A DNA stretch of 64,000 nucleotides. It comes from Pecten maximus (lineage: Eukaryota). This document shows, one piece after another, positions 1 to 64,000 of this stretch. The translations under genes were made by a program, and so were the position numbers. The stretch is from the NCBI RefSeq assembly GCF_902652985.1, contig NC_047024.1, positions 26,474,001 through 26,538,000 on the forward strand, written 5' to 3'. The notes beneath the pieces were generated by a model. It saw only the letters and a program-made list of their open reading frames with translations. It was not told the origin of the DNA and made no database searches. Within the stretch, counting starts at the first letter, position 1, and each line of letters begins with the position of its first letter.

Positions 1-183
1 TAAATGCGTGAGTAAAGGTGGTGTCTGACAAAGTTGACAGCATAACGGTGTGTTTTATACCCATTTATTTTTGAAATTCACACGTCTCTCTGATTGGATA
101 AAAAAACACGTACACCTGGCCCATTGTTTACATACGAGATGGCACAACCCTGCTAATTATAAATCACTAGCCCTGACAGGGTC

Positions 184-1766
184 GGCTGTATCTCCATTTG
201 CCCACTTTTTAAAATCACAATATGGAGAAAATGTTGTGATAGGGATTATAGTCTATTTCAGAGTAGTTCACCTTGTTTTTACCTGGGATTTACCTGGAAT
301 TTTCACCTGTGTTACCTGTGCTACATGGCCATATAAGGAACTATAAGATATAAGTAGCTACATGTATAATTTTATGCAGTACTTTATATAGGAAAAAATA
401 CACATTGATTACAGTATTATTATTTTGTTGTTATTTATGATGCGCAATGTACCTGTTTATAAGTATTTATATTTAAATATACAGTACTTTATATGAAAAA
501 AAATAATATAGACCACTACTACAGACACCATCACTACCGAGACCACTACTATCATGGCAAATGCACAGATACAGGAGATCAAGTTTGTTAGGAACATTTA
601 GCAGTGATGCGGCGTTGAATGGGTACTGCACAGGACAGACTCGATTCCTCGGAAACACTTATGTTTCTATCGACTGGATTTACGTTATTTTAAGAAGAAT
701 ATCATCTCTTAAATTGTAAATGAACGTCGTCTTGACAGTAGGCGAAAACGATTCCAAGAATATTTCATTAGAAACAGAATCCAGTCTAACCGGTCACATC
801 AGTGTCGCTAACTTAGCAGACGATGTTCAACTTCACAGGGGCTCGATTTTGGAGTAAGGTAGGCCTTTGACATCAGTGAATAACCACATAACTATAATTC
901 AGTATGCATACACAACCAGAAACTATGTCGATACTGCCGATTTTTCGCAAGATTTAAAAAAAATTCTGGACTTTAAATGTTGTCGTGTCTAGCATTTCTG
1001 ACAATTCGACAACGAGCCCCTGTGTGACGACAGTGACAATTCGATTACTTCCTATAGATTAGGAATAGAGCTTATAATAATTTTGTATCGAGTCGGTCGA
1101 CTTCATTTTTTCTATTAAATTTTACTCTCATCACTTGCGTTGCTTTGTTTGTGGTGGTTTATGTAGATAAATACTAGCATTTGAAATCTCTCCTGGCCGA
1201 ATGTAACTGGGGACCATTGTTTTTACCAGCAACACCCGGGGCTGTATCCCTATTCTGACCGAATCACTGTAAATTGTAGTATACAGTCTCATGAATACAA
1301 TTTGGTTGACTAACGACATATAGGAAAATGTAACACAGAATGTAAATATATATGTGTGAATATGATGTTCTTTTTTAACTGAAGAATGTAATATAAAATG
1401 TATGAAAAATGTTTTTAGTATATATATTATAATGTATTACCAGTGCTTATGTATAATGTTTGTGGATATGTTAACTATCTAATGTATGTTCTTTCTTATA
1501 TATATGTATGTAAATATGATGTGTGTATGATGACATTCACGGATTAATGATAAAAAAAAACAAAAAAACTATAACTTAGTGTTATTTTCCCCACTTCTCA
1601 GGTACATAAATATACCTCTCTTTTTGCCCACTTTTTAGCACAGGTAAATCATACAGGTAAACACAGGTAAAATTATTATGGAACTGACTATAATTGGTTT
1701 TCCATTGTTCTCCTATGTATACACTTTTCTTTGTTCTAAAAAAAGTGGGCAAATGGAGAACACACC
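184..1766. mobile_element. Non-autonomous TIR DNA transposon with 8-bp TSD (GG...CC ends; superfamily unresolved, Merlin- or Mutator-like)
   Basis: Left end GGCTGTATCTCCATTTGCCCACTTTTT (184-210) is the imperfect inverse of right end AAAAAGTGGGCAAATGGAGAACACACC (1740-1766). ACAGGGTC flanks both ends (176-183, 1767-1774). Subterminal ACCTG/CAGGT clusters. No transposase ORF inside. Confidence 0.75.
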
Positions 1767-2092
1767 ACAGGGTCGATGTCCTCTAGGTCACGGGTCAAAG
1801 GATACGGGGTATCGTTTTTATAGAATTCTGGGTTAGGTCACTCAATCTTTTTATATATTATAAAGAATTCAAACCCTCATTTGTTATCGAGAATTTAAAT
1901 AATGTTTGCAACTCTTAAGATTGAAAAAAAAAATTAAATGATAATACTATCATTACCCATCAAATAAATTGTAAACATGCAACAGTCTTAGTTTGAAATG
2001 TAGGATTCAACAAGATTCAACAACATTTTATTTTCTCTCAGCAGGTCACATTTATGCAATGCAGTGATTCACATATTGTTAAACATTTAAAA

Positions 2093-2453
2093 ACAAGAAA
2101 TATCCGATAACCGATATAGTTTTAATGCTGGTGGTTATAATGTAATGCCGCTGGTGAAATAAATCAACGAACTAATGCGTTTCAGCACGGACAACAAAAT
2201 TAGATCAGTTTGAATCATTTTTGGTGATACTAAGGCAGCATTTGAATCAGGAATATAATTTTATCAATATGTCATTTGAAAAGATACATCCACTTATTCA
2301 GCTTGCATTCAATCTTACTTCATTTCGTTTTTAACTGCATCTCTGCATTTTGCATTTACCGCTACATTGACCAATCACATACTTCATCTTGACCAGTAAC
2401 GCCACCTGTCGCGTCATATCTTGGGCCAAAAGAATATTATACGGCAATGCGGA
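2093..2453 (+). repeat. Interspersed repeat, copy A (~360 bp; family unassigned)
   Basis: Colinear similarity to 5959-6343, e.g. shared ATACATCCACTTATTCAGCTTGCATTCAATCTT and TGCATTTTGCATTTACCGCTACATTGACCAATCACATACTTCATCT. Confidence 0.8.
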
Positions 2454-2965
2454 AAGAAAAACAACTTACCACTGGCTCTACCACAGTGAGTACAAAATTA
2501 AATATTAGTTAAGATTGTAGAAATAGAATATGTGAACAATCCTCACAATCTCATATAATATTTATATTTCTATAATTGAATTTAACATCTGTACCTGGAA
2601 TATAGCCTTCAAGAAAGTGATGTCAAATCGATTGAAAACCATAATCAATTAATCGATAAAATCTGTAATCAAATGATGATCGGCTAAAAATCGCATCTGA
2701 ACTTGATTTAATTCACAGGTCAAACATTACTGTAACTTGCTTATGAGACCCGTGGTGTCCACCATGTTGTTTAAGCTACAAGAGAAATTAGAAAGGTTTA
2801 CATTTTATTTACACAGTTTGCATGCCTTTTAAAACTAATAAATTTATGCAATGTTAACTTTGATCCATTATTTGTAAAACAAATATTAGTTTTAATTAAA
2901 ATATATACATATTTAATTTCCCGTACACTAAACCTTATGATTATGGCCGTGTGATTATATATAAA

Positions 2966-3370
2966 CACCCGTTTAACTATCTTTCATCCGTTTAACTATG
3001 TACAAAATACCCGTTTATGTACAAAATACCCGTTTAACTATGTACAAAATACCCGTTTAACTATGTACAAAATACCCGTTTATGTACAAAATACCCGTTT
3101 AACTATGTACAAAATACCCGTTTATGTACAAAATACCCGTTTAACTATGTACCAAATACCCGTTTATGTACAAAATACCCGTTTAACTATGTACAAAATA
3201 CCCGTTTAACTATGTACAAAATACCCGTTTAACTATGTACCAAACGTCCATTCATAAACACCCGTTTAACGTTCCGATCACCTGTTAATGTACCAAGCAT
3301 CAATTTAGTAATGTTCTGACCACCCCATTTAACTATGTACCGATCATCCCTTTAACTATGTATCAAACAC
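2966..3370. repeat. Minisatellite, 23-bp unit with 19-bp variant (AAAATACCCGTTT[AACT]ATGTAC)
   Basis: About 11 well-conserved units at 2990-3245, decaying to ~3370. Confidence 0.9.
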
Positions 3371-4486
3371 CTGGTTATGTATGTACCAAATACTAATTTT
3401 TACATCCAAAACACAGTTATCCGTGAAAAAATCTTTCAGGACACCACCACATTGCAAACTGTTCTCTGAGCCTGTTCAGATTCCTCATTTACAAATAGGG
3501 TTAAAAGGTCATGCGGTTATATATACATTGTACTAGTAATCGTATTGATGGCACGGTAGGCTAAAGATGAATGTTTTTTTTTATGACGGTCGTACATAGA
3601 AGTGTGTAGGGTGCCTTTTCGCTCGTGGCGGAGTTGCCAACTCCTGCCAACCTTGTACTTTACACAGTACCCAGATCCCAGCCATTTTTCTTTAATTTTC
3701 AAAATTAACATTTTATATGCAAGTACCTGCAGTTTTGATATGTAGTTGCTTGTGTTGTTAAACAGCGTGCAGAATGCTCGTAGGCTATATGTATATACAT
3801 GTATTATCAAACAATCAAAAATGTTTTGTTAAATTTTGGATGACAGTTAGCTACAGTCGACATTTGCCATGTTGACGAGTTACGAGAGGTCTACACATCA
3901 TGTTATTTTACTATGTCACCATGTGACCCTCACAAATTCACCTGTCAATCATATCAGCTGTAAAAACATACCATGACTCGATTTATAAAACTACAGATTA
4001 ATAACACCATGGAATGACATGCATACACAATGCTTCTAACTGTTTATCTATAGCTTGTCTGATCAGCCATTCTATACTTCGTACACGTCATAAATTTAAA
4101 TATCGTATGAAAAACTATTATGACGCCATAAATACACGACGTCACGTGATTTTTACAGTAGTGAGTAACGTGTCGTTAAACTCGGGACGCACCTATTTTT
4201 AATTGATACATTAATTTGAAAATCAGTTTTCACGTATTTTCTCTGAAATGCGGTAAATTACTGTCTCTGGGGACATTGTCAAATGGAAACGACCGAGATT
4301 CCCACTTTATAAACAGATTGCTTTAGGCATAATGATATTACAACAATCATGCTACAAGAATAAGGGTGGGGTCAATTCCAGTCCCTAGAGACAGTGCCGG
4401 GACTTCAATATTACTGAAAACTACACCAAATAAGTATGTATTTGATAAAGTAAAATTACGAAACAAGTTTTACCAACTTGATATAT

Positions 4487-5267
4487 TAATCACTCTTGTA
4501 GGATGGAAGCGCGTGAGGGTCTTACTGTGGGAGAAAACCGGAGTACCCGGGGAAACCGTCGGGCAGGTGACCACATACCTTTTCACTTCCGACCAGGGAA
4601 TCGAACCCCGGGGTTACTATTACGAAGAAAATTCGTAAATATAAGTGAAATATAAAATTCTTAAATATAAGTGAAATGGCAAGCAGTATTGACTGTACTA
4701 CAATAACGGTAATTACTTTACCAGCCAGCTCATTGAGCGATATAGTGTTTACACTATGTCCGGGAGAAGCTGTTAAGAATATCAGGGTTCGACACTGAAA
4801 CTACAGTACGAACTAATTACCAACAAGAGGCCAATTTGGCAGAAATAAATATGGAGACGATTATACAATCGGCTTTCAAAGACTAGCATATCTAACCCAG
4901 AAGGTCACGCTGACCAACAGGTGATCACGCTGGACTGAGGTGCACACGGCCCCTCCTTGATTCCGGACACAGCTCATGACGTATGTAGCTGATCCCATCA
5001 TGGGACCAAAATTGTAAAGCCAGGTCTCGACTTAAGAAGACGATTGGTCAACCATTTGTATTCCGCAACTTTTCAATCAGTTGGAATGTTGATAAGCGTT
5101 ATGCATACGTTTCCTGTCACTATATACTTTATGTTAATGTCAATAAAAGCTAGAACCTGGACGTGCAAAGAGTCTGTTTCATTCTTTTGAAAGGTGCACA
5201 ACAGAGGGTAGCGATTTCGAATTGAGAAATCACGGGACCATAGCCCCGTGATATTACCACTGCGCCA
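4487..5267 (-). mobile_element. tRNA-derived SINE (family 1) split by a solo-LTR insertion
   Basis: Central domain AAACCGGAGTACCCGGGGAAACC and B box (GGAATCGAACC on +) at 4535-4610. The A-box half TTACCACTGCGCCA (rc TGGCGCAGTGGTAA) resumes at 5254-5267. Same family as 20225-20402. Confidence 0.7.
4618..5253 (+). mobile_element. Probable solo LTR, 636 bp, 4-bp TSD TTAC
   Basis: TTAC at 4614-4617 and 5254-5257; short inverted termini TATTACG...CGTGATA; AATAAA at 5142-5147; removing it rejoins the SINE head. Confidence 0.65.
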
Positions 5268-5689
5268 TACATAAAGAAGAGTACGTAATTAATTAGAATT
5301 GATATAAGGTCACTCTAGTGCTATTACGATTCCACTTCGAGAGCATACTGATCGGATTATCAAAGGTAGAACTATCAAGACACCTACCATATTAGAACTT
5401 AAATATCCATATGTTTTTCGTGATTACATGTCGGGATTTTCGTTAGAATTTAGAATTTGTTCAGTATAAAAGATCTTTAAACGAAAAAAATCTTACCCTG
5501 AAAAAAGAACTCCGCCATCTCGGATCTGTAGCCAGCCTCTACCTGAACGAGACGGCCGACAGAGTATATACCACAATACAGATAAATCCTTTTCAGAGTT
5601 GATGAAGCATTCAGAGCCCACCGGGGACCGGGATCTCTCTATTGATACATATACAATGTACTAGCCTGTTATGGTTTACAACAATCATT

Positions 5690-5870
5690 AAGATGAATTT
5701 TGAACAATATCTTAATGAATCAAATATAAGAAAATCAAAAGTAATTGAAATCCTTTAATATCAAACTAGCAGTAGAATCAGTAGGATAATTAGGAAGATG
5801 GCTTGGTAGGTATACCTCGTCAGAGAGAATTTATAATTTGTGTAAATCGGATATTGGTGATAAATTTAAA
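5690..5870 (+). pseudogene. Decayed 3' fragment of a non-LTR retrotransposon ORF2
   Basis: Reads ...LAVES...CKSDIGDKF, resembling the C-terminal Cys/His region of the LINE fragment at 22873-23256. Confidence 0.4.
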
Positions 5871-5958
5871 TGTGAACATGAATCAGTAATATGTTTGAGA
5901 AAGAAAAATATTCCAAAATACTACTTATCCGAGTCGAGACAAAATGCAAAGAATTTAC

Positions 5959-6343
5959 AAACAAGAAATATCTTTAAAAAAGATAAACGGCATAGTTTTG
6001 ATGCTGGCGGTTATAATGTAAAACTGCTGGAGAAATACATTAACGAACTAATTAATAAATGCGTTTCAGTCCGGAATTTTTTTTATATGAGTTTGAATCA
6101 TTTTTGGTGATAATAAGACTGCATTTGAATCAGGAATATAATTGTATTAATGTGTCATTTTAATATATCTATACATCCACTTATTCAGCTTGCATTCAAT
6201 CTTAATTTGTTTTCGTCTTTAACTGCTTATTTGCATTTTGCATTTACCGCTACATTGACCAATCACATACTTCATCTAGACCAGTAACGCAACCTGTCGC
6301 GTCATACCCGGGGCCAAAAGAAAATTATATGGCTATGCTGAAA
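5959..6343 (+). repeat. Interspersed repeat, copy B
   Basis: Same-orientation copy of 2093-2453. Confidence 0.8.
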
Positions 6344-9300
6344 AATTGTATATGATAAAATCCTTCTTTTTCTATTTTCTGTACTTTATTAAAGTGTTAG
6401 TACAAACATGGTGTACAAGCATACATACTGTACTTGTCAGTCCCGTCCCGGGCGAAAGCAGCCCGGGACAGAGAATAGATGTTATTCCTCTGCCTCCAAA
6501 TGTAGTCTGGCGCCGTTAACAGATATAAGGTGTTCCTTATATAGATAGGAACATGCCAGTTGTTTACAATTCTTAACCTTTGAACTATATTACATAAAAC
6601 TATTACATGATCTCATAGGAAATAGCTGGCCAACGGATTAAAGGTACATAGGAAGGTCAATAGGTAATTACGTAAGTAAATCAATTAATACCCTTTTGCC
6701 AGGTAACACAAGGGTCACCCAGTTCCAAAGGGTCGGTTATTACATAAGTAAAACAATACACTTTGGCCAGGTAAACACATGGGTCACACCAAAGGGTTAG
6801 ACAGCTTATATATTAATCAATTTCACTTATTACACTACTATAGCACATGTAGATTTTTGAAAAAAACAACAACCAAAAAAACAATTCAAGTTAATTGATT
6901 TTAAATTAATCTTTGAAGCCGTACTCCTCCATTGTTCAATTTCTTAGTAATCATCACAGATATGCACTGCATAAAATATTGTCAAATTGTAGCAACTGTA
7001 CGCCATATATCATTATTATATATATGTGACCTCTTGTTACCAATTAAATATTGAAACCTCTTTAACAAGGCCCGTCAGACTAAACCGCCGATGGCCACTT
7101 CCTTCGTCACTTATACATATTGTATATCACCCGTAAACATACTCATTGCGTATGGAGAGAGAGCACTTCGTTCAATTTAGTATCGGAGGCGATAAAAACA
7201 AGATGGATGCCACTATTTCAAAGGCATATTTCATATGGTCCTATTAAAGACCGTTTAATTAAAGCTAAGAATTTAGTACACGAGATTTAGTACACGAAAT
7301 TTCGGACCATGTGGGGCGTGATCGGGTGACCAAACACAGGACAGGTCAGATGTCCAAATATCAAGCCTAATTAGCTTAACATTTGAACATCTTATCTAAA
7401 AGTTAATTGTTAAGAACGTTGATCAAAAACTAGAAATGTCTGGTGATAGGTTACAATATTTATGGATAATATTGATATTAATATTGCAAGTTAGAATATT
7501 TGTTTTCTTGAAAATTGTAACATAATGGGCTAAGAATAATGTTAGAATATGTATAACTTTATACATCATTTAAAATGGTAGCTATATATCAGAGACAGCA
7601 GGTCAAAGGTCACGTAATACTCGGTTGATGAAAACAACACCCGTGATTGACAGGTAAAGTGCAGAATCTGATACAGAGCTCAGGGGTGTAGGCCGCGTGA
7701 TTTCCTGAGTGATAGAACAGGGAAAGGGTCACTCCAATCTCAGATGGTATTGGTATAGTCATGATAAGCGATGACAACAAAAATAGGTTACTGGGAGGGG
7801 GAGCAATGATAAGGTACATTTGTTGTAGCACGTGTATTGTTAATGATATGCAAAGAGGCGGGGCGGAACAGGGGATATTAGGTATTAGAGGGAGAAAGCT
7901 AAAGGTGAGGAGAGAAAACAAGAGGGTCAGTTCAGTTCATTTATTCCGTAGGCCTTCCGGCCTTCAGGTGAAAATAACAGCATGTGATTATGCATCAATA
8001 CATCATACGAATACATGTAAAAAGGAGAGTGATCCGCGTACTATTGTAATATAAAAAATAATGATAATATTGTATTATGAATTCAATTACATGTAGTGGT
8101 AATTAGATCAATTTCAAATGCTAAATTACTGTGATATTTTGCCATAACTTAGAGCTACACTGTAGTTTAAACAGTGTTTATCTATATTCAATACAAGTGT
8201 ACATATTCATTGCAAATTGTACATTGAAGTAATAAACTATTGTAAACCATATGGTGTTGTTGCGTTACACAATATTAGTTAAAATAAACAATGGGCAAAC
8301 ATTTTTTGTCGACATTTTTTTTTTACTAAGAATACTTACCCTAAAAGAGTTTCAGCTGAACAGATCCTCATTTGTTTGTGTTAATTGTATGATAATATGA
8401 GACCTTACATAAATATACAATATTATAATATACAATGTTATAATATACAATGTCATTGTATTAAAGATTTATTCTTATCCCTTATATTTAGTGTTTTTTG
8501 TTGGCTCTTTTTGTTTTCTGGTTTACACAATGTGGTGTTATTTTTAAATATCTGACAATAATAATTATGGTAGTGTAAATGTTTATAAATGTGTGCCTTA
8601 ACCGCAATAAAAGGGCTCGCTGACAATGGGGTCGCCTGTCGCCATAACAACGTGCTTGTCAACTCATTTTCCTAAACTGGTAAATTAGCACTGCGTTTTG
8701 TTGGCATGGTTTCAGACACTGGCTGTCCTGTGTTGTAATAACTATGTCCTCTGGGAAGAGACATTATCTACACTGCTTCGGATAGTACGGGTCTCCCGTA
8801 TGTTAATTTAATCTTAGTTATAAAAGTGACAAATATAACGCCAATATTACCATTTGTCCATCTTGACACGTATTGTATTGTTTATATACGATTTAGAAAT
8901 CCGTGTAACGCTTTTAATGTGTTTGGGTGACTAATAAATCTGAGAAAACGAAATTGAAAATTGAATAACATAATCACCAATGATACATTATAGTTTTATT
9001 AACTTTTCTATAATTCCTATGGTCCGGCTCGCACGTCACTACCGGTTATATGCAGCCTTAAGTAGTAAGTGAGCTGATGTATTTAGCACGAGTTCTGCGT
9101 GAGTACGGCATACATTTAAGCATTGAACGGCTTTCAGTTGGCATTCATATTGACTATGAATGCCAACTGAAAGCCGTTCAATGCTTATATTTACCATCTG
9201 CGATTTTTTATTTGTTGTGCGATTTTTTTTTTTTTTGAAATTTTCAAATTCAAATTTCAGTTGGCAGTTCATAAGCTGGTGAACTCGCAACTGGATTGGT

Positions 9301-12129
9301 AGGGTTATATAGAGGCAGTGCCATACAATGGTAAATGTATAACTATATGCTATTTTAAATCCCCGTTAAAACCTTTAAACATTTATAACCGTTTGGATTA
9401 TAATGAATCCCTTTATCTTTAAATGAATGTTGAATTGATGTTTATCACATAGTCGGTCTACTCTGTATCCAGTGAATTCGCCAAGGCGATAAGTTCGCAA
9501 TGTCGCTCATATCAGTTACCCCGGGGCGATTTTCATTGGCATTGCTATCTGAAACATGACGTCATGAATCTGGTCAACAAAATGGCTGCCCCCGTTTGAT
9601 TTTTTCGCGCCTTTTTGGCTTTATAATATGTCAAATTGCAGAGTTAGGTTTCTGTACACTTGAGATATTTTATATCAACACTGAGATCATCTTTCTTATG
9701 TCTGTACCTAAAATAATCGTGTATTGTTATGTATTTCCCACATTCAAATATCTCTAGTTGTAACGGATTTTAAGCTGGCTATGTCTTCGTAATATACATA
9801 TTTTGACAAAATTGCGAAAAAAAAATAAATTGTTGAGTGATATATACCCTAATTATGATATCATGTGAGAATGTAAATGAGCAGCGGGAAATATCTAATA
9901 TTATATAGGCATGCGCAAACTGTTTTTTATTTTAAGATTGGCGGCCCAACAACAAAAGCAACGCACCAAAATACCCAAGTGGAAAAATGTGAAAACCCAT
10001 CATGAAATAGCAGTGAAATTTCTCTGTATTCGATAAACAAACACATGTCATTTTTTTATGTTTATCATCCGTGGATGTAACTCTGCGCCCTCAGGATAAA
10101 TTCACGTTCTATTTTTAGATGTTTATAACATATTTAAGTTATGAATTGCAGCTGTAACTGAGCAGGTTTGAAGAAAATAACATACAGATACATGTAAGTT
10201 CAGAAGGGATAATCTTCATATCTAAAAATAAAAACATTGAGAGGCGTAGTAACGAACGCTTTGATGGTAAAGCGCTAGTCACATTCCGTAACTTTTATAT
10301 ATTATAAATACAATTGTCATTTTTCAATAAGATTTTTAACAAAAGGGAAGCATACACAGTTCCAACTAAATTCCAGCCGTATTACAAAGCTATACGAAGT
10401 AAGTTTACTATGTAATGAACCAACGGAGAGATTCATTTTGAGTGAGTGTTTAAATTCGGGGGCTCTCTTGAACTTCGATAAAGTGTGTATTCCGTGTTGA
10501 ACCCCCTGTTGTTATGGCCAATACGGTTATTTTGTAAAATAAGTAGAACAAGGTCGCGATCTTCTTTGAAAAGCAAACAGGTTCTATACAGAGGAGGTCG
10601 TCACAGTTGATGAATAAGATAGCTATATTAACAATGGTTCGACGGTGGATGGTGACTGGCACGTTATTGTGTCCATCTTGTAAGTCTGATCTCACCCCGG
10701 GTGTCTGACAGCTCCGTGGATATATCTACATCTAATCTCCCGACTGCTCAGAGGCGTACTAATCATGTATTCAACCACTATTCTGCCCGCAGTATCAAAC
10801 TTAGAGATGTCTAGATTCAGCGTTGACACAGCTAGATATGACATTCCGTAATATTTATAGGATGTATATATACGTGTAGTATTTTGTTGTGTTAAGTTTC
10901 GAGCATCAACATTTTGTATATCTTTATTTACAATAGACATCATTGCCCTTGTGCTCATAATCAACATAGTATGTACATACATGGTGGTACTTGAATGAAT
11001 ACATACATGTACTAGTATTGATATTCAGTAGGAACATTATTCAGTAAAGTGTAACAGGCATATTAATATTTTCGTACGATTTCAATCAACACTTACTAAA
11101 TTGATAAATAAAATATTTCTTCACAGTATTTCTGACAGACTATACAAGCATGAAAAAAACAACAACAACAAAAAACAAAAAAACAACAACAACAACCAAC
11201 AACAACAACAATATAACCATATAGTAAGCAAAGGATACTGTACAAATAATTCCACTTGTCTCTTAATTAAATAGTATTTCATTTCTTAATTTATTTGCTT
11301 TGTATATATCACAGTGGTATGTATACGTCTCTGATTTTTGTAACAAACACACGTGTGGCCCGCTGATTAATAGATCTTGAATCTTGTACATAGTAAAAAC
11401 GCCTGTTTGGATATTAGATATTGTCAAGTCCCTGTGGCCATCGTAACAGCAGTGGGAAACCTTAGGGGTTGTCGATGTATAAAAACCCCGATTTTGATAC
11501 GGATTCAGAATGTTTTTGGACGCTTAATTTATAGTGTTGTGGTTGTTAAGTGATGTCAAATGTTACTCAAAATCCCGAAACCGAGCCCCTGTGATGACAG
11601 TGGCTAGCAATGACAATACATGTATACGGGCTAATGATAAAAATAACAAGGACAGTGTTGAGTGTTGGTTGACCCTAGGCACACATGCGCTAATGCTATC
11701 ATTCGTGTGTATCCATGTAGTAATAATGAACGACAGGCAGCCAGACGAAAGTTTTGATAGAACTGTATGTATACCTTTCCCGTTGTATTTTGTTATTTTT
11801 GTGAAAACGTTTTGACACCTTAAGCAGTAATTCAAATCACATCTTGGCCAATTTTAATAGATTCCATTATTCTCAACCAGATTAGAACATTTTACCATTA
11901 TTTGGTCAGCTCTAAACGTAAACAAACTCAACAAGATAGTAATTTACGTAAGTTATTACCCTTGTTAAACAATCACCCTTACTCAGCCTTATGTCAACAG
12001 TCACCTAAAGTTCAACATCAACATGTACACATTGCTTTAATACGAATATCTCCAGACTTTCTGTTCCCAGAGTTATCGTTCCTTGTGCTTTCACACCTTA
12101 ATTTTCGTTTGAAACAACGTTAATTGATT

Positions 12130-12950
12130 TAGAGAAGCGTATGTGAACCTACATTTACAGCAAAATTGCTACACAAACATATCTAAATTTCGTTTAGAAA
12201 AACTAAATAAGACAAGCACACATGTACCATCTGTTTGAATGGGGCATGTAACGTTTATCGTTTAAGAGATCATTAATATAATCAGAATACAACCAAGGGG
12301 AGATAATACTGCCCTGGCGGATCCACTGGCTTATCCAAAACATATTGCAGACGTTTTGATATTATCAACGCTAAACATATCTTCGTATAAAACATTATTA
12401 CCTGTACATATTTCCTATCAAAACCTAAACGTGCAAAAGTTTGAAACCCAACCCGCCAAGCCACACACAATCAAAGGTTTTAGAAATATTTAAAATACAA
12501 GAGAACAATTCAGCTCCGTACTCAATATTTTCTTGCCCAATATATGAAGTCATTCTTCTTTCTGTCATACATATTGTAAAGGATTGACATGGGAAAGATT
12601 TGACAACTCTCGTCAAAATATATTTTTTTATGTATAAGAGGTACATGTATAAGCATTATCGATCTATAACTATTTGGATCACTTTTGGCTTACCTTGACT
12701 TTTATATAAAGTGAAAATAAAATCCTGCTTTATCAATTCAATATTAATTGTTACTAAATAATTATACACTTTTTTTTTTACGAAATAAAATTTTAAAATA
12801 TTGTAAGATATTAGAATTGTACATATACCCGTGTCAGTGAATTGAATGAAAGTATTGTTAAACCCCTCAAATAGGTCACCCGTCATCGTCAAATAAGACC
12901 TCATTAAGGCGAAACGAACATTTGTTGACCCTTTGATAATTATTTTTCCC
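12130..12950 (-). pseudogene. Highly decayed LINE reverse-transcriptase relic
   Basis: SCILNISKTFDCVWLGGLGFKL matches the LINE RT motif (FLDxxKAFDxVxxxGLxxKL); many stops and frameshifts. Confidence 0.55.
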
Positions 12951-13004
12951 ACGATATCGTATCCACGATATTGATCTTAAATACCAAATTATTTACATGA
13001 CAAT

Positions 13005-13490
13005 TGGCCACTTTCCAATTCAGCGCCACCTGGCGGATCATAATCCAAGATGGCGGCGTATGGTGTGTCCGTGTCACAGCACATGTTTTTAGTGTTTTAT
13101 CAGCGCTACGCGTCAAATTAGACTTTTTCCAGAAAATCTTCGTGCTTAAATGCGTATATAGGTAAGTAAGTCTTTATTTTGGAATGATTTTATAAGGAAA
13201 TAAGGCGATATAAGACCGATATACACTTGTTCAAATACCCCAGGTGAGAAACCCTGCAGAATGCTATGTAACTCATTTACACAGGTGTAGCATTAAAAAT
13301 CGGTCATTGTATGATTCACGATTCATTTATTAGTTCTTGATTTGTATAGATCGAATAGAATCAGTCACTGCTTATGAAATGACGGCATCATAACGATGAT
13401 AGCGAAATAAATAACGATATATTTATAAATACTATTTGCACCAGGTAACATTACAGGTAATTTTGAAAGGTGTTTTGAATGCCGCCATTT
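13005..13490 (+). repeat. Left TIR (486 bp)
   Basis: Reverse complement of 18937-19422 with only 3 mismatches (13423, 13424, 13461); gapped similarity continues to GTCACGTGA at ~13529. Confidence 0.97.
13021..13167 (+). promoter_or_regulatory. Putative TIR-embedded promoter and non-coding first exon of the transposase gene
   Basis: CTCF-like CAGCGCCACCTGGCGG 13021-13036; YY1 motif CAAGATGGCGGC 13046-13057; CpG-rich stretch; donor AG|GTAAGT (GT at 13162); acceptor TTTTTCAG| at 13683, 7 nt before the ATG. Confidence 0.6.
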
Positions 13491-13690
13491 AGCCTATACT
13501 ATTTTTAGAGCAGGTGAAAAGTCACGTGATCTATCTAGGATAGTGATCTTCCATTGATTCATTGTATTTTCTATTTCATGTCACCTGACATTCGTATTTA
13601 AATAAATATTATAAAAAGTACTGGTATAGGCCTAGTGGTTTAAAAACATATTATGAAAACAAACTTTGATTTATATTTTTCAGATACAAA

Positions 13691-15184
13691 ATGCCTCATC
13701 ACTGCTGTGTGCCACATTGTACAAATAATTCCAAGACAAAAGATGGTTACTCTTTTCATACATTCCCTAAAGACCCTTCAGTGGCAAAAAAGTGGGTGAT
13801 TGCTATACGCAGAGATCAAGGTGCAGATTTTGATATCAACAAAGAGACAAGAGTATGCTCCGTTCACTTTAACGCAGACTCTTACCATCCTACCACTGCT
13901 ATTCATGTTCGAAAACGTTTGCGAGGGACTGCTGTACCATCAGTATTTCAATGGACTGTACAGAAACCCGTCAGAAGGAAACTCAGCCTTCTCATGAAAA
14001 GTCCAAATTGTGGAAATGTAGAATCCAACAATACAAGTTTCCCAGAAAAACATGTTTTGGAAAGCTGTAATAATGATTGTGATGAGCCTTTGCTTGTAGA
14101 CCAGCCTTTTAGTAGTGAGGATAGTTTAACAAATGTGGATTGGGCTGAATCTCCAGACAAGAGTAAATTAAAAGAAACCAACAGTGTTCTACTTCACATT
14201 AGGAACAAAGAGAAGTTTTCAATTCTACGGTTTTGTAATTCCGATTCTGATATCAGATATTACACAGGATTTTCATCATACCTAGCCTTACACTGTTTCT
14301 TCACATTCTTACAACCGGCTTGTAGCTTTTTGTACTATGTAGGGACAGACAACACATCTGAAGGGACACCTTACATATTTCTCAACAAACGTGGAAAGTC
14401 CAGATCCTTGTCGCCTATGGAAGAGTTATTTGTAACTCTTGTTCGTCTTCGGAAAGGTTTACCAGAAAAACATTTAGGTGACCTGTATAACCTTTCTGAG
14501 GGACATGTGTCAAAAATACTCAACACTTGGATTGCTTTTCTTGACAACAGACTGTCTTCGCTACCAATTTGGCCACAAAGAGATCATGTGAATAACACCA
14601 TGCCAGCAATTTTCAAGACATATTTTTCCTCTACTCGAACCATAATTGACTGCACAGAAATATTCATAGAACACCCATCTGCCTCGGAGTGTCAGCGGGA
14701 GACATTTTCCTCGTACAAACATCACAACACTGCAAAGGGTCTCATTGCCATCGCACCAAGTGGCCAAATCACATTTATTTCTCCGCTCTACTCTGGGCGA
14801 TGTTCAGACAAGAAAATAATTCGCCATTGTGGATTGTTGGACCTGATAGAGGAAGGAGATGGTGTCATGGTTGATCGCGGCTTTGACATTACAACAGATC
14901 TTGAAAACAGGGGTGCTCATCTTATAATGCCTGCCTTTTTAAGTGGAAAAGACCAATTCACTCCTGATCAGTTATCTCAATCCAGAGAAATAGCAACAGT
15001 GCGCGTCCATGTTGAGAGGGCTGTGAGGAAGATCAAAGAATTTGAAATTCTGAGACACACAGTTCCCATCACATTGTGTCCTATGCTTGAAAAGATATGG
15101 AATATTTGTGGACATTTGGCTAATTTCTCAGGGAGTGGAACATTGTTTAGACAACCCAAAGATGTCTCCACTTGTAAAGAATAA
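13691..15184 (+). CDS. Transposase: THAP zinc finger + HTH + DDE (Harbinger/ISL2EU DDE_Tnp_4 type), 497 aa
   Basis: THAP CCVPHC...W...VCSVHF...AVPSVF; HTH LSPMEELFVTLVRLR...VSKILNTW; catalytic IIDCTE, VMVDRGF, RVHVERAVRKIK; FSSYKHHNTAKGLI motif; uninterrupted ORF. Confidence 0.96.
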   Translation: MPHHCCVPHCTNNSKTKDGYSFHTFPKDPSVAKKWVIAIRRDQGADFDINKETRVCSVHFNADSYHPTTAIHVRKRLRGTAVPSVFQWTVQKPVRRKLSLLMKSPNCGNVESNNTSFPEKHVLESCNNDCDEPLLVDQPFSSEDSLTNVDWAESPDKSKLKETNSVLLHIRNKEKFSILRFCNSDSDIRYYTGFSSYLALHCFFTFLQPACSFLYYVGTDNTSEGTPYIFLNKRGKSRSLSPMEELFVTLVRLRKGLPEKHLGDLYNLSEGHVSKILNTWIAFLDNRLSSLPIWPQRDHVNNTMPAIFKTYFSSTRTIIDCTEIFIEHPSASECQRETFSSYKHHNTAKGLIAIAPSGQITFISPLYSGRCSDKKIIRHCGLLDLIEEGDGVMVDRGFDITTDLENRGAHLIMPAFLSGKDQFTPDQLSQSREIATVRVHVERAVRKIKEFEILRHTVPITLCPMLEKIWNICGHLANFSGSGTLFRQPKDVSTCKE

Positions 15185-16407
15185 AGACACATTGATAATG
15201 CTCTCATGTTTAATGAAATGTCAGATTCTTTTCATATATGAACACTTTATAATATGATACATATAAAACATGTTTCCATGGTGATCAAAGTTTCAAAAAT
15301 ATTATGTTGAATTTTGTACAATTTTTGTGACAATAAAATGCATTTTCAAATACTGTCATAGTAGTAATACCATGAAAAAATTCCAAGCAAAAAAGTTTGT
15401 AAATAATACATTTCTACAAATGAAATATCAGAAATTGTCCAACCGATATTCATATCATCATATATATGCATCAAACATTTATCACTAGTCATACATTGTA
15501 ATATTCCAGTTGTTGTCTAGATCTATAAAAATGTATTGAAGAAATTTTATATTATCACAAGTGATGATATAGGACAACTTGGATTTCACTGCATCCTTTC
15601 TTAAGTTAATCTTTTTTCACTGTTGAAAATATAAAAATAATCTGTCTAAATTATAAACTATATTGAACCATGTATATGAAATGTCAGCATAGCGCAGGAA
15701 ATGAATATTGTTCACATATTTTTAAACTTACTCTTTACAAGAAGTAATGACTATAAATAAATAATTTAACTAAGAAACTGTGAAATTGAATGTGGACTAA
15801 AAATACAAAATTCAATAGTAACAACTTTCATTTTAATTTTTACATGTTACAAGTCATAATTAAAAAATATCACAATTCAATGTCTTAATGACTATGAAAC
15901 TAATAACAGTATTTCAACAAAAATTCTGTACAGTACAATTGTGACAATGGACATAATTTGTATGACTTGTGCTTGTATTCAATTTTATGCTACCATACAT
16001 GGTTTAAGATTGTACTAGTGTACACTGAAACCATCAATATATATGTACATTGTGCTTTTAACACGAGACATGCATATGTCCTACACTAACTATCATATTG
16101 AACATTACATGTATATGTGTCAGTCACGAGTGCAAAAAAGGAATATAATGTATGAAATATCCTATGTAAAAATTAGAATAAATTTTGTTTTCCCCAAGTC
16201 ACTTTTGTACATGTTGTATGTAAAACCCATCTGCACAGACATGTGATAATTATGATAATCAACACATTGAAAGAATCTAGTCAACATGCGAAAATATATG
16301 GCTACACACCATTTTTCAATATACATAAAGTAAAGTTTGTATTTAAAATGTCAGTCTGGATGGGTATTGCATGTGCCTCTTGTACTAAACAATACAAGTC
16401 GAGACCT

Positions 16408-18126
16408 TCACTGATCTTTTGTGCGGAGACAATCAACAAAATGTGGGAGCAAATGGCTGAAATAGATACTGTTGAGTTTAGGCAACATATTAGAACAGAA
16501 AAACTCTGAATCACGATGTATCTCTACTATGGCAATGTCTTCCGGAGGAACGAATACTACAAAGTCACACTTCTCTATTCCACACAAATTCAGTTGTCCT
16601 TGCACTTGATAAAAGTAGTCGTGGGATTTTTTGAGTTGGATTTCACCAGTTGTCGGGTTTTTTTCCAAATAAAAGTTTTTCTCCTTCATTTGTGATAATA
16701 TACTTGTCTTCTTCTTGAATACAGAGTATGGACATTTGATTTCCACCAGTCTAATCTCATTGTTGACTTTTACTAGTCTATCAGGTGTCACTCCAAGATG
16801 GGGTAGTTTGGGGTTTACAACAAGACCAACTGGTGAACTAGCACATGGTTTTTCCTTTTGATACAAAGCCAAGGCTTGAGCTTCATAATTGATACCGTGA
16901 CGGACACTTTTTGACGTGAAAAACTTCTTCTTTTGTTGAAACGTATTCACAGGGTCTGTTGTATTTTTCAGGCGACAAAAAACACCAAAGTTAGATGCAG
17001 TAATACGGTATTGTCTCTCATTAAACCAGAATGAAGTCTTGCTCTGTAGCCTTGTATTTTTCTCTATGAACTTGGCTCTTTGGGTGTCTACACTCACATT
17101 AACTAGGTAATGTTGCTGGATGTCTGATTTGAGTGCCTGTGGCAATTCTATTTCACTGAAGCTAGTATTGTCAACCATCTCAAACAAATCTGCGTCTAGG
17201 TTTACATCACAGCGTTGCCTACATGCCACAGGTTTGAAATTGTTTTCTCGAATGGTGTCCAACACTGGAAGGTTTAAACCTGATGCATCAAACAGGTTAA
17301 CAAGTTTGGTTAGATCATTACCTGTAACAGATCTGGCAAACTCGGGCACAGGGTTATGAGTAGCTGCAGCTGCACACAAATCCTTCTTCACGGTCTTAAA
17401 CGGATCATGTTTGACAAAGTTGATGTCTCTGAACAGAAGAGGCTCATCAGACGTTGGTTTTCTAACATGCCACAATTGCAACTTGTCTGTGCATGTTTTC
17501 ACATCGGGCATTGTTTTTACATCCTGGCGGTGAAAGTCAATAAGACAGAACAATGTGGCTACAAGGTGCTTACATTGCCCATCTATTCCTGCTGGACATG
17601 AGCATGTCCCCCACTTTAATTTTGTTCCTCCATGTTTCAGGCACATGTATATGTTATAAGTTTTCTGCTTCATTGCAGCTTGGCATTGACCTCTGAAATA
17701 TATCAAGTTTCCAGTTGTGGTACTGCTCAAACCTGTTATTTTTCCCTCTCGGAATAGTGTCCAGCCTTCAACCCTGTGGCGTTTTGTTTTCACAAAGTCA
17801 AGAACACTTTCATCGATGTCCTCAATAGGGAAATCTTCACCCCATCCTGTCGTTGGTGCCACGCGTCCTTGAAAACTAAGGAGTCCTTTTTTTGAAATTA
17901 AAGGGTTTATTTTCATTAGTTCACAGCAGCCAGGACAAAACCATTTTGCAATGTTCTTAGCTTCTTCTTCATCAAGATCAACACAAGATGGATGGAACCA
18001 ATCATCACAGAGATCACATCTAACCATTATTTTTTCTGGATCTTCTGGGGTCTTGCAAACACAGTGCAGTGTACGGTCAGTAGATGCAGACTGGTTCATC
18101 TCCTCATGATTTCTTTTTCGAGACAT
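16408..18126 (-). CDS. PHD finger - SWIM zinc finger - YqaJ/lambda-exonuclease (PD-(D/E)xK) protein, 572 aa
   Basis: PHD C4HC3 CVC...MVRCDLCDDWFHPSCV...WFCPGC; SWIM CSCPAGIDGQCKH; YqaJ WFNERQYRITASNF, HGINYE, GVTPDRLV...VEIKCPY, YFYQVQGQL. True start is likely MSRKR at 18126, because the upstream MCLFIFVYLY stretch is a polypyrimidine tract and acceptor (exon starts 18145). Confidence 0.94.
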   Translation of the reverse strand: MSRKRNHEEMNQSASTDRTLHCVCKTPEDPEKIMVRCDLCDDWFHPSCVDLDEEEAKNIAKWFCPGCCELMKINPLISKKGLLSFQGRVAPTTGWGEDFPIEDIDESVLDFVKTKRHRVEGWTLFREGKITGLSSTTTGNLIYFRGQCQAAMKQKTYNIYMCLKHGGTKLKWGTCSCPAGIDGQCKHLVATLFCLIDFHRQDVKTMPDVKTCTDKLQLWHVRKPTSDEPLLFRDINFVKHDPFKTVKKDLCAAAATHNPVPEFARSVTGNDLTKLVNLFDASGLNLPVLDTIRENNFKPVACRQRCDVNLDADLFEMVDNTSFSEIELPQALKSDIQQHYLVNVSVDTQRAKFIEKNTRLQSKTSFWFNERQYRITASNFGVFCRLKNTTDPVNTFQQKKKFFTSKSVRHGINYEAQALALYQKEKPCASSPVGLVVNPKLPHLGVTPDRLVKVNNEIRLVEIKCPYSVFKKKTSILSQMKEKNFYLEKNPTTGEIQLKKSHDYFYQVQGQLNLCGIEKCDFVVFVPPEDIAIVEIHRDSEFFCSNMLPKLNSIYFSHLLPHFVDCLRTKDQ

Positions 18127-18304
18127 GGTTACTTGTTGTTGGTACCTATATAAGTAAACAAAAATAAATAGACACATGAAGATTAATAAGGTTAAAGCTT
18201 ATCAATAAATAATAGTACAGCTTATGATATCGTAACATATTAAGCTTTTCCATGGTAATATTAGCTGTTTATATTATAATAAACCATTAAGACTATATGC
18301 ATGT

Positions 18305-18683
18305 ATTTATTGCATTTTACTGACAGAAATCCTATATTATCACTAGTGATGATATAAGGTTGTTGACTGTACTGCATGGAAGAAATCTGATAAAATCACT
18401 AGTCATAATCAAATGTAAGATTTCTTGAATTCAATGCATTAACATAAAAGATACATTCAATGTGCTTTCAGATGTCTGCAAATGCATTTTAAGTTTAACT
18501 GCAAATGCAATAAACAGAAAATTTAATAATTTCTCGTTTGATATAAAATATATATCACTTGTATTTCAGATTTTATAATTAGATAACACTTGTGCTACAC
18601 ACTCGTGAAAATATAATTTATAAATAAATCTGTCATACTCATGAAATATATCTTATATTAAATAGGTAACTCTGAATATCCTC
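18305..18683 (-). repeat. Decayed palindromic repeat nested in the putative intron of the YqaJ gene
   Basis: Ends (ATTTATTGCATTTTAC... and ...GAATATCCTC) and internal TCACTAGTGA and CACTCGTGAAAATAT resemble the reverse complement of the 22152-22580 element. Confidence 0.5.
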
Positions 18684-18936
18684 ATTGATTCCTATGAGCC
18701 ATATATATATCAAAATATTCAAAAGCAGATTTTACCCTGTTCTTAAATAGGCCTAATAAACAACATAACTGAAGATATATATATTTGTCATTATAACATA
18801 AAACAGGGCCAAAAACAAAACATCAACATGACTGCTAAAAATCTTTTTTTATTTTTGGTTAAAAAAATATTTTCATCATCATGTTTTGTCATTATCAACC
18901 TCTTGATGTCACGTGACTCTACCTGCTCGAAATATA

Positions 18937-19422
18937 AAATGGCGGCATTCAAAACACCTTTCAAACTTACCTGTAATGTTACCTGGTGCAAATAGTATTT
19001 ATGGATATATCGTTATTTATTTCGCTATCATCGTTATGATGCCGTCATTTCATAAGCAGTGACTGATTCTATTCGATCTATACAAATCAAGAACTAATAA
19101 ATGAATCGTGAATCATACAATGACCGATTTTTAATGCTACACCTGTGTAAATGAGTTACATAGCATTCTGCAGGGTTTCTCACCTGGGGTATTTGAACAA
19201 GTGTATATCGGTCTTATATCGCCTTATTTCCTTATAAAATCATTCCAAAATAAAGACTTACTTACCTATATACGCATTTAAGCACGAAGATTTTCTGGAA
19301 AAAGTCTAATTTGACGCGTAGCGCTGATAAAACACTAAAAACATGTGCTGTGACACGGACACACCATACGCCGCCATCTTGGATTATGATCCGCCAGGTG
19401 GCGCTGAATTGGAAAGTGGCCA
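18937..19422 (-). repeat. Right TIR (486 bp)
   Basis: Reverse complement of 13005-13490. Confidence 0.97.
19260..19406 (-). promoter_or_regulatory. Putative TIR-embedded promoter and non-coding first exon of the YqaJ gene
   Basis: Mirror copy of 13021-13167: CTCF-like 19391-19406, YY1 19370-19381, donor GT at 19265-19264; acceptor TTTGTTTACTTATATAG| before 18145, 19 nt upstream of ATG 18126. Confidence 0.6.
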
Positions 19423-20224
19423 ATTAAGCAAACCTGTGTAACGACGTTCTTAAGAAGTTTACACAGGTTTTGCGGAATTCCATATCCTTTAAATCGCCGG
19501 AGTCACGCATGGTCAGGCTACAAAAATAAATATTCGTTAACATACAATACATGATGTTGTTTTAACTAATTACGTGTGTAAAACAAGTCCATTCTTGTCG
19601 ATTCATGTCCATACCTGGCTCAGGACTTTATTTCTGTTTACCTATGAGTTTGAAATAGGTTACGCACCGAGTTTTGTGGATCATGACACGGAGATCTTGA
19701 ATATGTAAGCCAAATTTATAAGACTGAGTCGAGCAAGAGGGTTACAAAGAAGATTGAACAAGGGATTATTGTTGTATTGGAATTAGTGATTAAGGATTGC
19801 TGGAGTATTCGCGAAAGAAGATTATTGGAGTTCTTACGAAAGGCTCAATTTTCGAAATTTTAAAGAACAGGCTATTTAAGTAGAGCAACAATGTTACTGA
19901 GTATTACATACTGGAAAAGACCCGAGATGTTCCTGGGGAGGGGGAGCCAAACCCATCTGTTCACTAACATAGTCCGATGGGAGACGATAATATGCACACA
20001 ACCGACCTAGGGGTATTCTCTAAATAATTGAATCATTCTTTTCTGGAACATTGTTGTCAGATCAAGGGGCGGGGCAGTTATCCACAAAAGCTGCCCCCAA
20101 AATTCATAGCTTACTTTACGTCACACCTACAGGGGCCTGGACATTACCTTACGGCCTGTTAAGATGGCGGTCTGTTCAAATCGCAGTACGTCCGTTGTCC
20201 GTCCTAATCTATATCCTCTAATCT

Positions 20225-20402
20225 GGTCGGGTGGCACAATAGTAACGCTCTTGTCTTTCACCTAGGCAGTCGGGGTTCGATTCCCCGATCGGAAGTGTAA
20301 AGGTACATGTTTGGGGCCATAAGCTGTCTGACCACATGTGTTTTCTTAGGGTACACCGGTTTCCTCCCAGAACACACCTCGCCTGGTTCCACCCGGGCCA
20401 AC
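20225..20402 (+). mobile_element. tRNA-derived SINE (family 1)
   Basis: A box TGGCACAATAGT, B box GGTTCGATTCC, central GGGTACACCGGTTTCCTCCCA domain. Confidence 0.75.
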
Positions 20403-21215
20403 TTAAAACTGCTTGATAAAAGTTTTACAGGTAATTTTGCTAGCTAATACATCTCTGTACGTCGAGGTCATACTGTCACTGAAACAAAATGGCGGCGCCC
20501 ATGCAAAATCATAATCTGTGCTACAAATAATTGTTAGTATGGGCGATCTAAATTTCATATACGCTTTCAGGGGATGCTGATAAACAAAACTGTTAAACAC
20601 TTTCTTTATGATTTTTATTCTTTTTTTTTATCTTAAATATTCTGGCGTAAACACAGGAATGTACTACATGTAATACGCTAAGGTCTGGCGCAGTCATGTG
20701 TAACACAAATAAAAAAATAAAATCTCTTTGGTCGGACACCTGTTCGTGGAAAAGGTATAGTACAAGTTTTATCAAAAGAATATATCATACAATGTAAATG
20801 TAATTTCATACGGCATTCAAATAAAAATGCTGACTGGCATGGCTATTTTACCCAGGTAAAGCCAATTTCAAATATTCACATTAAAATTCCTCAATTTTTT
20901 CGGTGCTTTTGGCGTAAAATTACAGGGACAGTTTATGAGTAAAATACGTCGTCGTCAATACAAAAGTATATACGTGTGTATTGTATGCAAGATTTAGTTG
21001 CCCTTAGCTTAAAGGGAAATGTCCTGTTTTCACTTCCCTTTCTATATCTCTATCCCCTCCAGATTGGGTGTTCCTGTGCTCGATCCCTTCTGGTGACTCA
21101 CGCCTTCTCTCCTTTATCCGTCTATACCAAGCCCCTTTTGTTCCTCACTCTCCATCCGCTTCCTTTCCGACCTTCTTTGTTGCTCTATTATCACTCAATA
21201 CACCCCCCCCCCCCC

Positions 21216-21664
21216 TCCTACACTCCAGTCACCACTCCTGACCGGATATGTCCTCTGTACTCTGTATCCTCCCCACATCCCTGTTATATCCCTACACTCC
21301 AGTCACCACTCCTGACCGGATATGTCCTCTGTACTCTGTATCCTCCCCACATCCCTGTTATATCTCTACACTCCAGTCACCACTCCTGACCGGATATGTC
21401 CTCTGTACTCTGTATCCTCCCCACATCCCTGTTATATCTCTACACTCCAGTCACCACTCCTGACCGGATATGTCCTCTGTACTCTGTATCCTCCCCACAT
21501 CCCTGTTATATCCCTACACTCCAGTCACCACTCCTGACCGGGTATGTCCCTCTGTACCCTCCCCACATCCCTATTATATCCCTACACTCCAGTCAGCACT
21601 CCTGACCGGATATGTCCCTCTGTACTCTGTACCCTCCCCACATCCCTATTATATCTCTACACTG
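21216..21664. repeat. Minisatellite, 74-bp unit, ~6 copies
   Basis: Unit CTACACTCCAGTCACCACTCCTGACCGGATATGTCC...; staggered ORFs start 74 nt apart (21248, 21322, 21396, 21470). Confidence 0.95.
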
Positions 21665-21798
21665 ATCTAGCCCTCTCTCCTTGTCCCAATCCCCATCATT
21701 TTGTCAGCAATTTAGCTTGGCATTTGTTTAAAAAACCTGTCTGGTATCCATGTAATCAATGCCCAAACGGAAACACGTCGGTTCGCACATGTGTTTTA

Positions 21799-22001
21799 AA
21801 TTAAATTGTTTACGATGTAGGGAAGTGTCGGTTCATACCTGACCCTGGCTGTTAATAGGACGTTAAACCAAACCAAACCAAACCAAACCGGTTTATACAG
21901 TACCTGGAGAGGGAAAGTGAAAGTAACCTGGAGAGGGAAAGTGAAAGTAACCGCTAGAGCGCTGAGAATAATATATATGATGACTGGCCCACTCAACGGC
22001 T
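21799..22001 (+). repeat. ~200-bp local duplication, copy 1 (SINE 3' tail + two GAAAGTGAAAGT motifs)
   Basis: Near-identical to 23341-23564. Confidence 0.9.
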
Positions 22002-22151
22002 GTTTAGTTTTTATTTCATCCAAATGCAAAACAAGCATATAGGGAACAGTACAAACATTTTCGTAATGATCATGACATAGACAAGCATAAGATGACGGAG
22101 GACAATATTACCATCAATACTAATGGGATGTACAAGACATGTTGTAACTAC

Positions 22152-22580
22152 ATAGAGGATATCTAACAGCCTCTTCAGTAATACCAAATATATTTCACGA
22201 GTGGGGCTAATATTTTGATATTTTTTTACGTGTGCGCAGCACGAGTGAAAAATATCAAAATATTAGCCACACGAGTGAAATATATTTGGTATCACTGAAG
22301 ACACTGTTAGATATTCTGTTTATTACATTTTTTATCAACGAAAAACCTACCCCGTATGCTAACTAGGCCTACAGCGATAATTTGTAAACAAAAAAAGTAG
22401 TTCCCCCTGTCCAGGTGCTGACATATATGTTTGACTTTCTGATTGGTCAATTATTTTGGTATTTTCTAATCATTAATTTGATTGGTCAAATCAGCAAAAG
22501 TGATATTTTTCACTAGTGAAAAATATCACTTTTATAGAATGAATAATTTTTGATATTTCACTGGTAAAAATGTAATAAAT
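22152..22580 (+). mobile_element. Non-autonomous palindromic element, copy 1 (possibly Crypton-derived)
   Basis: ~165-bp hairpin at the 5' end (AGGATATCTAACAG...CTGTTAGATATTCT) and a second palindrome GTGATATTTTTCACTAGTGAAAAATATCAC; near-identical inverted copy at 37152-37516. Confidence 0.75.
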
Positions 22581-22779
22581 TGTGTTATCAATATACACTG
22601 TAAACTCACCAGTTTTAACTTATTGAATTATATGACAAAACCGTGACGTCATACATAGTAACGATACGTCATAACGGATTACCTCATACTATATAAAAAG
22701 CTACAGAAGCAACAGTGACACTGATGAAAAATGATGAATCAATAATAGCAACAAACTCAGATCAATTTAAATACTTGCA

Positions 22780-23340
22780 AGCAGGGCTTTTCTTTTCGCT
22801 GTAGCACGAAACAAATACTTACCCAACATATTCAAAATTTTAACACTTTTACTCGAGAATAATTCAATAAACTTATACACACTTGGTCGACAATAAAAAA
22901 TACTTTTTGATGTATGTCGCCCTTAATTCGGAATATGCCGGACAGAGAAGTACAAAATGTACTTTATCCTCTACGTCATTTTTATTACAGACAGTACAAA
23001 TCCTCTGATTTCTAGGGATGTTATTATAACGCCCAGACTCGATATTAAGACTGTGACATTGCATACGAAATTGGCTTAAAAACTTCTTAAATCTATGATT
23101 GATAGGTTTAATTAGATAAAACTGAGTACAGAAGGAATCCACTATATGTTTATACAAATAACATTTGGGGGATACATCAAAAGCACTATACAATTCTTGA
23201 ACAAAAACATCATGAATACGTTGGGTTGTATATTTGCAAAAAAAAATGATTTTCATTTAAAACACATTGATTTTCCAAACATATCCAAATCCTAAACTAC
23301 AAAGTTCATACTTAATATGATAGACCCAATTAGTTTTACG
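22780..23340 (-). pseudogene. 3' fragment of a LINE ORF2 (RTE-X/CR1-like)
   Basis: FRMQCHSLNIESGRY...RICTVCNKNDVEDKVHFVLLCPAYSELR is a typical C-terminal CCHC region; HIKYELCSLGF resembles the 38213-38740 fragment. Confidence 0.8.
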
Positions 23341-23564
23341 ATTAAATTGTTTACGATGTAGGGAAGGGTCGGTGTATACCTGATCCTGGCTGTTAATAGG
23401 ACGTTAAACAAAATAAACCAAACCAAACCAAACCCAACCAAACCCAACCGGTTTATACAGTGCGGAGAGCGAAAGTGAAAGTAACCTGCGGAGAGGGAAA
23501 GTGAAAGTAACCCTAGTCTAGAGCGCTGAGAATAATATATATGATGACTGGCCCACTCAACGGC
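23341..23564 (+). repeat. ~200-bp local duplication, copy 2
   Basis: Near-identical to 21799-22001. Confidence 0.9.
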
Positions 23565-23639
23565 TTTACATAACGAATTGTTATTTGAATTGTTTATTCA
23601 ATTTATAATCTATAATTATCAATGATTATTTATATTCAC

Positions 23640-24325
23640 CTAAATAAATCATACATAAATCATAATAAATATAGAAATCATAATAAATACAGAAATCATA
23701 ATAGATACAGAAATCGTAATAACTGCATAAATCATGATCAATAAATAATAAATTAAATGTTTGTTTTTGTTTGTTTTTGTTTAACGCCCAATTAACAGCC
23801 AGAGTCATTTAAGGACGTGCCAGGTTTTGGAGGTGGAGGAAAGCCGGAGTACCCGGAGAAAAACCACCGGCCTACGGTCAGTACCTGGCAACTGCCCCAC
23901 GTAGGTTTCGAACTCGCTACCTAGTGGTGGAGGTCTAGTGATAAAGTGTCGGTACACCTTAACCACTCGGCCAGGAATTTATGTATTTATCATGATTTAT
24001 GTATTCATTATGATTTATTCATTTGTTATGATTTTTTTTAATACATTAAAATATATTAATAAATCATAACAAATGAATAAATCATAATAAATAATTTAAT
24101 CATAATAACTGCATAAATCATAGTAGACGAATAAATCATAATTAATAAATAAATCATAATGAATACATAAATCACAATAAATACATAAATCATAACAAAT
24201 AGATAAATCATAATATATAAATAAATAATAACAAATGAATAAATCAAAATGAATACATCAATCATAATAGATAAATAAATCATGAAAAATAAATAAATCA
24301 TGAAAAATAAGTAAATCATAATAAT
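23640..24325. repeat. Degenerate 18-bp minisatellite (AAATCATAATAAATxxAx) interrupted by a SINE
   Basis: Periodic AAATCATAA; explains the repetitive ORFs 23626-23808 and 24056-24319. Confidence 0.75.
23760..23973 (-). mobile_element. tRNA-derived SINE (family 2)
   Basis: Reverse complement reads TGGCCGAGTGGTTAAGG (A box), GAGTTCGAAACC (B box), TTTCTCCGGGTACTCCGGC central domain, (AAAC)n tail. Confidence 0.88.
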
Positions 24326-26570
24326 GTCAATCTAATAATGTCAATTATCATAAATTTTCTGATAATAACGACATGAACACGCACGAAGGGAGGTAACAAC
24401 AACAGGAACAAACACAAAAATAACGCTAGTAGGATATATATTGGTTGTTTGTACAACTCCCTGAGAAACACCATTCAATGATGTACACCTATGTGATGTT
24501 AAAAAAAATCATGTTTTTTTTGGTCTCGTACACCTTTTTGGACAGAATGTTAATGGCATATCAGAAATGCTAGGAGAACAAAGTGTGATTTGAAGTGAAC
24601 ACTGCTGTTTGACACATCTTCTATACGTGTTGTCGAATATGCTATATGGATGCTTGTAGAACTGACAAAAACGTATTTTGTTTAAAATCACGGAAGTTCA
24701 ATTTTTTAACCAGTACATTTTACTCAGAATAACATTTTTTTGCAGATTTAACTTGTATAAGTGCTGCTATTAAACTTTTTAAAATATCTAGCAAATTAAA
24801 AGGAAACAAGTTAATCTTTCTAAAACAGCCACAAAACGGGAGGTCCCTGTGCTTCCTTTTATGTCCATTTATTAATTGTGTTATTTTTTCACCATTTCGG
24901 GTCAGAAATCAAAAGTGCTTAAATAATTTCAACATTGTTGTTTGTTATTTTCATTATATTGAACATTACAAAGTATTGCCACACACTGATGATTTGAGCT
25001 ATTAATCTATAGTATCTTTATAGTGACATCTTATGTTTTTATACATTTTAATTCATGTTGCTATCATGAATTGTAAACTGATTAACCCCGTCCTATCACG
25101 TGATAACATAAGATAAAAATTAGTCAGCATGATTAATTTGGTTTTATCGGAGTATTCAACACAATCTAAGGGAGATAATCAGATAACTAAGCATGGGGAA
25201 GAAGCTAGTTCCGTCCGTGTTCAGAAACTAACCTCAAGTCGGAATCGAACATTTTATGTTTGTTGGCCCAACTACCAAACCACCTGGGTTCCACTGGATG
25301 ATCTGGTTTTTCTCCCACATCTCTAGCATCCTTCGCGGGCCAATAAATAAATTTTACATTATTAGCACAGTCGAAGGGAGCTAATCAAATCACAAGCGAG
25401 GACAAAAAGCTAGGCTGTTTTCGTGAAGCCTTTTCATTTGGGATTGGAATCAAGCCTCAAATATTTATTGGTCGAATTTCTTCACCGGAAGAAATCTTTT
25501 CAGGTCCACAAATGTGTCAAAAACAAACAGTATATGGTAGATATTACATCCACGCAGGGTAATGAACTGGGCCCAGTTGCTCTAGGCTCAGCGGACCCAC
25601 TACCATTCACACTTATCTAGGCTAGTAAGGTGCCATTTTCTTTCTCATTTGTATATATTCAAGCGTTTTAATAACTTAAATTACTGTTCATTTAAAAATT
25701 ATATTTTCCTTATCATGCAGCTCAAATATGGCGGTAAGTCACAGATGGCATCATGATATATGTTTCAAAAAGGAGCGAAAACTGTTTTATATAGCCCATC
25801 AGGAGTAACTAGGAGTAAGGCTGGTCACACGTTAGTTTAAACTGTGTTTTATTTGTCAATTTCCATTTAACAATATATATACAACAAATAAATTATACAA
25901 AAAGAAATCAGAAACAAGTATCAAGACACTTATAAAAGGTCAAAGGCTCGCGTCCATTATATATATACATGTAATATACAGTTGTATATCATGTATTTAT
26001 ATCACAATGGACATATTTATGGAGCTCACGTGCCGTTACTAAGCAGCATCAGACCTTGTAGCTAAGCATATATAACATTTGTTTTTTTAACATGATCTAT
26101 GTTTAAACAAACATAGTGTGCTTTTATCGTTTTCTTAAAACAAATCATGTAGCTAATTGTAAGTGTATTAAATTTCCTACAATCGATGAAACATTGAGCT
26201 TCAGTAAACGTGTCTTTATAAAAACATCCGCAGAAAGCCACAAACTCAGCGAAGTGTGTCAATATTTCGTTCCAAAATGATCTTCCCTTCGAAAAGATTT
26301 TTATCGTTACATTGTAAATGTACACATAAATATGTAATGAAACATACAATATATGGTTCGCTTAACTGCTCTGGTGACAGATGAATAGAACAATCATCAA
26401 TATTGATAAATGCTGTTCTTGTCTTCTCCACATTCCGGTAACTGGTTTGACGTACACTGTACCGAACACGCTTTCAGCAGTTCCTCACTCAACAACGGAA
26501 GTTGTCGCGCGACTTCAATTTTGGAAAAACAAAGAAAAGTCCAGTTTTGAGTAATCTGTAAAGCCTACGG

Positions 26571-26616
26571 ATGGATGTTTCAGTTTTGGTTCTGATGATA
26601 TCCCAGCTACTTCAGG
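26571..26616 (+). CDS. PAN/apple-CTLD gene, exon 1 (signal peptide)
   Basis: MDVSVLVLMISQLLQ followed by a consensus phase-1 donor CAGG|GTAAGT; joins exon 2 to complete the signal peptide ...LLQEAVVS. Confidence 0.65.
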
Positions 26617-29600
26617 GTAAGTTTAAAGTTCCACTAGGAATATATATGTTTTTATACTGGGCTTTACAAAGATACAACGTATTAGAATATCATTCAACAA
26701 CACTTAGCTCACCTAAAAACATCAAATGTTCCACAATAATATGTGGTTTCGGAATTTTATAATACATTTTGTACATGTTGGCGTTTAATTATTTTCTTTC
26801 AATGATGGTTGACTTACTGGTGAGATATCCCAGATTGTGTGACTCTCTTCTTAAAACTTTATAAATATTGATTGTAATACTCCTGTCCTACAGTGGTATC
26901 TGGTTTCAGAATTTTACGCTTACGTGGGTGATACTCATAAGACAGGTTTGTCTTAATAAATAAATTCCTTCTGTTCCAGATCACGTTTATTTAGGTAATT
27001 AGTAAATATTACTCGAAAGGTATGGCGCATACTAGCCTGTTTCGACCTAACGCGAGGTGACAGATTAAAAAAAAAAAAAAAAAAAAAATGAGTATCAAAA
27101 ACTGAGCTTTTGAATACAATCTATATCATATAAATATTATTATTTGCAAAAAAATGTGTTTGTTAATTGCAATGGATATTTCATTATACGACCGCATCAT
27201 TAGGCTTTTGGCAACTTTCAAGATGGGTTTTCCCGAATTGAAGTATTTTTTTGACAAAGAGCGCATCGGAGGACCAACTTTTACAATGTCTTTTTTCGTT
27301 CTATGTTAAAAAACAGCTAAAAATCATATTCCTACAAAGGAGTAGTCCTTCAACGCGCTGTATTCGAAAACATGGGAAAAAACCCCAAAAACAACAAAAA
27401 CAAAAACCGTCGCGTAAGAAATATATTTATTCTAGCTAGACTGAGTTTAAATGATAATATAAACTTCGTTTGTCAATAAAGCTGATAAGCTCATATGGTA
27501 GAGCCACCGCTTAGCAACTGGAACTTCTTATTTCGTAAAAAGATAAAAATGTTGAGATAGAACATTTCTCTTTGATAAAACAGAAGAGTATACTAACGGA
27601 TTTACTCCGTATCGTTTAAAGTTAAATGTAAACAAACTACAGCGTCGACAAGAGATATACCTGTACATGAATGGATAGTGTAAAATTACTATATGATACG
27701 TCCATTTCACTTAATTTGTTTTCGTAATCGTTCACAACGTAGAGCGCGACGGTCTATTTTCCTACGGTTCGCTGTTCGAATTTAAAACGACAATGCTTCG
27801 TTGAAACACCTATTTACCAACAAGAAGTTATCTGTGCGCTTAGAAATAATGGTATACGGTTGGTGTAAAAAGGCTTTTACTGCTAAAAAATACATGTAAT
27901 ATGATTAAAAAAAAAAAAAAGAAGAAGAAAATTTGTGTAGCCAATGTTTGACAAGAATTCCTACTCAGATCACGCTAGCCAAGTGCGTTCAATAATATGA
28001 TACTGTTCTATCGCGGGAAAAGAGAATGCTGTATTAAACATACCTGACTTCCGAAATTGATAGAAGAGATGAGAAGGAAATGTGTGTGTGGGGAGAGAAG
28101 GACTGGCTTTGGGTTGGAATTGTTTTAGGCGCCATTAACATTTCGCATAAAGTCATTTAGGGGTCATCTAAATAGCGAATCCAGTGATATCAGTTTTAAA
28201 AGCCTTATATTGGGCCTTTCTATGATGCAATTTAACAGAAGGAACTTGATCAATTTTTAGTATGTATTCATAGGCATTGTTGTTAACAGAGTAATGGTCG
28301 AAAGTAAATCATCACGTGATTTTCACAGCATCAAATCAGATCGCCGTGGCCCATTTCGCGCTCTGCGTTGTAAACGGATTAAGAAATATTGCGTTTATGT
28401 AGTCAACCAATATCATATGAAATAAAGTAAAATTAATAAAGCATTAAAAAAGAACTGTTCACTGTAAATATCTCTGAGCATGGCACCAAGAGAAATTGTT
28501 CAACAGCTGAGATAAGATACAATGTATATATATCTGAAAAAAGACCCAAAACCCCACAATTGAATTATTTTTCTTGAAAATACCCTTCTTACTATGATCA
28601 GATTAATAGATTTGAATGCCTCCCTTAATGCCATATTTTTTGTAATATCCCATCCGTCATTTGCATTTCAAGGTCAAAACAAAATAAGTGTTTTTACGTA
28701 CTTCCGGTCAAACAAATGCCCCTATTGCGTTTTAATTCATACAAAGGAATCCTATTAGCGTGCTGTAACACTTGTGAGCAGAACAGCATGACTACGTTTT
28801 TGGTTTGCTAGCTTGTGTTACTTATAATTTGTATTCCATATATAAGAAACTGTTAGCATCGACGGCAAATTATTGATAATTTTGATAAAATACAGGCCAA
28901 CATTTTGGTTTATATTCTCCTGTATAGGTGACGACATGTAATGATCAATTAAAACCGTTATCAAATTAAATCATTAGACCAAATATTCCACTAAGTTTAC
29001 ATGTACATTGATTATTTTTCACCATTAAGATGAACCAGGTATGGAGAGGTTGTCAGGTAAAGCGTTTCCCGATCTACCGTTTGTTTTAATGTTATAGCCT
29101 CTGTGTACTTGTCACACCTTTATAATAATGAATCTTTTATAACGAAAAAACGACGATCAACTGCCGATTTGCTCGTTACAAAGGCGACAGAGCGAAGACA
29201 GGTAGATACTAGACAGGTAAAAACACAGGGACTCGACACGAAGTCCCAGACCACAGTCTCTACACATATAAAGTGTGTATGGACCGTGGATTTGGAAGTT
29301 GCGCCAGGTCCCTGTGGGTGAAACAATGTTTATCCTGGAATAATCGTTACATATTCAAACAAGCGTCAAATGTAATCTTTAATCTACCCACGGCTGCCTT
29401 GCGCGAGCTTTTGACAACGGGACCGCAATGTATTCTGGGAGGGAAATTAAAAAGTGTTTTTTTTTTCAGTACATGTAACGGTATAAATGGTATATAAAAA
29501 TCTTCTGAGAAATGTCTTACACAGTTTTTTTTAGAAACACCGAGTAACGTAATCCTGGGCCCGTATACATGAAACCGTACTCGTGCTCAAATGCAAATTT

Positions 29601-30432
29601 TGTGTTCAGACTCAAATATTTTTTATTAATATAATGTCTGAATTATTACATATCTTTTTAAAGATTTAAAGGATTTTCAGAAAGAATTAAGCTGAGATAT
29701 TATCTACAGGGTGTAGTTTTTTTAAAACTGATATTTAATTATTTAAGCCAGTTCACAGGAAGATAGGATGATATTGGTTTCATCAATACGGGTCCTGCTT
29801 ACGTAATAAATTCTTTTTTCTACCTTGAGGGAAAACAGTGAAAAAAAAAAAGTAGCACCTTGACATTTCTCTTTCCTTTCATAACTTAAGGATGACCCTT
29901 TGTTATTCTTGTTTCCCATGAACAGATGATGAGAACAATAAAATGGCAGATGTGCGTTACGCAGAGCAATGACGATATTTATTTTAGTTTTGGCAGTGCC
30001 GTATATGCAAATGTGGAACTGTGGTTGAAACACACCAAACGGAACCCAAAATAAACCGACGGTAACCTACATTAAATCTCGAACGCAGAACATGTTTCTA
30101 CAACACGTATGTAACTTCCGGTTAAGCATGCACTTATTTTCCCTACTCCGGGATAAGAAATATATTTTCGTGGTCGAATGTGTGGTCATTGTCAGTCAAC
30201 AAACCCTTTCAGCAAATTAATTACATTTTGATGTTGTAGAAATGTTGTCCAGTTAATTGAAGAATAAAAAGATATGAAAGAAAAGACATTACTTGCGTTG
30301 CAAAGAAAACTACACTTCTCCACATTAGCCATCTCAACTGGCTAACAGAAGAATACAGCAGGTGTATTCATTCACCCTCCTATCCCCCAATAGATAGCGC
30401 GGGTGTGACCAGACTGTTACGTAACTTAAATA

Positions 30433-30658
30433 GTTTGGTTTGGTTTGTTTTTGTTTAACGTCCTATTAACAGCCAGGGTCATTTAAGGACGTGTCAGGTT
30501 TTGGAGGTGGAGGAAAGCCGGAGTACCAGGAGAAAAACCACCGGCCTACGGTCAGTACCTGGCAACTGCCCCACGTGGGTTTCGAACTCGCAACCCAGAG
30601 GTGGAGGGCTAAGTGATAAAGTGTCGGTACACCTTAACCACTCGGCCACCGCGGCCCC
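30433..30658 (-). mobile_element. Full-length tRNA-derived SINE (family 2), in intron 1
   Basis: Reverse complement starts GGGGCCGCGGTGGCCGAGTGGTTAAGG; B box GAGTTCGAAACC; ends GGACGTTAAAC(AAACC)n. Confidence 0.9.
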
Positions 30659-30854
30659 AAAAACTATTTAAATAGACCGGTTACACAATCAATTCTTTTA
30701 GAGTTATCTTTACGTGAACTCCGGACGCTTCCAGGTTGCCAAGTTTTCGTCCAATGGCCGTGTCCGACATGCTCCGGGACCTCTGATTCACTCGCGCTAT
30801 TTGACATTATGGTATCTGATTTATAAAAATGTTTATTGGCTGTTTTAGTTTCAG

Positions 30855-31088
30855 AAGCCGTGGTGTCGGTAAGAGATAAACTATGGCTGGAATGTGTACA
30901 GAAAAAGGACATTGTCTTCGAGTATTCCTTATTCCACACATGGAACCTGACATTATTGGAATGCATGGGTCTTTGTTTAATGACTAAGCAATGCGTGTTT
31001 GCTAATGCTATTGCAAATACTGGAGAATGCAAAGGATACACGAATTTGACGTCATCAACACCCAGGATTGGTGCACGACTTTGGGGAG
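30855..31088 (+). CDS. PAN/apple-CTLD gene, exon 2 (4-Cys PAN/apple-like domain)
   Basis: Acceptor TTTTAGTTTCAG|; TLLECMGLCLMTKQCVFANAIANTGECKGY; donor GAG|GTAGGC; phase 1-1. Confidence 0.78.
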
Positions 31089-31296
31089 GTAGGCTTTGCC
31101 ACTTATAGTGTAAAACCTTGTCTAATTAGATAGTGTACTATGTCTTACTGACAACGCTAGGACGTTATGAAAGTCAACTTAAAACAAAGACGATATGGTT
31201 GTGATGTAGATTAAGAAAAATATCTGAAGGCTATCGTATTGATTAAGACGATATGATAGTTATCTTGATTAAGACGATATCATTGCGATTCCGATT

Positions 31297-31800
31297 CAGA
31301 CAATATGATTATTATGTCGATTCAGACAATATGATTATTATGTCGAGTAAGACAATGTGATTATTATGTCGAGTAAGACAATGTGATTATTATGTCGAGT
31401 AAGACAATGTGATTATTATGTCGAGTAAGACAATGTGATTATTATGTCGAGTAAGACAATGTGATTATTATGTCGAGTAAGACAATGTGATTATTATGTC
31501 GAGTAAGACAATGTGATTATTATGTCGAGTAAGACAATGTGATTATTATGTCGAGTAAGACAATGTGATTATTATGTCAAGTAAGACAATGTGATTATTA
31601 TGTCGAGTAAGACAATGTGATTATTATGTCGAGTAAGACAATGTGATTATTATGTCGAGTAAGACAATGTGATTATTATGTCGAGTAAGACAATGTGATT
31701 ATTATGTCGAGTAAGACAATGTGATTATTATGTCGAGTAAGACAATGTGATTATTATGTCGAGTAAGACAATGTGATTGCGATGTCGATTAAGACGATAT
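31297..31800. repeat. Minisatellite, 26-bp unit GTCGAGTAAGACAATGTGATTATTAT, ~18 copies
   Basis: Nearly identical tandem units in intron 2, no spacers. Confidence 0.97.
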
Positions 31801-32704
31801 GATCGTAATGACGATTAAGTCAATAAGATAAAGATGTCATTTAAGGAAATTTAATCATTATTATGATATCTATCTAGATTAGCAGTCCCAGTGGTAACAC
31901 TTTTGACATTATTATGGGAACACGGTGTAAAGTTTTGTAAATTTACATTTCTTTCTATTGGATTGATAGTGAAATATTACAATGTAAATTTAAATATAAA
32001 CAATGTTTTCAACAGTTGATGTTATCTTAGGTCAAACGTAATAGATTGATATAATTGAATGTGATGATACACACAGAGTATAAAAACTAAACTCATTTTT
32101 GTATTGCTAAAAGGTACAAATAATTACCGATTCAATGATTGTATAACTGTATTACATCAAACTGGTTAAAACATCTGTTTGTGACTTCGTTTACTACGTG
32201 CTAAGCATATCATCTGCAAATACTGCAATCAGGGTTAGGTCGAGATGACCCCTATTCTGATCAATAATCATCAAAAATTGGCCAATGAGAGATGCGCTTT
32301 CAAAGCGTGTTCGTTGTTGTTACATTGATGCCTGGAGTAAGTTTATCCGACAAATGGAGCAAGTGTTGGCATTGGAAAAGGCGACCCATGGTTTAACTTT
32401 TAATTTGAACAATTTCTTCACTCGTTTGTTGCGTCACCGTCAGCCTCTTGTACAACAAATGAACACCCGTACAAGCATTCGCAGTTCGTTCAACTATAGG
32501 CTCTCTAGGATATGCTGACATTTTTCTAGGCGACCGGCTGATTGGGTAATCTTAATTCAGAGTCACCTGAACGGGACCCTGCAGACAAAGCAGCGGATAT
32601 ATGCTTTTAATCAGATTTGCATTACAAGTTAGATCTTAGAGTTAACATGCACTTGTCCAATCAACACTTAGCATTTTATTACAGGGTGTACCTATTTGTT
32701 ACAG

Positions 32705-32884
32705 CTTGGTGTCCATACATCTATCTGAGTCCAGCTGGGTTATGTGTCACCTTCTCAACCGTCGAAGAACAGTGGAATGATGCTCTGAGCACTTGCGAGT
32801 TAGCAGGCAATCATCTTCTCATTCTAGATTCACAGGACAAGTTCGATACCTTTAATACCTTCATGAACAGCTATGACGATAAGA
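32705..32884 (+). CDS. PAN/apple-CTLD gene, exon 3 (CTLD N-half)
   Basis: WCPYIYLSPAGLCVTFSTVEEQWNDALSTCELAGNHLLILDS; acceptor TTTGTTACAG|, donor A|GTAGGT; phase 1-1. Confidence 0.85.
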
Positions 32885-33445
32885 GTAGGTGTTAAATTAT
32901 TGTTAATTTTTATATTATATTTCTGACTGCGATTCATTATTACCTGGCACGTGCTTAAACGACCCTGGCTGTTAATAAACGTTCAACAAAACAAACCAAA
33001 CCTGTTCGACAGGGCTTCGCTCCGCTCACAAGATACCGGTATTTGGAAACCGTGTTGATTTTTTCATTTGTTAATTTCTTTGGTTAATATTAATATCAGG
33101 AGATGTACGTATTACTGATTCAAAATGCGGAAAACCCCAATACACACGAAACAATGGAATTCAGCATCAAGAGTAAATATACCCTTTGGTCAATAAATAA
33201 AGAAGATCTAGGGTATTGCTTTTCAAGATGACTTCTGGCAAATTATGTCCATTATGCCTATATATTTACATTTGGTGTGGCAATGCCCTTATATATTACT
33301 AGTAAATCCCTACCAAAAGCAGCTTCATTTATGAGAGTATAACTGAAGTTGCCCTGTAAACAAAGATGGCCGCCATACATTGTAAAGTCACATTGACATG
33401 AGATTTTAATATTAATATTTTAGATTCATTAATAGAACGTAAATA

Positions 33446-33606
33446 TAAGCGATAAACTGCCTAGATGCGGCAGACCTACTGGTATAACTGCCACATGTGT
33501 CACAGACAAACAATCATGGTGCGTTAGCGCGCACCATTCAGTTTGTCTGTGACACATGTGGCAGTTATACCAGTAGGTCTGCCGCATCTAGGCAGTTTAT
33601 TGCTTA
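33446..33606. repeat. Near-perfect ~160-bp hairpin element in intron 3
   Basis: TAAGCGATAAACTGCC...CAGACAAAC is inverse to GTTTGTCTG...GGCAGTTTATTGCTTA, with an inner ATGGTGCG/CGCACCAT stem. Confidence 0.9.
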
Positions 33607-34230
33607 AGAAAATGATACTATTGACGTTTATTCACCGGAAGTTCCCTTCTCCCCCATGACATGACATGCGCAATAAAGATGCTCATTTACTGCAGTAGGA
33701 ATTCCTACTGAAGACGATTTCTCGCTACCGGTCTTCTGTAACGTACAAAAGGGAGGTAACTGAAGCTGTCTAGCTATTGCTACTTATAAACATCATCAGA
33801 GGATCGAACTTTCATGTTTGTCTTTATCTAGAGTTCGTCCATGTGTTTGTCGTACGAACGTCCAACCGTTGTTAATCCGTAACGCTGGCTAACAGAGCCC
33901 ACGTTTTATAACGTATTGCACAGCTAAATTCAATACCTAACTCTGCTAATGATAAAACAATGTTCATATTTTGTTCTTATTATTTATAGAACATTTTAAG
34001 ATATATTTTATATATTTGGGTTTCCTTTCGTTCCTTGTCTACATGTATGATTTTAACACTGATCAGAAAACCAAAGCTCATTTTGAATTTCTACAATGAA
34101 ATATGTATTATCGGGGGTCGGAGGTTGGGGTGTATAGCATAGTTTGTCATCCTATAGTTAAAAAGATATTTGGACCCATGTATGAACTGTAACACTGAAT
34201 AGTTTACACCAATGATCGCTTCTGTTATAG

Positions 34231-34457
34231 GGCTGTACTACTGGGTAGGCGCTACCGATGCCGGGGACAAAGACTGGAAATGGCTCAATGGCGAACCCGT
34301 AAACACGTCTTTCTTCTACTTTGCTGAAGCCGACTACGACTATGTATATGATTTCGTGGGAGTTTGGAACGTAGGCACGGGCTATGCTTTAGATGCATCC
34401 GACGGCTCGTTGACGTTTCCTGCTATCTGTGAATATGATGTCTGCGCTACCACATAA
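34231..34457 (+). CDS. PAN/apple-CTLD gene, exon 4 (CTLD C-half, stop)
   Basis: YYWVGATD...WKWLNGEP...FPAICE; acceptor TCTGTTATAG|; AATAAA at 34507. The four exons sum to 687 nt = 228 aa + stop. Confidence 0.87.
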
Positions 34458-34999
34458 CAATTTTCCTGGAACAGTTGTAGGATTGACCGAGTTTGTGGTT
34501 TTTGTCAATAAAAGAATTTGTGATAGGCTTTTGAGCGACGAACCAAATTCACAAGAAATGTTTACCATCATGGCAATCGCTTCGTTAAAACAACACTAGA
34601 AGTGATAATGGTTTCACTACATAGATTCAAAATCAGACATGTAACGAATGAATTTCTATGAACATTCACTATAAAGAGGATATTTCAGATAGAAAGCGGT
34701 GACATCATTTGGATATTTTATGAATGTATGAACGCAGTTTTTCGAATTCGTTTACAGAACAATTATGAATTTATTTTCTTCGTATATAGTTCCCTGATGT
34801 TGCGACGATCCATCAATTAAAATCAATTTGGATGTCATACCAAGCTCAAATCAATTTATCTAAGTATTTAGCTGCTACCAGATGCGATTATATACTTAAG
34901 TATATAATATAAAGCATACAGTCTCATATACTAAATGTATTTGGTACACACTTAAGATATGGTTGAAGCTTATTCCACATAAATATCAATATATATTTT

Positions 35000-35788
35000 A
35001 CAAGAGGCCCATGGGGCCTGTATCGCGCACCTGTTTTGATTAGACCAAATGTCAAAATAATGTTCATATTCAAGTTGCTTTATTTGTAAATCTCAAACAA
35101 TGCTATATATGGTTATAGTGTGGGAATCCGAACTGCTTTAAAGATTAATGAAGTCCAGACTCTCTAAGGTCTAAAAGACCTCAATAATTGTTTTTAGAAC
35201 ATGCATTCATCACTTTATGGCTAGTAGCGATTTAAAGGAATTACCTCTATTTCCCCTATTGGGCCCCGCCCCTTTGGCCCCATTGGGTCTGAGTCACTAT
35301 GCAAAATCTGTTCCCCTTCCCCCAATGATGTTTCTGACCAAATTGGGGTTCAAATCCATTCAAAACTTTATGACTAGTAGCGATTTAAAGGAATTACCTC
35401 TAGTTCCCCTATTGGCCCGCCCTTTTGGCCCATTTGGGGTCAGAGTCACCATTTATGCAAAATCTGTTCTTTCCCCAAGGATATTTCTGACCAAATTGGG
35501 TTCAAATCCATTCATAACTTTATGACTAGTAGCGATTTAAAGGAATTACCTCTATTTCCCCTATTGGGCCCCGCCCCTTTGGCCCCTTTGGGGTCAGAGC
35601 CACCATTCATGCAAAATCTGTTCCCCTTCTGCCAATGATGTTTCTGGCCAAATTTGGTCAAAATCAAATAAGAACTTTTTGACTAGTAGCGATTCGAAGC
35701 AAATGTTGACGGACGATGGACGGACGGACGGACGACGGACGCTGCGCCATGACATAAGCTCACCGGAGCTTCGGCCCAGGGGAGCTAA
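35000..35788 (-). mobile_element. Non-autonomous Helentron-derived element (HINE) with internal ~153-bp tandem repeats
   Basis: Reverse complement starts TTAGCTC...GGTGAGCT, then a (GTCC)n microsatellite, three 152-157-bp repeats, 3' CAGGTGCGCGA, GGCCCCATGGGCC hairpin and TCTTGT end. Confidence 0.85.
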
Positions 35789-37151
35789 TAACATTGTACA
35801 TAGACATCCATGATCAAGACATTTGACGCATACCATGGACGTATGAGTCCATGATATTTTATTATAAACCTCGTATATTGTGCGTGATATTCAATTTAAT
35901 AATTAAGTCATGTATGTTCATTGAACATATTTGCTTAAAAGATATCAATACATTTATGTAAATTGTGGGTACTTTCATGGCATAAGAATCGTGTATTATC
36001 ACCTTATATATTAATGTTGCTTTCTTATATCACAAATGTTGCTTTTCTTTATATCACAAATCCTGCCATTTGTTTATATCATTGTTAACAATTGTATGGA
36101 AAAGAGCGTTGTAATTTATACAACTTGCGTCTAATTCATCTTGAATGTTTTCAAATATGTTTGAACTAAAATTCGTATAAGAAATACCTCCATATTTTAT
36201 GTACGCATTTCTATGTTTCATTCAATTTGTTTATTTGAATTTTTGTATAATGCGTTTTTGCTTTGTAAAAGTATAATTTCACGATCGTTAATCGCATTGG
36301 AAATTTTAATGATTTAGTTGGAAATATACATTTATTTCTGAGGGTATTCTGCAAAACAGACGCTCGTTCCCACGTCCGCGTCAAGATCAGTTAACAGGGT
36401 TTTCCGGAATTTAATAGAATATGATGTGAAAACTGAGATGGACACGTAGTAAGGAAAGAAGCAAATCAGAAATCCAGCCTGAATGTATTGTCTAATGAAC
36501 GTTTTTTTTTTACATATAGGTTGATAAAGATAATCAATTAACTGGTTTCCAAATAATGATAATTCGAGTTACTTCCCTTGGTTAGAAGTAAACTCATTTT
36601 GCAGTTAGCTGCAAGGCTCTTTATATTCATTATATATTTTTGTATATTTTTCTGGTTTTTTATATTTTGTCCAAACAACATTAATGTATATTTGACTTTC
36701 ATTTTAGTGTTTTAAATCGCTTTGGTAAAGAAAAGAAACGTGTTTGGTATACACTTGGCTGTTTTAACTCTGGATCAACACTAATATTAATTTAATTTAA
36801 AAAAATAGTTATGCTGCAACGTAATGTTTTATTTCTAAATTATTACCATACATATATACAAGTGGGTGTTTACATTGTGATAAAATATTGACCTGATGAA
36901 TAAGTAATAACACGAGGAATTAATTATATTTTTTCAAACGTATACTGTAAATGTCGTTTGTTTTTATGATCTTGATTTTCGCGGCTTTTCTAAAGGCTTA
37001 AAGCAAAAAGTATATTTTTCATCTCCCTCTTTCACCAAAACGGGGTATATTACTTTGGGTTTTTCCTTCGTTTGTCACGCTTCGTATCCGTTCAATAACT
37101 TCAATAAGTCTTAATGGATTTTCTTCCAACTTGGTTACAAGGTATAAAACT

Positions 37152-37516
37152 ACTAGTGAAAAATATCACTTTTGCTGATTTGACCAATCAAATTAATGAT
37201 TAGAAAATACAAAAATAATTGACCAATCAGAAAGCCCGACATATATGTCAGCACCTGGACAGGGGGAACTACTTTTTTTGTTTACAAATTATCGCTGTAG
37301 GCCTAGTTAGCATACAGGGTAGGTTTTTCGTTGATAAAAAATGTAATAAACAGAATATCTAACAGTGTCTTCAGTAATACCAAATATATTTCACTCGTGC
37401 GGCTAATATTTTGATATTTTTCACTCGTGCTGCGCACTCGTGAAAAATATCAAAATATTAGCCCCACTCGTGAAATATATTTGGTATTACTGAAGACACT
37501 GTTAGATATCCTCTAT
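37152..37516 (-). mobile_element. Non-autonomous palindromic element, copy 2 (truncated at the ACTAGT palindrome)
   Basis: Inverted near-identical copy of 22152-22518. Confidence 0.8.
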
Positions 37517-37889
37517 TTATTTTACGGTGTTATGGCACATTCATTAGCTGAAAAAAATATTTTATGCTATGTCCATGCAATTACTCCCACAAATCTTATC
37601 CGATTGTCATCAAACATAGTAACAGAGTTATTGTCCTTTGATTTACGATAAACATTGTTATTTGCCATTAAATAACTCTCCCAACTATTTTCCCGAAAGC
37701 TTTTAAACTTAGGAAGAGCATTCGATGTATTAAGGGCTCCGCTAGATTGGTGGTAGGATTTGGTATTGGTACATTAGATTGGTGGTAGGATTTGGTATTG
37801 GTACATTAGAAGAGATATCTTACAAAATCATTAATCAGTTTACTTCATCTCGTAATACATGTTCAATAAAAGATGTTAACTTCCCCGAT

Positions 37890-38760
37890 TTTGTTTTGTT
37901 TATTCATTAATGATAAAGAATTTGAATTAATTAATTCTAATTGTCAAAGCTATCAGTTGCAGTTGATTAACCTGTTCATTTTAATGTACGCTGACGATAC
38001 TGTCCTGTTTTTAAAAAGACATACACGACCTTCAAAACATGTTAGGTAAAACCGGAAAAAAACTAAAATGGTTGTGTTCAGGAAAAGTAAAAGGATTTAT
38101 CCTTTTGAACGTTGGACACGTATGCCAATTGAGTTGGTAGATCAATTTCGTTACCTTGGTCTAATTGTTAATTATACTGGTAAATATACTGTTGCTTTGA
38201 ATACTTGTAACTTTGCTATGCAAGGCAGAAAAAGCTTACTTCTTGTTAAACAGGAAAATGAAAAGACTCATGTTAAATTGTGAAATAAAATTGTCATTAT
38301 TTGATACTTATATTTCATGTTTACTGAACTATGGATGTGAAGTTTGGGGATTTTGTCCGGCACCACAGTTGGAGAAAGTACACTTACTGGTCACATGTAC
38401 TTGGTATAAAAGAAAGACCGCCAATTCTTCAATAGTCTACTCTGAGCTTGGACGTTTCCCTTTACAAATTAGTCGCAAGATTTCGGTTTTAGAATATTTG
38501 ATTAAACTTCTGAATACGGATAATTATGTTTTAAAATCATGTTATAATGAACTTGTAGAGCTTAACATAACGAAGCCAAGATGTAAAATGAATCTCATGT
38601 TTCATGTAAAGCATGAGCTAAGTAGTCTCGGATTCTATGACGTCTGGTTGTCTAAGTGTGTTCCCATTGAAAAACTTTTTTTGCTGTTATACACTCAACG
38701 GGTGCATGATATTCTTATCCAAGAGTTGAGAAACAATTGATTATGTCCTCACTGCGCTAA
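37890..38760 (+). pseudogene. LINE ORF2 reverse-transcriptase relic (RTE-X/CR1-like)
   Basis: LFIND, LMYADDTVL, KTKMVVFRK, FRYLGL, LNYGCEVWGF, YSELGRFPL across frameshifts. Confidence 0.88.
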
Positions 38761-41269
38761 TGTGTTAGATTTCATTGCCAGCTAAACATTTAGTGCGCCG
38801 TCTTCACAGCGCAATCAACTTGGTTTTTATCGTCGTGCTTCATTTGAAATAACTTTAATAATGATACATTTTCAATGCACAAAGTAGGCATCAGATTTAC
38901 CGCTGAAGTCTTGGCTACATTTAGAGATATCTAGTTCTGGATCCATTTTTAATTGATTAATAGAAAAATGATAATAATTATAAAAACAAACAAACAAGCA
39001 CAAAAGGAAACGGAAGTACGAACATTTAAATCGATATAACCCTTTTTATCTCGGCACCTGTTATTGGCAACCGAAGTCGTAATGTCGTATTTCCAAAAAC
39101 AAAAAACGTTCATCTTCATCGTCCAAAGTATTCAACAACTCCTATCCTTTAGATTATCTAGGCAGCTACTCTCGTCTCTGCTTTTAAAATAAATGTATGT
39201 GTTGAAAAGATTCTGTTTTTTTAAATGCCTTGTTTTTTACCATATATGTTTTGTAATGCTAAAGTCAGGTGGGGTCGATTAGAGAACTACTTCAATCTTG
39301 TAGACTACTGATGTGACCGCTGCTTACATGAATTGACTGAGAGAAAAAGAACGTATTACTTCCGTTTTTGAATCACGTAACATTGGAAATCTCTCCGTAT
39401 GACGAATGGAGCATTCTGTATCATTTCTTTTTTATTACTTGATATTGTTTTTCACCTAGGGGACACAATTCAATGTTTAAATATTACCTTTGAAATGTCT
39501 TTTATTGATTCCAAAATTAAAAAAGGTATTACCCCAGAACAAACAAGTACATTAATGTATTTAAGTTATATTCTAAACAAATTTTGTCGTTGGAGAGTTA
39601 CCTCCCTTGTCCCATTATTTTTACCGTATTTCCAGTCTCCTTCATTATGCTATGTGAAAGCGGGGTGGGTAAAGCAGAATAGATCATGATTTTCATTTAA
39701 ATGTATTTTTTTTTTTATATAACTGTCATTTATTTATTTATTTCATTTTATTTGAAGGGGTGGGAGGTTGGGGATGTTTGGGGTCACCTGTCTGACTACT
39801 CTACTTTCCAGGCATGCTCAGCTATTTGACCTATTTTGCCACAAGAAATGTATTAATTCATAAAAAATAAAGAGTTGAAAATTATTGTTCACAACAATGT
39901 GATGAAATGTTAACAACAATGAATGATTCTAATGCTTTTATGGCATTTAATTCTTCAATACACCACAATGTATAAAACATTTCAATATTGTAATGCAATT
40001 GAATAACATTCTAGTAATTATGTTTTCTCCAAAGTTTGTTAGTTTGAATAACAGATTTAACTATATCACAATTTTAGATATCTTGAAGCACAGCAGTTCC
40101 AGTTATCAAAGTTGAAAATATATTAGTTCCTCTCAAAGATTGGCTCCAACAGGAAATGCTTTGTAATTTTATTTACTCTGTAAAATACAAGGAAACAAAA
40201 TGCTTGAGCTTTGTTTTATTTCAAAATTACACGTGAATTTTAAATCAACTTTCTTTTCCAAGACTAAAAACACATAATTTTGTTTATCAATTTCAGTTCT
40301 ACAGTAACAGTATATAACATTTTACTTTATATTGGTAAGTATACAGATCAAGGCCTGTGATCTTAAAATGTACATTTATAAAAGCACAGCATTCAAACCT
40401 TTATATACGTTGATGTAATATCAGGCAGAACAAAAGTACAAATTTCAATATGCTGTAATATTATTCAAAAAAAAAAAAGAAAGAAAAAACAAACATCAGA
40501 TTTAACATTGACATTGAGTGAGATATGGCCTACTTCACTAAAACAGTAATTATTTCATCAATTTTTCAGCTGTGATAAAGGTTTACAAATATTAATACCA
40601 TTTTTTGGGAAGAGTTATCTCCCGTACTGCCATGGAATTACGTTAAATATTGACTTTCCTAGATCCTCAAAGTGATGTATGTAAAATACATCTTGGTATA
40701 AATCCCAAATCTAAGTGTATGATTTGGTACAAACTTCCAGCGGAATGAAAATTTAGGAGAGCTGGTTTACTGGTTTCAAGGTCATCAAAATTTCTCATAC
40801 ACGCCAAATTTCTGGTAAAATACTCACTCCGTGAGATTCCAGTATTGGCAATACCCTGCTATACAGTGCTGGCTGATTTTGAGACCATAGAAAAACTCAT
40901 ATAATATCCCTGTACATAGTTCTGATGTGGTATGTAATAAAGATAACCAGAATGCTGGTCAAACATATATAATAAAAGATAAGTTTATGATGCTCAAGAT
41001 GTTGAGTCTACTGCTGTTCATACCAATGATGTTTGACAATTATTACAATGCAAATTTCTATTTTCAACGCCACGTTTTTCATTCAAATACTGGTTCTGAA
41101 CATAATACATTTTTAGACAGGAAGACTGTTCATGTTGATTTTGATGAATTTATTTCTGAATTCCATGTGAATGTAAATTTGTCTAATGTTCCGAAAGACA
41201 CTTTTCATCAATGTCTATATCGGCTTAGATACATTTTTGATGAAAATCCCCTACAAGGATTTACAAATG

Positions 41270-42990
41270 TTGTACAACATAAGATAAATTGAAAACCGGA
41301 GGTATACTTTAAAAGGGAAGCATTGGGAACTACCCAGCCTAATGAGGGCATTATTGCACCAGTTGATGAGCAGGACAGCCCGATATCTAGTCAAGTATTT
41401 CTTGTGTGAAAGCGTATATTTACAGATGATAAGTCGTCACCATCGAACATTTCTTATTGCGATTACCGTTAGTAAAATTCACAAACAAAACCTTTTCGGT
41501 ACACTTTTCAAAACTAGCAGGATTTTACGGAATCCATCGACACTTGTAATCCGCATTATATAACAGCATTAAATATGAACTCTGGATTTTTTCAAATGGG
41601 TATCAAGGCTGAATCGTCAAAGTAAACTGCACTAAACCCCCTGCTTTAGCTTTTATGAATTTCTTCGCCTACCTATGGGTCTTAGCATGGCGCATAATAA
41701 CTTTCAACCACTGATGGACAAAATACTACATGAACTCACTTTCAGATCGGTGATATGTTACCCTGATGTCAAACCTGTGGAATCCAGTGCCGTTACCAAC
41801 CTTTGTAAGAAAAACCGTATTGCTATGAAACCGTCCATTTCAAAACCTTTCGATCATGTGGACTTGTATACAGTGGGTACCAGCGAAGATAATACCGTAA
41901 AGGCTGCTAGAGAGGAACCAAATATAATCACCTTCAATAAGGAGATCGTCACTTACGCAGAACCAGTGGCTAACTGATAAGAATAGTCTACATAGATAGA
42001 CTCTAGTCCAGATGAAGTCACATCCAGTTCAGTCATTACTAGGTTCTCCCTTTAACATCAGATGAATTGTTGTCAACCGACATTCTACAATCCATTTTGT
42101 TCAGTATTACTAGTACTGCCGACTCTGATAATACAGATGAGGACATTGCAGATCAACATGGCATTTTTGACGGAACCGAGTACAAAAAAGGAAAACATCA
42201 AAGAGCTGCAGCAGACGGATGACAAATTCAAATCAATTGTATCCTATTTGAAATACACTCTACTCTCAAATACTCAGAAAGCCTCCGACGAGTATTGCTA
42301 GAGAGCTCTGACGATGCCTTAATCTGTGACATGCTTCACCAATTATAGAATTCCAAATCTAAACGCTAACAGACCTTAAATAATATCAGTTGGCATTGAC
42401 TGCGTAAATAATACCGACAATCCATACACTTTATAATAATTCCACTTTCGGCGGACATTCTGGAAAACAGGAAACGCGCGATCGCATTCGGGATTATTAT
42501 TATTATTCATGCTTAATTACCATTGTGTCAGAATATGAATGTAAGGTACCTCTACTAGCGCTACTAACTTAGTGACACCTAGCTTACCCTTCGCCAACCG
42601 CATGTAAACATTTCCATGTGAGGGAAATTGATCTTTATGGACCGTTACAAATTACTCCCTTGGCGTACATACATGTAGTTGCTGTTCCAATTACTAACAG
42701 TGACACCCTTTCTGTTGGTGAGGCATTGATTAGATTTGTATGCTCCTTTGGTGTATGTGACACATTCGTTTCTTATCAAGAGTTGAAATCATTGCAAAAA
42801 CGACTCAGGAAACATACCGTTCGTTACAAGTTCAGCAAAACTTTACCCCAAAGCATTTATACTTTATTGATCAGATTCACCAATGCCTTGGATACATTTA
42901 CAGAACACAAAACCAAGGCCCAGTCCAAAATAGTGACTGCCGCAAATGAGGGCCCTGTTGGTCCGGCCTTAAAGGAAGGAGACTATGTCT
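41270..42990 (+). pseudogene. Decayed Ty3/Gypsy pol relic (RT + integrase)
   Basis: LNMNSGFFQM, YEFLRLPMGL, FQPLMDKIL...ICYPD (YxDD); GGHSG, IDLYGPL and AVPITNSDTLSVGEALIRFVCSFG integrase motifs in RT-then-IN order. Confidence 0.85.
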
Positions 42991-43062
42991 ATCTATGCAA
43001 TAAGCTTGGTGGTCACAGACACTCATTTTAATAATAAGTTTTCCTGGTTAATATTCTTTATT

Positions 43063-43220
43063 GTAGGGTTGATAACATCCGTTTGATAACTAATCTACCT
43101 GGTAAATATTCTATATGTTAGGGTTGATAACCTCTGTTTGATAATCAATCTACCTGGTTAATATTCTATATGGTAGGGTTGATAACATCCGTTTGATAAT
43201 CAATCTACCTGGTTAATATA
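43063..43220. repeat. 55-bp tandem repeat x3
   Basis: AGGGTTGATAAC recurs at 43065, 43120 and 43175. Confidence 0.9.
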
Positions 43221-45019
43221 TGCCTGGATATTATCAGTTACCTTTGTTTCTGCTTTGAGACTCATTTTATTGTTAATTGTATATTCTAAAAGTGTGGTAT
43301 AGGGTAATGTGATGGTTTTCATTGTGAAAAAAAATCTTTTATGATATAGACAAGAAGTCTCCAATATAGATTTGATGATAATTTGTAACAGACATGCTAT
43401 TCTCCATTTGATTAGAGTTAATCATGTGTAAAATGAAAATAGTATCAATCAGCGTACCTTGAAGTCGTATGATCATTTCAACCATGCATTAGTCATTGTG
43501 CTGAATGGTCTTGACTTGCCATTGTATATATCATTTTACAAATTGATGAGATATTCACTGTTTGTAATCACTAAAACTTGTATGGGTTGTCATAGACTGC
43601 CAGCGGTAGAATGTAATAGTTTTTTTCTCATTATATGTATTGCAAACTCTGATCAGTTTGAGTAAATGTGTGGTTTGCGAGTGAATCGGTGTTTGTAACT
43701 ACCTAGTGCCGTATGTACAATGTAGTAACATGTATACATATCCCTATTATCAGTATTTTGCACCTTTACATTGCAATCATACTGTTAACACAACTGTGCA
43801 ATACTACTTTTTATCAACTGGTCTCTTTTATGATTTAGATGTAATGACAAAAATGGTTTCCTAAAAAATCTAATTCAGTTATAAATATCTTGATATCTGC
43901 GTATTGTTCATGCATCTTTATGATCAAATTCAGCTATCTTGATACTTTCAATATAGTTCCTTAATTATCTAACGCTTACACTTCCTGACCAATACTTCGA
44001 AAAATACTGGGAACACCCCCCCCCCCCCTCCCCCCCAAAAAAATATTTAAATCTCGTTGTCCCACCATAATTTATGATTTATGTAAATATGTCTTTCCTC
44101 TGATGAATGAAACATCCCAAGAGAAGTGCAATAAAGGCCTAGTGATAACATCGAGGCGATGCTGAACTCGTCCAAGATCTGGAATTAAAATAATTCGACA
44201 TCTCGGGTTTTTGGTGTTTATATTATCAGAAAATTAAACAGAACTTGTCTGACATATTATGATATATAATTCAATAGAGTCAACAAATACGCCTATTACT
44301 TTCATGCTTGGGAGGAACCCGTCTGTTTGATGTTCAAATTGAGAATTTCCTTTATGTATCTAGTAAGGCAATTCGTCCATTGTTCGCGATGGTGTAATAA
44401 TAGCCGTAATATAAACACATTAAGCTGTGGTTTTGACATGCTTGTATATTTTACTGACATGTATACGGATATTTTGATATCAGGAAACCTTCGTACCTCG
44501 AGATGCATCCACTCACTCGAATAATATTGATTCACAGTAGATGGTCTAGTGGATAAGTCAATTATCCGAAACCTGTCATTGGACTGTTAGACAGTCCATT
44601 ATGTATGGCTCGGATTAATTGAGGCTGGCATTTGAAAGGATGATAGCTAAGAGAAGGCCAGTCTGGGTTATAAACTTTTATAAACTGATGAATGTTTTGC
44701 ATATGTAACAAGAATCAGACTAAAGCATTCGACAGGTATTGTGTGAACGGATAACGAGGTAAGTGAGTTTAACTTTTTTACCTTTTCTGTAACATCTTTG
44801 TTACATTCAAGGGAATTATGCATCAATGTAACCAATGAAGTTAGCGATAATACCCAACTTGAAGATATAAATGATCGGTACAGGGCAGGATCCCAATAAC
44901 ATATGGTCTTTTTATATATATAAAAACAAAAACAACTATTTCTTGGTATGAAGGAGCATCTGTTAACTATTATTTTCTGGGGAGAGAAAACCTTTATAAA
45001 CTTTACATTAAAGTGCACC

Positions 45020-46110
45020 CGCGGTCTTTAAAGAGAGATGGGCTTCACAAACAGCTGATATTAAGGATTGTATTAAGTGGACATAAATGTAGACAGACGG
45101 GCTTTGAGGAGAGACGGCCATCATAAATAGGTAGTATTTAGGATTGGTTTAATTGTGCATTAATGTAGACACGTGATCTTTGAGGAAAGATGATAGCCTT
45201 CAAAAATAGTACATTTACTTTGAGTAGAGATGGCCTTCATAAACAGGTGTTATTTAGCATTGTGTTTGTGTAAGCCTGGATCATGTTCAGAGACTGAAGC
45301 TTGTTTGTTGCAAACAGATGACTCGCAAATTAAAGACAACAAAAATTATATTGTTGTTAAAACGTCATTTATTGAAAGACTGATGAACTCTTACGAGTCC
45401 ACAATATATCATTATTCAACATGAACAATGTTTGATGTTATGGAAAAAACAAAGTGTATTTACTGAATATAATGATGTAGCAACAAAGATGGGGTACAAA
45501 TGATGGCACCGATGATAAGCATTAGATACATGCAATGGACTGTACATACATATACAGTACATGTAGATCAATGTTCATCATAACCCCATCCAAAGTATTT
45601 ACTGTAAATAAAATGTTGGCAGACGGTCTAAAAGGAGTGATGGCATTCATATAGGATGGTATTAACAGTACATTAATATAGATAGACGTTCTTTGAAGAG
45701 AGATAGCCTTGATTGATCAACAGGGGGGATTTATGATTATATTAAATGTACATTATTGTAGGTAGACGATCTTTAATGAGACATGAGCTTTCTAAACAGG
45801 TGATATTTAAGAATTGTATTAACTGTACATTAATCAGACAAACGGTCTTCAAGAAGAGATGGGTTTCATAAACAGGTGGTATTTATGATTTTATCAACTG
45901 TATATCAATGAAGATAGAGGATCTTTAGGAGCGATGTCCTTATAAATAGGTGCTATTTGTGATATTTAACTGTACATTAAAATAAACAAAGGATCTTCGA
46001 GGAACGATGATCTTTATTAACAGGTGGTATTTAGGATTTGATCAAATGCACATTAATGTAAACATGCGGTCTTAGCGGAGAAATGGCCTCGATAAGCCTG
46101 TGGTAAATAA
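45020..46110. repeat. Old degenerate ~70-80-bp tandem array, interrupted at ~45280-45590
   Basis: Recurring TCTTTxAGGAGAGATGG...ATAAACAGGTGGTATTTAxGATT...CATTAATGTAGA. Confidence 0.65.
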
Positions 46111-47469
46111 GATTGGATTTTTGCATAACTGAATCATATGGATTTACTCAAACATTTGGTATAAATTGACAATAGCATTTTACCTGAAAGCGTAATAATT
46201 AAAACAGATATACAATGTTTTGGCACACATACAACTGTTCGTCATTTCTGTAGGTACATTGTACCATGTCCCTGTGTGTTAATTGATCTGATTAAGGTAT
46301 CCTGCGTACACCCACTTACACCTAATGAACAGTTTGAGGCCATCTCTATAAAACATTTATTGCGATATAATCCAATCTCACGCCATTTGATTGAAAAGCG
46401 TTAGAGTGAAACTATGACTTTCCTTTGAGGATCATCAGACCATATCGCTATGTGTGGTGACAGCCACAACTATTGTCACGTGCAATGTATAACCAAAGGA
46501 CAAAACAAACGTATGCGTATGACGTTAAGATAACAATATTGGTCTTTTCCACAAAATGATTTCTTTCGGCAATGCATGAACACAATTTGGATTCGTTTTC
46601 TTGAACATCAGGTCCTGGAAAACGTATTTTCATATGAAAAACATTTCATTTCATCCCCTATGTACAATACCAAACCCCAATCAGAACAAAAGGAATGCCA
46701 TCGTTCCTTTGAAATAAGAGTTTCTCCTCCCGCTCCCACAAAGAGTCATACGATTGATTTGAATATATAGTATCTATATTATGTAATTGACAGTGTGAAG
46801 GTTAGTGACAATATATTTGATATTTCCAACTGACCCTTAGTCTGCGACTTGTTATTGTCTTCATTCGAGACTGTCGAATTCCTTAAAGATTCTTTTAGAA
46901 TATGTAAAACAAAAAACTTGTCAAAGTCCTTTAACGTCTTTTAAATAAAATGATGATGTGGATTTCCCCAAAAAATATATAAGAAATAATCTTATATTTT
47001 CAATTTCTAGAAAGTAATGTGCCTAATTTCACAGATAACTCTTAAATGCTTAGTTGATTTTTTAAGAATGGCTTTTTCCCCTAATAGTACAATTTCCTTC
47101 CTGATAGATTTTGAGTGTTGAACAAAATTAAACCTTACCATGGGGGTTTCCAGAGATGCACTTTGATGGAGATCATTTAAAAGATTATAATCGACATCAA
47201 AAATATGAGAATGAGTTATATTCCTTTGTGGGCTATGCAATTAGGCGCATTCCAACGCCACTTGGCTCTCAAGTTAAGAACGTGACATTTATTCCTGCTA
47301 CAAACAAACAATCAATCAAACAGGTAACCTGTAATGCGCACGGAAGAATATCATCATAACATTCGTAGGAGAGAATAAGGCATGTAAAAGGAATCAAACA
47401 ATTGTTAAGTGCTTAATATGACATGAACTGCTCTCCAGTTCACTTTATTGAAACAAAACTGGTAATCAA

Positions 47470-48240
47470 TTCTTAAGAAATGGAAAAATAATAATCAGAA
47501 AAATTGAAATCATTACGTATATCATGCAGCTCCCTTGTAAGCAGCTGTCCCTGCTTTGTATGTTAAGATTGAGGTCAAGTTCTACAGAGTATAGCCGACC
47601 AACACGATCAATAAAGGTTTTTCTATTTAAAGATAAATCATCAACGTATCTAAAGGTGAAATTTAAGGACTTTACAAGCTCCCTCTTACCTGTTCTGATA
47701 AGCTCATCAATATAATCAGCTTGAATGAAAACAAAAATAAGTCAGTCAATATTGTTCACATTGGTATACCAAGAGCCTGTTGTAAGATCTGGTCACAAAA
47801 CTCAACAAAGATGTCATAATCATATATTAAATGATTCTCACGATATCCTCATCGGTGGAATTTATATGAGCTCTAGTCGTATGTTTTACGAAATATTTGT
47901 CAATGTAGTTCACGACAATGTACTTATTAGGTCGTTCGCCTTTCTTGGAAAAGCAAAGCCTTTCATAAGAGATAGAAGACGTTCCTTAAGTCTGGAATGT
48001 AGAATGGTAGTAAAAGAGTGGAAAATAAAAACTTTTGAAAGATTAGCGGATATCATTGGTCGATACTTTCTGTATTCCACTTCCGGAGTAAACAGTATCG
48101 TAACAGATCTGCAGACTTGGCTGAATTATTCTAAGAATGATAGTAATTAGGAAGCTTGGATTAAGGCTAAGTTTAACAACTACGTCCGCCAGCAATAAAA
48201 CGTTGTTTTATAATCGGAAACTTTTAGACATTGTATACAA
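47470..48240 (-). pseudogene. Decayed Penelope-like element reverse transcriptase
   Basis: Hand translation of the - strand gives KQRFIAG, YDTVYSGSG, DIFVEFCDQILQQALGIPM, LTDLFLFS, LNFTFRYVDD, DIRNDFNF...FPFL in PLE RT order, with frameshifts. Confidence 0.82.
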
Positions 48241-49159
48241 TTCAACCTGTGAGGACTAATTAACTAGCATAGCCTATCACACGGGAATCTTATTGGCTAA
48301 ACAAATAAAGTACACTAATATAATAGATATAATGGAAGAAAACAGTATCACGTTTATTGTGCTGTATAATGTAATCAATACTATCTACGGTTCTGCAAAC
48401 ATTTATTAAGCACGCCATGCATCAAGTAATAGCTTTTGAATTATTTATAAAAAATATTCTTTTTTTTATATTGCAAACATAAGTGAAGCACAAAGATCGA
48501 GATAAAGACATCACGCACCCTTTTCAGAAAGTTTCAACCAGACCGGTTATCATATAACCTTTAAGCACATATAAGTACAAGCGACCGTAATTGTATCTAT
48601 TTTATCAATTTATTTTTTTCTATAATAACCAAGAGCATCCGTCAATAAACTATCACAATATGTACTTAACTATTTATGGAAAATATCCTAGTTAAATTAT
48701 TTTGCAAAAGACACATAGAGATCAATATCCTTATCAAGTTATTGCCTATAATTAACCGTGTCACCGTATCTGATGGACTAATTTCTAAATCGAATAAGGG
48801 AATATTTTCTAACGAGATTGTGACAACGACCATGAAACATCGTGATGTTTGGAACGAGTCCTGGAATATGTAAGCAAATGTGACATTAAACATTTAAACA
48901 TGATTGATTGGGGTGACAAAGGTGTTCAGCTAACGAGAAATTTCACTTTTGCTAAATATTCGTCCGTGTGCTTATCAAACAAAATGATGGTACGAGCTAT
49001 ACTGGATATTTTAGTTTCGTTTAAATAAAAATCGAGTAACTTAATATAATTGTCTTTGATTTCGAGCTGTGGTCGACATAATCATCCTATTCTTATCCTG
49101 ATTTCTAATTGCTCTCTAGGCACTCGTATGTGTGTAACAAGAGGTAAATATGAAAAAAA

Positions 49160-49820
49160 AACATACATGTAGATATCAGACAGGATAATAAAGATACAAT
49201 GATATATACAAAATACGGAAAACTAAGCACATTGTAGATATCAGACAGGGTAAAGAGATACAATGATAAAAACAAAATACAAAAAATTAAATTCATTACA
49301 GAAATCAGACAGTTATTAGAGAGGATATAATAAAACATACTGAATACAACAAACGAAATACATTGTAGATATCAGACAGGGTAAAAAGATACAATGATAA
49401 ATACAAAATACAGAAAACTAGATATATTGTAGATATCAGACAGTTATTAGAGAGGATATAATAAAACATACTGAATACAGCAAACGAAATACATTGTAGA
49501 TATCAGACAGGGTAAAAAGATACAATGATACATACCAAATACAAAAAATTAAATTCATTACAGAAATCAGACAGTTATTAGAGAGGATATAAAAAAACAT
49601 ACTGAATACAACAAACGAAATACATTGTAGATATCAGACAGGGTTATACAGATACAATGATACATGCAAAATACGGAAAACTAGATACATGGTAGATATC
49701 AGACGCGGTAATAAAGATAATGATTCATACAAAATACGGAAAACTAAACACCTTGTAGATGTCAGACAGGGTAATAAAGGTACATTGATGCATACAAAAT
49801 ACAGAAAACTAAATACATTT
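49160..49820. repeat. Degenerate ~60-bp tandem array with higher-order structure
   Basis: Recurring TGTAGATATCAGACAG units; the ATCAGACAGTTATTAGAGAGGATATA variant occurs three times. Confidence 0.8.
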
Positions 49821-50338
49821 TACTTATTATCCATGGCATCACACAGTACATATTACTAAGGATTCAAAACATTTCAATCAAACATGATGATAAAGGTTAA
49901 TACAATTGTATATATCATATACTTTAACTATAATCAATGGTTTGCTATTCAATGGTAACGCATTATCGATAGATCTGAGAGCGAAACGGAATGACATGCT
50001 AAGGTATTCTTACCTCTTCTTTTAACTTCTGCTGCATTCATCCTGACATGAACCTACAAACTAGTCAGACATGTTCCCACGTCCATGCCGATAGTCAGTT
50101 GGATATTTTACCATCGAATTCAGCATATATACTGCCAACATGAAATATACTACTACATTGAATTGTGTTAATTCAATTGAATACTAAGTGTGACCGTTCA
50201 GAATACACACATGACGTTGTTTTGAAAATTTAATATTGAAATATGAATAGATTTTTTATGATGTGGCTATTGTACATCCCCTATCAAGACTAATTCGAGT
50301 GACAGCCGCCGCCCCATATACTACCATTTAAGGCCTAA

Positions 50339-50382
50339 GTATCACTGACTAGTCCTAGAAGGACGAAACAACTGTTTTGTGC
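50339..50382 (+). ncRNA. Degenerate hammerhead-ribozyme-like motif (probably inactive)
   Basis: CTGACTA-GTCC-tagaa-GGAC-GAAAC-aact-GTT; the conserved G8 is T. Confidence 0.45.
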
Positions 50383-51057
50383 AGTTTAAATTTATATAAT
50401 TTTAATATATCTCTTATTTATTTACGTTTCTTCAAAGTAATTGATTAAATCGAGTATCTCTCTCGAGTTTGCTTATTTGTGTTTTAGTACTGTTTGTTTG
50501 TCTAGAAACTTGAAAAAACCCGATAAACTAAAACAGCGTGTTGATCTAAAACACACCTGTATCATGATGTTTCCGCCTAGGTGGACGACCGAGATAGGCA
50601 GAACTTATTATCTTCTATGTGAAGACGGCATTTTTTCATTATCACTGAATTATATATAGGTGACAAAAAAGATACTGGAATGCACAAAAATGATCAGTTC
50701 TTTAACATTATATGCAAAAAAAAAAAAAAAAAAAATAAAATGAAATGTAAGTCATCATAGCCTGATACTTTAATTCATGCTACTTGCATTTGGTCCCATC
50801 GCCATCTAAAAGACAGTCATACAGCTAGTGTTCTACTTTTTTAAATTATAAAACATCTCTCAGATCTGTATCGGTATAATAAACAGTTTAATTAAGGGGT
50901 AAGGGGATCTTTAGCAAGTTTGTGTCTAGAGTTCGGCTCAGGAAATATACCCGGTCTTGAGAAAACTGAAACATGCTACATGTGTACCTCTCAAATTCTT
51001 ACTGTATCCGTATGCTATTATTGTGAATGTACGTGACGAGCAGACTTCTCTAAGCAT

Positions 51058-52460
51058 GATCGTTATGATAGCTCGTTCCGAAGATGATGTTATGCCGTAC
51101 GTGACTACGATCGGCGTAATCTGCACATGGTCCATACAGATGTATCTCCGAAAATACGCTGTACTGTCGGCATATCATGCTCGTATATAAATCGCATTCG
51201 GTCATATTTTACAACATTGGTGTCATAAGTAAACGAGTATTATCTAAGCAGTGCCTTTACAACGATTCACCGTGTGGCAAACGTAGTATATATTTATTTA
51301 CAGTCACACGTCGAAGAGTCTAGCACGGTCAGTGATACTGTTAAATACTTACCAATGTTAACGAATCCGTTCGATTTTATCACGCGTTGTTGTGTTTCGG
51401 ATGTCAGTATGAATGGTAACGTTGACGGGGATCAGTGATCGAGGGATACGCTGGCAGATATAATTACTGAAATTAGTGACCATATGATGAGCGAAGGAGG
51501 TCCTGGGTACATCCCCTACATCAGATTATTGTGTTCCTTATCGGAACTCTCCGAAGCAAAGTCCTTTTCCTTGTACCTTGTGGTGATGTAATTCAGCATA
51601 AAGGGGGTGAGGCGGAGATTCCCTTCCAAATTCAGTTAGGTAGTAGTGAGTGAGGAGAAAGTTTCTGTCCATGATTGCCGCGGAAGTAGATACGACACGA
51701 ACGGAGGGAGGTTAGTTCCTTTAAGTGTTGGACAGCTCAAAGGTCCCGAGTTTAGTCACGGGTGCCGTTGTTTACCGGTCGGCTGAAGCACTGGTCGGTT
51801 GAATGGTGGGCACCGGCCTGTGAGTCTCATCCACATGCGAACTTATGTGGGGATAGAAGTGTATTTGGAGAGTGTAATGCTCCCTCGGAGGAAATAATGC
51901 GGCTTTTGGAGAACCGGCTGTGACCAATGAGATATCGTAGGATGACCTGAATCTTTCCGCCTCGTGAAACAAGCGTCTTTGTTTTGTCCCTCATGGTTGT
52001 GTCAACAGTCCATATTCTTCGGGATTCTCTGATACTAACGGATGGTAGAGGACGGAACGGGCAATTGAAGGAGAACAATGGCAAGGAGGAAAGTTTCATT
52101 GGGATCGTTGACATAGTCTGCTGGGTGTGCGGAGCTGTGGCCGAAGGTATTGGACGAGTCTTCAGTTCCGAAAGAAGGTTCTACGTTTCTGATGTTGGAG
52201 TTTGACCTCATCGCTCTGGTTCAGATGCAGTTTCATATATTATTGATAGGATCACATTCCAATATCAAAACGGAGAGGAGTGCTGTGAATGTTCTTTTCT
52301 AAAGGAGGTGTTTATGATAGCTCGTCCCCAAGGTGATGATCGGCGACTACGCTCGGTGTAGTCTACACATGATCAAGCTTGTTTATGGACGTTTTACATG
52401 GCTGCGCTAGCGTGATCGTAGAACAAACTAACCATTATATATACGTATCGTATTCGGTCC
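51058..52460. mobile_element. Possible decayed LTR-like element (diverged direct repeats around ~1.1 kb of GC-richer DNA)
   Basis: TTATGATAGCTCGT...GATGAT...GACTACGxTCGGxGTAxTCTxCACATG...ATCGxATTCGGTC occurs at ~51063-51203 and ~52312-52459. Confidence 0.4.
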
Positions 52461-52977
52461 TCCTTCACAAGAATTTGTATACGAATTCGGATATGTAGTT
52501 AACCAATATCTTTCTTTTATATTTGATATATAGATGTCTTAATCCGTTTATGAAAATCATGTTGCTGTGAATGTATGTTAAAGGGCTATAATGTCAGATA
52601 ATGTTATCGGGAATAAGTAGCACCTAATTTTCTGAGCTGTTTATAAGTTTGTTGTTTATGATTGACGTCTGTCGTCATGGAAAATATAAATATAATAACA
52701 CTGTGTACACAAATCACAAATTACCTAAGCTCCGAAAAATATATAAAGTCAAAAATGTCTTTACATTTTAACAGTATATTGTGCGCATCCCTTTCACTTG
52801 TCACTCAGTACACTCATTAACGGGCGTATGATAGTCTTGGTAAGATAACATTCGTATATGTGTCAAAAAAATATTTGTAATTGTTTTTGTAAACTTCTGC
52901 AGTTTAATTCATTTTCGCTCTTCTGTATGAAACTCTAAATTCGTTTTTAAAGGTGTCAATACCTTGTGTGTCTTTTG

Positions 52978-53672
52978 TACAATAATCTGAGATTACAGGC
53001 AGTATACACTACCAGTGGTCCTGAATGTTCGCTGTAACCTGTAAGCCACGCCTGTATTGATATGTACAATAATCTGAGATTACAGGCAGTATACACTACC
53101 AGTGGTCCTGAATGTTCGCTGTAACCTGTAAGCCACGCCTGTATTGATATGTACAATGATATGATATTACAGGCAGTATACACTACCAGTGGTCCTGAAG
53201 GTTCGCTGTAACCTGTAAGCCACGCCTGTATTGATTTGTACAATAATATGAGATTACAGGCAGTATACACTACCAGTGGTCCTGAATGTTCGCTGTAACC
53301 TGTAAGCCACGCCTGTATTGATTTGTACAATAATCTGACATTACAGGCAGTATACACTACCAGTGGTCCTGAATGTTCGCTGTAACCTGTAAGCCACGCC
53401 TGTATTGATTTTCACAATAATATGAGATTACAGGCAGTATACACTACCAGTGGTCCTGAATGTTCGCTGTAACCTGTAAGCCACGCCTGTATTGATTTGT
53501 ACAATGATATGATATTACAGGCAGTATACACTACCAGTGGTCCTGAATGTTCGCTGTAACCTGTAAGCCACGCCTGTATTGATTTGTACAATGATATGAT
53601 ATTACAGGCAGTATACACTACCAGTGGTCCTGAAGGTTCGCTGTAACCTGTAAGCCACGCCTGTATTGATTT
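52978..53672. repeat. Minisatellite, 87-bp unit x8
   Basis: Near-identical units giving a 29-aa periodic ORF on the - strand. Confidence 0.96.
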
Positions 53673-53820
53673 GAATAGCGACTCGGTTTAGAATATACAC
53701 ATGTACGTTTGAAATCAAATATGAAAATAATGACAATTATTGAATTATCGGGCTATTGTACCTCATCATGTAGATTTTTACATTTTCCCTGTCCATATGG
53801 TATCAATACATTAGGCTCCT

Positions 53821-53870
53821 AGTATCGCTGAAAAGTCCTAGAAGGACGAAACAGATGTACATTGTATGCT
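53821..53870 (+). ncRNA. Degenerate hammerhead-ribozyme-like motif (probably inactive)
   Basis: CTGAAAA-GTCC-tagaa-GGAC-GAAAC-agat-GTA; stem II identical to the 50339 copy; G8 is A. Confidence 0.45.
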
Positions 53871-54861
53871 TCAGTTATATTCATTTTTGACTCTACCGTA
53901 TCTAGCTCTAAATGAGTATTAAAGGTGCTATTTTGCGATCAAATATTGACATAAAGATAAATTTCTAGCGGAAATATTTACACTGACTAGGCGTAACTTC
54001 TGAATTTTGAAAATATTTATGGAATGATTTTTGATTAGCTCATTATTTCTGTGATCAAATCTTACTCACGTGTGTGCTGATTACATCTAGTTAAGGGCCA
54101 CAAAATATTGACAATTGACGGTTTTTGCATTATGCACGATCTTCTGTCACCTGTCTGATATGGACGCAGCTCAAATAACTGAATACTGAAACCATTGTAC
54201 TAATGTCAAGCCTTCTAGGATATGATGCTCGATATCGTAGCGATTGCCATTGTATTGTGTTGGGCAAACTAATGAATAGTGTACAGTGTATGTTTTAATC
54301 ATTGCCGGAAAGGCACACCTGACATAGTACATGTATCGTTATTTCTAGTGTATTGTCCGCGACAGTAGATTATCCGCACATTTTATATTGTATAATCTAT
54401 AATTTAAAGTCTGCAGATAGCCCGCTCCGCGGCATTGTCCGCGAGTTATCTGCTGCGTATTGAATAATTAAGTTCACTATCGGTGGAATACCCTGCTGTT
54501 TGTATTGCTTTTACATAAAAGTATTTACTTGAAATGTCCACCCACAGGTAAATGTATAATTCATATTTCGAATGTGAATAACATTGTCGGCATCTGAGAG
54601 TACACAAGAAAAAACCAAAAGTTCACTTGGATCTGCCAAGTATTGCTTGTCAGACTGCCAGTTTCATAAAATAGCCCGAAGAAGGAATTTAAATACTTTC
54701 AATAGTATAAAGCCCGCGGACAATATACAGGAAATTGCGGTTTAGATATTCCGTTGTTGTCTTGAAATAACTATCTAAACTGCGGTAGATCTGTCGGTAG
54801 CTTATCGTAAATGTAACCTAGGCAATGATCTGAGAGGTGAGGTTTAAATCCTACTAAGGCA

Positions 54862-54896
<35 letters not shown>

Positions 54897-55194
54897 AATA
54901 GAACAACAACTTACTTACACAATTCCTATCCTAACTCAATCTTTATTATATGCGAGTAAAATATCAACAAAATATAAATTTACTGGAATATCTTGGAAAA
55001 TGTAATGATATCACATGTTCTTGACGGGTAAGCATCTTCTGCAAAACAATAAGCACTCAACATGCAGTCAATGTCACCGTATTATCATCTGTTCCCATAA
55101 TGGAAACCAGGGTGGTAATAACGGAACCACTAGTTATACATCAACGGGCACAACACTGAGAAAATGAGGATAACGGAACAGCCAGTCATATCAA

Positions 55195-55443
55195 CGAACA
55201 TAGAACCAGACTGGTGACATCGCAACAACTTGTCATAGCAACGGACATAGAACCAGACTGGTGATATCACACTAACTTGTCATAGCAACGGACATAGAAC
55301 CAGACTGGTGATATCACACTAACTTGTCATAGCAACGAACATAGAACCAGACTGGTGATATCGCACTTACTTGTCATAGCAACGAACATAGAACCAGACT
55401 GGTGATATCGCACTTACTTGTCATAGCAACGGACATAGAACCA
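55195..55443. repeat. 47-bp tandem repeat x5
   Basis: CATAGAACCAGACTGGTGATATC...GTCATAGCAACG units. Confidence 0.92.
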
Positions 55444-55773
55444 GGAATGTGATCAAGGAACCACCAGTTGTAATAAAGGGCATACAATCGGAATGGTAAT
55501 AAAGGAACCACCAGTCATATCAACGGACACAGTCTTCGATCAGGAACGTATATATAGTTATACTATAACAGAACAAAGGGAATTATGAAAATATGAATGA
55601 AGTACATCGTCTAGAATATGAAATAATTGTTTGGTGCAGTTTAATTCATTTTTTTCTGTATTTTATATAATTCTCAAATTGTTTTGGGAATATGCTAATA
55701 TCTTGTGTGGCTTCTGTACACTCTTATACAGAATCAAACAAACTTAAATATATCTTGTTATTGTATATTTTAG

Positions 55774-55870
55774 ATGTTTGGTCATATCCGGATCTCGACA
55801 CTGCGATGCACAACAGCACTGATATGTCTCTTCATAGTCAACTTCATAAATTTCAGCCTTGGATTATCAG
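55774..55870 (+). CDS. CTLD-PAN-mucin gene, first coding exon (signal peptide)
   Basis: TTTTAG|ATG, MFGHIRISTLRCTTALICLFIVNFINFSLGLS, phase-1 donor CAG|GTAGGT. Confidence 0.72.
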
Positions 55871-56425
55871 GTAGGTCTTGATTCGGTCAGGTATGGACAT
55901 TAATGGAGGTCAATAGGTCTTTACAAGAGATTAAGGGCATTTTTTAATCAAGCGTCATTCTGAAGAATCAGATGTCAAAATTAGAAACATTTTCTATTAT
56001 CAAACGTGATTATGAAGAAGAGATAAAAGATATGGAAACTATGTCGAAAACAAATTGAGTTAATTTAATAAACGAAGTGGTCTAGGTTTATATAACCAGT
56101 TGTTAACCGAAGTACATGCCATCGTCAATGGAACGCACACTCATTGTTCTAATAATTGATATCTTATTTAACTGGTGTATGAGACGTAAATGTCATAAAC
56201 TTCTATTTTAAAAGCTTATTAAGAATAAATAACAATCTTTTTGTGGTATTGAATTGAGGTCAATCGCGAATATGGATAATGTGAATATATTGAATACAAC
56301 GTCCTAATCTGTGTAGATACAAAATACACGTAAAATACACTATCCACAGCTACAACTATGAAATGGTCAAGAAAAGCTTCGGGAACTGTTTGCTTTTAAA
56401 AAGTATGTTGTATAATGTTTTTTAG

Positions 56426-56600
56426 AAAACGAATGGTGTCGGTACAAATTTTACACAGTTCCGAGGAATTGGCGAGACGCAAAGGCCATCTGTGAACTGG
56501 AAAATAAGACGTTGGCGCACATCACGAATCAGGTTCAACACAACTTTCTTTCGTCATACATCAGGAAAACATTACCTCAAATGTACTTCGACGCACCGAG
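56426..56600 (+). CDS. CTLD-PAN-mucin gene, CTLD N-half exon
   Basis: NEWCRYKFYTVPRNWRDAKAICELENKTLAHITNQVQHNFL...; TTTTTTAG| acceptor, GAG|GTAATT donor; phase 1-2. Confidence 0.85.
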
Positions 56601-56999
56601 GTAATTCGGAACATCTACTTGATTACTTTTGCATCTACGTCTAGTTTCTTATTTCTGAGAGGGATTCGGAAAATTAATTTATTTTCACGTTCGATAATAA
56701 AGGCATTATATGAAAATATAAAAAAAACGCGAAAATTAAGTTATTAATGTGGGTGATACAGCACTGTTTTTGACGTGACAATGATATATATTTTCCCAGA
56801 CGGGAGAAAAACGCGATATACTTATTTTTAATTGATTATAGTCACTTACTACAGAAACCGTACTTTAACTTCAATATGGTAAAAAAAAAATATAAAAAAA
56901 TCGTAGACTGACATGTTGTCCAGTAGCGTCGTTTTACATGCAGTGCGGAGAATTGTGATATTACATATATTTACATTCAATCTCTTCTCACTGTCATCT

Positions 57000-58540
57000 T
57001 AAAAGTATGCATGACCTCAATCATGGCGATATTGGATGGCAGAAGGTTTTAAAGTGTGATGCTTCGGGGAAGGTGTTAGATGCGTTAGCAGTCGTGTGTA
57101 GGGGTTGCTGGTTCTTGTCTTTGTAACAATTGAATATGTGGAGTGGTAGCTGGGTCGCTGGTCGTGGGGGACTGCTACACTGTGGTGCATGAAGACGTTA
57201 TCTGTTAGTTTATATCTGTGTTCTAGTGTTGCTCATTTTCCTGTNNNNNNNNNNNNNNNNNNNNNNNNNNNNNNNNNNNNNNNNNNNNNNNNNNNNNNNN
57301 NNNNNNNNNNNNNNNNNNNNNNNNNNNNNNNNNNNNNNNNNNNNNNNNNNNNNNNNNNNNNNNNNNNNNNNNNNNNNNNNNNNNNNNNNNNNNNNNNNNN
57401 NNNNNNNNNNNNNNNNNNNNNNNNNNNNNNNNNNNNNGGTTTGCGGAGTACCCTGTACCTTTTTTATCGACTAAGTATGCACGGTCCTTGACTTGTTGAA
57501 GGCTGTGTTCAAGATTCCACATCAAAACAATGTTCATCTTGCTGTATTAGTTGTAAAGTTGACCGAAAATAATTTACTAGGCATTGAAAGACTCCTTCTA
57601 CTCTGATGTCATGCATCTGGTAGTTTTGTTTTTGTTTTTGTTTTTTGTTTTGTTTTTGTGGTATGCACGACGACGCATATATCGTGTGTTAAAATCGTTT
57701 TATAGGTTGAGCTGGTCCCCTTGCATGCTGATTGGTGTGTAAAGGTCGCTGACGAAGATAAAAATGGGGAAGGTCCTATGATAGATCCCTGTGGCATCCC
57801 TGTTGCATCTATTGCTGTTGCTTATCTGATAAAAAGTTGTTAATCCAATTTTGTGTTGTTCCTAGTATCCTATAATAGTGCCAAAGACATCCGAAAAGTC
57901 AAGTTGTGGCTGTTGTTGGTGCATCTGGTGATGTCGTCTACTGTAAGGAATAATTTGTTTCCACAAGAACGGTTTTTTTTAAAGCCGAGTTGGTTGTCTT
58001 GTGGTACGTCTGTCAGAATGTCACGTGTACAAGGGTAATGTGAGCGCAACTGGTCAGTAGTTTTCGGGTTTGGATCTGTCGCCTTTCTTTTGTATGGAAA
58101 CGCTGCAGTTTTTACTGCAGTATCAGTGGATTTTCTGAAACAGTTTGGTGAGTTTTGAGTTAATGCTGACTGTTTCTTTAAGAATGCCGATGGGCATTTG
58201 GTCTGGTAATAGTAAGTTTTCTGGGGTTGAGTTAGTCTGGTGCAATCCCTACTTCATAAACACTGATGGTGATGTTCACCACGGATTAGTATTCACTTTT
58301 CCATTTTTTCGGTATTGATATAGTATCCTCTGTCGTGAATACTGAGATGAATTATCTATTAAGTATGTTCGCCTTTTTTGTGTGTTGTGTTTCATATGAT
58401 GCCGTCTTCTTCAATAAGTCCTTAACTTTAATAAAATTTTAAAAGCGCTTTATATGTGTTGGCGCTGTATCTGACATGCTGTTGAGCTAGTTCCAGTATG
58501 CGTTGTTCCTGACTACTTTCCTAATGTCTTGGAAGGTCTC
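57000..58540 (-). pseudogene. Highly decayed intronic LINE relic
   Basis: MPQGSIIGP (RT PQGSxLGP motif) at ~57797 within a strand-biased stretch. Confidence 0.45.
57245..57437. other. Assembly gap (193 N)
   Basis: Run of N. Confidence 1.
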
Positions 58541-58888
58541 ATTGTCTTTGTCTTTTCCACTCTTATCGTGTGTGTGTGTGTGTGTGTGTGTGTGAGTGTG
58601 TATTCGTCAGTCTCGATATCTGGTCTGACCATTATTATTACTCCGTCTCCTATTTTGTTGATGATTTCACCTCTGTCACTCCTGTATATCCTATACTGAT
58701 GCTTTTCAGGTATATCAAGAGGCAGAAGTTCAGCCTTGCAGTTGGAATAACTCTATTTAGCAGTTATTGCAGCTGTAAGGCAACTTTAAATTATATGATA
58801 GACTTAAAATGATTGGTTGATTGTGCTCTATAAACTAATACATTTAATTACTGAAATTACAAGTATTTACAATTATATTAATTTACAG

Positions 58889-59103
58889 TTCCACTATGTG
58901 GCTAGGTCTATACAATCTCCAGGGGAGGAGCGCCCTCTGGCAGGACAACTGCCAATATCTAGATACTTCAGCTTATGAGCCTCCCGAATATATGGCAGAT
59001 TTCAATAGTGAATGGTGTTACATGCTAGACGGAGAAGATTTCAAGTACGATTCTGACCATTGTGATGCCACTAAGCCATTTATGTGCCAGGCGGAGACCG
59101 TGG
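58889..59103 (+). CDS. CTLD-PAN-mucin gene, CTLD C-half exon
   Basis: STMWLGLY...WQD...CYML...DHCDATKPFMCQ; TTTACAG| phase-2 acceptor matches the previous exon; G|GTATGT donor. Confidence 0.87.
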
Positions 59104-59314
59104 GTATGTGTACAACAGAGGAGTCCGATCTCGTCACTATTTTCCCATTTGTCCCATATAGCTTTATGTTACCTCACCAACAAATATTTGATTGAGAGTT
59201 ATACTGTTAAGCATATTAGCCTAATTAAGACTGAATTTTGACATTAGTTTTAGACATTGAATGATCAATATTTTGATATAATACTATGGTCGTTTTAACC
59301 GTTGTTTCCATTGA

Positions 59315-60790
59315 AGTCTGACATGTGTTTGTTATAAAAGTCTGACATGTGTTTGTTTTAAAGTCTGACCTGTGTTTGTTTTAAAGTATGACGTGTTTGT
59401 TATAAAGTCTGACATGTGTTTGTTTTAAAGTCTGACATGTGTTTGTTATAAAGTCTGACATGTGTTTGTTATAAAAGTCTGACATGTCTTTGTGTTATAG
59501 TCTGACATGTGTTTGTTTTAAAGCCTGACATGTGTTTGTTATGAAGTCTGACATGTATTTGTTATAAAGTCTGACGTGTGTTTGTTATAAAGTCTGGCAT
59601 GTCTTTGTGTAATAGTCTGACACGTGTTTGTTATAAAGTCTGACATGTGTTTTTGTTTAAGTCTGACATGTGTTTGTGTTAAAGTCTGACATGTGTTTTG
59701 TGTTATAGTCTGAAATGTGTTTGTTATAAAGTCTGACATGTGTTTGTTTTATAGTCTGACATGTGTTTGTTATAAAAGTCTGACATGTGTTTGTTATAAA
59801 GTCTGACATGTGTTTGTATTATAGTCTGACATGTGTTTGTGTTATAGTCAGACATGTGTTTTTGTTTAAGTCTGACATGTGTTTGTGTTATAGTCTGACA
59901 TGTGTTTGTTATAAAAGTCTGACATGTGTTTGTAATAAAGTCTGACATGTGTTTGTTATAAAGTCTGACATGTGTTTTTGTTTAAGCCTGACATGTGTTT
60001 GTTATAAAAGTCTGACATGTGTTTGTTATAAAGTCTGACATGTGTTTGTTATAAAGTCTGACATGTGTTTGTTATAAAAGTCTGACATGTCTTTGTGTTA
60101 TAGTCTGACATGTGTTTGTATTATAGTCTGACATGTGTTTGTGTTATAGTCTGACATGTGCTTGTATTATAGTCTGACATGTGTTTGTATTATAGTCTGT
60201 CATGTGTTTGTATTATAGTCAGACATGTGTTTTTGTTTAAGTCTAACATATGTTTGTGTTATAGTTTGACATGTGTTTGTTATAAAGTCTGACATGTGTT
60301 TGTTATAAAGTCTGACATGTGTTTTTGTTTAAGCCTGACATGTGTTTGTTATAAAAGTCTGGCATATGTTTGTTATAAAAGTCTGACATATGTTTGTTAT
60401 AAAGTCTGACATGTGTTTGTATTATAGTCTGACATGTGTTTGTGTTATAGTCAGACATGTGTTTTTGTTTAAGTCTGATATGTGTTTGTGTTATAGTCTG
60501 ACATGTGTTTGTTATAAAAGTCTGACATGTGTTTGTTATAAAGTCTGACATGTGTTTGTTATAAAAGTCTGACATGTGTTTGTTATAAAGTCTGACATGT
60601 GTTTGTGTTACAGTCTGACATGTGTTTGTGTTACAGTCTGACATGTGTTTTTATTATAGTCTGGTATGTATTAGTGCAAAAGTCTAAAGTGTTTGTATTA
60701 GAGTCGGACACTTGTTTGTGTTATAGCCTGGCAGGTTTTTGCTATAAAGTGTCTGACAATTGTTTGTGTTAAAGTCTGACATGTTTTTGT
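59315..60790. repeat. Intronic minisatellite, 23-25-bp unit (AAGTCTGACATGTGTTTGTTATA), ~1.5 kb
   Basis: Roughly 55-60 contiguous tandem units. Confidence 0.97.
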
Positions 60791-60826
60791 TCTAAAATCT
60801 GAAAGTAACTTATGTTGTAAACACAG

Positions 60827-61043
60827 ATACAAACACGTGTTATGAAGAAGCAACTGAAGTTTCCTACGCGGCGATCCAAGGCTCGCCATATTACCCCAAT
60901 GACCAACAATCCAGCTGGGTGTCACTCCTACTGTATGGGTTGTTGCTGTATCGGATTTAAACATGACCAAGCTAATGGACGCTGCAGTGTAATTAGATAT
61001 AATGCAGATGACAATTATGGACCGGCCTCAATCTACACAAGAG
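60827..61043 (+). CDS. CTLD-PAN-mucin gene, PAN/apple-like exon (apparent 1-bp frameshift)
   Basis: Acceptor ACACAG| gives DTNTCYEE...SPYY; the Cys pattern GCHSYCMGCCCIGFKHDQANGRCSV lies in the next frame; donor GAG|GTATGT. Confidence 0.62.
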
Positions 61044-61839
61044 GTATGTATATCAATGTGAAAGTGTTAATGATGAGTCCAACAATTGGTCAATTATCTT
61101 AGCATTAAACTGGATTTATCAAGATTTTTACTCTGTAAGTAATATTTACAGTTTGTGCCGTTATATGTTTTTTTAGCGCTGGAACAAGAATTACAGTCAT
61201 TAATGTTACAGTGTCACTTTCTGAGAAAATATGAAATTATGACATTGTTACCACTCTCGCGATCAGGGGCGACGTGTTTGAACACTAATTTGATATCTAC
61301 GTTCACAAGCTTACCTTCACATGCAAGAAAATGTGTTAACAAGTTTTGATTTGATTTTTGTTCGCTGAAGTAATCTATAAACAATCTCCAAATAATGTAA
61401 ACGAGTCTGTCTTGATTTTATTATATCAATCTTAAATCCATCGACTTAAAGATAACAGGAAATCATTTTGTTGCTCCAAAACGGCAGTCATGCATAAAAA
61501 GTACTAAGTGTTTTATAGCTTTATAAATGTGCCTCTTATAATTTTGATTTGTTTTTACAATTTTCTGGAAATATATTTCACATATTCTTCTATCTTAAAA
61601 TTAAAAAAAAAAAATTTCATTAATGTGATAATACATGTTGCTGAAATAAATGAAAATATATGAACTTAATTTAAAAAAAGAGCGCAGATATTGAAGTCAA
61701 CAGTAACCAGTTATTTACTTAGTAATCGCGATGCAATGGATTATTGTAAACGATGCCGAAATTCGCCAAATGTAGCCTATATTAATAGGGCAGACTACGG
61801 CGACTCCGTACTAATGATTTTACAATAAACAATTGGATA

Positions 61840-62250
61840 TATATATATATATATAACTTAGCAACACAAATTACGAAGGAAGACAACTTTTTGACTCGTG
61901 CCCTGACCGGACCTCGAACTCACGATCTACGGCACCCTCGCCTAGCCAGAAATACCCGCAGTGTTGGTGTTGGTGTTGTGTTGGTGATCCGAAGATATAG
62001 ATTTGAATTTCCTGTCGTAGTTGTACGGAGAGAAATATATATATATTTATATATGAAATAAAAAGTCAAACACAGATCTGCTGTCTCCCTAGTACTTTCG
62101 CGGCTACATCGTGCCGCTCTTCAGGGGATTATTCAATATAGCCGTGAAAGTACTAGGGAGACAGCAGATCTGTGTTTGACTTTTTATTTTATTATTATTT
62201 ACCGTCTCATGGACATTTCAACTTTATTCTATTTATATATATATATATAT
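61840..62250 (-). mobile_element. Penelope-type non-autonomous insertion: inverted pLTR-like repeat between (TA)n tracts
   Basis: 51-bp arms 62056-62106 and 62139-62189; hammerhead core; tRNA-like B box (rc GAGTTCGAGGTCC) at 61909-61921; (TA)n at ~61837, ~62035 and ~62233. Confidence 0.65.
62086..62128 (-). ncRNA. Minimal type I hammerhead ribozyme
   Basis: 5'-UCCC CUGAAGA GCGGC ACGAUGUA GCCGC GAAA GUAC UA^GGGA-3': complete core, stems I and II, palindromic stem III. Confidence 0.85.
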
Positions 62251-63095
62251 ATATCTTTTCTGATGCTTAGCTTTCAGCTTAAAGCTTTAAGTTATATTTC
62301 TTTAATTTCGTTGATGCAAACTAATAACAAAACAGGTTTGATGTGATAAATCTTCAAATCTTAAGTCTTTTACAGAGGAAATGTGACATATTACATACAT
62401 TTGTATATATATTATTCATGTTGTGATAAAATCAGATATTTTATTCGACAGTAAAAAGTTGTTTTTATATATTATTATAAGGAAAGAATGCTTGAAGCAA
62501 CAAGTTTAGCCTATAACAGAATCGGGGTGGTAAATTACCAAATCTATGCTAATTTACATATTCAGAGTTGTCGAAGTCGATCTCAAAGCTATTTCAATAA
62601 AACAATTGCGTTAAAATAATTACATATTTGGTATTTTATGTTGTTTTTATTTGAAGTAGTGTAATTATCTTATTAATGTTGTTAGAATGAATTAGATAAC
62701 CGCGTGATCGATAGATAGACCAAATGGAACCAGCATTGTACTACGTGTATACACCCCAGTCTGAGCTCTAGTAATACTTGTGTTAGAATGTACGCTGTGG
62801 TAAGAATCATGACCGAATCTTACTATGCACGTCTAAGAAACATATCAATTTTAAGATAAAGGACATATTTTTGAACATCTTATAATTATTGACAATAGAA
62901 ACTAACATATATTGAAGTATTTACCGATCCTTTTATAGCTAACATAGTACTGTTCAGTCAATAATCAGATATAAAGATATATTATGAAATAGAAGTTGAT
63001 AATTCAGATAATACAGAAATGGAATACTGTAGCACAGCATAGAACCCACGCAATTCACAAAGCATCAAGGCGATAAAATAAACCAAACAATAACC

Positions 63096-63142
<47 letters not shown>

Positions 63143-63472
63143 GGAGAGGGAGGGGGGGGGGGGGGAGCACAATACAACTGGACAGGAAAAAGAGCAACAC
63201 TAGAACACAGATAGAACACAGATATAAACTAACAGATAACGAGCAGGGGGCAGGGAAGGGTGGATGTCAATAGAATATTCCATACCAAATTAACTGCACA
63301 AGGTATGAACATTGAAGATATTGTAACAGATAAGGGATGTTGATATGGTAACCACGTTCTTGTATATTGTTGACGGAAACCATACCAGACCAACAAAAGT
63401 ATATATCTAAATATTAAGGAAAGGAATAATTTTTGATCACAATCACTGCGACAGTATTTCTTTGTTTTCAAG

Positions 63473-63694
63473 CCATATTGCAGACGCAGACAATAGAATC
63501 AAGACTGCTGAACACTGCTAAAAACATGGCGGAAATATGCCCCATGCCAACGTTGCCTAGCATACAATTAACGTCTGCCCCGGATCCGATTCCTACCACA
63601 AGTCTCATTCAACAGGCGATGCAATCTACTCAAGTGTACCTAAGTCCATCAACAACTGTTGAAGTTTCGACATACACCCCTAAGGTTCCACATG
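63473..63694 (+). CDS. CTLD-PAN-mucin gene, Ser/Thr/Pro-rich exon (gene continues beyond the window)
   Basis: Acceptor TTTGTTTTCAAG| (phase 1); ICPMPTLPSIQLTSAPDPIPTTS...SPSTTVEVSTYTP; donor ATG|GTAAGG. Confidence 0.72.
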
Positions 63695-63794
63695 GTAAGG
63701 AACTCAAACTTAATCAACCTGGGAACACTCAAGTACCCTCTATATTACAGTTAGTTACATGTTTACAACCCTATTGTTATCTTCCGGGAAATTT

Positions 63795-64000
63795 ATATTA
63801 TAGATAACCTACCTCATGGATAATCTACCTGATGTTTAATTACCTTATAGAAAATATACATTATGGATAATTTACTTTATAGATAATATACCTTATAGAA
63901 AATATACCTTATGGATAATTTACCTTATAAATAATTTACCTTATAGATAATTTACCTTATAGAAAATCTGCCTTATAGATAATTTACCTTATAGATAATA
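63795..64000. repeat. 16-bp minisatellite (CCTTATAGATAATTTA), runs off the window
   Basis: CCTTAT recurs with period 16. Confidence 0.9.

What the first reader, a model, noticed from the sequence alone, without database searches (positions are those of the whole stretch)
13021..19406. TIRs appear to double as mirror-image promoter + first exon for both convergent genes
Seen: each TIR contains a YY1 consensus (CAAGATGGCGGC) in a CpG-rich stretch, then a perfect donor AG|GTAAGT (GT at 13162 on +, 19265 on -). Each ORF has a polypyrimidine acceptor just upstream of its ATG (TTTTTCAG|ATACAAAATG at 13683; TTACTTATATAG|GTACC...ATG at 18145). The ATGs inside the TIR exon hit stops, so it is non-coding. 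Inference: one duplicated module drives both genes inward with an identical 5' leader, through introns of ~0.52 and ~1.12 kb. This would couple transposase and exonuclease expression and explain both the convergent layout and the long TIRs. I do not know of this architecture being described.
Basis: partly seen in the sequence, partly recalled or inferred. Interest (0 to 1): 0.88.

Follow-up and report, generated by a model that had tools for sequence, protein, structure and literature searches.

The report
Transposon end repeats carry shared exon
In a young scallop DNA transposon, each of the two identical end repeats supplies the untranslated first exon, and probably the promoter, of one of its two inward-facing genes; RNA data confirm the splicing, other molluscs share the layout, and it resembles what is known for maize MuDR.

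Summary
Window 13002-19425 is a 6.4-kb ISL2EU-type DNA transposon of Pecten maximus. It has 489-bp TIRs that are 99% alike, a THAP/HTH/DDE_Tnp_4 transposase gene on the + strand and a convergent PHD/YqaJ nuclease gene on the - strand. Contigs from public RNA runs contain both predicted GT..AG junctions: 13161^13684 in three studies and leader^18145 in two. No other junction appears. Each gene is therefore a roughly 160-nt non-coding exon lying in the TIR plus one coding exon. Three further mollusc genomes (Pinctada, Dreissena, the chiton Liolophura), an unnamed Logan contig and a second Pecten family keep the plan: conserved terminal blocks, a donor 144-190 nt from the end, and an acceptor within about 20 nt of each ATG examined. 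A Liolophura gene model uses the same kind of junction. Three points remain open.
- The promoter: contigs cannot show transcript starts, so a promoter inside the TIR is inferred, not shown.
- The "YY1 site": it may instead be a conserved short upstream ORF (MAAYGV).
- The RNA source: it comes from sister copies, not demonstrably from this copy.
TIR promoters driving two convergent genes are already known from maize MuDR. This is a new variant of a known kind, of moderate interest.

The parts
13002..13005 (.). AATT at the left boundary (ISL2EU target A|AT|T; holds the TSD)
   Evidence: All 20 TIR ends found in the genome are preceded by AATT and then GGCC, and the flanks differ immediately outside. 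The ISL2EU target is described in PMC4482050.
13002..13490 (+). Left terminal inverted repeat
   Evidence: 489 nt, 99% complementary to 18937-19425; 3 differences.
18937..19425 (-). Right terminal inverted repeat
13006..13037 (+). Conserved terminal block 1, the likely transposase binding/cleavage site (inferred)
   Evidence: Nearly invariant across 8 ends from 4 named species plus one unnamed Logan contig.
13050..13121 (+). Conserved block 2. It holds the YY1-like ATGGCGGC and starts a 23-codon upstream ORF (MAAYGV...)
   Evidence: Across species all third codon positions vary while first and second positions hardly do.
13002..13161 (+). Non-coding exon 1 (leader) of the transposase mRNA; 5' limit not mapped
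   Evidence: RNA contigs cover 13002/13029-13161 and join 13161 to 13684.
13162..13683 (+). Intron 1 of the transposase gene (522 nt, GT..AG)
   Evidence: The junction skipping 522 nt is seen in X2 (158 nt on the shorter side), X4 and X10. Intron contigs are 4-6x deep against 29-66x for exon contigs.
13691..15184 (+). Transposase CDS, 497 aa (THAP, HTH_Tnp_4, DDE_Tnp_4); exon 2 starts at 13684
   Evidence: 100% identical to a Pecten maximus RefSeq protein.
15185..16407 (.). Region between the two stop codons, with the 3' UTRs of both convergent genes
   Evidence: RNA contigs run unbroken from 13684 to 18145. Poly(A) signals lie on + at 15180, 15332, 15756, 16177 and on - at 15837, 15214. This copy lacks 32 nt at 16204.
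16408..18126 (-). PHD-YqaJ nuclease CDS, 572 aa; exon 2 starts at 18145
18146..19265 (-). Intron 1 of the YqaJ gene (1120 nt, GT..AG)
   Evidence: Leader joined to 18145, reported as an 'opposite strands' joint because the right leader equals the reverse of the left. Seen in X10 contig 8 and X4 contig 18.
19266..19425 (-). Non-coding exon 1 (leader) of the YqaJ mRNA, identical to the left leader
13481..13528 (+). Module inside intron 1 at the inner TIR edge: inverted YY1-like GCCGCCATTT plus E-box CACGTG (mirror copy about 18910-18946)
   Evidence: Also present in Pinctada and Pecten family B. Function unknown.

Best explanation
This is an autonomous ISL2EU (PHIS superfamily) cut-and-paste transposon of Pecten maximus. 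Each of its two convergent genes has two exons. Exon 1 is about 160 nt, non-coding, and lies in the outermost part of the TIR. Exon 2 holds the whole coding sequence. Because exon 1 and its donor lie inside the inverted repeat, the transposase mRNA and the PHD-YqaJ nuclease mRNA carry the same 5' leader, including the same short upstream ORFs (shown). Transcription most likely starts in the terminal few tens of bases of each TIR. It would be driven by a promoter inside the CpG-rich TIR, so the two genes are switched on together wherever the element lands (inferred). The invariant terminal ~35 nt is probably the transposase binding and cleavage site. If so, transposase binding and transcription start overlap, which would allow self-regulation (inferred).
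For: RNA evidence:
- Junction 13161^13684 (GT..AG) is present in contigs of X2 (a declared RNA library, 158 nt on the shorter side), X4 and X10, three different studies.
- The leader is joined to 18145 in X10 and X4.
- One X4 contig carries both junctions.
- There are no other junctions, and intron contigs are 5-15 times shallower than exon contigs.
- All genomic copies that keep a complete 497-aa reading frame (100% hits) have the TIR end 687-689 nt before the transposase start, so the spliced form is not a DNA copy in this assembly.

Copies:
- The terminal 74 nt occur only at the 21 TIR ends of about 8 independent insertions.
- Seven copies keep a complete transposase frame and at least six a complete nuclease frame.

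Conservation:
- Pecten family B has about 55% protein identity and no DNA similarity detectable by blastn. It keeps the terminal blocks, a GTAAGT donor in both TIRs and an acceptor 7 nt before the YqaJ ATG.
- Pinctada has 538-nt perfect TIRs, a donor at +161 and strong acceptors before both ATGs.
- Dreissena, Liolophura and Logan contig L081 show the same plan.
- The Liolophura protein model P0008 is encoded by exon 7001-7093 joined to 8054 onward.

Promoter-like features:
- CpG observed/expected is 1.27 in the leader against 0.27-0.51 elsewhere in the element.
- The YY1-like box is far more frequent in the window than chance predicts.
- In the distant Ptychodera element the 70-nt TIRs carry AAGATGGCG, and both ATGs lie 41-54 nt inside the TIRs.
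Against:
- In X1 and X2 the contigs reach the very first base of the element. One X2 contig runs 16 letters beyond it, so some RNA or DNA reads cross the boundary.
- In X1 the transposase exon is continuous with the last 310 nt of its intron and no spliced contig was listed. In X2 the YqaJ acceptor is read through. Unspliced or internally started forms therefore exist.
- All four runs carry 32 nt at 16204 that this window copy lacks, so expression of this particular copy is not shown.
- X1, X4 and X10 are labelled RNA only by guess.
- The YY1 identity of block 2 is uncertain.
- In Liolophura the donors lie outside the repeat, so identical leaders are not essential.
Confidence: 0.7

Rival explanations
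1. The leader exon and its splicing are real, but the element has no promoter of its own at the tip. Transcription enters from flanking host DNA, and the TIR only offers a donor that links such read-through RNA to the two coding exons.
For: Contigs in X1 and X2 cover the element from its first base. One X2 contig overshoots the end by 16 letters. No TATA box or other classical core element was recognised upstream of block 2 by eye.
Against: The same leader is found in four studies although the ~8 insertions have unrelated flanks. Terminal blocks, donor position and acceptors are conserved across mollusc classes. The TIR is the only CpG-rich part of the element. Convergent genes at both ends would need a host promoter on each side.
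Confidence: 0.12
2. The main promoter lies further in, at the inner edge of the TIR (the inverted GCCGCCAT plus CACGTG module around 13481-13528 and its mirror). The TIR-tip leader is a minor or tissue-specific isoform.
For: In X1, the deepest run, the transposase exon is contiguous with intron sequence from 13374 on, and no spliced contig was listed. The GCCAT...CACGTG module is conserved in Pecten A, Pecten B and Pinctada.
Against: In X2, X4 and X10 the spliced contigs carry the exon depth, while intron contigs are 5-15 times shallower. The X1 contig begins upstream of the module, in a stretch that looks hyper-edited, so it is not a clean start. The module is absent from Dreissena and from the right end of Liolophura.
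Confidence: 0.13
3. The junctions are artefacts, either assembly chimeras between repeated 10-mers or DNA deletions, not splicing.
For: The leader end and the YqaJ acceptor share 10 letters, so that junction could also arise by microhomology. The leader sides of the X4 and X10 junctions are only about 20-33 nt.
Against: Both junctions fall exactly on GT..AG. The transposase junction has 158 nt on its shorter side in a declared RNA library. The junctions recur in three studies. The short sides equal the k-1 overlap expected where a de Bruijn graph branches at a shared exon. No intron-less DNA copy is in the assembly. An independent gene model in Liolophura uses the homologous junction.
Confidence: 0.03

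Closest known systems
ISL2EU group of the PHIS (PIF/Harbinger-ISL2EU-Spy) superfamily of DNA transposons (Han et al. 2015, PMC4482050)
   Same: THAP + HTH + DDE transposase, a second ORF with a YqaJ exonuclease domain, target A|AT|T, TIRs with GG at or next to the tip, animal hosts.
   Different: The TIRs are 489 nt, against 6-259 nt in the 25 surveyed families. The element is 6.4 kb, against a ~4.8 kb average. Gene structure, introns and promoters are not mentioned in the three ISL2EU papers searched, so the TIR-borne spliced leader appears undescribed there.
Maize MuDR (Mutator superfamily)
   Same: Two convergently transcribed genes (transposase plus a helper). The ~215-bp TIRs hold the transposase binding site, both promoters and the transcript starts. 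Antisense RNA arises from failed termination between the genes (PMC3440606, PMC10401008).
   Different: A different superfamily and a plant host. In MuDR I know of no non-coding exon confined to the TIR that is spliced onto an acceptor just before the ATG (from memory, not checked). Here the promoter in the TIR is inferred, not shown.
Human LINE-1 5' UTR with its YY1 site
   Same: A YY1 site a few tens of bases inside the element, associated with initiation at the element's first bases (site at +13 to +21; PMC4908685 citing Athanikar 2004). This would fit RNA contigs that reach the tip here.
   Different: LINE-1 is a retrotransposon with a single sense promoter. Here the box lies at +46 to +57, its YY1 flank is not conserved between families, and binding is untested.

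Membership tests
ISL2EU (PHIS superfamily) | Transposase with DDE_Tnp_4 catalytic domain, HTH and N-terminal THAP | tested here: met
   Pfam: DDE_Tnp_4 5.8e-41, THAP 8.2e-18, HTH_Tnp_4 3.2e-13.
ISL2EU (PHIS superfamily) | Second ORF encoding a YqaJ-type exonuclease | tested here: met
   Pfam: YqaJ 1.4e-13, Viral_alk_exo 1.1e-05, plus PHD 6e-10.
ISL2EU (PHIS superfamily) | Insertion into A|AT|T with an AT duplication | tested here: inconclusive
   All 20 ends are flanked by AATT, as expected. No empty site was examined, so a 2-bp AT duplication cannot be told from a 4-bp AATT duplication.
ISL2EU (PHIS superfamily) | TIRs usually beginning with GG | tested here: met
   GGCC follows AATT at both ends.
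MuDR-like expression layout (analogy, not membership) | Two convergently transcribed genes reading inward from the two TIRs | tested here: met
   ORFs on opposite strands. RNA contigs join the leader to each gene.
MuDR-like expression layout (analogy, not membership) | Promoters and transcript starts inside the TIRs | not testable with these tools
   Only assembled contigs were available. They cover the leader up to the tip but cannot show starts.
Mutator superfamily | MULE-type transposase | tested here: not met
   The transposase is DDE_Tnp_4, so it is not a member. The resemblance is one of layout only.
YY1-box core promoter | Match to the AAGATGGCGGC consensus, conserved among relatives | tested here: inconclusive
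   Exact match in Pecten family A and one mismatch in Dreissena. In the other families only ATGGC is kept, and the block varies at every third base like a coding frame. Factor binding was not testable.

The most novel reading that the evidence does not exclude
Molluscan ISL2EU transposons share a conserved, symmetrical expression cassette at both ends. It comprises a terminal transposase site, a promoter that starts transcription at or near the element tip, and a ~150-nt non-coding leader exon with a conserved upstream ORF (MAAYGV). The leader is spliced onto an acceptor just before the transposase ATG on one side and the YqaJ nuclease ATG on the other. This would be the first TIR-borne spliced leader described for an animal DNA transposon. 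It would tie the two proteins to one transcriptional and translational control.
Probability: 0.45. Interest if true: 0.6.

Novelty: new variant of a known kind. Interest (0 to 1): 0.52.

Why it matters
How DNA transposons with two genes keep the two products in step is poorly known outside maize MuDR. For ISL2EU elements neither the role of the YqaJ nuclease nor the gene structure has been described in the papers I searched. A conserved leader exon in each end repeat gives a concrete model that can be tested at the bench: one control module duplicated by the inverted repeat, with shared upstream ORFs. It also corrects gene models, since both genes have a 5' exon in the TIR. It explains why the outer ~160 nt of these TIRs are under constraint beyond transposase binding. 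It also offers a compact bidirectionally usable promoter-plus-leader candidate from a mollusc. It does not overturn anything, because the principle of promoters in TIRs driving convergent genes is established.

Tried and rejected
- Exact-protein look-ups of the two Pecten proteins found nothing on record. No Pecten transcript contig could therefore be read directly.
As a result the transposase side of Pecten family B and a dozen more distant YqaJ loci could not be fetched. The family B copy on C1 has a decayed transposase gene that starts just outside the DNA I hold.
- The Logan contigs of relatives (L074-L077, L082, L083) still have the polypyrimidine tract and AG before the ATG. They are unspliced and say nothing about splicing.
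- The ENA contig of P0004 shows the convergent pair but gave no DNA.
- blastn found no similarity between the family A and family B upstream regions. The shared blocks appeared only on alignment.
- Our own findings index held nothing for this place or these words.
- I considered that the high depth at the element tip came from many short derivative elements. I rejected this because the terminal 74 nt occur only at the 21 TIR ends.
- Hydractinia (36-nt TIRs, transposase only, ATG 7 nt after the TIR) and Ptychodera (no leader intron) show that the spliced leader is not universal among relatives.
Exons were handled by reference, and the upstream-ORF reading of the joined leader was done only in a local script. 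The assembly was therefore not searched for an intron-less DNA copy by junction sequence. Spacing of TIR and gene in all copies was used instead.
Full report
WHAT IS THERE. Window 13002-19425 is bounded by a 489-nt inverted repeat, 13002-13490 and 18937-19425, 99% complementary with three differences. Between the repeats lie two convergent ORFs. On the + strand, 13691-15184 encodes 497 aa with THAP, HTH_Tnp_4 and DDE_Tnp_4 domains. On the - strand, 18126-16408 encodes 572 aa with PHD and YqaJ / viral alkaline exonuclease domains. This is the gene pair of ISL2EU elements of the PHIS superfamily (PMC4482050). The transposase is 100% identical to a RefSeq protein of Pecten maximus. The assembly has 918 Mb in 3983 contigs.

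- The exact YY1-type match is at 13047-13057 and 19370-19380.
- The donor TAG|GTAAGT has its GT at 13162 (+) and 19265 (-).
- A pyrimidine-rich acceptor ends at 13683, 7 nt before the transposase ATG.
- A second acceptor puts the exon start at 18145, 19 nt before the nuclease ATG.
- All four leader ATGs run into stops inside the leader.

RNA EVIDENCE. I laid 13002-19001 against contigs of four public runs from four studies. Run X2 is a declared RNA library. X1, X4 and X10 are labelled RNA by guess, but their exon-to-intron depth contrast behaves like RNA.
- A junction skipping 522 nt with GT..AG ends, 13161^13684, is present in X2 with 158 nt on the shorter side, and also in X4 and X10.
- The right-hand leader is the reverse complement of the left one, and it lay outside the 6000 letters allowed. 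The nuclease junction therefore appears as an "opposite strands" joint from the left leader to 18142-18145. It is present in X10 (contig 8) and X4 (contig 18).
- That X4 contig carries both junctions, one at each end.
- The short leader sides (about 20-33 nt) are what a k=31 graph gives where three paths share one exon: the intron and two different second exons.
- No other junction lies between 13684 and 18145. Each gene is therefore a non-coding exon 1 plus one coding exon.
- Intron contigs are 3-15x deep against 12-124x for exon contigs.
- In every copy that keeps a complete 497-aa reading frame (100% hits), the TIR end lies 687-689 nt before the transposase start. The spliced form is therefore not a DNA copy in this assembly.

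There are three caveats. In X1 the transposase exon is continuous with the last 310 nt of its intron, and no spliced contig was listed. In X2 the nuclease acceptor is read through. All four runs contain 32 nt at 16204 that this window copy, alone among the genomic copies, lacks. The RNA therefore comes from sister copies, and expression of this particular copy is not shown.

THE FAMILY. The TIR occurs at 21 places, about 8 independent insertions plus two segmental duplicates, at 97-100% identity. Seven copies keep a complete transposase frame, and at least six keep a complete nuclease frame. All 20 complete ends are preceded by AATT and then GGCC, and the flanks are unrelated. This fits the ISL2EU target A|AT|T. 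The terminal 74 nt occur nowhere else in the assembly.

CONSERVATION. This is the strongest argument that the layout is functional.
- Pecten family B. The nuclease is about 55% identical to family A, copies are about 88% alike, and blastn finds no similarity to family A upstream of the gene. It still has AATT, the same terminal motif, an ATGGC block and a GTAAGT donor about 190 nt from the end. The donor is kept in both TIRs of the C1 copy and in two other copies. An acceptor lies 7 nt before the nuclease ATG.
- Pinctada imbricata. The transposase is 68% identical. It has perfect 538-nt TIRs, a donor at +161 (the same position as in Pecten), and strong acceptors before both ATGs.
- Dreissena polymorpha. 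Donors lie at +170 and +173. The acceptors end 0 and 8 nt before the two ATGs.
- Liolophura sinensis, a chiton. Donors lie at +148 and +144. The acceptor with the pyrimidine tract ends 12 nt (transposase) and 14 nt (nuclease) before the ATG. Its annotated protein P0008 starts with 31 residues encoded by 7001-7093 and continues at 8054. That is the homologous exon-1-to-exon-2 junction. I do not know whether RNA supported that model.
- Logan contig L081, from an unnamed species. The donor is at +150 and the acceptor lies directly before the ATG.

An alignment of eight ends shows two conserved blocks, the terminal ~35 nt and a block at +49 to +70, followed by free divergence. Further out the plan changes. 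In a hemichordate element (Ptychodera) the genes are convergent with 70-nt TIRs that contain AAGATGGCG, but both ATGs lie 41-54 nt inside the TIRs with no leader intron. A cnidarian relative (Hydractinia) has 36-nt TIRs and a transposase only. Other ISL2EU-like families in Pecten have the two genes head to head. The spliced leader therefore looks like a trait of one mollusc-wide lineage.

THE PROMOTER QUESTION. That the TIR contains the promoter is inferred. Four observations favour it:
- The same leader is found in four studies although the insertions have unrelated flanks.
- The TIR is the only CpG-rich part of the element, with observed/expected 1.27 and 1.14 against 0.27-0.51 elsewhere.
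- The terminal blocks are conserved.
- In Ptychodera the ATGs sit so close to the ends that any promoter must be terminal.

Three things are unresolved or count against it:
- Contigs cannot show transcript starts.
- In X10 the leader contig begins at 13029. In X1 a contig covers 13002-13039 at depth 79, far above the intron depth of about 6, and short derivative elements cannot explain this.
- The X2 contig runs 16 letters beyond 13002.

If RNA really starts at the tip, the promoter would have to act from downstream. This is reported for the YY1 site at +13 to +21 of human LINE-1 (PMC4908685).

THE "YY1 SITE". The YY1 consensus is exact in Pecten family A and nearly so in Dreissena. In the other families only ATGGC is kept. 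Read from its ATG, the block is ATG GCN GCN TAT GGN GTN. All five third positions of codons 2-6 vary, and only 2 of 10 first and second positions do, both in Pinctada alone (hypergeometric P = 0.007). That is the pattern of a conserved short upstream ORF, MAAYGV followed by M or I. It would place the transcript start upstream of +49. The block may serve both as a DNA site and as an ORF, and this needs experiment.

COMPARISON WITH WHAT IS KNOWN. The element meets the ISL2EU criteria that I could test. Its TIRs are about twice the longest in the published survey (6-259 nt), and the three ISL2EU papers searched never mention introns, promoters or UTRs. The closest functional analogue is maize MuDR. 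It has two convergently transcribed genes, ~215-bp TIRs holding the transposase site, both promoters and the transcript starts, and antisense RNA from failed termination. What is new is the spliced, non-coding, TIR-borne leader shared by both genes, in an animal element of another superfamily. "Explains the long TIRs" is only partly right. Liolophura manages with ~85-nt TIRs and separate donors, and in Pecten and Pinctada two thirds of the TIR is intron. That intron part holds a conserved GCCAT...CACGTG module of unknown role.

RIVALS. Read-through from host DNA with the TIR serving only as a donor: 0.12. A main promoter at the inner TIR edge with the tip leader as a minor isoform: 0.13. An artefact: 0.03. 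The arguments are given in the rival-explanations section.

LIMITS.

VERDICT. The promoter in the TIR is likely but unproven. The finding is a new variant of a known kind, of moderate interest.

Noticed in passing
window 13408-13461: One deep contig of run X1 carries 13 T-to-C changes within 54 nt and no other kind of change nearby. Only two of them (13423, 13424) are right-TIR variants. This looks like A-to-I hyper-editing of RNA of the opposite sense. It would mean that some transcripts run through a TIR in the outward direction and pair with the other TIR.
   Followed up: partly
window 16204: This copy lacks a 32-nt segment that every other genomic copy examined carries (one duplicated copy with a 1-nt difference) and that all four RNA runs have. 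The deletion lies between short TTT repeats in the region between the two genes.
   Followed up: yes
window 13002 (left boundary), run X2: The spliced X2 contig extends exactly 16 letters beyond the element end. Sixteen is (k+1)/2 for k=31, the overshoot expected at a perfect palindromic end-to-end junction of two TIRs. It could equally be a flank. The letters were not shown.
   Followed up: no
window 13050-13121 and mirror; L078, L079, L080, L081: A short upstream ORF starting MAAYGV is conserved in the leader across bivalves and a chiton, with variation confined to third codon positions (P = 0.007).
   Followed up: partly
window 13481-13528 and 18910-18946; L078 about 7245-7292: An inverted YY1-like GCCGCCAT followed about 40 nt later by an E-box CACGTG lies at the inner TIR edge inside intron 1. 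It is shared by Pecten family A, Pecten family B and Pinctada. It may be an enhancer or a second promoter.
   Followed up: partly
L033, L034/L038 (Pecten family B): The nuclease gene of family B has a gap of about 430 nt after the PHD finger (near residue 81) that family A lacks. It is probably an extra intron or an insertion.
   Followed up: no
L043-L051 (other Pecten loci): ISL2EU-like families with about 36-40% identity have the transposase and a short YqaJ-only gene head to head, about 600 nt apart, not convergent.
   Followed up: no
G000 C7:28379847-28394602; C6:44546738-44581033; C17:15114719-15171514: The C7 copy is 14.7 kb long, with about 8 kb extra between the nuclease ATG and the right TIR, that is, inside intron 1. 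The C6 and C17 copies lie in inverted and tandem segmental duplications with shared flanks.
   Followed up: no
window 20161-20171, 20486-20496, 21144-21663: Two more near-matches to the YY1-type box lie just right of the element, close to a relatively GC-rich stretch. A 74-bp tandem repeat array follows.
   Followed up: no

What the first reader, a model, noticed from the sequence alone, without database searches (positions are those of the whole stretch)
13005..19422. Intact, apparently young two-gene ISL2EU-type transposon with very long TIRs
Seen: both ORFs are uninterrupted with all catalytic motifs, the outer 418 bp of the TIRs are identical, and the target duplication is clean, while every other coding TE in the window is decayed. 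Known: ISL2EU elements pair a Harbinger-like DDE transposase with a YqaJ exonuclease; to my knowledge the exonuclease's role has not been shown experimentally. Inference: a candidate active two-component transposition system suitable for reconstitution.
Basis: partly seen in the sequence, partly recalled or inferred. Interest (0 to 1): 0.8.

Follow-up and report, generated by a model that had tools for sequence, protein, structure and literature searches.

The report
Young, mobile two-gene ISL2EU transposon
This is an intact copy of a very young ISL2EU-type DNA transposon of the king scallop that is still transcribed and differs in position between individuals, which makes it a good natural system for asking what the element's own exonuclease does, though it belongs to an already known kind of element.

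Summary
Window 13006-19421 is a 6.4-kb element with 489-nt inverted ends, and the outer 418 nt are identical. It carries two open convergent genes. One is a THAP-HTH-DDE transposase of 497 aa. The other is a PHD-SWIM-YqaJ (lambda-exonuclease fold) protein of 572 aa. All catalytic residues are present in both.

The genome matches Pecten maximus. It holds exactly 20 such termini, meaning 10 full copies at 8 independent sites. All are flanked by AATT. The eight core copies differ by 0-9 substitutions per 6.4 kb.

A paralogous empty site shows a single AATT. This window's copy is absent in another individual's DNA. An RNA sample carries a copy at a site that is empty in the assembly.

An RNA contig splices a leader exon inside the inverted end (donor at 13162) to an acceptor 7 nt before the transposase ATG. 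The same layout is seen in relatives from Pinctada and Dreissena. This explains the long ends: they carry the shared 5' exon and probably the promoter for both genes.

It meets the tested defining features of ISL2EU, so it is a new member of a known kind and is very probably still active. The nuclease's role remains inferred. I favour 5' resection at transposase-made breaks.

The parts
13002..13005 (.). Left copy of the AATT target.
   Evidence: AATT precedes GGCC in all 10 copies. The paralogous empty sites hold one AATT.
13006..13490 (+). Left terminal inverted repeat.
   Evidence: The terminal ~35 nt, an AGATGGC box and the splice donor are conserved in the Pinctada and Dreissena relatives.
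13006..13036 (+). Conserved terminal motif; the likely transposase binding and cleavage site.
   Evidence: There are exactly 20 hits in the genome at up to 3 mismatches, all of them ends of full copies. The block is conserved across three bivalve species.
13047..13057 (+). AAGATGGCGGC box. From memory it resembles a YY1-type core-promoter motif. It is mirrored at 19370-19380.
   Evidence: ATGGC is invariant in alignment A3. A promoter role is inferred, not shown.
13006..13161 (+). Non-coding leader exon of the transposase gene. It lies inside the inverted repeat; its 5' limit is unknown.
   Evidence: An RNA contig of run X8 covers 13002-13159 and then jumps to 13682.
13162..13683 (+). Leader intron of the transposase gene (GT..AG, 522 nt).
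   Evidence: table 5: skips 522, GT..AG. The spliced contig has depth 29, against 3-5 over the intron.
13691..15184 (+). Transposase CDS, 497 aa. THAP is at 13703-13948, HTH_Tnp_4 at 14405-14557, DDE_Tnp_4 at 14645-15124.
   Evidence: Invariant D320, K343, D373, D395, E442 and the THAP C2CH ligands in 31 relatives. It fits the published spacing signature. It is 100% identical to an NCBI Pecten maximus protein.
15185..16407 (.). Spacer between the convergent genes. This copy lacks 32 nt at 16204/16205 that all four sequencing runs carry.
   Evidence: table 5c.
16408..18126 (-). Accessory nuclease CDS, 572 aa. PHD is at 17926-18063, the SWIM zinc finger at 17566-17604, the YqaJ/lambda-exonuclease domain at about 16579-17028.
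   Evidence: It is 100% identical to a 572-aa NCBI Pecten maximus protein.
18146..19265 (-). Inferred leader intron of the nuclease gene, from the donor in the right repeat to the acceptor AG at 18147-18146.
   Evidence: Inferred. There is a polypyrimidine tract plus AG 19 nt before the ATG. Run X6 contigs end at 13164 and 18152, which is where an exon1|exon2 junction would make the assembly graph branch. The same acceptor layout is seen in Pinctada.
18937..19421 (-). Right terminal inverted repeat.
19422..19425 (.). Right copy of the AATT target.

Best explanation
This is one copy of a very young, autonomous, probably still mobile ISL2EU-type (PHIS superfamily) cut-and-paste transposon of Pecten maximus.

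Expression: each ~0.49-kb inverted end carries three things. These are the terminal motif recognised by the transposase, a probable promoter box, and a non-coding leader exon that ends at a strong splice donor 156 nt from the tip. The leader is spliced to an acceptor just before the start codon of the inward-facing gene. The two identical ends therefore drive both convergent genes. This is shown for the transposase gene and inferred for the nuclease gene.

Transposition: the THAP-HTH-DDE transposase binds the ends, excises the element and inserts it at AATT.

Accessory protein: the second protein joins a lambda-exonuclease-type PD-(D/E)xK nuclease to a SWIM zinc finger and a histone-tail-reading PHD finger. 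Its most likely job (inferred, about 40%) is 5'-to-3' resection of the 5'-phosphorylated DNA ends left by the transposase. Resection would steer repair of the donor break towards copying from the sister or homologue, so the element would be kept at the old site while a copy moves.
For: Identity:
- Domain hits.
- Invariant catalytic D320/D395/E442 and THAP ligands, and the published spacing signature.
- Nuclease residues E415, D449, E462, K464 and Q507 are invariant or nearly so and align to the LHK-Exo motifs.
- Fold match to LHK-Exo (TM 0.75) and lambda exonuclease (TM 0.62-0.64).

Youth and mobility:
- 20 termini give 10 full copies, with no short derivatives.
- 8 independent AATT sites.
- 0-9 substitutions per 6.4 kb among the core copies. 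A TT variant in the repeat is shared by three copies at different sites.
- A paralogous empty site with a single AATT.
- The window copy is absent in DNA run X4. RNA run X8 has a copy at a chromosome-14 site that is empty in the assembly.

Expression: a GT..AG splice 13162-13683 in an RNA-seq contig, about 6-9 times deeper than the intron.

Conservation of the design:
- Pinctada relative: 68-69% aa identity, 538-nt perfect repeats, donor at nt 158, acceptors before both ATGs.
- Dreissena relative: AATT flanks, about 350-nt repeats, donor at about nt 170.

Both genes evolve at the same protein rate (dN 0.244 and 0.247 against Pinctada).

Argument for resection rather than cutting: the sister group Spy transposes with the transposase alone (PMC11304231), so the DDE enzyme of this superfamily can free the element by itself. 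Lambda-type exonucleases load on 5'-phosphate ends (PDB 3SM4 title).
Against: - No de novo transposition event has been seen. Presence/absence differences come from single assembled contigs of public runs.
- The transcription start is not mapped. The X8 contig runs 16 nt beyond the element into its flank, so read-through from outside is possible.
- Splicing of the nuclease gene is inferred from contig break points only.
- The absent allele in X4 is not the clean AATT site.
- Nothing here measures nuclease activity, its substrate, or any contact with the transposase.
- A natural single-ORF fusion of HTH-DDE with YqaJ would fit a tighter, in-complex role better than a free repair factor.
Confidence: 0.78

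Rival explanations
1. The YqaJ nuclease is an obligatory part of the cutting machine, like TnsA in Tn7. The DDE transposase would cut one strand at each end and the PD-(D/E)xK nuclease the other.
For: - The nuclease has a PD-(D/E)xK active site.
- It has been strictly co-inherited with the transposase at equal protein divergence in scallop, pearl oyster, zebra mussel and chiton.
- A natural fusion of HTH-DDE and YqaJ in one 735-aa ORF exists.
- TnsA/TnsB is a precedent (own knowledge).
Against: - The fold is that of processive 5'-3' exonucleases such as lambda Exo and LHK-Exo, not of restriction-type endonucleases.
- Spy and PIF/Harbinger transposases of the same superfamily move without any nuclease partner (PMC11304231; PMC9179366 on Harbinger needing only the Myb-like protein).
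Confidence: 0.2
2. The second protein is mainly a targeting or recruiting factor, and its nuclease is secondary. The PHD and SWIM fingers would bring the transposase to particular chromatin, much as the Myb-like protein serves Harbinger or RAG2's PHD finger serves RAG1.
For: - The PHD finger is closest to the H3K4-methyl readers PHF2, SHL, BPTF and PHF8 (E 1e-15 to 1e-13).
- It carries Glu at the position of BPTF Tyr17. In BPTF the engineered Y17E change shifts preference to Kme2 (PMC4589357).
- PHD is found at the N-terminus here and at the C-terminus in a distant relative, P0022. SAP, SWIM or PHD modules recur in eukaryotic YqaJ clusters.
Against: - The nuclease residues are the most conserved part of the protein, whereas PHD is absent from most relatives.
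- The transposase has its own THAP and HTH DNA-binding domains.
Confidence: 0.2
3. The family is young but already dead, and the copies spread by segmental duplication or are assembly duplicates rather than transposition products.
For: Two pairs of copies share identical flanks, chromosome 6 (inverted) and chromosome 17 (direct). These are duplications of one insertion each. One member of the chromosome 6 pair has frames broken by indels only.
Against: - Eight sites have unrelated flanks, each with its own AATT.
- One site has a paralogous empty site.
- There is presence/absence variation in both directions between individuals.
- Six copies have both frames open.
- A spliced RNA exists.
Confidence: 0.04

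Closest known systems
ISL2EU group of the PHIS (PIF/Harbinger-ISL2EU-Spy) superfamily (PMC4482050, PMC4122938)
   Same: THAP-HTH-DDE transposase plus a YqaJ-exonuclease protein; AATT (A|AT|T) target; ends with GG after the target; found in animals.
   Different: - The inverted ends are 489 nt, against 6-259 nt in the 25 families surveyed.
- AATT rather than AT abuts the GG, so either the element ends in T...A or 4 bp are duplicated.
- The accessory protein also carries PHD and SWIM fingers.
- The ends carry a spliced leader exon, which is not described in the papers I could read.
PIF/Harbinger two-gene elements
   Same: A related DDE_Tnp_4 transposase and a second gene needed or kept by the element.
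   Different: The second gene there is a Myb/SANT DNA-binding protein, not a nuclease. The duplication is 3 bp (TWA). The transposase has no THAP domain.
Spy elements (sister clade; active cgSpy, PMC11304231)
   Same: Palindromic AT-rich target (AAATTT there, AATT here). For this element a no-duplication reading cannot be excluded from sequence alone.
   Different: Spy has a single gene, no THAP domain, no nuclease and short ends.
MuDR of maize (own knowledge)
   Same: Two convergent genes, each transcribed inward from a near-identical long terminal inverted repeat.
   Different: The transposase family is unrelated (Mutator), the duplication is 9 bp, and the second gene mudrB is not a nuclease.
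Lambda Exo / LHK-Exo / YqaJ phage recombination exonucleases
   Same: The fold (TM 0.62-0.75) and the E, D, ExK and Q active-site motifs.
   Different: The nuclease here is fused to eukaryotic chromatin and zinc-finger modules. No annealing-protein partner (Beta/RecT type) is encoded in the element.
RAG1-RAG2 / ProtoRAG
   Same: A DDE recombinase and a convergent accessory gene whose product carries a histone H3K4-methyl-type PHD finger, both lying between inverted ends.
   Different: The protein families are unrelated. The accessory protein here is itself a nuclease.

Membership tests
ISL2EU (PHIS superfamily) | DDE transposase alignable over the PIF/Harbinger/IS5 catalytic core | tested here: met
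   DDE_Tnp_4 6e-41 over the full profile. It fits the published spacing signature D(19-29)K(29)D(18-40)D(11-19)P(18-28)R(3)E, starting at D320 (the regex reported spacings 22, 29, 25, 14, 23, 3). D320, D395 and E442 are invariant in 31 relatives.
ISL2EU (PHIS superfamily) | THAP and HTH domains N-terminal to the DDE core | tested here: met
   THAP 8e-18 and HTH_Tnp_4 3e-13. The THAP matches THAP1/2/11 structures. The C2CH ligands and P26, W35, F60, P83 are invariant.
ISL2EU (PHIS superfamily) | Second ORF with a YqaJ exonuclease domain | tested here: met
   YqaJ 1.4e-13; lambda-exonuclease fold.
ISL2EU (PHIS superfamily) | Target A|AT|T with a 2-bp AT duplication | tested here: inconclusive
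   The AATT target is confirmed at 10 of 10 copies and by paralogous empty sites. Because AATT is palindromic, duplications of 0, 2 or 4 bp all give the same sequences.
ISL2EU (PHIS superfamily) | Inverted ends of 6-259 nt that start with GG | tested here: not met
   GG follows AATT, but the length is 485-489 nt. Relatives have 538 nt and about 350 nt. This is a survey range rather than a strict criterion.
ISL2EU (PHIS superfamily) | Placement inside the ISL2EU clade in a transposase tree with Repbase references | not testable with these tools
   No Repbase sequences are available. Most database relatives listed carry HTH_Tnp_4 and DDE_Tnp_4, and the full-length ones also carry THAP.
Currently active autonomous transposon | Several near-identical copies with open frames, insertion polymorphism, and transcripts | tested here: met
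Currently active autonomous transposon | Observed new insertion or excision | not testable with these tools
   This needs pedigree or somatic data, or an assay. The CGC allele in run X4 may be a footprint but is not decisive.
Lambda-exonuclease/YqaJ PD-(D/E)xK nucleases | Catalytic E, D, ExK and Q motifs, and the fold | tested here: met
   E415, D449, E462, K464 and Q507. TM 0.75 to 3SZ4 and 0.64 to 1AVQ. pLDDT is above 90 over the domain.
Lambda-exonuclease/YqaJ PD-(D/E)xK nucleases | Ring-shaped oligomer and 5'-phosphate-dependent processive digestion | not tested
   Only a conserved R371/R374-T376-S378 block was seen near the N-terminus of the domain. Its equivalence to the lambda Exo 5'-phosphate pocket is my inference.
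H3K4-methyl-reading PHD fingers | C4HC3 zinc ligands and an aromatic cage | tested here: inconclusive
   The ligands are complete. Of the four BPTF cage positions, only Trp (W43) is kept, and Met (M34) matches PHF2 at the third. Tyr10 is His and Tyr17 is Glu. Glu at position 17 gives Kme2 preference in BPTF (PMC4589357).

The most novel reading that the evidence does not exclude
In this bivalve lineage of ISL2EU the long inverted ends are expression cassettes, not just binding sites. Each would hold a promoter and a shared leader exon, so one sequence, kept identical on both sides, controls the transposase and the nuclease together. The accessory protein would be a chromatin-guided lambda-type exonuclease that reads lower H3K4 methylation through a natural 'Y17E-like' PHD finger. 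It would resect the donor break so that cut-and-paste becomes effectively copy-and-paste. The clustered T-to-C changes in one RNA-like contig would then be editing of double-stranded RNA formed between the two ends.
Probability: 0.2. Interest if true: 0.7.

Novelty: new member of a known kind. Interest (0 to 1): 0.5.

Why it matters
ISL2EU is the one branch of the Harbinger-like transposons that carries its own nuclease. I found no experiment in the held literature that says what that nuclease is for.

This family offers natural, unbroken copies of both genes, defined ends and target, evidence of expression, and evidence of very recent movement in wild animals. The question can therefore be put to a direct assay without any reconstruction.

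The leader exon inside the ends gives a simple reason for unusually long inverted repeats. It also gives a prediction to check in other long-ended transposons.

Tried and rejected
- Complex prediction (transposase 165-497 with nuclease 95-572, alignments A2 and A1) came back NOT FOLDED under a tool rule. There is no verdict, and I did not try another route.
I could not compare the other 70 or more families of this genome.
- A search for an alternative haplotig with the empty site of the window copy found only the window itself.
- A search for short non-autonomous derivatives using the terminal 31 nt at up to 3 mismatches found none.
- dN/dS against the Pinctada copy could not be computed because synonymous sites are saturated. 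Only dN is reported.
- The sigma-70 promoter and terminator scan is meaningless for an animal gene and is ignored.
- The Liolophura locus showed no long inverted repeat, and its nuclease gene is split. I took it to be a decayed copy and did not use it.
- Domestication was rejected, as was spread by duplication alone (see rivals).
- Very recent horizontal arrival from a sequenced species is unsupported: the closest foreign proteins are only 68-69% identical.
Full report
WHAT IS THERE

Window 13002-19425 holds a 6.4-kb element bounded by inverted repeats of 489 nt at 99% identity. Counted from the GGCC at 13006, the two arms first differ at positions 418, 419 and 456.

Inside lie two convergent ORFs:
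- 13691-15184 on the plus strand, 497 aa.
- 16408-18177 on the minus strand, 589 aa.

They are the only ORFs above 175 aa in the whole 64-kb window.

THE TWO PROTEINS

Transposase. ORF1 has THAP, HTH_Tnp_4 and DDE_Tnp_4 domains.
- Its THAP domain aligns to solved THAP1, THAP2 and THAP11 domains.
- In an alignment with 30 database relatives, the zinc ligands, D320, K343, D373, D395, R438 and E442 are invariant.
- The protein fits the published spacing signature of the superfamily (signature from PMC4122938).

Accessory protein. ORF2 most likely starts at the ATG at 18126. That gives the 572-aa product NCBI annotates for Pecten maximus, at 100% identity. It has three parts.
- N-terminal PHD finger. 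Its nearest solved relatives are PHF2, SHL, BPTF and PHF8, with E from 1e-15 to 1e-13. ING-type fingers match far more weakly.
- Central domain with a complete and nearly invariant CxCx7CxH SWIM finger.
- C-terminal YqaJ domain.

A model built on 22 sequences gives pLDDT above 90 over the nuclease domain. Its best structural matches are LHK-Exo (TM 0.75) and lambda exonuclease (TM 0.62-0.64). The active-site residues E415, D449, E462, K464 and Q507 are conserved and align to the LHK-Exo motifs.

THE HOST AND THE FAMILY

The assembly has 918,306,378 bases in 3,983 pieces. This equals the published Pecten maximus assembly (PMC7191990), and both proteins are named as P. maximus proteins.

Copy number:
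- The inverted repeat hits 21 places.
- The terminal 31 nt hits exactly 20 places at up to 3 mismatches. That means ten full-length copies and no short derivatives, plus one fragment on chromosome 13.
- Two pairs of copies have identical flanks, on chromosome 6 (inverted) and chromosome 17 (direct). Each pair is a duplication of one insertion. That leaves eight independent sites.

Intactness and age:
- Six copies, including this one, have both frames open.
- The eight core copies differ by 0-9 substitutions over about 6.4 kb. The chromosome 17 pair is older, at about 0.6%.
- This divergence is far below the 1.71% heterozygosity of the host (PMC7191990).
- Three copies at different sites share a TT variant in one arm, so that sub-lineage moved at least three times after the variant arose.
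- The window copy has two private substitutions, one of which changes residue 50 of the nuclease protein, and a private 32-nt deletion in the spacer.

The genome also holds at least 70 further transposase and YqaJ matches at 30-58% identity. Many have open frames and lie as adjacent pairs, so ISL2EU is a large and diverse group here.

TARGET SITE

Every copy is flanked by AATT on both sides. The copy on the small contig C595 sits inside another young repeat. Nine paralogous copies of that repeat carry a single AATT at the very spot. This proves insertion at AATT with a net gain of the element plus four bases.

Because AATT is its own reverse complement, three readings give identical sequences:
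- a 4-bp duplication with GG...CC ends;
- the canonical 2-bp AT duplication with T...A ends;
- no duplication, with TT...AA ends.

The published ISL2EU target is A|AT|T (PMC4482050), which fits.

MOBILITY BETWEEN INDIVIDUALS

Contigs of four public runs were laid on 12810-18800.

DNA run X4 comes from another sample. A 976-nt contig follows the left flank, with two SNPs, up to 13002 and then continues into the right flank. The window copy is therefore absent there. The joint reads ACA-CGC-TTAAGC instead of ACA-A-TTAAGC. This is either an excision footprint or an allelic variant on a diverged haplotype, and one contig cannot decide.

RNA run X8 has an element contig that runs 16 nt into a flank found in none of the ten assembly copies. 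That flank occurs four times on chromosome 14 of the assembly, each time followed by AATT and ordinary sequence. It is therefore a non-reference insertion.

Presence and absence thus differ in both directions.

EXPRESSION AND THE REASON FOR LONG ENDS

The X8 contig has depth 29, against 3-5 over the intron. It joins 13159/13161 to 13682/13684 across a 522-nt GT..AG gap. A leader exon inside the inverted repeat is thus spliced to an acceptor 7 nt before the transposase ATG.

The mirror donor in the right arm lies at 19265. A polypyrimidine tract and an AG at 18147-18146 precede the nuclease ATG by 19 nt. In run X6, contigs end at 13164 and 18152. These are exactly the points where a leader|exon-2 junction (TATATAG|GTACC) would make an assembly graph branch, given the 3 and 7 bases shared with the unspliced forms. 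This is indirect evidence.

The layout is conserved in relatives (alignment):
- Pinctada imbricata: proteins 68-69% identical, same convergent order. It has perfect 538-nt repeats, a GTAAGT donor 158 nt from the tip, and acceptors right before both ATGs.
- Dreissena polymorpha: AATT flanks, repeats of about 350 nt, a donor at about nt 170, and an acceptor abutting the transposase ATG.
- All three species share the terminal ~35 nt and an AGATGGC box about 45-60 nt from the tip.

I conclude that the long ends carry the shared 5' exon, and probably the promoter, of both genes. This recalls MuDR of maize (own knowledge). The transcription start itself is not mapped.

HOW IT LIKELY WORKS

Shown:
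- element anatomy;
- intact active sites;
- the AATT target;
- recent movement;
- a spliced transposase transcript.

Inferred:
- the THAP and HTH domains bind the conserved terminal block, and the DDE core cuts and joins;
- the nuclease resects.

For the nuclease I favour 5'-to-3' resection of transposase-made ends, which would bias donor repair to homologous copying (about 40%). Two observations support this. The fold is that of end-loading processive exonucleases. The sister group Spy moves with the transposase alone (PMC11304231).

The rivals are a TnsA-like second-strand cutter and a mainly chromatin-targeting role. The first is favoured somewhat by a natural HTH-DDE-YqaJ fusion in one 735-aa ORF on a public contig.

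The PHD finger has Glu at the position of BPTF Tyr17. The best BPTF match is in fact the Y17E mutant chain 2RI7, and that change gives Kme2 over Kme3 preference in BPTF (PMC4589357). This is a lead, not a result.

Both proteins have diverged equally from the Pinctada pair (dN 0.244 and 0.247), as expected if both serve the element.

COMPARISON AND VERDICT

The element meets the tested defining features of ISL2EU, with three caveats:
- the number of duplicated bases cannot be decided;
- the ends are about twice as long as the longest in the 2015 survey;
- tree placement against Repbase references could not be done.

The PHD-YqaJ combination already exists in databases as unnamed mollusc and arthropod proteins. 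I therefore file it as a new member of a known kind, with an informative sub-lineage design.

The assembly gap at 57245-57437 was left untouched.

Noticed in passing
window 13408-13461 (run X6): One contig of a run guessed to be RNA carries 11 extra T-to-C changes in 54 nt of the inner inverted repeat. None of the 20 repeat arms in the assembly has them. This looks like A-to-I hyper-editing of minus-strand RNA paired between the two ends, but an unseen genomic variant is not excluded.
   Followed up: partly
window 13002 / 19424 (run X4): The insertion-free allele reads ACA-CGC-TTAAGC where a clean target would read ACA-A-TTAAGC, a net gain of 2 nt. It is either a possible excision footprint or a haplotype variant.
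   Followed up: partly
window 15306-15751 (run X4, table 5c): A form of the element with 446 nt of the spacer replaced by TT is present at about single-copy depth in another individual. It is an internal-deletion derivative.
   Followed up: no
L022:812-858 and 7322-7900; L065-L073: The copy on contig C595 is inserted in another very young repeat. That repeat has at least 15 copies at 99-100% identity over 579 nt, and its left end starts TATGGAAACG. Its nature is unknown.
   Followed up: partly
L030+L031 (chromosome 7 copy), equivalent to window 18277-18283: This otherwise intact copy has an 8.3-kb insertion without any ORF of 150 aa or more, inside the inferred leader intron of the nuclease gene. 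The chromosome 17 copy L029 has a ~3-kb insertion near the equivalent of window 18846.
   Followed up: partly
L025/L026 (chromosome 6) and L028/L029 (chromosome 17): Each pair of copies shares identical flanks. They lie 28 kb apart in inverted orientation and 47 kb apart in direct orientation. L026 differs from L025 by indels only, and these break both frames. They are real segmental duplications or assembly duplicates.
   Followed up: partly
L074:1132-3339 (public contig of SRR14039878): A single 735-aa ORF joins HTH_Tnp_4, DDE_Tnp_4 and YqaJ domains. It is a natural fusion of the two ISL2EU functions in an unidentified organism.
   Followed up: partly
genome-wide: There are at least 70 further ISL2EU-type transposase and YqaJ matches at 30-58% identity. 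Many have open frames and lie as adjacent pairs, and several occur in multiple identical copies, so other families may be active too.
   Followed up: no
P0022: A distant YqaJ relative carries its PHD finger at the C-terminus instead of the N-terminus. This suggests independent gains of PHD by these nucleases.
   Followed up: no

What the first reader, a model, noticed from the sequence alone, without database searches (positions are those of the whole stretch)
16408..18126. Transposon-encoded chromatin-reader/exonuclease fusion (PHD-SWIM-YqaJ)
Seen: basic N-terminus (SRKR), C4HC3 PHD finger (~17926-18066), SWIM finger, TCTDKLQLWH motif and an intact PD...EIK lambda-exonuclease domain. The PHD keeps the Met and Trp of the H3K4me3 cage (IMVRC, DDWFH), but the two tyrosines typical of BPTF/PHF8-type fingers are His and Glu. 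Known: YqaJ/lambda exonucleases resect dsDNA 5'-3' in viral recombination, and PHD fingers read histone H3 tails. Inference: a histone-guided resection factor for target choice or for donor-site repair that restores the excised copy, with possibly altered methyl-state preference.
Basis: partly seen in the sequence, partly recalled or inferred. Interest (0 to 1): 0.75.

Follow-up and report, generated by a model that had tools for sequence, protein, structure and literature searches.

The report
Transposon nuclease with histone-reader finger
This is the second gene of an intact, recently copied scallop jumping gene of a known type (ISL2EU): a predicted DNA-end-chewing enzyme joined to a PHD finger that likely binds methyl-marked histones and would hold the enzyme on promoter-type chromatin, a reader not found described for this transposon group.

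Summary
16408-18126 (-) encodes a 572-aa PHD-SWIM-YqaJ protein with an intact lambda-exonuclease active site. It is ORF2 of a 6.4-kb ISL2EU DNA transposon (13005-19422) with a THAP-HTH-DDE transposase, 486-bp inverted ends and AT duplication in AATT. The genome holds 10 copies, 6 with both genes intact; the protein matches Pecten maximus. Both genes are spliced from the same non-coding exon inside the CpG-rich inverted ends. SWIM-YqaJ is the known ISL2EU partner; the PHD is the addition. It is as conserved as the nuclease in other molluscs and sits on its own exon in a sister family. Five other scallop families carry a different, C-terminal PHD on a separate tree branch; this scan noted that C-terminal type before in a skate. 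The cage Glu matches the engineered BPTF Y17E change (H3K4me2-leaning); the His is peculiar to this family. Histone binding, nuclease activity and function are untested. Insertion sites show only a weak trend towards CpG-rich DNA (p 0.08-0.35). Best reading: a likely H3K4me2/3 tether that holds the end-processing nuclease at the element's own promoter-bearing ends. New variant of a known kind.

The parts
13003..13004 (.). Left target-site duplication AT (inside the AATT target; a 4-bp AATT duplication reads the same)
   Evidence: 20 of 20 ends read AATT then GGCC; sibling families begin AAT|AG or AAT|GG
13005..13490 (+). Left terminal inverted repeat, CpG-rich (o/e 1.22), YY1-like motif at 13047; holds the first exon and donor
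   Evidence: the motif name is recalled
13005..13161 (+). Non-coding first exon of the transposase mRNA (5' start not fixed; donor at 13161|13162)
   Evidence: joint 13159-13682 GT..AG in runs X2, X9, X17
13162..13683 (+). 5' UTR intron of the transposase gene (522 nt)
13691..15184 (+). Transposase, 497 aa: THAP 5-86, HTH_Tnp_4 239-289, DDE_Tnp_4 319-478
16408..18126 (-). ORF2, 572 aa, PHD-SWIM-YqaJ, convergent with the transposase
17926..18066 (-). C4HC3 PHD finger (residues 21-67); cage positions H21, E28, M34, W43; acidic D38, D42
17503..17823 (-). SWIM domain (residues 102-208; CxC-x7-CxH at 175-187)
16420..17091 (-). Lambda-exonuclease/YqaJ domain (residues 346-569; W367, R371, E415, D449, E462, K464)
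18146..19265 (-). 5' UTR intron of ORF2 (1120 nt)
   Evidence: joint 18142-19263 CT..AC in runs X3, X17; pieces of X4 record 13 fit
19266..19422 (-). Non-coding first exon of ORF2, the mirror copy of the left exon
18937..19422 (-). Right terminal inverted repeat (3 differences from the left over 489 nt)
19423..19424 (.). Right target-site duplication AT

Best explanation
This gene is the accessory protein of an intact ISL2EU cut-and-paste transposon: a SWIM plus lambda-type nuclease, predicted to trim or resect the DNA ends made at excision, fused to a PHD finger that likely binds methylated H3K4 and would tether it at the element's own promoter-bearing ends. Steps: (1) shown: both genes are spliced from the same exon in the two CpG-rich inverted ends, so each end carries a first exon; (2) inferred: active ends carry H3K4me2/3 nucleosomes; (3) inferred from sequence: the PHD binds them, weakly and leaning to me2 because of its Glu/Met/Trp cage; (4) inferred: this raises the nuclease's local level where the transposase cuts, favouring expressed copies, much as the RAG2 PHD acts at the DNA that RAG1 cuts; (5) inferred from fold and invariant site: the nuclease chews 5' strands at the break. 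Identity as ISL2EU ORF2 with a real, selected PHD: about 0.95. The confidence below is for the whole mechanism.
For: Element anatomy, 10 copies, 6 with both ORFs intact; 6 of the 7 copies aligned end to end differ by 4-9 substitutions in 6.4 kb, the seventh by 39. Nuclease fold: Z 17.6 to LHK-Exo (rmsd 3.1, 182 aligned) and Z 17.2 to lambda exonuclease (rmsd 3.1, 200 aligned); catalytic triad invariant in 97 of 97. PHD identity to the pearl-oyster relative is 36/50, against 159/223 for the nuclease and 57/100 for the linker. Closest solved PHDs are SHL, PHF2, BPTF and PHF8, E 3e-15 to 1e-12. M34 is kept in 6 of 6 and W43 in 5 of 6 protein relatives. BPTF Y17E prefers Kme2 (PMC4589357 passage); a Trp+Met cage in PHF20 reads H3K4me2 (PMC9898751 passage). 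A different PHD sits on five other scallop families, on a separate branch. TIR CpG o/e is 1.22 against 0.42-0.44 in the coding parts; splice joints. RAGL transposons pair a convergent accessory gene bearing a PHD, one of which prefers H3K4me2 (PMC10462144 passages).
Against: No binding or nuclease assay. This family has His where relatives have Tyr, leaving one aromatic cage residue, and one basal relative (P0187) has lost both Tyr and Trp, so the cage can decay. TAF3 has an acid at the E28-like position and still binds H3K4me3 (PMC8246079 passage), so the me2 lean is uncertain. Most homologs lack a PHD (6 of 97; 11 of 18 scallop families examined had none detected). Families without a PHD also have CpG-rich ends, o/e 0.92-1.51. 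The PHD was poorly modelled (pLDDT 35-60). No chromatin data were available. The weak insertion trend points to targets, not to own ends.
Confidence: 0.4

Rival explanations
1. Target choice: the PHD tethers the integration complex to H3K4-methylated host chromatin and biases insertion to AATT sites near promoters or away from methylated gene bodies.
For: Of 8 independent sites, one (C2) lies in the first coding exon of a gene 175 nt after its ATG, with a contig spliced at the next donor; the window copy lies about 730 nt from a spliced exon in unique DNA. Insertions of PHD-bearing families: flank CpG o/e 0.83 (n=20) against 0.68 (n=33) for families without; o/e below 0.5 in 2 of 20 against 10 of 33.
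Against: p = 0.08 and 0.11 for those contrasts; p = 0.29 for this family alone; against background p = 0.35, promoter-motif score p = 0.076, CpG contrast p = 0.30. Background tiles average 0.79, so the gap may come from one no-PHD family favouring CpG-poor DNA. CpG is only a proxy, few families were compared, and surviving insertions are filtered by selection.
Confidence: 0.25
2. The PHD of this family no longer reads histones, or binds a non-histone partner; it is kept as a folded zinc module while the SWIM-nuclease does the work.
For: His replaces the Tyr found in 5 of 6 relatives; P0187 has lost Tyr and Trp; most ISL2EU partners lack a PHD.
Against: Met, Trp and the acidic D38/D42 are kept, and the PHD is as conserved as the nuclease; PHDs with cage residues also occur at the C-terminus on another branch.
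Confidence: 0.18
3. Donor-site restoration: the nuclease resects the emptied donor site so that homologous repair from the sister chromatid copies the element back, raising copy number.
For: 5'-3' resection is what lambda-family exonucleases do (established knowledge; fold). One older copy has a 3-kb internal deletion of the sort that aborted gap repair leaves.
Against: All 10 copies with intact ends are full length and no small derivatives were found; copy number is low; no annealing-protein partner is encoded; the deletion joint has no perfect microhomology.
Confidence: 0.1
4. Second-strand cutter: ORF2 is a TnsA-like subunit that cuts or trims the non-transferred strand, with the PHD switching it on allosterically.
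For: PD-(D/E)xK fold as in Tn7 TnsA (recalled); the genes are co-inherited at similar divergence, 68%/69% in pearl oyster, 58%/58% in chiton, 59%/53% in zebra mussel; one predicted protein joins DDE and YqaJ in one chain (P0299).
Against: Related Harbinger elements carry a Myb-like partner and Spy elements a single ORF, with no nuclease (PMC4482050, PMC4122938 passages); P0299 may be an assembly artefact.
Confidence: 0.07

Closest known systems
ISL2EU group of the PHIS superfamily (PMC4482050, PMC4122938, PMC9179366; passages, and the YqaJ rows of Table S2)
   Same: THAP-HTH-DDE_Tnp_4 transposase plus YqaJ second ORF, A|AT|T target, animal host; ORF2 function stated to be unknown
   Different: N-terminal PHD on ORF2 (no PHD or SWIM in the main texts searched or in the supplements that could be searched); 486-bp TIRs against 6-259 bp reported; ends read TGG under an AT duplication; both genes share an exon inside the TIRs
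RAGL transposons and RAG2/RAG2L (PMC10462144, passages)
   Same: Two convergent genes; the accessory protein bears a PHD; sea-urchin RAG2L PHD prefers H3K4me2
   Different: Transib-type transposase and kelch accessory protein; no nuclease in the accessory gene; unrelated origin. It works like this at most; not a member.
Lambda exonuclease, LHK-Exo, herpesvirus alkaline nucleases, mimivirus R354
   Same: Fold and catalytic residues
   Different: Fused to SWIM and PHD; no annealing protein encoded; trimer and activity untested
PHF2/PHF8/BPTF/SHL-type PHD fingers; engineered BPTF Y17E
   Same: Closest sequences; Met, Trp and acidic residues kept; Glu at the Y17E position
   Different: First cage Tyr is His in this family; binding untested
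KolobokE (PMC9587614, passages)
   Same: DNA transposon with a lambda-like exonuclease
   Different: There the nuclease follows a Kolobok transposase domain and the duplication is TTAA; here two genes, DDE_Tnp_4, AATT target

Membership tests
ISL2EU | Transposase with THAP, HTH and DDE_Tnp_4 | tested here: met
ISL2EU | Second ORF with YqaJ exonuclease | tested here: met
ISL2EU | AT duplication in an A|AT|T target | tested here: met
   20 of 20 ends flanked by AAT; no empty site was seen
ISL2EU | TIRs usually begin GG (a tendency in PMC4482050, not a rule) | tested here: inconclusive
   TGG if the duplication is AT, GG if it is AATT; the two readings give the same empty site
ISL2EU | DDE domain falls in the ISL2EU clade with Repbase references | not testable with these tools
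   no Repbase sequences held
Lambda exonuclease/YqaJ | Fold and PD-(D/E)xK site with the N-terminal W, R and E | tested here: met
Lambda exonuclease/YqaJ | 5'-3' dsDNA exonuclease activity, ring trimer | not testable with these tools
   needs assay
H3K4me-reading PHD | C4HC3 ligands with cage Trp and Met | tested here: met
   2 of 10 copies have C22Y
PHF2/BPTF four-residue cage | Two further tyrosines | tested here: not met
   His21 and Glu28
H3K4me-reading PHD | Binds methylated H3K4 | not testable with these tools
   needs peptide assay
KolobokE | Kolobok-type transposase joined to the nuclease, TTAA duplication | tested here: not met
RAGL | RAG1-like core and kelch RAG2L | tested here: not met
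   Pfam shows THAP/DDE_Tnp_4 and PHD/YqaJ

The most novel reading that the evidence does not exclude
ISL2EU transposons have twice, independently, captured host PHD exons (a PHF2/BPTF-type at the N-terminus, an ING-type at the C-terminus) to make their accessory nuclease a histone-guided subunit, a convergent parallel to RAG2; the N-terminal clade carries a natural form of the engineered Y17E H3K4me2 reader, and reading H3K4 methylation governs where the element is cut out and where it lands.
Probability: 0.3. Interest if true: 0.8.

Novelty: new variant of a known kind. Interest (0 to 1): 0.52.

Why it matters
The role of the ISL2EU second gene is stated as unknown in the defining paper. This family is compact, recently copied, has no introns in either coding sequence and has six intact copies, so it can be tested directly. 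Sister families with N-terminal, C-terminal or no PHD in one genome give a natural comparison. If the PHD steers excision or insertion, it is a second, independent case of RAG2-like chromatin guidance in a DNA transposon, and a natural H3K4me2-leaning reader.

Tried and rejected
1) Host gene or domesticated copy: rejected; TIRs, target duplication and 10 dispersed copies. 2) Chance or mis-assembled fusion: rejected; one frame in 6 copies, conserved in pearl oyster, chiton and zebra mussel. 3) 589-aa start at 18177: rejected, it is intronic. 4) Cage geometry from a model: failed, PHD pLDDT 35-60. 5) Complex prediction of ORF2 with the transposase gave no result, so binding between them is untested here. 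6) Promoter targeting by CpG and motif proxies: inconclusive; the only p below 0.05 (0.016) needs 11 derivatives whose mobilising family is uncertain. 7) Small non-autonomous copies for more insertion sites: none. 8) Left flank 9832-13000 has next to no contig cover in 4 runs; contigs cannot show absence. 9) Literature: searches ISL2EU+YqaJ (3 papers), YqaJ+PHD+transposon (10), ISL2EU+exonuclease (7), ISL2EU+PHD (3), PHD finger+transposon+SWIM+exonuclease (1) showed no description of a PHD on ISL2EU ORF2; I saw listings for all and passages for PMC4482050, PMC9179366, PMC4122938, PMC9587614, PMC5718144. Repbase Reports, subscription journals and file 1 of the PMC4122938 supplement could not be seen and may describe it. 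The original Y17E paper was not held. A six-term search on donor-site resection found nothing.

Full report
The observation. Window 18126-16408 (-) translates to 572 aa without stops. Pfam gives PHD at 22-67 (E 6e-10), YqaJ at 367-516 (E 1.4e-13) and a sub-threshold SWIM at 174-195. In an alignment of 97 homologs (chosen from 186 proteins held then as those with both a SWIM and a nuclease motif; the near-identical P0002 and the fragment P0027 left out) C175, C177, C185, H187, D449, E462 and K464 are invariant. The AlphaFold model matches LHK-Exo (Z 17.6) and lambda exonuclease (Z 17.2), and the SWIM region matches ZSWIM8 alone (Z 10.1). The PHD was poorly modelled. The protein is 100% matched by Pecten maximus LOC117345238.

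The element. Facing ORF2 is a 497-aa THAP-HTH-DDE_Tnp_4 transposase at 13691-15184. Both lie between inverted repeats that are 99% complementary over 489 nt. The genome holds exactly 20 such ends, that is 10 copies, and each reads AATT then GGCC. Six copies have both ORFs intact. Of 7 copies aligned end to end, 6 differ from the window by 4-9 substitutions and one by 39. Two pairs share flanks, leaving 8 independent sites. This fits ISL2EU as defined in PMC4482050 (passages: two ORFs, YqaJ, A|AT|T target, ORF2 function unknown). With an AT duplication the element spans 13005-19422 and starts TGG; its TIRs exceed the 6-259 bp reported there.

Expression anatomy. Assembled contigs of 8 public runs were laid; 3 are on record as RNA, 3 are guessed RNA, 2 are unlabelled. 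A GT-AG joint links a TIR exon (donor 13161) to the transposase acceptor (13683) in X2, X9 and X17. The mirror joint links 19266 to the ORF2 acceptor at 18146 in X3 and X17, and X4 pieces fit it. So both genes start with the same non-coding exon inside the inverted ends. The TIR is CpG-rich (o/e 1.22) while the coding parts are depleted (0.42-0.44). That each end is a promoter is inferred; contigs show neither strand, start nor level. Most contigs carry alleles of other copies (17979 T, an extra piece at 16205), so they do not show that this copy is the source.

The PHD. Closest solved relatives are SHL, PHF2, BPTF and PHF8. Against the PHF2 cage Y7/Y14/M20/W29 (PMC9898751 passages) this finger has H21/E28/M34/W43. 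The PDB chain 2ri7_A reads KTPED where wild-type BPTF reads KTPYD, exactly as here, and BPTF Y17E prefers Kme2 (PMC4589357 passage). But TAF3 has an acid at the like position and binds H3K4me3 at about 1 uM (PMC8246079 passage), so preference cannot be read off. Relatives have Tyr at 21 in 5 of 6 cases where the position is filled (P0003, P0005, P0008, P0051, scallop sister family; Cys in P0187) and E, N, D or K at 28. The PHD is as conserved as the nuclease (36/50 against 159/223 to pearl oyster; linker 57/100), which implies selection. In an older scallop sister family the PHD lies on its own exon, split from the rest by a phase-1 GT-AG intron at the Gly80 codon, which suggests exon capture.

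How common. Six of the 97 homologs hit Pfam PHD; this undercounts, because separate exons are easily missed. In the scallop, 24 of 150 listed YqaJ matches have a listed PHD close by on the same strand (my count by eye of two capped lists). Of 18 families looked at, not picked at random, 2 have the N-terminal PHD, 5 a C-terminal one and 11 none detected. On a 184-row tree of the nuclease domain the 7 N-terminal and 9 C-terminal rows sit on separate, well-supported sides (SH-aLRT 99 and 96). A sponge protein of the C-terminal type is labelled ING1-like by its source. Two gains are the simplest reading; one gain with relocation was not formally excluded.

Target test. One of 8 sites (C2) is in a first coding exon 175 nt after an ATG with promoter-like motifs, and a contig end is spliced at the donor 21 nt further on. 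The window copy is about 730 nt from an exon in unique DNA that splices to 19517 and reads into the right end (one contig of a guessed-RNA run). Three sites lie in or beside repeats by eye. Flank CpG does not differ from background (0.84 against 0.78, p 0.35). PHD-bearing families against families without: 0.83 against 0.68, p 0.08; below 0.5 in 2 of 20 against 10 of 33, p 0.11. This is a weak trend in the direction of targeting and no more.

Mechanism. Shown: architecture, intact active site, selection on the PHD, shared TIR exon, recent copying. Inferred: H3K4me binding, H3K4me on the ends, end processing. I favour a tether at the element's own promoter-bearing ends (0.4), because a nuclease acts where ends are made, those ends carry first exons, and RAG2's PHD works at the cut substrate (PMC10462144 passages). 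Against it, no-PHD families also have CpG-rich ends. Target choice (0.25), a PHD that no longer reads histones (0.18), donor restoration (0.10) and second-strand cutting (0.07) remain open. Binding between the two proteins is untested here.

Novelty. No PHD or SWIM appears in the ISL2EU papers' main texts or searchable supplements, and five searches found no description; Repbase Reports and closed journals were not visible. Earlier notes of this scan report many ISL2EU SWIM-YqaJ elements, and one with a C-terminal ING-type PHD in a skate that also favoured the element's own ends; these are unchecked AI notes and no support. What is added here is the separate N-terminal PHF2/BPTF-type finger, its exon origin, the Y17E-like cage, the twin TIR exon and a live family. 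Verdict: new variant of a known kind, interest 0.52.

Noticed in passing
window 13312-13462 and 18964-19019: Contigs of two runs of one study (guessed RNA) show dense T>C in the left TIR and mirror A>G in the right TIR (X3: 24 T>C, 13 A>G). Of 13 sites checked only 3 vary among genomic copies. Likely A-to-I editing of read-through RNA that pairs across the inverted ends.
   Followed up: partly
window 19397-19519 and about 20150-20269 (-): One contig joins an exon in unique flank DNA to 19517 over a GT-AG intron and reads into the right TIR, so a flanking promoter may feed this copy's ORF2.
   Followed up: partly
L099/L100 (G000:C2 near 18427800): A copy interrupts the first coding exon of a gene, 21 nt before its splice donor; a chimeric contig runs from the TIR into the spliced next exon.
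   Followed up: partly
L063:5600-6330 and L064:7230-7930: Decayed sister family with the PHD on a separate exon; the live family has no intron there.
   Followed up: yes
L068-L075, L078: Five further ISL2EU-type scallop families end in a PHD; three look ING-like with cage residues, two (L072, L074) lack the cage Met.
   Followed up: partly
L058/L059 (C6) and L055/L061 (C17): Pairs of copies share flanks, inverted on C6 and direct on C17: segmental duplications or uncollapsed haplotypes; the second of each pair is frameshifted.
   Followed up: partly
L052/L053 (C7) and L061: Insertions of about 8 kb and 3 kb of other DNA inside the ORF2 5' intron.
   Followed up: no
L062:6971-8263: Older partial copy with a 3-kb internal deletion and no perfect microhomology at the joint.
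   Followed up: partly
P0299; P0168, P0170; P0015: A DDE-YqaJ single-chain protein; YqaJ proteins with Ulp1 protease and PHD; SAP domains on 7 of 97 homologs. Accessory domains vary widely.
   Followed up: no
window 16203-16205 and 17979: The window copy lacks a short 3' piece found in all 8 laid runs and has Asp50 where the 9 other copies have Asn.
   Followed up: partly
window 20225-20300; 21217-21663; 59310-60802: tRNA-like, SINE-type head by eye; a 74-bp tandem array (6 copies); a 23-bp satellite (64 copies).
   Followed up: no
L167-L192: A set of about 4.1-kb elements whose ends are about 92% like those of a C-terminal-PHD family; possibly its non-autonomous derivatives.
   Followed up: partly
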